A stretch of DNA of 44,339 nucleotides from Bradyrhizobium sp. (GTDB taxonomy: Bacteria > Pseudomonadota > Alphaproteobacteria > Rhizobiales > Xanthobacteraceae): positions 1-44,339 of the forward strand of contig DASSGM010000191.1 in assembly GCA_035693465.1 (NCBI GenBank). Direction: 5' to 3'. Positions within the stretch are counted from its first letter, which is position 1. Each line of letters opens with the position of its first letter. Under the pieces are notes generated by a model, which did not search any database, was not told the origin of the DNA, and worked only from the letters and a program-made list of their open reading frames with translations. The position numbers and the translations under genes were made by a program. Below are positions 1 to 44,339 of the stretch, one piece after another.

Positions 1-19245: not shown

Positions 19246-19306
19246 CCATACACCACTGTATTGACAGCCGCCAGCGCTCGTCCTAGAACCATACAGTCAT
19301 GTATGG
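19246..19306 (+). promoter_or_regulatory. Two TetR-type operators flanking a sigma-70 promoter
   Basis: CCATACA-CCAC-TGTATTG (19246-19263) and perfect CCATACA-GTCA-TGTATGG (19289-19306). Between them TTGACA (19261)-N17-TAGAAC (19284). Confidence 0.8.
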
Positions 19307-19315
19307 AGTCCTCCG

Positions 19316-19666
19316 ATGCGCGACCTCCTGCTGCAATGTTCCGGGCTGGCCGCGATTGCGGCAGCACTAGCTCACGGCGTGCTCGGCGAAACCAAAGTAT
19401 TCGCGCGCGCCACCATCGAGCCGCCGCGTCTGCGCAAGCTGATTCGCCTGGTCTGGCAGGCCGGCACCGTGGCCTGGATCGGCGGCGGCGTGCTCTTGAT
19501 CGCCGCACCCTTGATGGCCTCGGAGCCGGCACGGCACTGGATTATTGTAACGCTGGCATGCGTGTTTGGCTTTGCCGCGCTGGCTAACGCCTGGGCGATG
19601 CGCGGCCGTCATTTCGGGTGGGTGGCGCTCAGCGCGGTGGTCGCGCTCGCGGTCGCCGGATATTAG
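19316..19666 (+). CDS. Small 4-TM membrane protein of unknown function
   Basis: SD GGAG, four hydrophobic segments, divergent from the TetR gene. Confidence 0.75.
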   Translation: MRDLLLQCSGLAAIAAALAHGVLGETKVFARATIEPPRLRKLIRLVWQAGTVAWIGGGVLLIAAPLMASEPARHWIIVTLACVFGFAALANAWAMRGRHFGWVALSAVVALAVAGY

Positions 19667-19726
19667 CGGGGTGATCGAGAACCTCTCTCTACGCCGCGGA
19701 CAGAACTCTCTGATTTCTCCCCACAA

Positions 19727-19759
19727 CTTAGAATGTCTCTAGTTTAGAAGGAGTCTTTT
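19727..19759. promoter_or_regulatory. Tandem Irr-box (ICE)-like sites
   Basis: CTTAGAA-TGT-CTCTAGT (19727-19743) and TTTAGAA-GGA-GTCTTTT (19743-19759), compared with consensus TTTAGAA-N3-TTCTAAA. Upstream of an FTR1 operon. Confidence 0.55.
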
Positions 19760-19819
19760 TGCTCATCCGGCAGCCAGCCGCTAGCTGACAGCATCCATCC
19801 TAAAAAGCGGAAGCGAGCA

Positions 19820-20719
19820 ATGCGAGCGCGGATACAGCCTGGACGACGTCATAGCATTCTGCTCTGTGCGGCCGGATGTCTTTTTTGGGCGAGCAGCGCC
19901 GCGCGTGCGGAGGATGCAAGCTCCTGGCGCGATATCGAGACAAAATACATCTTTGGATTTACCACCGGTTCCGGCATTGGTCTTGAGGGTGAGAAGGAAT
20001 TCACCGTCGACAGTATTGGCCGGTTCGGCAAGCGCGACGGCCACTACGCGGCAACCGAGACAAAATACGAATTCGAATTTACCCCGACCCAGTTCATCCA
20101 GATCGAATTCGGCGCGCTCGGAGCGACCCACAATATCAGCGGCGTGACCGATCTCGATGACCGGCGCCAGGTCGCCTTGAGCGGAGTGTTTGCGGAATTC
20201 CGCTATCTTGCGATCGAGCGCACCTCGAGCAACCCGCTGGCGGTCACGCTGGCATTCGAACCGACGGTGCGGCGGATTGACGAGACCGGCGGCGAGCGCG
20301 TGCACAATTATGAATTCGAAACCATCCTCAACGCCGATCTCGAGCTTCTGAAGAACCGCCTGTTTGCGGGGTTCAATTTGCTCTACGAGCCCGAGATCAC
20401 CCAGACCTTGGCGGGTGATACCGAACGCGAAGCCAAGTTCGGCGGTTCGGCTGCGCTGTCGCTTCGGGTCGCGTCGAGTGTCGTCATCGGCGGCGAGGTC
20501 TGGTATCTCAGGCATTATGACGCCGCCAATCTAACGGCTTTCACCGGCGATGCCGTCCTGCTGGGGCCCACGCTCTATGTCCAGTTCACCCCGAAGATGT
20601 TCATGACCGCGGCTTGGAACACTCAGGTCTGGGGGCGAGAGGTCGGCAACCCCGTATCGCTCAACCTGGCAGAGTTCCAACGCAATCGTGCCAGACTTAA
20701 ATTCGCCGTCGAATTTTGA
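19820..20719 (+). CDS. Exported hypothetical protein, probable outer-membrane beta-barrel
   Basis: Signal peptide ending AARA, many alternating aromatic/polar strands (YEFEFTP, FAEFRY, FAGFNLLYE, LYVQFT), and C-terminal KFAVEF ending in Phe. Confidence 0.72.
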   Translation: MRARIQPGRRHSILLCAAGCLFWASSAARAEDASSWRDIETKYIFGFTTGSGIGLEGEKEFTVDSIGRFGKRDGHYAATETKYEFEFTPTQFIQIEFGALGATHNISGVTDLDDRRQVALSGVFAEFRYLAIERTSSNPLAVTLAFEPTVRRIDETGGERVHNYEFETILNADLELLKNRLFAGFNLLYEPEITQTLAGDTEREAKFGGSAALSLRVASSVVIGGEVWYLRHYDAANLTAFTGDAVLLGPTLYVQFTPKMFMTAAWNTQVWGREVGNPVSLNLAEFQRNRARLKFAVEF

Positions 20720-20756
20720 TCTTCTCTAATCCGGCAACGCTGATAGAGGGTGTATT

Positions 20757-21101
20757 ATGATTATCATCATGAGAAAACTGATCCTGGCCGCGCTTTGCGC
20801 GATCGCGGTGCTGCCGCTCTCTCCATCTCGGGCGCAACAGGCGACGGAGCTTCAATTGACCTATTCCAAGGGCCAGTTCCAGCCGGGCGAATTGCGCGCG
20901 CCGGCTGACAAGCCGATCCTGGTTCGCCTCAAGAACCTCGACGCCAAGGCCATGGAATTTGAAAGCAAATCGTTGCGGGTCGAAAAGGTGGTCGCCGCCA
21001 ACAGCGAAGGCGTCATCAATGTGCGGGCCCTGAAACCCGGACGCTATGAATTTTACGACGACTTCAACGAAAAGGCGCGCGGCGCCTTGGTCGTGCAGTA
21101 G
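20757..21101 (+). CDS. Periplasmic cupredoxin-domain protein (FtrB / EfeO-N-like)
   Basis: Signal peptide, FQPGELRAPA, EFES..LRVEKVV and LKPGRYEFYDDF. Immediately upstream of FTR1. Confidence 0.85.
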   Translation: MIIIMRKLILAALCAIAVLPLSPSRAQQATELQLTYSKGQFQPGELRAPADKPILVRLKNLDAKAMEFESKSLRVEKVVAANSEGVINVRALKPGRYEFYDDFNEKARGALVVQ

Positions 21102-21113
21102 GCGGAAGGGTCC

Positions 21114-21944
21114 GTGCTAGCCGCGCTCATCATCGTGTTTCGCGAGGTCTTCGAGGCCGGATTGATCGTGGGCATCGTGCTCGCGGTGACCGGCTCGGTT
21201 CGGCATCGCAATCGCTGGATCGGCGGCGGCGTGCTGGCGGGGGCGCTTGCGGCCTGCGTCGTCGCCGCGTTTGCCGGCGCACTGTCCCGGCTATTTGCAG
21301 GCATGGGGCAAGAGTTGTTCAACGCGGCGATCCTGGCCGTCGCCGTGACCATGCTGACGTGGCACAACGTGTGGATGGCGCGGCACGGCAAGGAAATGGC
21401 CGGCGAAATGCGCGCGGTCGGACAGGCCGTCGCGGACGGAACCAAACCGCTGTTGGCATTGGCTGTGGTGGTCGGTGTGGCGGTCTTGCGCGAAGGCAGC
21501 GAGGTCGCGCTGTTCCTGTATGGCGTCGCCGCGTCCGACGGTGGGTCGGCCTTGAGCCTCGCACTTGGTGGATTCATTGGACTGGCGCTTGGAGCGGCCG
21601 TTTGCTTCTTGACCTATTTTGGCCTGATGCGCATCCCGCCGCGGGCGTTGTTCGCGACCACGACCGTCCTGATCACATTGCTTGCGGCCGGCATGGCCGC
21701 GCAGGCGGTGGCATTCCTCGAACGTGCCAATTGGCTTACGCGACTCGATACTGTGGTTTGGGACAGCGGCTGGCTGCTTTCGGAAAAGAGCATCACCGGC
21801 CGGACAATGCACACATTGATCGGCTACACCGATCAGCCGACGGAAATGCAGCTTTTGATCTATCTGGCGGTGCTTGTCGTGACGGTCATGCTGATGCGGC
21901 TGACGGCACCCGGACAAGGTGCCCGTGCCGCCGCAACCGGCTGA
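21114..21944 (+). CDS. FTR1-family iron permease (FtrC/EfeU-like)
   Basis: Two RExxE motifs (REVFE, REGSE), about 7 TM segments, QELF and LIGY. Confidence 0.93.
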   Translation: MLAALIIVFREVFEAGLIVGIVLAVTGSVRHRNRWIGGGVLAGALAACVVAAFAGALSRLFAGMGQELFNAAILAVAVTMLTWHNVWMARHGKEMAGEMRAVGQAVADGTKPLLALAVVVGVAVLREGSEVALFLYGVAASDGGSALSLALGGFIGLALGAAVCFLTYFGLMRIPPRALFATTTVLITLLAAGMAAQAVAFLERANWLTRLDTVVWDSGWLLSEKSITGRTMHTLIGYTDQPTEMQLLIYLAVLVVTVMLMRLTAPGQGARAAATG

Positions 21945-21961
21945 CGATCCGGAACACCGCG

Positions 21962-23512
21962 CTAATTCCAATATGGCTTCAGCTTCTCGAATTCGCGAAA
22001 GGCATGCTCGGCCGCGGAAAGTAAAGGCTTGAACCGGGCTTCCTCGTGCCCTGTCAACAAGCCGGCGGCGAATATGCGTCGAGACGGCCTGGCCGATCGT
22101 GCAGCCGAGGCCTTGGCGAGCCGGGTCGTGAGCTTCTCATGCACGATGACGTCGTTCAAATCGCCAAAGCAATCCTGCATGTCCTTGAGCGCCGAAAGGA
22201 ATGACTCTCGACGTTTTTCCTTCTTTTTTCCAGGAAACACCGTCCCATAGAACTCCGCAGCGTAGCGTAGTTTTTTGGCCTGGATCCGAAGCTTGTGCCG
22301 CGCCTGCGCATCGAGTTTTGCCAGCATGCGGCCCCGTTTGCGAATCTTTTTCCAGCGTCGCGTCAGTTGGGCGCGGGCCAGCGTCTTGATCGGCTGCTCG
22401 CAACGCCGGCGCGAGAGTTCGTTTTGTGGCTCGCGCCAGCCGCCGACGTCGAGCCATGCGGCGAGGTCCAGCGTCAGGTCGCGAAATCGCCTCGAGCACA
22501 CCGCCGTCAATGCGCGCGCCACGGCGGCGTCACGCCGGTCCGCCAGATCCTGCGACAGGCTTCGCATTCCGGTCAAGCGAGAGTGGCTCTTTTCGAGCGG
22601 TGCCACGACTCTATTCAGGAAAACGTCGAATTCGCGCGCGGGACCAAGTTCGCTTGTGAGCCATTTCAATTCCCGCTTGATGTCGCGCACTTCCGCTTCC
22701 GCAACAATATCCGAGAATAACGATATCGCCGCGCGCAGGCGACGCAACCCGACGCGCATCTGATGAATGCCCTCGGGGTCTCCGGCGAGGATTGCCGGTT
22801 TGTTAGCGACAATCTGCTTGAGACAAGTAAATCCGATCGATTGGAATGCGGCGCTTGCCGGCAGGTCCGGCGCAATATCAACGGCCTCGCCTTTTGCGAC
22901 TGCGGCGTTCTCGCCGGCAAGAAGTTCGTAACCGCGTTGCGACTTGCTTTTGACCGCAAGTTCACCAGACGTAGCGCGCGCGATTGATCGCGCGAACTCG
23001 AACAGACGTGCTCTGGTGCCTCGCTTCAACTCGAGCTCTGCTTCACACAGCGGTAGCGTACCGTTGCCGGCGTCGATTTCGCCGCGATCGATCGTCAAGG
23101 CGATATCGCAGTCCTTGCGGGTAAGCGGATAGCGGGTGCGCTGCACGCGAGTTTCGAACACTGGGCGCAGTCGCTTGCGCAGTTTCTTGATCCCCAGTGG
23201 TTCGAGTGCCGACGTGTCCGCCCGATTCAGGTCCGGCCGACTGTCGTCGACCGCCGCTTCCCATTCGCCGCGTTCGAACGGGCCTCCGTCATCCGACTTG
23301 ATGGTCTGAATATACCGATTGCCGGTGCGCCGGACGCGCAACGTCAAACCGCTATCCTTGAGTTTCAGACGTTTGGTGTCGAAGTAGACCGAGACCTGGT
23401 TTTCGCTTCGCTTCGACCTGCCTGCCCGGCGGAGCAGGGGCATGCGCCCAAGCCGCGCGAAATTTGCGGATGGCAGCTGCAGCTTGATTTCGATTTCCTT
23501 CGGAGGCGACAC
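21962..23512 (-). CDS. CYTH + CHAD domain protein
   Basis: EIEIK (ExExK), VYFDT, LRVRR, QTIK, EAELELK and KSQRGY, followed by CHAD motifs HQMRVGLRRLR, HKLRIQAKKLRY and QDCFGDLND. Confidence 0.92.
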   Translation of the reverse strand: MSPPKEIEIKLQLPSANFARLGRMPLLRRAGRSKRSENQVSVYFDTKRLKLKDSGLTLRVRRTGNRYIQTIKSDDGGPFERGEWEAAVDDSRPDLNRADTSALEPLGIKKLRKRLRPVFETRVQRTRYPLTRKDCDIALTIDRGEIDAGNGTLPLCEAELELKRGTRARLFEFARSIARATSGELAVKSKSQRGYELLAGENAAVAKGEAVDIAPDLPASAAFQSIGFTCLKQIVANKPAILAGDPEGIHQMRVGLRRLRAAISLFSDIVAEAEVRDIKRELKWLTSELGPAREFDVFLNRVVAPLEKSHSRLTGMRSLSQDLADRRDAAVARALTAVCSRRFRDLTLDLAAWLDVGGWREPQNELSRRRCEQPIKTLARAQLTRRWKKIRKRGRMLAKLDAQARHKLRIQAKKLRYAAEFYGTVFPGKKKEKRRESFLSALKDMQDCFGDLNDVIVHEKLTTRLAKASAARSARPSRRIFAAGLLTGHEEARFKPLLSAAEHAFREFEKLKPYWN

Positions 23513-23544
23513 AAGTTGCTCCGAAATGCCAGATCTCGATTAGG

Positions 23545-23592
23545 AAATTGATCCGATGAAACCCGATTCCTGCTTTTCCGGATCATGCGCCA
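23545..23592 (-). repeat. Degenerate copy of the GCATGATCCGGAAAAG repeat
   Basis: Minus strand CTGGCGCATGATCCGGAAAAGCAGGAATCGGGTTTC resembles the start of 33771-33870. Confidence 0.55.
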
Positions 23593-23667
23593 GAACCTTC
23601 CAATCCGGCAAGAACAGCGAAGGTTCCGGGCGCTGCTGCGTCAAATCTTCGATGGCCGGTTTGGTAT

Positions 23668-24342
23668 TTATTGCAGGGGCGGGTCGCCGCTGGTGCGCTT
23701 CTTGGCGAGATCCATCTCGGTGACCGCGATCAGGATTTCAGCGCGGGTTTTCAGGTCGGGTGCCTCAAGCATTGCCTGTTTCTCCGGCGGTCCGTAAGGC
23801 GACATCATCGCCAGCGCATTGACCAGGGCCTCATTGGGGGCGCTTTCGACGCCCTCCCAGTCAACCTTGAGATTATTGGCTTTGAGGAAATCCGTCAGGA
23901 CCGTGAGCAGCGCCTCGCGGTCGACGGCCTCCTCGCCTTTGCGGGCGGTGAAATCGTCAAGGTAGGGAAAAAAATCCACCTTGCATTGCCGATATGCGGT
24001 CTGCACGGCAATTTCCTCGATCACCTTGAAGCGCGCGATGCCGGTGAGTTCGAGGATGTAGCGGCCGTCGCCGGCCTCGGCGAGCTGGGTGATGCGTCCG
24101 ACGCAGCCGACGCGAAACAGCTTCGGGTTTTCCTCGTTGCGGGAGTGGGAAACGTCCGGCTGGATCATGCCGATCAGCCGATGGCCGTCGCGCAGCGCAT
24201 CGTCCACCATCGCGAGATAGCGCGGCTCGAAGATATTGAGCGGCATCTGGCCGCGCGGCAGCAGTAGCGCGCCGGGCAGAGGAAATACCGGTATCACCTC
24301 GGGAAGGTCACCGGGCCCGCGATATTCGGCATTGATCGGCAT
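23668..24342 (-). CDS. LON peptidase substrate-binding domain protein
   Basis: IPVFPLPGALLLP..MPLNIFEPRYLAMV, VGCVGRI, DGRY and EKQAMLEA. Confidence 0.93.
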   Translation of the reverse strand: MPINAEYRGPGDLPEVIPVFPLPGALLLPRGQMPLNIFEPRYLAMVDDALRDGHRLIGMIQPDVSHSRNEENPKLFRVGCVGRITQLAEAGDGRYILELTGIARFKVIEEIAVQTAYRQCKVDFFPYLDDFTARKGEEAVDREALLTVLTDFLKANNLKVDWEGVESAPNEALVNALAMMSPYGPPEKQAMLEAPDLKTRAEILIAVTEMDLAKKRTSGDPPLQ

Positions 24343-24357
24343 CTGCGGCCCCGGTGC

Positions 24358-24427
24358 TAACCTTTAAAGCCTTGGTTTGGCGTATTCTAATCGCAAAACC
24401 GGTACCCATTTTTGCGAATACATCCTA
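24358..24427 (-). repeat. Palindromic Rhizobiales repeat beginning at the cnoX stop codon
   Basis: TAGGATGTATTCGCAAAAATGGGTACCGGTTTTGCGATTAGAATACGCCAAAC has the same architecture as 33771-33826. Confidence 0.6.
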
Positions 24428-25348
24428 CGAGAACAGAATCGTCGATAGCCGCTTGCGTCCATCCGTGGTGGCCTGATCGGCCGGCCCCCAGGCGTCGAAG
24501 AACTGCACGAGTTGCTTTCGCGCGGCATCGTCATTCCATTTGCGGTCGCGCTTGACGATCTCGAGCAGCTGATCGGTGGCCTCAGCGCGCTTGCCTGAGG
24601 CATTAAGCGCGATCGCGAGATCGAATCGCCCCTGATGATCGAGCGGGTTTGCTGCGACTTTTTGTTCCAGCTCGCTCACCGGACCCAGCGCCTTGGCCTG
24701 TTCGGCAAGATCGATCGCCGCCTGCACGGCCTTGACGGCCGGGTCACTGCGCTTCGATTCCGGCACCATGGCCAGCGTCTGCTTGGCCTGCTCGATGGCG
24801 CGGGTTGCGACGTAGCATTTGGCAAGTCCCGCCAGCGCCGCGATATTGATTGGGTCCGCCGCCAGCACCTCGGCATAAATTTGCGCGGCGGTGGCAGGAT
24901 CGCCTTCCGCGAGAACCGTTTCGGCCTCTTTGAGAATTTCGGCGACATTCGGCTCCCCCGCACGGGGCATGGCCTTGGTCACCTTATCGATGAAAGCGTT
25001 GACCTGGCTCTCCGGCACCGCGCCCATGAAACCGTCGGCGGGCTGGCCGTTGGCGAACGCGATCACGGCCGGGATCGACTGGATGCCCATCTGGCCCGGA
25101 ATAGCCGGATGCTCGTCGATGTTCATCTTGACCAGCTTGACCTTGCCCTTTGCGGCGCGGACCGCCTTCTCGAGAATCGGCGTGAGTTGGCGGCACGGGC
25201 CGCACCAGGGCGCCCAGAAGTCGATCAGCACCGGCTGCCGTTTTGACTCCTCAATGACGTCCTTCACGAACGTCTGGGTGGTCGTCTCCTTGATCAGATC
25301 GGGTGCGGCCTCTGGTGCTGCTCCGCTGCCCTGCTCTACTATGGTCAC
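24425..25348 (-). CDS. cnoX: Thioredoxin-TPR chaperedoxin CnoX/YbbN
   Basis: DFWAPWCGPC, GIQSIPAV and C-terminal TPR helices ending RKRLSTILFS. GTG start after GAGG. Confidence 0.92.
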   Translation of the reverse strand: MTIVEQGSGAAPEAAPDLIKETTTQTFVKDVIEESKRQPVLIDFWAPWCGPCRQLTPILEKAVRAAKGKVKLVKMNIDEHPAIPGQMGIQSIPAVIAFANGQPADGFMGAVPESQVNAFIDKVTKAMPRAGEPNVAEILKEAETVLAEGDPATAAQIYAEVLAADPINIAALAGLAKCYVATRAIEQAKQTLAMVPESKRSDPAVKAVQAAIDLAEQAKALGPVSELEQKVAANPLDHQGRFDLAIALNASGKRAEATDQLLEIVKRDRKWNDDAARKQLVQFFDAWGPADQATTDGRKRLSTILFS

Positions 25349-25599
25349 GGGAATCCTCGCCTGTGTGTGAAGGATCGGGTATATTTTAGCATGTCCCAGC
25401 CCTAATTGGCGCTTGATGGCCCGATTTGCAATCGGTGGAACCCTTCCGCCTGGTTTTGGGCCGATTTGCGGGCCGATCGCGGATTATGGCCGGTCGACTA
25501 GGCCTGTTCACGGGTACGGCGTGGCCTGTTGCATTCATGGGCCGCATTTGGCATAGCTCTGCCCGGCGTCGGCGAATGATCGTCGCCAATCTCTCGGAT

Positions 25600-25674
<75 letters not shown>

Positions 25675-26082
25675 GATTTTCTCGAAAAGCCAAAGTTTGA
25701 CGAAGGCTCGCTATGTCCGCGGGCCATTCGTTTTTCCGAAAGATGAGCTCCCGTGGTTAGGGCAGCAGCCGCGCTTTCACGTCGCGGATCGAGATGCGAC
25801 GATGTCGTCAACTCCAGGCGCTAGAATTCGCTGCAGCTGGATGCGTAATGTGCAATACCGCATCGCAGCGTCCGCAAAAAATTACATCGAATAAAACCGG
25901 TCGAAAGAAATTTTTTCTCAATTTGTTTTTGCTCTCCGAGACTCGCGCGACACGCTTCTCTCCCTCAGCGGATGTGATAACCTTTTGGGGTCTGATCCAC
26001 CTGGGGCAGGCCAAAGTTCGTCTCTCGAAACGTTCAAAATAAACAACACGCGCAGCCGCCAGGCTGCAGAGGGAGTGACGCG

Positions 26083-27342
26083 ATGAAATCGACATTCAAT
26101 CGATCTGTTCTTGCGCTTGCGGCAATCTTCGTTGTCGCCGGGGCCGGTCAGGCCAGCGCGCAGGATAAGCCGCTCAAGAAGTACGAGTCCGGCACCAAGG
26201 AATTCTGGACCCATCCGCCGGATGATTGGTTCCTCGGCGACGAGACCGAAGCCCAAAAGGGCCTCGCGCCGCCGTCCGGTCCGCCGACCGGCGCATCGGA
26301 GGCCGAACTCGCCGCGATGATGAAGAAGATCAAGCTGCCGGCGGGCTTCCAGATCGAAGTCTACGCGCCGGGCGTGCTGCAAGCGCGGCAGATGGCCTGG
26401 GGCGACAACGGCACGCTGTTCGTCGGCTCGTTCGACCTCGGCAACGTCTATGCCATCATCGACAAGGGCGGCAAGAAAGAGGTCAAGACCGTCCTCAAGA
26501 AACTCAACATGCCAACCGGGCTGGCGTTCAAGGACGGCGCGCTGTACGTCATCGCCATCGACAAGCTGATCAAATATGACAACGCCGAAGCCAATCTCGA
26601 CAAGCTCGGCGACGGCAAGGTGGTCTATGACGACATGCCGTCCTATGTGGCGCACGGCTGGAAATACCTCGCTCCCGACAAGGACGGCTGGTTCTACGTG
26701 CCGTTCGGACCTCCCTTCAATATCGGCATTCCGCCGACCAGCGTGTCGCAGATCCGTCGCGTCGATCCAAAGACCGGCAATGCCGAAATCTGGGCGCTCG
26801 GCGTCCGCAACAGCGTCGGCGGCGATGTCGATCCGCGCACCGGAAAGTACTGGTTCACCGAGAACGCGCGCGACTGGATGAGCGACGACATGCCGAGTGA
26901 CAAGCTCAACATGATTACGAAGATCGGCGAGCACTTTGGCTACCCCTATTGCCACCAGGGCGACACCCCCGATCCGAAGTTCGCGATGGGTCACCAATGT
27001 TCGGAATTCACCCCGCCGGTGCTCAATCTCGGCGCCCATGTCGCGCCGCTCGGCATGAAATTCTATACCGGCGACCAATTCCCCGCCGAGTACAAGAACA
27101 ATATCTTCATCGCCGAACACGGGTCCTGGAATCGGCACAAATATCAGGGCGCCCGGATCAAGCGCGTGATCGTCGATCCCGATGGCAAGAATGCCAAGCA
27201 GGAAATCTTCGCTTCGGGCTGGCTTGAGGGCGACCAGGGTTATCTTGGACGTCCGGCTGACATCGTTCTCGCCAAGGATGGTTCGATGCTCGTCGCCGAC
27301 GACTGGGCCGGCGCGATCTACCGCATCAGCTACAAGAAGTAA
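26083..27342 (+). CDS. Periplasmic glucose/sorbosone dehydrogenase-family (PQQ-type beta-propeller) protein
   Basis: Signal peptide, KLPAGFQIEVYA, GVRNSVG, HFGYPYCH, AHVAPLG, AEHGSWNR, GRPAD and VADDWAGAIYRI. Confidence 0.88.
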   Translation: MKSTFNRSVLALAAIFVVAGAGQASAQDKPLKKYESGTKEFWTHPPDDWFLGDETEAQKGLAPPSGPPTGASEAELAAMMKKIKLPAGFQIEVYAPGVLQARQMAWGDNGTLFVGSFDLGNVYAIIDKGGKKEVKTVLKKLNMPTGLAFKDGALYVIAIDKLIKYDNAEANLDKLGDGKVVYDDMPSYVAHGWKYLAPDKDGWFYVPFGPPFNIGIPPTSVSQIRRVDPKTGNAEIWALGVRNSVGGDVDPRTGKYWFTENARDWMSDDMPSDKLNMITKIGEHFGYPYCHQGDTPDPKFAMGHQCSEFTPPVLNLGAHVAPLGMKFYTGDQFPAEYKNNIFIAEHGSWNRHKYQGARIKRVIVDPDGKNAKQEIFASGWLEGDQGYLGRPADIVLAKDGSMLVADDWAGAIYRISYKK

Positions 27343-27356
27343 GGACGGAGCATTTA

Positions 27357-27402
27357 GAGGCTGCGGCTGCCCGGGAACGGGTAGCCGCAGCTTCGCGTTT
27401 TG
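27357..27402 (+). terminator. Probable intrinsic terminator
   Basis: GAGGCTGCGGCTGCCCG-GGAA-CGGGTAGCCGCAGCTTC followed by GCGTTTT. Confidence 0.6.
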
Positions 27403-27435
27403 AAGGCCGTAGTGCAGCGTTCAGCACCGAGAACC

Positions 27436-27527
27436 ATCATTCCGGACCGCGCGTGAAGCGCGCGGATCGGGAATCTGGAGATTACAGGCGAGATTCCGGT
27501 TTCGCGCTGAAACGCGCCCGGGATGAC
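27436..27527. repeat. REP-like element (TCATTCCGG family)
   Basis: TCATTCCGG...GGAATCTGGAGAT...GCGAGATTCCGG...CCGGGATGAC, closely similar to 38068-38161. Confidence 0.75.
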
Positions 27528-27536
27528 ACGCTGGGA

Positions 27537-28151
27537 ATGGGAATGCCGATGATTCGACGTCGATATGTATGCGATACTCTGTACGGCCTTGCGCTGGGAC
27601 TATCTGTCTTCGCGAGCACTACGGCCCACGCCGCCGACATCGCCGCCGGCAAGGAAAAAGCCGAGCTCTGCGTCGCTTGTCACGGCGAGGAGGGCATTTC
27701 GCAAACCGAGAACATTCCCTCGCTTGCCGGCCAGACGGACCAGTTCATTCAGTGGCAGCTGGTTTTTTTCCGCAGCGGCACGCGCAAGAACGAGCAGATG
27801 CAACCGATCGTCGAACAGCTCAACAACGACGATATTCGCAATCTCGGCGCCTACTTCGCCTTGCTCGCGCCACCCAAGGCATCAAAGCCCGACGACAATG
27901 CCGATCTGTCGCGGAAAGGCGCAGAGGCCGCGGCGGGCCGGCGCTGTGCATCATGCCATACCGATAGCTATGCAGGAACGAAGGCGGTCGCCCGCGTCGC
28001 CGGCCAGCGCGAGGATTACCTGCTCAAGGCGCTGCACGATTACAAGTCGGGCGCGCGGTCCGGTGGCGGCATGGCGGCGATGGCGGAGGTCGCCTATCCC
28101 CTGAGCGAAGAGGAAATCACCGCGCTCGCGCATTATCTCGCGCATCTGTGA
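27537..28151 (+). CDS. Di-haem cytochrome c4 / c553
   Basis: Signal peptide ending AHA, CVACH, CASCH, PSLAGQ and RVAGQ with distal Met ligands. The track's first 28 aa are translated REP sequence. Confidence 0.92.
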   Translation: MGMPMIRRRYVCDTLYGLALGLSVFASTTAHAADIAAGKEKAELCVACHGEEGISQTENIPSLAGQTDQFIQWQLVFFRSGTRKNEQMQPIVEQLNNDDIRNLGAYFALLAPPKASKPDDNADLSRKGAEAAAGRRCASCHTDSYAGTKAVARVAGQREDYLLKALHDYKSGARSGGGMAAMAEVAYPLSEEEITALAHYLAHL

Positions 28152-28165
28152 GATTTCAACTACGT

Positions 28166-28264
28166 CCCTCATCCTGAGGAGCGCGCTCTTGCGCGCGTCT
28201 CGAAGGATGAGAGATACACGGCCTCATGGTTCGAGACGGCGCAAGCGCCTCCTCACCATGAGGG
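28166..28264. repeat. REP-like element (CTCATCCTGAGGAG family)
   Basis: CCCTCATCCTGAGGAG...CTCGAAGGATG...TGGTTCGAGAC...CTCCTCACCATGAGGG. Second copy at 30075-30168. Confidence 0.85.
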
Positions 28265-29188
28265 TCATCCCCTTTGCTGCTCATAGGCCTTGAGATGCGT
28301 ATAGGCGGTGCGCAGCTTCGGCACCGGCACCTTTGCGGCATCGGCGCGCGCGATCATGTCACCGACGATGTGATCGGCCTCGACCGGTGCGCCCGCTTTG
28401 ATGTCGCGGTACATCGACGCGGTCAGCGGCGACCCCTCGGTCGTCAGCATTCCGGTGAGGCGCGTCAGAAGCGCCTCGCGCGGCGCATAATCCGCCGCCT
28501 TTGCCACGGCGCTGCATTCGTCACGAACACCAAGCATGAAATCGCGTCCGCCGGGCGCCGCCAGGATATGACCCACTGGCGCGCGCATCAGCGACGTCGA
28601 GCCGGCAATCGTCGCCAGCAGCACCCACTTCTCCCACATGTCCTGCATGATGGTTTCGCTCGCCTGCGAACCGATATTGCCGGGGGCAAAGGTCTCGGCG
28701 ACGGCGCGCACGCGGTTCGATAGGGTGCCATCGCGCTCGCCGAAGGTCAGCGATTGAAACACCGGCGTGAGCTGCACGACATGGCGGTGCTCGTCAAGCG
28801 TCACCGCGATGCCGCACAGGCCACCGAGGACGCGGTCCTTGCCGAATTTTTCGTCGAGGACGTCGAGATGGCGCATGCCGTTAAGCAGCGGGATGATCGC
28901 CGTCTGCGGTCCGACAGCTGGTGCAAAAGACCTGATCGCATCATCGAGGTCGAATGCCTTGCAACTCAACAGGACCACGTCGAATTTCTCGTTGAGCTTA
29001 TCCGCTTGCACGGCAGGCGGATCTTTCAGGGTCACATCCCCGTTCGGACTTTTGATCACGAGGCCATCACGGGCCAGTTCCGCCGCGCGCCTCGGGCGCA
29101 CCAGAAACGTCACGTCGCGGCCGGCCTGCAGCAGCCTGCCTCCGAAATAGCCGCCGATGGCGCCGGCGCCGACCACGAGAATGCGCAT
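28265..29188 (-). CDS. panE: 2-dehydropantoate 2-reductase (ApbA/PanE family)
   Basis: MRILVVGAGAIGGYFG, LSCKAFD, PLLNG, MWEKW, SMYRD and EADHIVG. ATG at 29188. Confidence 0.92.
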   Translation of the reverse strand: MRILVVGAGAIGGYFGGRLLQAGRDVTFLVRPRRAAELARDGLVIKSPNGDVTLKDPPAVQADKLNEKFDVVLLSCKAFDLDDAIRSFAPAVGPQTAIIPLLNGMRHLDVLDEKFGKDRVLGGLCGIAVTLDEHRHVVQLTPVFQSLTFGERDGTLSNRVRAVAETFAPGNIGSQASETIMQDMWEKWVLLATIAGSTSLMRAPVGHILAAPGGRDFMLGVRDECSAVAKAADYAPREALLTRLTGMLTTEGSPLTASMYRDIKAGAPVEADHIVGDMIARADAAKVPVPKLRTAYTHLKAYEQQRG

Positions 29189-29211
29189 CTCTAAACTCCC
29201 CTGTATTTCAC

Positions 29212-29305
29212 CGTCATGCCCGGCCTTGTGCCGGGCATCCACGTCCTTTTACGACCTAGATACAAAATGAAGACGTGGATGGCCGGGTCAAGCCCGGCCA
29301 TGACG
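29212..29305. repeat. REP-like element (CGTCATG(G/C)CCGG family)
   Basis: CGTCATGCCCGGCCTTGTGCCGGGCATCCACGTC ... GACGTGGATGGCCGGGTCAAGCCCGGCCATGACG, a near-perfect inverted pair. Confidence 0.88.
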
Positions 29306-29318
29306 AATGAGCGAGGGC

Positions 29319-30056
29319 CTACCATTTTTCCCCGAACGGGCGGATTTCAAGCTCGAACGTCCAGGCGCTGCGCGGCTGCTGGTAAAGCTGCCAGTAAGTG
29401 GCCGCGACCGACGCCGGCGGCATCAGCAAATCAGGATTATTCAGCGCTTCCTTGCCCCACATCTGCTCGCGGCGCTCGCGCACCCATGCGGTGTCGACGC
29501 CGGAATCGATGATCAGATGCGCGACATGAATGTTCTTCGGTCCAAGCTCGCGCGCGATCGCTTGCGCTACCGCGCGCAGTCCGAATTTCGCGCTGGCGAA
29601 GGCCGCGTAACCGCTGCCGCCGCGCAACGAGGCGGTGGCGCCGGTGAAAAAGATGTTGCCCTTGCCGCGCGCCAGCATTAGCCGCGCCGCTTCGCGTCCG
29701 GCAAGAAAGCCGGAATAGCAGGCCATTTCCCACACCTTGCGGAACACCCGCTCGGTAGTCTCTAGAATCGGAAAATTGACATTGGCGCCGATGTTGAAGA
29801 TGCAGACTTCCAGCGGTGCGTGCTTGTCGGCATCATTGAGGAAGGCCGCGATCTCGTCCTCCTTTCGCGCGTCCAGCGCGCGCGCCATGATCGATCCGCC
29901 AGCGCTCTCGATTTCCTTCACCAGCGGCTCGAGCTTGGCGCCATTGCGCCGCCCCGCGAACACGGTGAAGCCCTCGGCTGCGAATTTCTTTGCGATCTCG
30001 GCGCCGATATAGTCGCCGGCGCCGATCACCGCGGCTGTCGCGTTGCGTTTTTCCAT
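29319..30056 (-). CDS. SDR-family oxidoreductase
   Basis: VIGAGDYIG, FNIGAN, FTGATASLRG, FASAKFGLR (Phe at the usual Tyr position) and IHVAHLIID. Confidence 0.9.
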   Translation of the reverse strand: MEKRNATAAVIGAGDYIGAEIAKKFAAEGFTVFAGRRNGAKLEPLVKEIESAGGSIMARALDARKEDEIAAFLNDADKHAPLEVCIFNIGANVNFPILETTERVFRKVWEMACYSGFLAGREAARLMLARGKGNIFFTGATASLRGGSGYAAFASAKFGLRAVAQAIARELGPKNIHVAHLIIDSGVDTAWVRERREQMWGKEALNNPDLLMPPASVAATYWQLYQQPRSAWTFELEIRPFGEKW

Positions 30057-30074
30057 TCTAGGCTCTCCACTAAT

Positions 30075-30168
30075 CTCATCCTGAGGAGCGGCATCGTCGC
30101 GGCTCGAAGGATGAAATCACACCTTGGTTCGAGATGCCGCGCAAGATGCGCGGCTCCTCACCATGAGG
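30075..30168. repeat. REP-like element (CTCATCCTGAGGAG family)
   Basis: CTCATCCTGAGGAGCG...CTCGAAGGATG...TGGTTCGAGA...CTCCTCACCATGAGG. Confidence 0.85.
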
Positions 30169-30180
30169 TTAACAGGATGG

Positions 30181-30789
30181 TCACTTCCCCGAAACCAGCT
30201 CCTCGACCTCGCGCAGCTGCTCCTTGCCAAAAAACATTTCCTTGCCGACGAAGAAGGTCGGCGAGCCGAACGCGCCGCGCTCGATCGCGGATTGCGTGTT
30301 TTCGATCAGCTTTGCCTTGACGTCGGCATCCTGCGCGCGCGCAAACAGTTTTGCGGCGTCGAGGCCGGAGCCCGCAAGAGCCTTGAGCGCCACTTCGGGG
30401 TCGTCCATCTTTTTCGGCTCAACCCACATGTGATGGAATGCGGCGTCGACGTATTTCTCGAATACGCCCTCGAACTTCGCGGCGACCGCAGCGCGCATCA
30501 AATTGAGGGTATTGACCGGAAAGAACGGATTCGGCGTGTAAGGTCTTACCCCGAAGCGCCTGAGAAAACGCTCGGTCTCGATCACCTGGAACTCCGGCTT
30601 GTTTTTTATGCCGGCAAGCGATTCGGCGGGGGATTTGTTGTTGGTGGCCTTGAAGATGCCGCCGAGCAAAATCGGGACATATTCGAATTTCACGCCGGTC
30701 CGGGTTTCGATTGCCGGGATTGCTTCGTGGCTGAGAAACGCGTTGGGGCTGCCGAAATCGAACAGGAATTGCGGGGCGGGTCGGCTCAC
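30181..30789 (-). CDS. 2-hydroxychromene-2-carboxylate isomerase / kappa-GST (DsbA-like) protein
   Basis: FDFGSPNAFL, PILLGGIFK, FPVNT and GAFGSPTFFVG.EMFFG. Confidence 0.9.
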   Translation of the reverse strand: MSRPAPQFLFDFGSPNAFLSHEAIPAIETRTGVKFEYVPILLGGIFKATNNKSPAESLAGIKNKPEFQVIETERFLRRFGVRPYTPNPFFPVNTLNLMRAAVAAKFEGVFEKYVDAAFHHMWVEPKKMDDPEVALKALAGSGLDAAKLFARAQDADVKAKLIENTQSAIERGAFGSPTFFVGKEMFFGKEQLREVEELVSGK

Positions 30790-30865
30790 GGCGGTCTCCC
30801 TGACGGTGACGGTTCTTATATGATCGCTATCATTTCAACCAGCCTAGCCACCCCGGTCCGCGGGA

Positions 30866-31492
30866 TCAACCGGCGACGCTCCGGCGCGAATCCGCAGGTT
30901 CGAACGCCGCGGCGGCGAGCCGGCGCGCGTGATCGCGCACGTCGGCCGGCCAGGACGCTGTCCACGCCTCAAATCGCGCCGCATCGCCTGCGAACAGCGC
31001 GCGCGCCACTTCCTCGTAATGCGGCTTGTTTTCAGCCATCGCCGCGATGAAGCGATAGGCTGCTTCCTGCGCATGCCTGACCCGGTCCCTGTCCTTGTTG
31101 GCGCGCCTTGCCTCGTCGACCAGTCGGCGCAGTGCCACCGAGGCACCACCCGATTGCTGCGCCAGCCATTCCCAGTGACGCGGCAACAGCGTGACCTCGC
31201 GCGCGACCACGCCCAATTTCGGGCGGCCCGGGCCACGCGGCGCGGGGACTGCGCCTTCCGGGGTGAAAGCCGCGTCCGCCGTTTCAGGCAAACGCGCCAG
31301 CACGTCGTCGAGGGTGCCGCGAAAATCGAGATCGATCGGTCCGCCGGTCGCGCCATCGAAGACCAGAACCGACGCGTCCTTGCGCCGGTCGAGCGTCTGC
31401 TTCGCCGCGCGCGCGACATCGCGAAGGTTGCCGGCCGCAATGCACCGGTCACCCTCGAAGGCGACGGAAGCAATATCGGACGCCGGGTCCAT
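30866..31492 (-). CDS. DUF2239-family protein
   Basis: VLVFD..TG..IDLD.RG, RGPGRPKLGVVAREVTLLPRHWEWL, GGASVALRRLVDEARR and EEVARALFA. Confidence 0.88.
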   Translation of the reverse strand: MDPASDIASVAFEGDRCIAAGNLRDVARAAKQTLDRRKDASVLVFDGATGGPIDLDFRGTLDDVLARLPETADAAFTPEGAVPAPRGPGRPKLGVVAREVTLLPRHWEWLAQQSGGASVALRRLVDEARRANKDRDRVRHAQEAAYRFIAAMAENKPHYEEVARALFAGDAARFEAWTASWPADVRDHARRLAAAAFEPADSRRSVAG

Positions 31493-31518
31493 GAAACACT
31501 CCTGAGTTTCTGCAGCTT

Positions 31519-31560
31519 ATAATACCCGGGTAAATTCAACCCGTCAATAACATCCGGGTA
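31519..31560 (-). promoter_or_regulatory. Sigma-70 promoter of DUF2239 gene overlapped by two palindromic boxes
   Basis: TTGACG (31547-31542)-N17-TATTAT (31524-31519). Boxes TACCCGGGTA (31523-31532) and CATCCGGGTA (31551-31560). Confidence 0.75.
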
Positions 31561-31652
31561 ATATCTCCTTTTTCGGACATCTCGACTTTCCAGCGCGCGG
31601 CTGGCACCACCGGGTGGCGTAACAGTGCCAGAAGCGGCTTTGGGGGATCGCG

Positions 31653-32318
31653 ATGCTCACCGTCCATCATCTCAATAACTCCCGCTCGCAGCGCGTGCTG
31701 TGGCTATTGGAAGAACTAGGCGTCCCCTACGAGATCGTCCGCTACCAGCGCCAGCCCGACATGCGTGCGCCGGCGGATTTGCGCGCCATCCATCCGCTCG
31801 GAAAATCGCCTGTCATCACCGACCAGGGCAACACCATCGCGGAATCAGGCGCGATCGCCGAATACATCCTCGACACCTATGGCGAGGGGCGCCTGATCCC
31901 GCCGCCCCAAACGCCAGAGCGGCTGCGCTACACCTATTGGCTGCACTACGCGGAAGGATCCGCGATGCCGCCGCTGCTATTGAAGCTGTTATTCACGCTG
32001 ATGCCGAAGCGCGCGCCGGCGCTGCTGCGGCCGCTGGTGCGCAAGGTCTCCAACCAGGCGTTGACCACCTTGGTCAATCCGCAGCTCAAGCAGCACATGG
32101 CGTTCTGGGAGAGCGAATTGGGAAAAAGCCAATGGTTCGCCGGCAATCAATTCACTGCCGCCGACATCCAGATGAGCTTCCCGCTGGAAGCGGCTGCCGC
32201 GCGCGGCGGGTTGGAGCAGGGCCACCCGAGAGCGATGGCGTTTCTGGAACGCATTCACGCCCGCCCGGCCTACAACCGCGCGCTGGAGAAGGGCGGACCG
32301 TATACGGTGGGAAGGTAG
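31653..32318 (+). CDS. Glutathione S-transferase
   Basis: SRSQRVLWLLEEL, HPLGKSPV, AESGAI, WLHYAEGS and FTAADIQM. Confidence 0.94.
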   Translation: MLTVHHLNNSRSQRVLWLLEELGVPYEIVRYQRQPDMRAPADLRAIHPLGKSPVITDQGNTIAESGAIAEYILDTYGEGRLIPPPQTPERLRYTYWLHYAEGSAMPPLLLKLLFTLMPKRAPALLRPLVRKVSNQALTTLVNPQLKQHMAFWESELGKSQWFAGNQFTAADIQMSFPLEAAAARGGLEQGHPRAMAFLERIHARPAYNRALEKGGPYTVGR

Positions 32319-32337
32319 CGGACGTAATTTTTCCTCG

Positions 32338-33735
32338 TCATTGCACCGCTGCGATCACTTCCATGACCAGCCGGGCGAGACCGCGGATGTCCCCGGTCGG
32401 ATCGACGGAATTGCCGAGCCGGACGATCACCAGACGCTGCGACGGCAATATCACGACGCGCTGGCCCAGATCGCCGGAGGCAAAATACGAATCACGCGGC
32501 ATGCCGAGCTGGACGCGCGCCTTTGCACGTTCGTGTTCGCTGCGATTGGTCCAGAAGCCGGCGCCATAATCGGTATCGAGCGTGGCGGCGGCTGAAAAAT
32601 CGACCCAGTCCTCGTGCAACACGCGCCGGCCGCCGATTATGCCATCGTTCAGATAGAGCAATCCGAATCGCGCCCAATCGCGGGCGCTCGCCAGCATCGA
32701 TGATGATCCCTGCAGCGTGCCGGTGGCATCGAACTGCAGCGTCACGTGGCGCATCCCCAGCGGATTGAACAGCTCGCGCCAGGCGAATGCCAGCGTCTGC
32801 TCCGGACCGCCGGTGATGTCGCGGATGATCCGCGCCAGTAACTGGGTGGTCGGGCTGGAGTATGCCCAGCGCGTCCCCGGGGGAGCGATCATTGCGGCCT
32901 TGACCGCGAATCCGGCCATGTCGTCGTGCAGGTAGACCATCTGGCTCGAGACATCGAATCCGCTGTTGGTTTCATCGAGCGCAAGACCCGTGGTCATGCG
33001 CAAGAGATGCTCGACCTCGATCTCGCGGCGCGGGTCGGCGGCGCCGTGCCATTCCGGAATGGGCGCCGGCAATGACGGGGAGATGCGGCCCTGCTGGGTC
33101 AGGAGCCCGATCAGGGCGTTGACCACCGATTTGGTCATCGAGAATCCGAGCAACGGCGTATCGACGCCGATGCCATCGGCATAGCGTTCGGCAATCACGG
33201 CGCCGTCATGCACGACGACCACTGCCCAGGTTCTGCGAAACGGCGGCGCCGCCGGCTCTTCGAAGGCGTGATCGAGCGCGGCCTTGAGCTTGGGATCGGA
33301 TGGTTCGACGATGGCGGCGCCGGCAATCTCCGGCAGCAGTGGGGGGCTTTTCGGCGTCTTCAGCGCGTCGATGTCGCTCTTGAGCAGATAGGGCTCGTTC
33401 GGTCCGTGCATGAGCACGCAGCCGAACCCGTCATGAAACGCGGCGCGGCTGCCGAACAAGCCTGCCACCGAAACATCGACGGTCTTGCCGGTTCGATCGA
33501 GATGATATCCGAGCCCCCAACGCAAGCGGCGAATGGCGGCACGATCGGTGGTTTCCGCGAATACCGTTTGCGGATCGAACCCGGAGACAAAGATGTTCGC
33601 GCACGCGGTTGCAGCCACAAATCCGGTCGCCACCCGAATCGCGCGATCGGGGCGGAAGATGGCGGCCGCCGCGACCGATGTGGCCAGCACGAACGCGCCG
33701 ACAGCTGCGCCAGCCAACAATCTCCGCGAAATCAC
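32338..33735 (-). CDS. Serine hydrolase (beta-lactamase/AmpC-like family)
   Basis: SMTK (SxxK), LLRMTTGL, PGTRWAYSS, ARDWARFG and GDLGQ. GTG at 33735 after AAGGAG, with an N-terminal anchor. Confidence 0.9.
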   Translation of the reverse strand: MISRRLLAGAAVGAFVLATSVAAAAIFRPDRAIRVATGFVAATACANIFVSGFDPQTVFAETTDRAAIRRLRWGLGYHLDRTGKTVDVSVAGLFGSRAAFHDGFGCVLMHGPNEPYLLKSDIDALKTPKSPPLLPEIAGAAIVEPSDPKLKAALDHAFEEPAAPPFRRTWAVVVVHDGAVIAERYADGIGVDTPLLGFSMTKSVVNALIGLLTQQGRISPSLPAPIPEWHGAADPRREIEVEHLLRMTTGLALDETNSGFDVSSQMVYLHDDMAGFAVKAAMIAPPGTRWAYSSPTTQLLARIIRDITGGPEQTLAFAWRELFNPLGMRHVTLQFDATGTLQGSSSMLASARDWARFGLLYLNDGIIGGRRVLHEDWVDFSAAATLDTDYGAGFWTNRSEHERAKARVQLGMPRDSYFASGDLGQRVVILPSQRLVIVRLGNSVDPTGDIRGLARLVMEVIAAVQ

Positions 33736-33770
33736 GCCTCTCTCCTTGCGTCCGAATCGGCAGCAAGCTT

Positions 33771-33870
33771 CTAGGGCATGATCCGGAAAAGTGGAAACCG
33801 GCTTTCCGAAAGGATCATGCTCGAACAAAAGACAGCGCTAGAGTCTGGTTCGAGTTGAACCAGACTCTAG
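33771..33870. repeat. 100-bp CTAG-bounded palindromic element (MITE-like)
   Basis: CTAGGGCATGATCC...GGATCATGCTC hairpin, then a perfect CTAGAGTCTGGTTC-GAGTT-GAACCAGACTCTAG hairpin. Confidence 0.8.
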
Positions 33871-34763
33871 CGTGACTTCTGGGCCTCGCCCGCGGAAAGC
33901 AGCGCTTTCACGCTGACACCGGGCGGCGGCATGTCGTCGTCGGGCACAAAGAGATCCAACGCCAGGGGCACGGACGGATCGACGCGGTAGTGCTCAAAGT
34001 CACGCACGCCGCTTTCGTAAAGCACCTTGTCGTCGATGCAGAACCGCCCGCTGAACGCGCGCGACGGCTTTGTGAAAATAACGTAGGCGGCATCGCCCAT
34101 GATTTCCGGCGTGCGGCTGGCGCGCATCATGGCCTCGCCGCCAAGCAGATTGCCGACCGCGGCGGTGGCAATGGCGGTGCGCGGCCACAGCGCGTTGACC
34201 GCGATCCCCGCGGCCTTCAGTTCGGCCGAAAGGCCGAGCACGCACATGCTCATGCCGAACTTCGCAATCGTGTAGGCGGTGGAGCGCTCGAACCACTTTG
34301 CCTGCATGTCGAGCGGGGGTGACAGCATCAGAATGTGCGGATTTTCCGCCTTCTTCAGATGCGGGATGCAGTATTTCGACACCATGAAGGTGCCGCGGGT
34401 GTTGATGCCCATCATCAGGTCGAACCGCTTCATGTCGGTCGCCTGCGAATTAGTCAGGCTGATGGCGCTGGCATTATTGACGCAGATATCGATGCCACCG
34501 AATTCGGCGACGGTCTTGTCAATCGCCGCGATCACCTGCGCCTCGTCGCGGATATCGCACAGGATCGGCAGCGCCTTGCCACCGGCGGCGCGCACCTCGT
34601 CGGCGGCGGTGTAGATGGTGCCCTTGAGCTTCGGATGCGGCTCGGCGGTTTTCGCGGCCAGTGCAACATTGGCGCCGTCGCGCGCGGCGCGCAGCGCGAT
34701 CGCTAGCCCGATGCCGCGGCTGCCGCCGGACACAAATAGCGTCTTGTCCTTGAGTGATGTCAT
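33867..34763 (-). CDS. SDR-family oxidoreductase (HSDL2-like)
   Basis: SGGSRGIG, AAKTAEPHPKL, NNASAI, YTIAK (YxxxK) and NALWPRT. Confidence 0.92.
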   Translation of the reverse strand: MTSLKDKTLFVSGGSRGIGLAIALRAARDGANVALAAKTAEPHPKLKGTIYTAADEVRAAGGKALPILCDIRDEAQVIAAIDKTVAEFGGIDICVNNASAISLTNSQATDMKRFDLMMGINTRGTFMVSKYCIPHLKKAENPHILMLSPPLDMQAKWFERSTAYTIAKFGMSMCVLGLSAELKAAGIAVNALWPRTAIATAAVGNLLGGEAMMRASRTPEIMGDAAYVIFTKPSRAFSGRFCIDDKVLYESGVRDFEHYRVDPSVPLALDLFVPDDDMPPPGVSVKALLSAGEAQKSR

Positions 34764-34804
34764 CGCTCCCTCCCTTGCGGCGTCTGCCGCCGATTGCTTC
34801 CGTA

Positions 34805-36553
34805 CTATTGCCCGGCCGCCTCGGCGCCACGGGTGCGCGGATCGGGGGCGCCGCGCAATCCCGTCGCTGTCACGGCGATCGAATTGGCCGAGGTCTGCCC
34901 CATTGGTTCCATGACGCGATGGCCTTTGGCCCTCAGCGCGGCCAGCGTGTCGTCGGCAAAACCGTGCTCGATCCGCACTTCATCCGGCAGCCATTGATGG
35001 TGCAGCCGCGGCGCCGCCACGGCGGCCGCGACGTCCATGCCGTAGTCGATCACATCGACGATCACCTGCAGCACGGTGGAGATGATGCGGCTGCCGCCCG
35101 GCGATCCCGTCACCAGCACCGGCTTGCCGTCTTTCAGCACGATGGTAGGCGACATCGAGGACAGCGGCCGCTTGCCTGGGCCGGGCAGGTTGGCCTCGAA
35201 GCCGACAAGGCCAAAGGCATTGGAGGCGCCCGGCGCCGCGGTGAAATCGTCGAGTTCGTTGTTGAGCAAAACGCCGGTGCCTTCGGCGACCAGGCCGACG
35301 CCATAGCTGAAATTCAACGTATAGGTGTTGCTGACCGCATTGCCCCGGCTGTCGACCACCGAAAAATGCGTGGTGTTGCTGCCTTCGCGCGGAGGCGTCG
35401 CCGACAGCGCATCGGTCCACGGCGTGGCATGGTCGGGATCGATGCTGGCGCGCTGCCGGGCAGCGTAATCCTTCGAGATCAGGGTTGCGACCGGCGCGTT
35501 GACGAAGGCGGGATCGCCGAGATAACGGGCGCGGTCGGCATAGCCGCGCTTCATCGCCTCGATCATGGCATGCAGCGAGGGCGCAGAGCCCTGCTTCATC
35601 TCGCGCATCGGAAAACCTTCGAGGATATTCAACGTCTCCAGCAGCACGACGCCGCCGGACGACGGCTGCGGCATCGCGAGGATGTCATATCCGCGATAGC
35701 TGCCGCGCACCGGCGCGCGGATCATAGCCTGATAGGACCTCAGATCCTCCGTTGTCATAATGCCGCCGGCGTCCCGGATTGCGGCGGCCAGTTTCTCCGC
35801 GACCGGTCCCTGGTAAAATCCGCGCGGCCCCTGCGATGCGATTGCCGAGAGGGTGGTCGCCAGGTCGGCCTGAACAAGCGTGTCGCCTTCGCGCAACGAT
35901 GTGCCGTCGGCGCGGGAAAAGATTTTCGCCGACGCCGGCCAGCGCGCCAGCCGCCGATACCAGTCCGGCAGAGTATCGGCATTGTCATCGGTGACAACAA
36001 TGCCGTCACGCGCGAGCTCGATCGCCGGCTTCAGCAGATCCGCAAGGGTGAACTTGCCCGAGCCGCATTTCTCCAGCGCCAGCGTCAGTCCCGCGACCGT
36101 GCCGGGCACGCCGATACCAAGCGCCGAATCGCGCGACTTCGCGCTGTCGGGCTTGCCGTCGCTGCCAAGGAAAATATCGCGTGTCATAGCGGCCGGGGCG
36201 GTTTCGCGATAGTCGATGGCGACGTCGGTGCGGCGGTCCGCCGAATGAATGATCATGAAGCCGCCGCCGCCGATGTTTCCCGCGCGCGGATAGGTCACGG
36301 CCAGGGCGAAGCCGGTGGCGACAGCGGCATCAACCGCGTTGCCGCCCCGCCGCAACACATCGGCACCTAGTCGTGCGGCAATTTTCTCCTGAGCCACGAC
36401 CATGCCGTGTTCGGCGACCACGGCATGAATAGCGTCGCTGGCCGGAGGCGTGTAAAAGCCGCGGCGCTGCTCTTGCGCGGCGGCCGGCAAGCAACAGGCG
36501 ACAACCAGCAGGATGGTCGCCAATAACCAGCGCCGCTCTGTAAGAAAGATCAT
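34805..36553 (-). CDS. ggt: Gamma-glutamyltransferase
   Basis: Signal peptide, GGNAVDAA, GNIGGGGF, IDYRETAP, autocleavage site EGSN/TTHFSVVD, LNNELDDF, RPLSSMSP and GSPGG. Confidence 0.97.
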   Translation of the reverse strand: MIFLTERRWLLATILLVVACCLPAAAQEQRRGFYTPPASDAIHAVVAEHGMVVAQEKIAARLGADVLRRGGNAVDAAVATGFALAVTYPRAGNIGGGGFMIIHSADRRTDVAIDYRETAPAAMTRDIFLGSDGKPDSAKSRDSALGIGVPGTVAGLTLALEKCGSGKFTLADLLKPAIELARDGIVVTDDNADTLPDWYRRLARWPASAKIFSRADGTSLREGDTLVQADLATTLSAIASQGPRGFYQGPVAEKLAAAIRDAGGIMTTEDLRSYQAMIRAPVRGSYRGYDILAMPQPSSGGVVLLETLNILEGFPMREMKQGSAPSLHAMIEAMKRGYADRARYLGDPAFVNAPVATLISKDYAARQRASIDPDHATPWTDALSATPPREGSNTTHFSVVDSRGNAVSNTYTLNFSYGVGLVAEGTGVLLNNELDDFTAAPGASNAFGLVGFEANLPGPGKRPLSSMSPTIVLKDGKPVLVTGSPGGSRIISTVLQVIVDVIDYGMDVAAAVAAPRLHHQWLPDEVRIEHGFADDTLAALRAKGHRVMEPMGQTSANSIAVTATGLRGAPDPRTRGAEAAGQ

Positions 36554-36676
36554 CCAAATTCAGCCGCGGGCTCGTGGAAATACGCAAGGGTTGTCGCCGC
36601 CATGAATGCTATATGGGTTTTGCTGCAACAGGCAAAACGCCTCCTCGTGATTGTGATTTGGCAGGACATTTCGAGC

Positions 36677-38062
36677 ATGGCGGTCATCACTTCGGATACA
36701 CCCATTGCTGATATGCAGCAGACTTATCCTCCGCGCTCAGCCGTTATCAGCTGGATTTTCTTCGATTGGGCGGCGCAGCCTTATTTCACGCTGATCACCA
36801 CCTTCGTGTTCGCGCCCTATTTCGCCACCCATGTGGCGTCCGATCCCGCGAGCGGACAGGCGCTGTGGGGTTTTGCGACCGCAGCTGCGGGATTGGTGAT
36901 CGCGGCGATGTCGCCGGTGCTGGGGGCGATTGCGGATGCGAGCGGCCGCCGCAAGCCGTGGATCGCGGCGTTCGGCGCGCTGCTGGTGACCGGCTCTTGC
37001 CTGATGTGGTTCGGCAAGCCCGGCGATGTCAGCGTGATTCCACCGCTGCTGCTGGCCTATGGGATAGCGACCGTTGGCGTCGAATTCGCCACCGTCTTCA
37101 ATAATGCGATGATGCCGACGCTGGTGCCGCCGGACCGGATCGGGCGACTGTCCGGTACCGGCTGGGCCACCGGCTATGTCGGCGGAATTCTGAGTCTCGT
37201 CCTGGTGCTTGGCTTTCTCGCCGCCAGCCCCCAGACCGGGCGCACGCTGTTCGGAATCATGCCGCTGTTCGGCCTCGATCCCGTCACCCATCAGGGCGAC
37301 CGCATCACCGGGCCACTGACTGGGCTCTGGTTCATCGTCTTCGTGCTGCCGATGTTCCTGCTGACGCCGGACTATCCGGCAAAACGCGGGGTGAGCGAAG
37401 CGCTGCGCGAGGGGTTGGCGGACCTGCGGCAAACGCTTTCCGAATTGCCGAAGCGGAAATCGCTTGCCGCGTTTCTGCTCGCCAACATGATCTACACCGA
37501 TGGCCTGGTGTCGCTGTTCGCGTTCGGCGGCATCTACGCCGCCGGCACCTTCAACTGGAGCACAATTCAGATCGGGAGCTTCGGTATCATCCTGGCCATC
37601 GCCGGCACGTTCGGCGCCTGGCTCGGCGGCAAGCTCGACGACCGACTCGGACCGAAACGCGTGATTGCCGGCAGCATGATGATCCTGCTGTCGTCGATCG
37701 TTGCGATCCTGCTCGTGGACAAGGATTCGATTCTGTTCGTCAAGGTCGCAGCGCCAATGCCGGGCGCTGCGCTGTTTTCCGGTGCGGCGGAGCGCGCTTA
37801 TCTTTTGCTCGGATGCCTGATCGGCGCCGCCGGCGGCCCGCTGCAGGCGGCGTCACGGACGCTTCTGATACGGCTGGCGCCGCCAGACCGCATCGCCCAG
37901 TTTTTCGGACTGTTCGCGCTGACCGGCAAGGTCACCTCCTTTGTCGGGCCGCTGCTGATCGGCGCGATCACCGCAATCACCGCAAGCCAGAAGGCGGGCA
38001 TGGCGGTGCTGGTGGTGTTCTTCGTGGTGGGACTGGCGCTACTGGCGCGGGTGCGGGACTGA
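36677..38062 (+). CDS. MFS transporter (UMF1/Atg22-like)
   Basis: SWIFFDWA, SPVLGAIAD..GRRK, GRLSGTGWATGY, QAASR and FFGLFALTGK. About 12 TM segments. ATG 36677. Confidence 0.9.
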   Translation: MAVITSDTPIADMQQTYPPRSAVISWIFFDWAAQPYFTLITTFVFAPYFATHVASDPASGQALWGFATAAAGLVIAAMSPVLGAIADASGRRKPWIAAFGALLVTGSCLMWFGKPGDVSVIPPLLLAYGIATVGVEFATVFNNAMMPTLVPPDRIGRLSGTGWATGYVGGILSLVLVLGFLAASPQTGRTLFGIMPLFGLDPVTHQGDRITGPLTGLWFIVFVLPMFLLTPDYPAKRGVSEALREGLADLRQTLSELPKRKSLAAFLLANMIYTDGLVSLFAFGGIYAAGTFNWSTIQIGSFGIILAIAGTFGAWLGGKLDDRLGPKRVIAGSMMILLSSIVAILLVDKDSILFVKVAAPMPGAALFSGAAERAYLLLGCLIGAAGGPLQAASRTLLIRLAPPDRIAQFFGLFALTGKVTSFVGPLLIGAITAITASQKAGMAVLVVFFVVGLALLARVRD

Positions 38063-38067
38063 TCAAC

Positions 38068-38161
38068 CGTCATTCCGGGGCATCGCGAAGCGATGAACCC
38101 GGAATCTGGAGATGATACGGCGCGAGATTCCGGGTTCACGTTTGCGCGCGCCGGAATGACG
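38068..38161. repeat. REP-like element (CGTCATTCCGG family) between convergent genes
   Basis: CGTCATTCCGG ... CCGGAATGACG terminal inverted repeat, with inner GAACCCGGAATCT/AGATTCCGGGTTC. Confidence 0.88.
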
Positions 38162-38167
38162 ACTCGG

Positions 38168-39760
<1,593 letters not shown>

Positions 39761-39861
39761 GGTTTGGTCCTAAATGGCAAGGACCGCCGCGTAGCATGGT
39801 TTTATCAGCCACGAAACTGGCGCTGGCGTGGAAATCTCCTTCCGCAGGGGAACGCGACTCG

Positions 39862-41619
39862 CTACAGCGGCAATTCCGGCTCGCGGCGCGCATTGCGTTT
39901 GGCCGCGGTCGCCGAGGGCGAAGTCGTCGAGCGCACAAAGCTCCAGCGAATCGAGGGAGCGTGCCGCGCATCCTGCCGAATCACGATCTGGGCGGTCCGG
40001 CGTGGGCCGTCATTTCCGGCCAGGAAGACGCTGTCTTCCAGTTCGACCTTGTCGTCGAGCGCCTCGAAGGTCCAGACATCGCGGTTCGGCAGCACCAGCA
40101 TCACCCCGCGCGCGTCGCTGAGCCGGCTCGCCTTCACCGACGGGTGCAGATGAAACCGTAGCGCATAGTCGGTCTCGGTTCCCTTGATCCGGGCGCCCGG
40201 AGCCGGCGATACGGTGTCCTCGCCGTCGAGCCTGGAACCGTCGTGCGCGACCATCAGCAGCCGGCGATGCATTACCCCGAAGCGCGAAAGGTAGCCGTCG
40301 TGCGATGTGGTCAGCAGCACGCCATTGGCGACCACTTCACGATAGCTTTCCACATTGGCCGGGCCGCTGACCACTGGCGCACCCTGCAGAAACCGCTTCA
40401 TCGCCGAGAGCTCGACGAACTGGCATGACGAGGTATCGTGATAGGTCAGCGTTGAATGCGCCGCGGTGCCGCGCGCAAAGCTGCGCCAGTTGTCGCGGCC
40501 GGTGGTGGGCATGCCGCAATTGATGACGATCCGGCTTGGTCCGGACGACAATTCAAACGAGAGACAGCCGGCATGGGCGTAGCGACTGACGTTCGCCGGC
40601 GGCGGCGGCCCGGTATCCATGATCACGGTCATCGCGCCGGCATCGAGCCGCTGGAAGCCGGTATGCGGCATGTTCGCCATCGGCGCGCCGTGGGTATCGT
40701 CATAGGCGAGCAGGGTCGCCAGCAAATCGGATGGCGCGCTGCTCATGCCGTTGAACATCGCGAAGCTGCCATCGCCGTGACGGAAGAAGCGCAGCATTGG
40801 CATCATGCGGTCGATCGCGTTCAACAGCGCCGGCGGCGGGGCGATGTTGCGCGCGGCAAAGGTTTGCCGCAGCGGCAACAGGTCGATCAATAACTCGATC
40901 AGCGCGCCGGGATTGCGCGAGATGTGCCCGCCATCGGGCAATATCTGCCGCTGCAGTTCGTCGGAGAGTTTGCGCGTCGCGGTGCGGATGTGGCGTGACT
41001 GGTTGGCGAGGCAGAGCGAGGCGTAGCAAAGCGCGATCAAGACCTGCAGCCGCGGCACGCCGTCGGGAATATCCAGCATGGTGTAGCGCAAATAGCGGAT
41101 TTCACGGGTCAGTCCGCGCAAATAGCGCCGGTAGAATTTGCCGTCGGTATCGCCGAGCACCAAGGGAGCCTGCGACAGCAGCGAGATCACGCGGCGCGCC
41201 AGCACATCGGCGCGGCGGCCGACCGCCCGCCGCTTCTGCGTCGGATTTGAGATCCAGTCGTCGACCAGCGAGCGGGCGTTGGCGCGGGTCAGCGCGGTAT
41301 CGGCGGCGCGCAGATGCCGCAGCCAGCCGAAGCCGAGCAGCGCCACCTCCCAATCTTCCGATGGCGGCTCGAGATCGAAGATCGAGCGCCCGTGGCAGGT
41401 CACGATCTTGCCGGCGAACACGAAGCGGCCGGCATAGATTTCGGCCGCACGGGTGGCGTCCGCGGTGCGCAGATCGTGCGGGGCGATGATCAGCCGATCG
41501 GTGCGGCCTGGCCACAGCCGCGACAGCGCCACCGAGCCGCCGCTTGCGCGCGCGATCAGGTTCCGCGCGAAGCGGCCCATGATCAGCGTCGAGATGCGTC
41601 TGCGTTGAGCGACCGACAC
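39862..41619 (-). CDS. Heparinase II/III-like family protein
   Basis: QILPDGGHISRNP, FRHGDGSFAMFNG, HAGCLSFE, RGTAAHST and HDGY. Lies between rsmB and purH. Confidence 0.88.
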   Translation of the reverse strand: MSVAQRRRISTLIMGRFARNLIARASGGSVALSRLWPGRTDRLIIAPHDLRTADATRAAEIYAGRFVFAGKIVTCHGRSIFDLEPPSEDWEVALLGFGWLRHLRAADTALTRANARSLVDDWISNPTQKRRAVGRRADVLARRVISLLSQAPLVLGDTDGKFYRRYLRGLTREIRYLRYTMLDIPDGVPRLQVLIALCYASLCLANQSRHIRTATRKLSDELQRQILPDGGHISRNPGALIELLIDLLPLRQTFAARNIAPPPALLNAIDRMMPMLRFFRHGDGSFAMFNGMSSAPSDLLATLLAYDDTHGAPMANMPHTGFQRLDAGAMTVIMDTGPPPPANVSRYAHAGCLSFELSSGPSRIVINCGMPTTGRDNWRSFARGTAAHSTLTYHDTSSCQFVELSAMKRFLQGAPVVSGPANVESYREVVANGVLLTTSHDGYLSRFGVMHRRLLMVAHDGSRLDGEDTVSPAPGARIKGTETDYALRFHLHPSVKASRLSDARGVMLVLPNRDVWTFEALDDKVELEDSVFLAGNDGPRRTAQIVIRQDARHAPSIRWSFVRSTTSPSATAAKRNARREPELPL

Positions 41620-41735
41620 GCCCTACCTTGGCTGGGAGAATTTTCTGCGAATCCTTTTTAATCCGGAAACGCGGCCAAGACACCATCTTGAAAACGGGCG
41701 AATCAGCGCCGCCAGGACGAAAACCTAATGCAATA

Positions 41736-43088
41736 TCAGGATTTAACCAGCCGCGCCGCGTAAAAGCCGTCGAGCCCGCTCAAGCGGGGGTCGGGATGCG
41801 GCAGGTGGCAGGGCAGCGTCCTCAGGTCGCCTTCGGCGGTCAGGACCTCGGCGAGGCCTGCGACCTCGCCGGGGCCGATCGGCGCGCGGCGCACCGCCGG
41901 TTCGGCGGCCAGGAGGGCAGCGATGGCGTGCTCGCCCTCCTCCGGTTCCAGCGAACAGGTACAAAAGACCAGCGTCCCACCCGGCCGGACCAGCTCGATC
42001 GCCTTTTGCAGCAAGCGTTTCTGCAGCGCCGTGAATGCGGCGATATCCGCTTCCTGACGCAGCCAGGCAACATCTGGGTGGCGGCGGATGGTGCCGGTCG
42101 AGGTGCAGGGGGCGTCAACCAATATGCCGTCGAAGCCGCCTTTGCTGTTTCCGCCCTGCCACTCGGTGGCATCGGTCACCACGGTGTCCACCTTCAGCGC
42201 CAGCCGCGCGAGATTGTCGCGCAACCGCGCCATGCGATGGGCCGAGCGGTCCACCGCGGTGACGCGCGCGCCGGCCTGCGCAAGTTGTGCGGTCTTGCCC
42301 CCGGGCGCGGCGCAGAGATCGACGATCCTCTTGCCGGCGACGTCGCCGAACAAGCGCGCCGGCAGCGCGGCGGCGGCGTCCTGCACCCACCATTTACCGT
42401 CGGAAAAGCCCGGCAGCATGGTCACCGGGCCCTGCAGCAGCGTGCGCACCGACCCGGTAGGGAGCGTTTCACCGTGCAGGCGGCTCGCCCATTGCGGGGC
42501 ATCGGACTTCACGGTGATATCGAGCGACGGTTCGTGGCCGATCGCGTTGGCAATATCCCGTGCAACGCTCTCGCCGTAGTGGGCGATCCAGCGCCTCAAG
42601 AGCCACTCGGGAATATCGAGCGTCTGCGACCGCACCTCCTCGATCAGCGGTTTTCCCTCGCGGGCGCAACGGCGCAGCACCGCATTGACGAGCCCGGCAT
42701 ATTTCGCAGCCCGCCGATCCGACTGAACCAGCCGGACCGACAAATCGACCGCGGCGTGATCGGGGACATCCATCCAGAGAATCTGCGCGGCGCCGATCAA
42801 GAGCGCGCTCTGCGCGCGCGGCGCATCAGTGGGGATACCGCGATCGAGCAGCCGCGACAGCACGTGACCCAGCGTGCCGAGCCGCCGCAGGATCGTGGCC
42901 ACCAGCCGGCGCATCAAGGCGCGATCGCGATCGGGGAGCGCCTTTAGTCCGGGATGCGCGCCGGCGCCCTCGAGTTGCTCGTCCAGCGTCCGGTGCTTGT
43001 GCAGCACGCCGTCGAGGATGTCGGCTGCGATCCGCCGCGCCGTGAGCCCGGGCACCTCGGATGGCAGCGCGAATCTTTGAGGAGGCAT
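41736..43088 (-). CDS. rsmB: RsmB/NOP-family m5C RNA methyltransferase with NusB-like N-terminus
   Basis: VNAVLR, VQDAAA, DLCAAPGGKT, DAPCTSTG and TCSLEPEEGE. ATG 43088. Confidence 0.93.
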   Translation of the reverse strand: MPPQRFALPSEVPGLTARRIAADILDGVLHKHRTLDEQLEGAGAHPGLKALPDRDRALMRRLVATILRRLGTLGHVLSRLLDRGIPTDAPRAQSALLIGAAQILWMDVPDHAAVDLSVRLVQSDRRAAKYAGLVNAVLRRCAREGKPLIEEVRSQTLDIPEWLLRRWIAHYGESVARDIANAIGHEPSLDITVKSDAPQWASRLHGETLPTGSVRTLLQGPVTMLPGFSDGKWWVQDAAAALPARLFGDVAGKRIVDLCAAPGGKTAQLAQAGARVTAVDRSAHRMARLRDNLARLALKVDTVVTDATEWQGGNSKGGFDGILVDAPCTSTGTIRRHPDVAWLRQEADIAAFTALQKRLLQKAIELVRPGGTLVFCTCSLEPEEGEHAIAALLAAEPAVRRAPIGPGEVAGLAEVLTAEGDLRTLPCHLPHPDPRLSGLDGFYAARLVKS

Positions 43089-43275
43089 GGAGCAGAAACA
43101 TCTCGCAAGATCGGACAGCGACTGGCGTTTGACGCTCATGCCATCGAAAGGAAAAACGTCTGTGCCATGCGATTATGCCAAATGTAAGAATCGCGCTGGC
43201 GATTTCGTGGTCGCCGTACCATCTGTACGTCGAAGCCCTGAATTGCGCGGGCCAGTCCCGCGGCCGGAATTTGCA

Positions 43276-43494
43276 ATGACTGACGATCCTTCACCGCCCG
43301 CCATGGCCGTATCTTCGCCGGAGCGCAAGCAGCTCACGCCGGCGGCAAAGCGCGCGTTGGCCGAGGCCGAAGCGCGCAGGAAAGCCGCGGAGGCAAACGC
43401 CAGGCCTGTGGCAATGGAGTTTCAGGGCCCGAAGGGACCGGAACCGACCCGCTATGGCGACTGGGAGAACAAAGGCATCGCGTCGGATTTTTGA
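43276..43494 (+). CDS. DUF1674 (SDHAF4-like) protein
   Basis: LTPAAKRALAEAEARR and GPKGPEPTRYGDWENKGIASDF. Confidence 0.9.
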   Translation: MTDDPSPPAMAVSSPERKQLTPAAKRALAEAEARRKAAEANARPVAMEFQGPKGPEPTRYGDWENKGIASDF

Positions 43495-43498
43495 GCGC

Positions 43499-43528
43499 AA
43501 ACAAAAAGCCGCGCATCGGCGCGGCTCT
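43499..43528 (-). terminator. Probable intrinsic terminator between convergent genes
   Basis: AGCCGCGC-ATCG-GCGCGGCT hairpin, with an A-run on the left that reads as a U-tract on the minus strand. Confidence 0.6.
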
Positions 43529-43555
43529 GTGCGTTTCGGAATCTGAACAAGTGGA

Positions 43556-44068
43556 TTAGCGCACCACCACCGTGGTGCCAACGGAGACGCGTCCGAACAG
43601 GTCGCTGATATCCGAATTCAACATGCGGATGCAGCCATACGAGACGAAACCGCCGATCGAACCCGGCGAATTGGTACCGTGGATCGCGTATTCTCCACCC
43701 GCCAGCGTCATCGCGGCGACGCCCATCGGATTGCGCGGCGACCCGCCGGGAATGACAGCCGGCATGAAAGGCTTGTCACGCCTCACTTCACTTGGCGGCG
43801 ACCAGGCCGGGTTGCGATACTTGCCGTCGATCTGGGTGGTGCCGGCCCATTGCTTGCCGGCCCTGCCGACGCCAACCGGGTAGCGCACGGCGTGGTTCTG
43901 ATCGACCACAAGGTAGAGCCGGCGCTCATTGGTCTTGATCACGATGGTTCCAGGCGAATAGTCGCCCCGGAAACCGACCACATCCGGCCGCGCCTCGGCC
44001 TGTGTCGCACCAAAAAATATGCCGACCCCGATGGTGGCCGCCAGCGCCACCGCGATCCTCATGGACAT
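43556..44068 (-). CDS. L,D-transpeptidase (ErfK/YbiS/YkuD family)
   Basis: Signal peptide, PGTIVI..ERRLY, YPVGVGR, NPMG and YAIHGTN.PGSIGGFVSYGCIRM. ATG 44068 after GGAG. Confidence 0.93.
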   Translation of the reverse strand: MSMRIAVALAATIGVGIFFGATQAEARPDVVGFRGDYSPGTIVIKTNERRLYLVVDQNHAVRYPVGVGRAGKQWAGTTQIDGKYRNPAWSPPSEVRRDKPFMPAVIPGGSPRNPMGVAAMTLAGGEYAIHGTNSPGSIGGFVSYGCIRMLNSDISDLFGRVSVGTTVVVR

Positions 44069-44339
44069 CACTCTCTCCGTTTTCGCTCCCGTTACCCCCG
44101 CCGGGGTCGTCAAATTTCTCGCAAAAACCCTCGAAACGCCGGTTTGCCACGCATTTTTAGCCGCTCGCGCTAACCGACAGGTTTCCGCGAGCCGCGTGAC
44201 CACTCCGGCTGAGGCGATAGAATGAAAATGTTGGAAACAAAGTAAATGTCCTGAAAACAACACTCGCCAAAAAAACGTATCGCCGCGGCAGTGTGCCGCT
44301 GACGATTACGTGAGTGGTTAGGGGGAAGGGCGGGTGAGT

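Follow-up and report, generated by a model that had tools for sequence, protein, structure and literature searches.

The FtrABCD system of Bordetella, Brucella, and Burkholderia takes up Fe(II) and is induced by low iron and acid pH. It pairs an FTR1-family permease with an adjoining cupredoxin, FtrB, described as a periplasmic protein that binds an Fe(II) mimic through Glu-84, Glu-86, and Glu-93 and has Asp-118 as an essential copper ligand (PMC11966278). The same account states that the H121A variant of FtrB still binds copper with altered redox behavior, and that the FtrB of Rubrivivax was reported not to bind copper. The ftrAPBCD operon of Rubrivivax gelatinosus encodes an outer-membrane protein, FtrP (PMC7415376). 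EfeUOB employs an FTR1-family permease together with a cupredoxin-like periplasmic domain, an M75 domain, and a DyP peroxidase (PMC9174327). In addition, two TonB-independent outer-membrane proteins are tied to divalent metal uptake, these being MnoP of Bradyrhizobium japonicum, the partner of which is manganese uptake (PMC6011978), and FeoP of Acidithiobacillus, an OprB porin that is partnered with FeoABC (PMC2631029).

The locus considered here lies in a 44,339-nucleotide stretch of Bradyrhizobium sp. DNA (the window), the nearest relatives of which are Bradyrhizobium-group genomes; its assembly is 3 Mb in size and 59% complete. The locus encodes a predicted outer-membrane barrel, a cupredoxin, and a permease, and resembles each of these described systems in part. 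As in FtrABCD, a FtrB-type cupredoxin adjoins an FTR1-family permease, and the window cupredoxin retains equivalents of Glu-84, Glu-86, Glu-93, and Asp-118; it differs from that system in having neither FtrA nor FtrD, in its added barrel, and in an asparagine at the position of His-121. With ftrAPBCD it shares an outer-membrane protein, here a predicted one, in an Ftr-type operon and, upstream, a box for an iron regulator, which in the window is putative, whereas the Rubrivivax operon retains FtrA and FtrD and is regulated by Fur. With EfeUOB the likeness extends to the permease family and the cupredoxin-like domain, and the DyP peroxidase and M75 domain are missing. Membership of EfeUOB was rejected because neither DyP nor M75 is encoded at the locus and the permease scores 141 against the NF041756 EfeU model, for which the cut-off is 255. 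Judged by its predicted components, the window system would work like FtrABCD and is not a member of it, FtrA and FtrD being absent.

The sequence-only reading of this DNA had held that no FTR1 system with a dedicated outer-membrane protein was known, a claim that falls with FtrP (PMC7415376) and with the OprB porins carried by two ftrA/B/D-type loci, which the profile built from the window barrel family (profile A1) does not match. As a result, the concept of an Ftr-linked outer-membrane protein is not new. A search of the open-access literature (PMC and bioRxiv) returned no account of the three genes in this arrangement, nor of the family to which the barrel belongs. We conclude that the barrel family appears to be undescribed in open-access text, and that the system is best regarded as a variant of Ftr iron uptake with a function that we infer.

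Gene content of the locus

The barrel gene (positions 19820 to 20719; 299 aa), the cupredoxin gene (20757 to 21101; 114 aa), and the permease gene (21114 to 21944; 276 aa, GTG start) all lie on the forward strand, and the ORF coordinates agree with the co-oriented arrangement first proposed, with gaps of 37 bp between barrel and cupredoxin and 12 bp between cupredoxin and FTR1. The second gene product is assigned as a FtrB-type (Cup-II), presumably periplasmic cupredoxin, and scores 95 bits against PF13473 Cupredoxin_1 (cut-off 27). The third scores 115 bits against PF03239 FTR1 (cut-off 25.3) and contains both of the RExxE motifs that had been noticed in it, REVFE (residue 10) and REGSE (residue 126); at ~28-31% identity to canonical FtrC, this permease represents another subtype. 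For the barrel protein, Pfam gave nothing over cut-off and NCBIfam gave no match. Rfam models found no match between positions 18500 and 23600, and a plasmid search returned 3 distant matches only, at 33-40% identity. In three soil RNA runs with small word shares, contigs cover stretches of the FTR1 gene and of the barrel gene, and no contig connects one gene with another; two of these runs look like a single data set, which may be of DNA.

The nearest solved structure to the cupredoxin is that of FtrB (8VUK, E 1e-19). The residue at the His-121 position varies with locus type, being asparagine in 48 of 55 motif matches from three-gene loci and histidine in 22 of 36 from loci with the barrel and cupredoxin. 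Taken together with the behavior of the H121A variant and the Rubrivivax FtrB reported not to bind copper, the asparagine in the window protein means that a role as iron carrier is better supported here than one as ferroxidase. It is most likely, judging from the residues retained, that the cupredoxin would act mainly as an iron shuttle by means of its three conserved glutamates.

Fold and relatives of the barrel protein

An AlphaFold2 model of the barrel protein, calculated from a 48-sequence alignment, has 12 strands over 269 residues (mean pLDDT 93.8) and an N-terminal plug segment of ~28 residues ahead of the first strand. The C-terminal residue is phenylalanine, and residues 1-30, read by eye, form a probable signal peptide. 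TonB-dependent transporters are 22-stranded barrels with a large plug, and a receptor of this type is ruled out by the size and fold of the 269-residue, 12-strand model, in line with the TonB-independent route that the sequence-only reading had proposed. It would in this respect resemble MnoP and FeoP, which differ in the metal systems that they partner.

When the model was compared with solved structures, the top match was FapF (5O65; Z 22.2, rmsd 3.4, 239 aligned), which is tied as best match with the COG4313 channel 4RL8 (Z 21.9, rmsd 2.8, 237 aligned). In its predicted fold, its 12 strands, and its N-terminal plug, the protein is therefore like the COG4313/SphA-type plugged channels (Z ~22), although it differs from them and from the PF13557 and DUF6662 families in lying under both family cut-offs and in having only 6-9% identity to the solved fold relatives (6-8% to FapF). 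FapF transports polypeptides and 4RL8 is a COG4313 channel; neither of the two is a metal channel. We know of no metal role for the COG4313/SphA/FapF, PF13557, or DUF6662 families.

Against PF13557 the window protein scores 15 bits (cut-off 22), and it has no match to DUF6662 (PF20367); for each of the two models, 3 of 45 relatives exceed the cut-off. Conversely, all 5 DUF6662 members compared with profile A1 exceed the cut-off, with scores of 35-58 bits. These weak scores among relatives indicate that the barrel belongs to a remote, unnamed branch of the PF13557 and DUF6662 superfamily. A search of PDB sequences with the barrel profile gave nothing meaningful, and the ESM Atlas clusters that contain the barrel are labeled hypothetical, MetA-pathway, or DUF6662, with no function given. 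The barrel profile also recovered no longer (fused) forms among 7,993 candidates, which is weak evidence.

About 15 glutamate and aspartate residues in the strands are kept in at least 90% of the barrel clade, often at alternating positions, and this alternation suggests that in the modeled barrel they face the lumen. Residues specific to the clade, and absent from paralogs linked to PQQ, are Glu-135, Glu-174, Asp-214, and Glu-268 of the mature protein, and also His-202.

Linkage among the three genes and the missing Ftr partners

A gene-neighborhood survey supports the association of the barrel with the cupredoxin and, often, FTR1 that the original reading had anticipated. Among 80 barrel loci the cupredoxin is present in 76 and FTR1 in 47, with three of the four cupredoxin misses ending at a contig end; in a count of 94 clade loci, from which 6 duplicate sequences had been dropped beforehand, 54 have the cupredoxin and FTR1, 36 have the cupredoxin alone (90 with cupredoxin in all), and 4 have neither. 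Because the genomes compared are kin, these linkage counts and the operator counts given below are not independent, and the latter do not amount to a statistical test. In quick maximum-likelihood trees, the first of which left out 38 near-identical rows, a single branch (SH-aLRT 98) separates the cupredoxin-linked barrels from the others. The label "iron" in this analysis included four barrels with no visible cupredoxin, three of them truncated (L039, L058, and L062) and the fourth a real loss (L066). Moreover, a locus from another family (L255), found through its cupredoxin, encodes a barrel that is 36% identical and falls inside the clade, followed by a cupredoxin and FTR1, and the locus has ICE-like sites with 2 and 3 mismatches. 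Some member of the barrel family is present in 136 of 301 family genomes, and most of these are paralogs at 35-45% identity, without a cupredoxin. The contexts in which paralogs occur include PQQ dehydrogenase clusters and ZnuA neighborhoods.

Barrel and cupredoxin are linked more tightly than any other two of the genes. This, and the place of FapF at the head of the fold matches, tied with 4RL8, might mean that the barrel exports the cupredoxin or displays it at the cell surface in a FapF-like manner, iron then being captured or oxidized outside the cell. We regard this as improbable, given that identity to FapF is so low, that barrel paralogs without a cupredoxin exist, that the cupredoxin also adjoins FTR1 where the barrel is absent, and that a FtrB-type protein is folded and, by its description, periplasmic (PMC11966278). 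The reading that we prefer, in which the barrel admits iron and the cupredoxin stays in the periplasm, is considered in what follows.

In Pseudolabrys-type genomes the operon is split, the barrel and its cupredoxin standing apart from a second cupredoxin with FTR1; most of these loci have an ICE-like site, and the split-off permease is 60-66% identical to that of the window. Three further genomes have the barrel and cupredoxin without a cognate permease, two of them (G473 and G539) having no FTR1 and one (G708) a distant FTR1 only, and FeoB is present in all three. This suggests that the outer module of barrel and cupredoxin could feed another importer. A different kind of link is seen among long relatives of the permease. 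Among the best 120 of these, at 49-62% identity, 118 are 495-540 aa long and 117 have a common C-terminal domain, which hhalign aligns to the barrel with 90% probability (E 1.6e-6) when a broad alignment is used and with 15% when a narrow one is used. Read with both values in view, the fused domain is a predicted remote homologue of the barrel family. In one singleton protein (P0300), a cupredoxin and FTR1 occur together with a DUF6662-like barrel, to which the window profile has a match at E 2.5e-13, and the cupredoxin-FTR1 junction in this sequence may be an assembly frameshift.

Modeling of the barrel with the cupredoxin gave an ipSAE of 0.44 (best control 0.00), with 97% contact agreement and partner pLDDT of at least 89; among solved pairs, 116 of 157 attain the ipSAE mark, compared with 2 of 215 mismatches, though only 18 of the 157, together with both mismatches, attain it with a value of 0.60 or under. 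The predicted complex lends weak support to contact between the two proteins.

An order-wide sample of 301 genomes gives a view of the locus from the side of the cupredoxin. It gave 33 matches in genomes other than that of the window; the 28 FtrB-like loci inspected among these comprise 11 with cupredoxin and FTR1 alone, 1 with the barrel, 2 that add an FtrA-like gene, and 14 canonical Ftr loci, so that 11 of the 12 FtrA-less cupredoxin and FTR1 loci have no adjacent barrel. Fourteen genomes have the permease subtype of the window; the clade barrel is found in 1 of them, and 4 encode a stand-alone protein that matches the fused-type barrel. Since cupredoxin and FTR1 often occur without the clade barrel, the barrel does not seem to be required, and its role is probably that of an accessory, which would raise uptake at low iron without being indispensable. 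The same counts, with 13 of the 14 genomes lacking the clade barrel, also favor the view that cupredoxin and FTR1 are a self-sufficient importer and that the barrel is a co-regulated passenger, either a porin of low specificity or a channel for something else that is needed at low iron (copper for the cupredoxin, manganese, or an iron chelate of small size), and the paralogs in PQQ dehydrogenase clusters and beside ZnuA point in this direction too. We give this explanation a minor but appreciable chance, since the barrel keeps its own copy of the cupredoxin when the operon splits, barrels related to it occur as fusions with this permease subtype, the clade has its own acidic residues, and a contact with the cupredoxin is weakly predicted.

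FtrA, FtrD, EfeB, and M75 were not found in the window's assembly (M75 having been searched for there only), in line with the absence of the first three that the sequence-only reading had claimed. As that assembly is so incomplete, a scattered FtrABCD or EfeUOB, with the partners encoded elsewhere in the genome, could give rise to the same picture. We therefore draw on 37 carrier handles, which stand for 36 distinct genomes because two denote the same one; 18 of the 36 have a completeness rating of 90% or more. FTR1 is present in 34 of the 36; FtrA (P19; PF10634) has a strong match in 4 and a weak partial match in 3 more, the FtrD polyferredoxin (one query) is found in 2, and DyP in 4, and none of the three is encoded at the locus. 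Although some carriers thus hold such genes, FtrD, where found, lies in a separate canonical locus, and the low identity of the permease to canonical FtrC also speaks against partners in trans. This rarity among the carriers indicates that the lack of FtrA, FtrD, and EfeB is a property of the system rather than an effect of incomplete assembly, and the scattered arrangement is already largely excluded, its probability being very small. FeoB is encoded in 18 of the 36 carrier genomes, and 12 of 18 well-assembled carriers are without it.

Upstream sites and the proposed iron route

Two ICE (Irr-box)-like sites precede the barrel gene, a distal one at positions 19727 to 19743 and a proximal one at 19743 to 19759, neither assigned to a strand; each has 4 mismatches to the consensus (PMC1698941), and both are kept in an alignment of 20 upstream regions. 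The proximal site abuts the -35 element of a predicted RpoD-type promoter on the forward strand (19759 to 19787), in which TTG at 19759-19761 is followed by a 17-nt spacer and a GCTA-type extended -10 element at 19780-19787, in conserved columns. These elements agree with the B. japonicum RpoD motifs, TTG-N16-18-TATA and GCTATA (PMC4842269). An E. coli-type scan for promoters and terminators missed this predicted promoter and found no terminator on the forward strand.

The earlier claim of Irr-box-like sites upstream finds its support in the pair and its conservation rather than in either site singly. A strict search, allowing 3 mismatches or fewer, recovered neither, and sites with 4 mismatches number 145 in the genome and average 156 over 5 shuffles of it, so that a single site is at chance level. 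The pair at 16-bp spacing is unique in the 3-Mb assembly and does not occur in the shuffles, the spacing having been picked after the pair was seen. Moreover, an ICE-like site with no more than 4 mismatches lies upstream in 83 of 92 clade loci as opposed to 6 of 57 paralog loci, and tandem pairs in 77 of 92 as opposed to 2 of 57. Irr with the GCP(W/F)HD heme motif is encoded in 5 of 5 relatives examined, and the irr gene was not found in the window's own, 59% complete assembly.

Irr is described as turning on iron acquisition genes at low iron and as either repressing or activating according to where it is placed (PMC7762939). The arrangement upstream of the barrel gene suggests that Irr would bind the tandem sites, centered at about -59 and -43, and activate transcription when iron is scarce. 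We take these centers to fit activator positions, such as those in CRP-type promoters. The opposite sign, in which Irr represses the module at low iron, or the transport of a metal other than iron, would be compatible with the contact between the proximal site and the predicted -35 element, with this dual behavior of Irr, and with the listing of PbrT, an FTR1-family protein, in a lead-resistance region (PMC11647595). Such an outcome seems most unlikely to us, however, given that the window proteins have kept the two RExxE motifs and the residues with which FtrB binds iron, and that the ICE-like sites lie upstream of, and not over, the -10 and start region. We infer that the substrate would be iron, most likely Fe(II).

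Our model is built on iron and on activation. The three genes likely form one operon, induced at low iron, for TonB-independent iron uptake, in which scarcity of iron would lead Irr to switch on transcription from the tandem sites. Unchelated iron would likely be admitted to the periplasm through the acidic, plugged barrel, without TonB; the FtrB-type cupredoxin would likely bind it on the periplasmic side and carry it to the permease, and the FTR1 permease would likely move it into the cytoplasm. As a whole, this Irr-induced route for free iron, from barrel through cupredoxin to FTR1, is in our judgment the probable one, with appreciable room for doubt.

A broader proposal, which we offer tentatively and consider rather doubtful, is that the barrel may found an unrecognized class of TonB-independent, plug-gated, cation-selective outer-membrane channels with one metal pathway per clade. 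The iron clade would be that with FtrB and FTR1, a second might serve zinc-type metals (His-rich members beside ZnuA), and a third might serve lanthanide or PQQ supply (its members lie in PQQ-dehydrogenase clusters, alongside EF-hand proteins). The cupredoxin of the iron clade would dock on the barrel and pass iron directly to the permease, so that three proteins would make up a whole route over both membranes, one that dispenses with FtrA, FtrD, and a peroxidase.

The passage of unchelated iron across the outer membrane is usually ascribed to general porins, and the barrel would provide a testable candidate for a gate in soil Xanthobacteraceae. In addition, so minimal an Ftr system bears on the standing question of whether FtrB is a ferroxidase or an iron carrier only, since here FtrA and FtrD are not there to carry out a redox reaction and one of the residues proposed as copper ligands is replaced. 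Finally, the sister clades may hold candidates for zinc-type metal channels, and others for channels of lanthanide or PQQ pathways.

Genes flanking the probable operon

Upstream of the three-gene set, a TetR regulator gene (18688-19224, - strand) is divergent from a gene (19316-19666, + strand) encoding a 116-aa membrane protein, for which a family search gave no match above the cut-off. This second gene is close to the barrel in 25 of the 80 loci found with the barrel, all in the Bradyrhizobium group, and its proximity probably reflects synteny rather than a part in the uptake system. On the other side, a CYTH-CHAD gene (21962-23512, - strand) is convergent with the FTR1 permease gene, 17 bp from the FTR1 stop codon, and a scan found no terminator on the + strand; a CYTH-CHAD gene is seen at just 3/80 barrel loci. 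Elsewhere in the window are two tandem genes (13689-14027 and 14540-15106, both - strand) that appear by eye to be PII-like (GlnB/GlnK).

Fusions and altered combinations of barrel, cupredoxin and FTR1

A C-terminal barrel-like domain is fused to FTR1 permeases of the window subtype in 117 of the best 120 long relatives (P0272-P0391), and the linker joining the two domains in these fusions is signal-peptide-like. A singleton, P0300, places cupredoxin, FTR1 and DUF6662 within one ORF, and P0173 (590 aa) combines an OMP_b-brl domain of the 8-strand type with a barrel of the window-barrel family. DUF6662 barrels homologous to that of the window also occur at L194-L198, followed by two genes; judged by eye, one appears to encode an FMN-binding protein and the other an ApbE flavin transferase.

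Five Afipia/Nitrobacter-type loci (L023, L047, L048, L087 and L089) retain the barrel and cupredoxin without a neighbouring FTR1 and have a DDFG motif; FeoB is present in all three genomes of this type that were tested (G473, G539 and G708). OprB porins (L176, 4724-6001; L177, 2469-3881) and ICE-like sites, which resemble the Irr-box consensus, are found in two genomes at Ftr loci having FtrA, FtrB and FtrD, and both genomes also contain the three-gene barrel system. Locus L039, on a 2.5-kb contig labelled Bryobacterales, groups inside Bradyrhizobium sequences and is likely mis-binned.

Barrel paralogs beside ZnuA-type proteins and PQQ dehydrogenases

A distinct clade of paralogs outside the cupredoxin-linked barrels lies immediately 5' of genes for ZnuA-type binding proteins (L199, 916-1986; L129, 2758-3858; L234). 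The L199 paralog has a long His-rich N-terminal extension, with a CDF-like gene in the vicinity, and these paralogs are candidate zinc, cobalt or nickel channels. Paralogs of another clade, with 35-41% identity to the barrel, adjoin PQQ dehydrogenase clusters (L115-L125, L130, L134 and others). Among the 57 paralog loci, markers of such clusters occur in 26, the dehydrogenase itself in 17 and a small EF-hand protein, presumably lanmodulin-like, in four; at L116, for example, the paralog (3006-3905) accompanies an EF-hand ORF (4189-4578) and a PQQ dehydrogenase gene (4709-6577). It is possible that the PQQ-linked paralogs form a TonB-independent channel for lanthanide, PQQ or an alcohol substrate.
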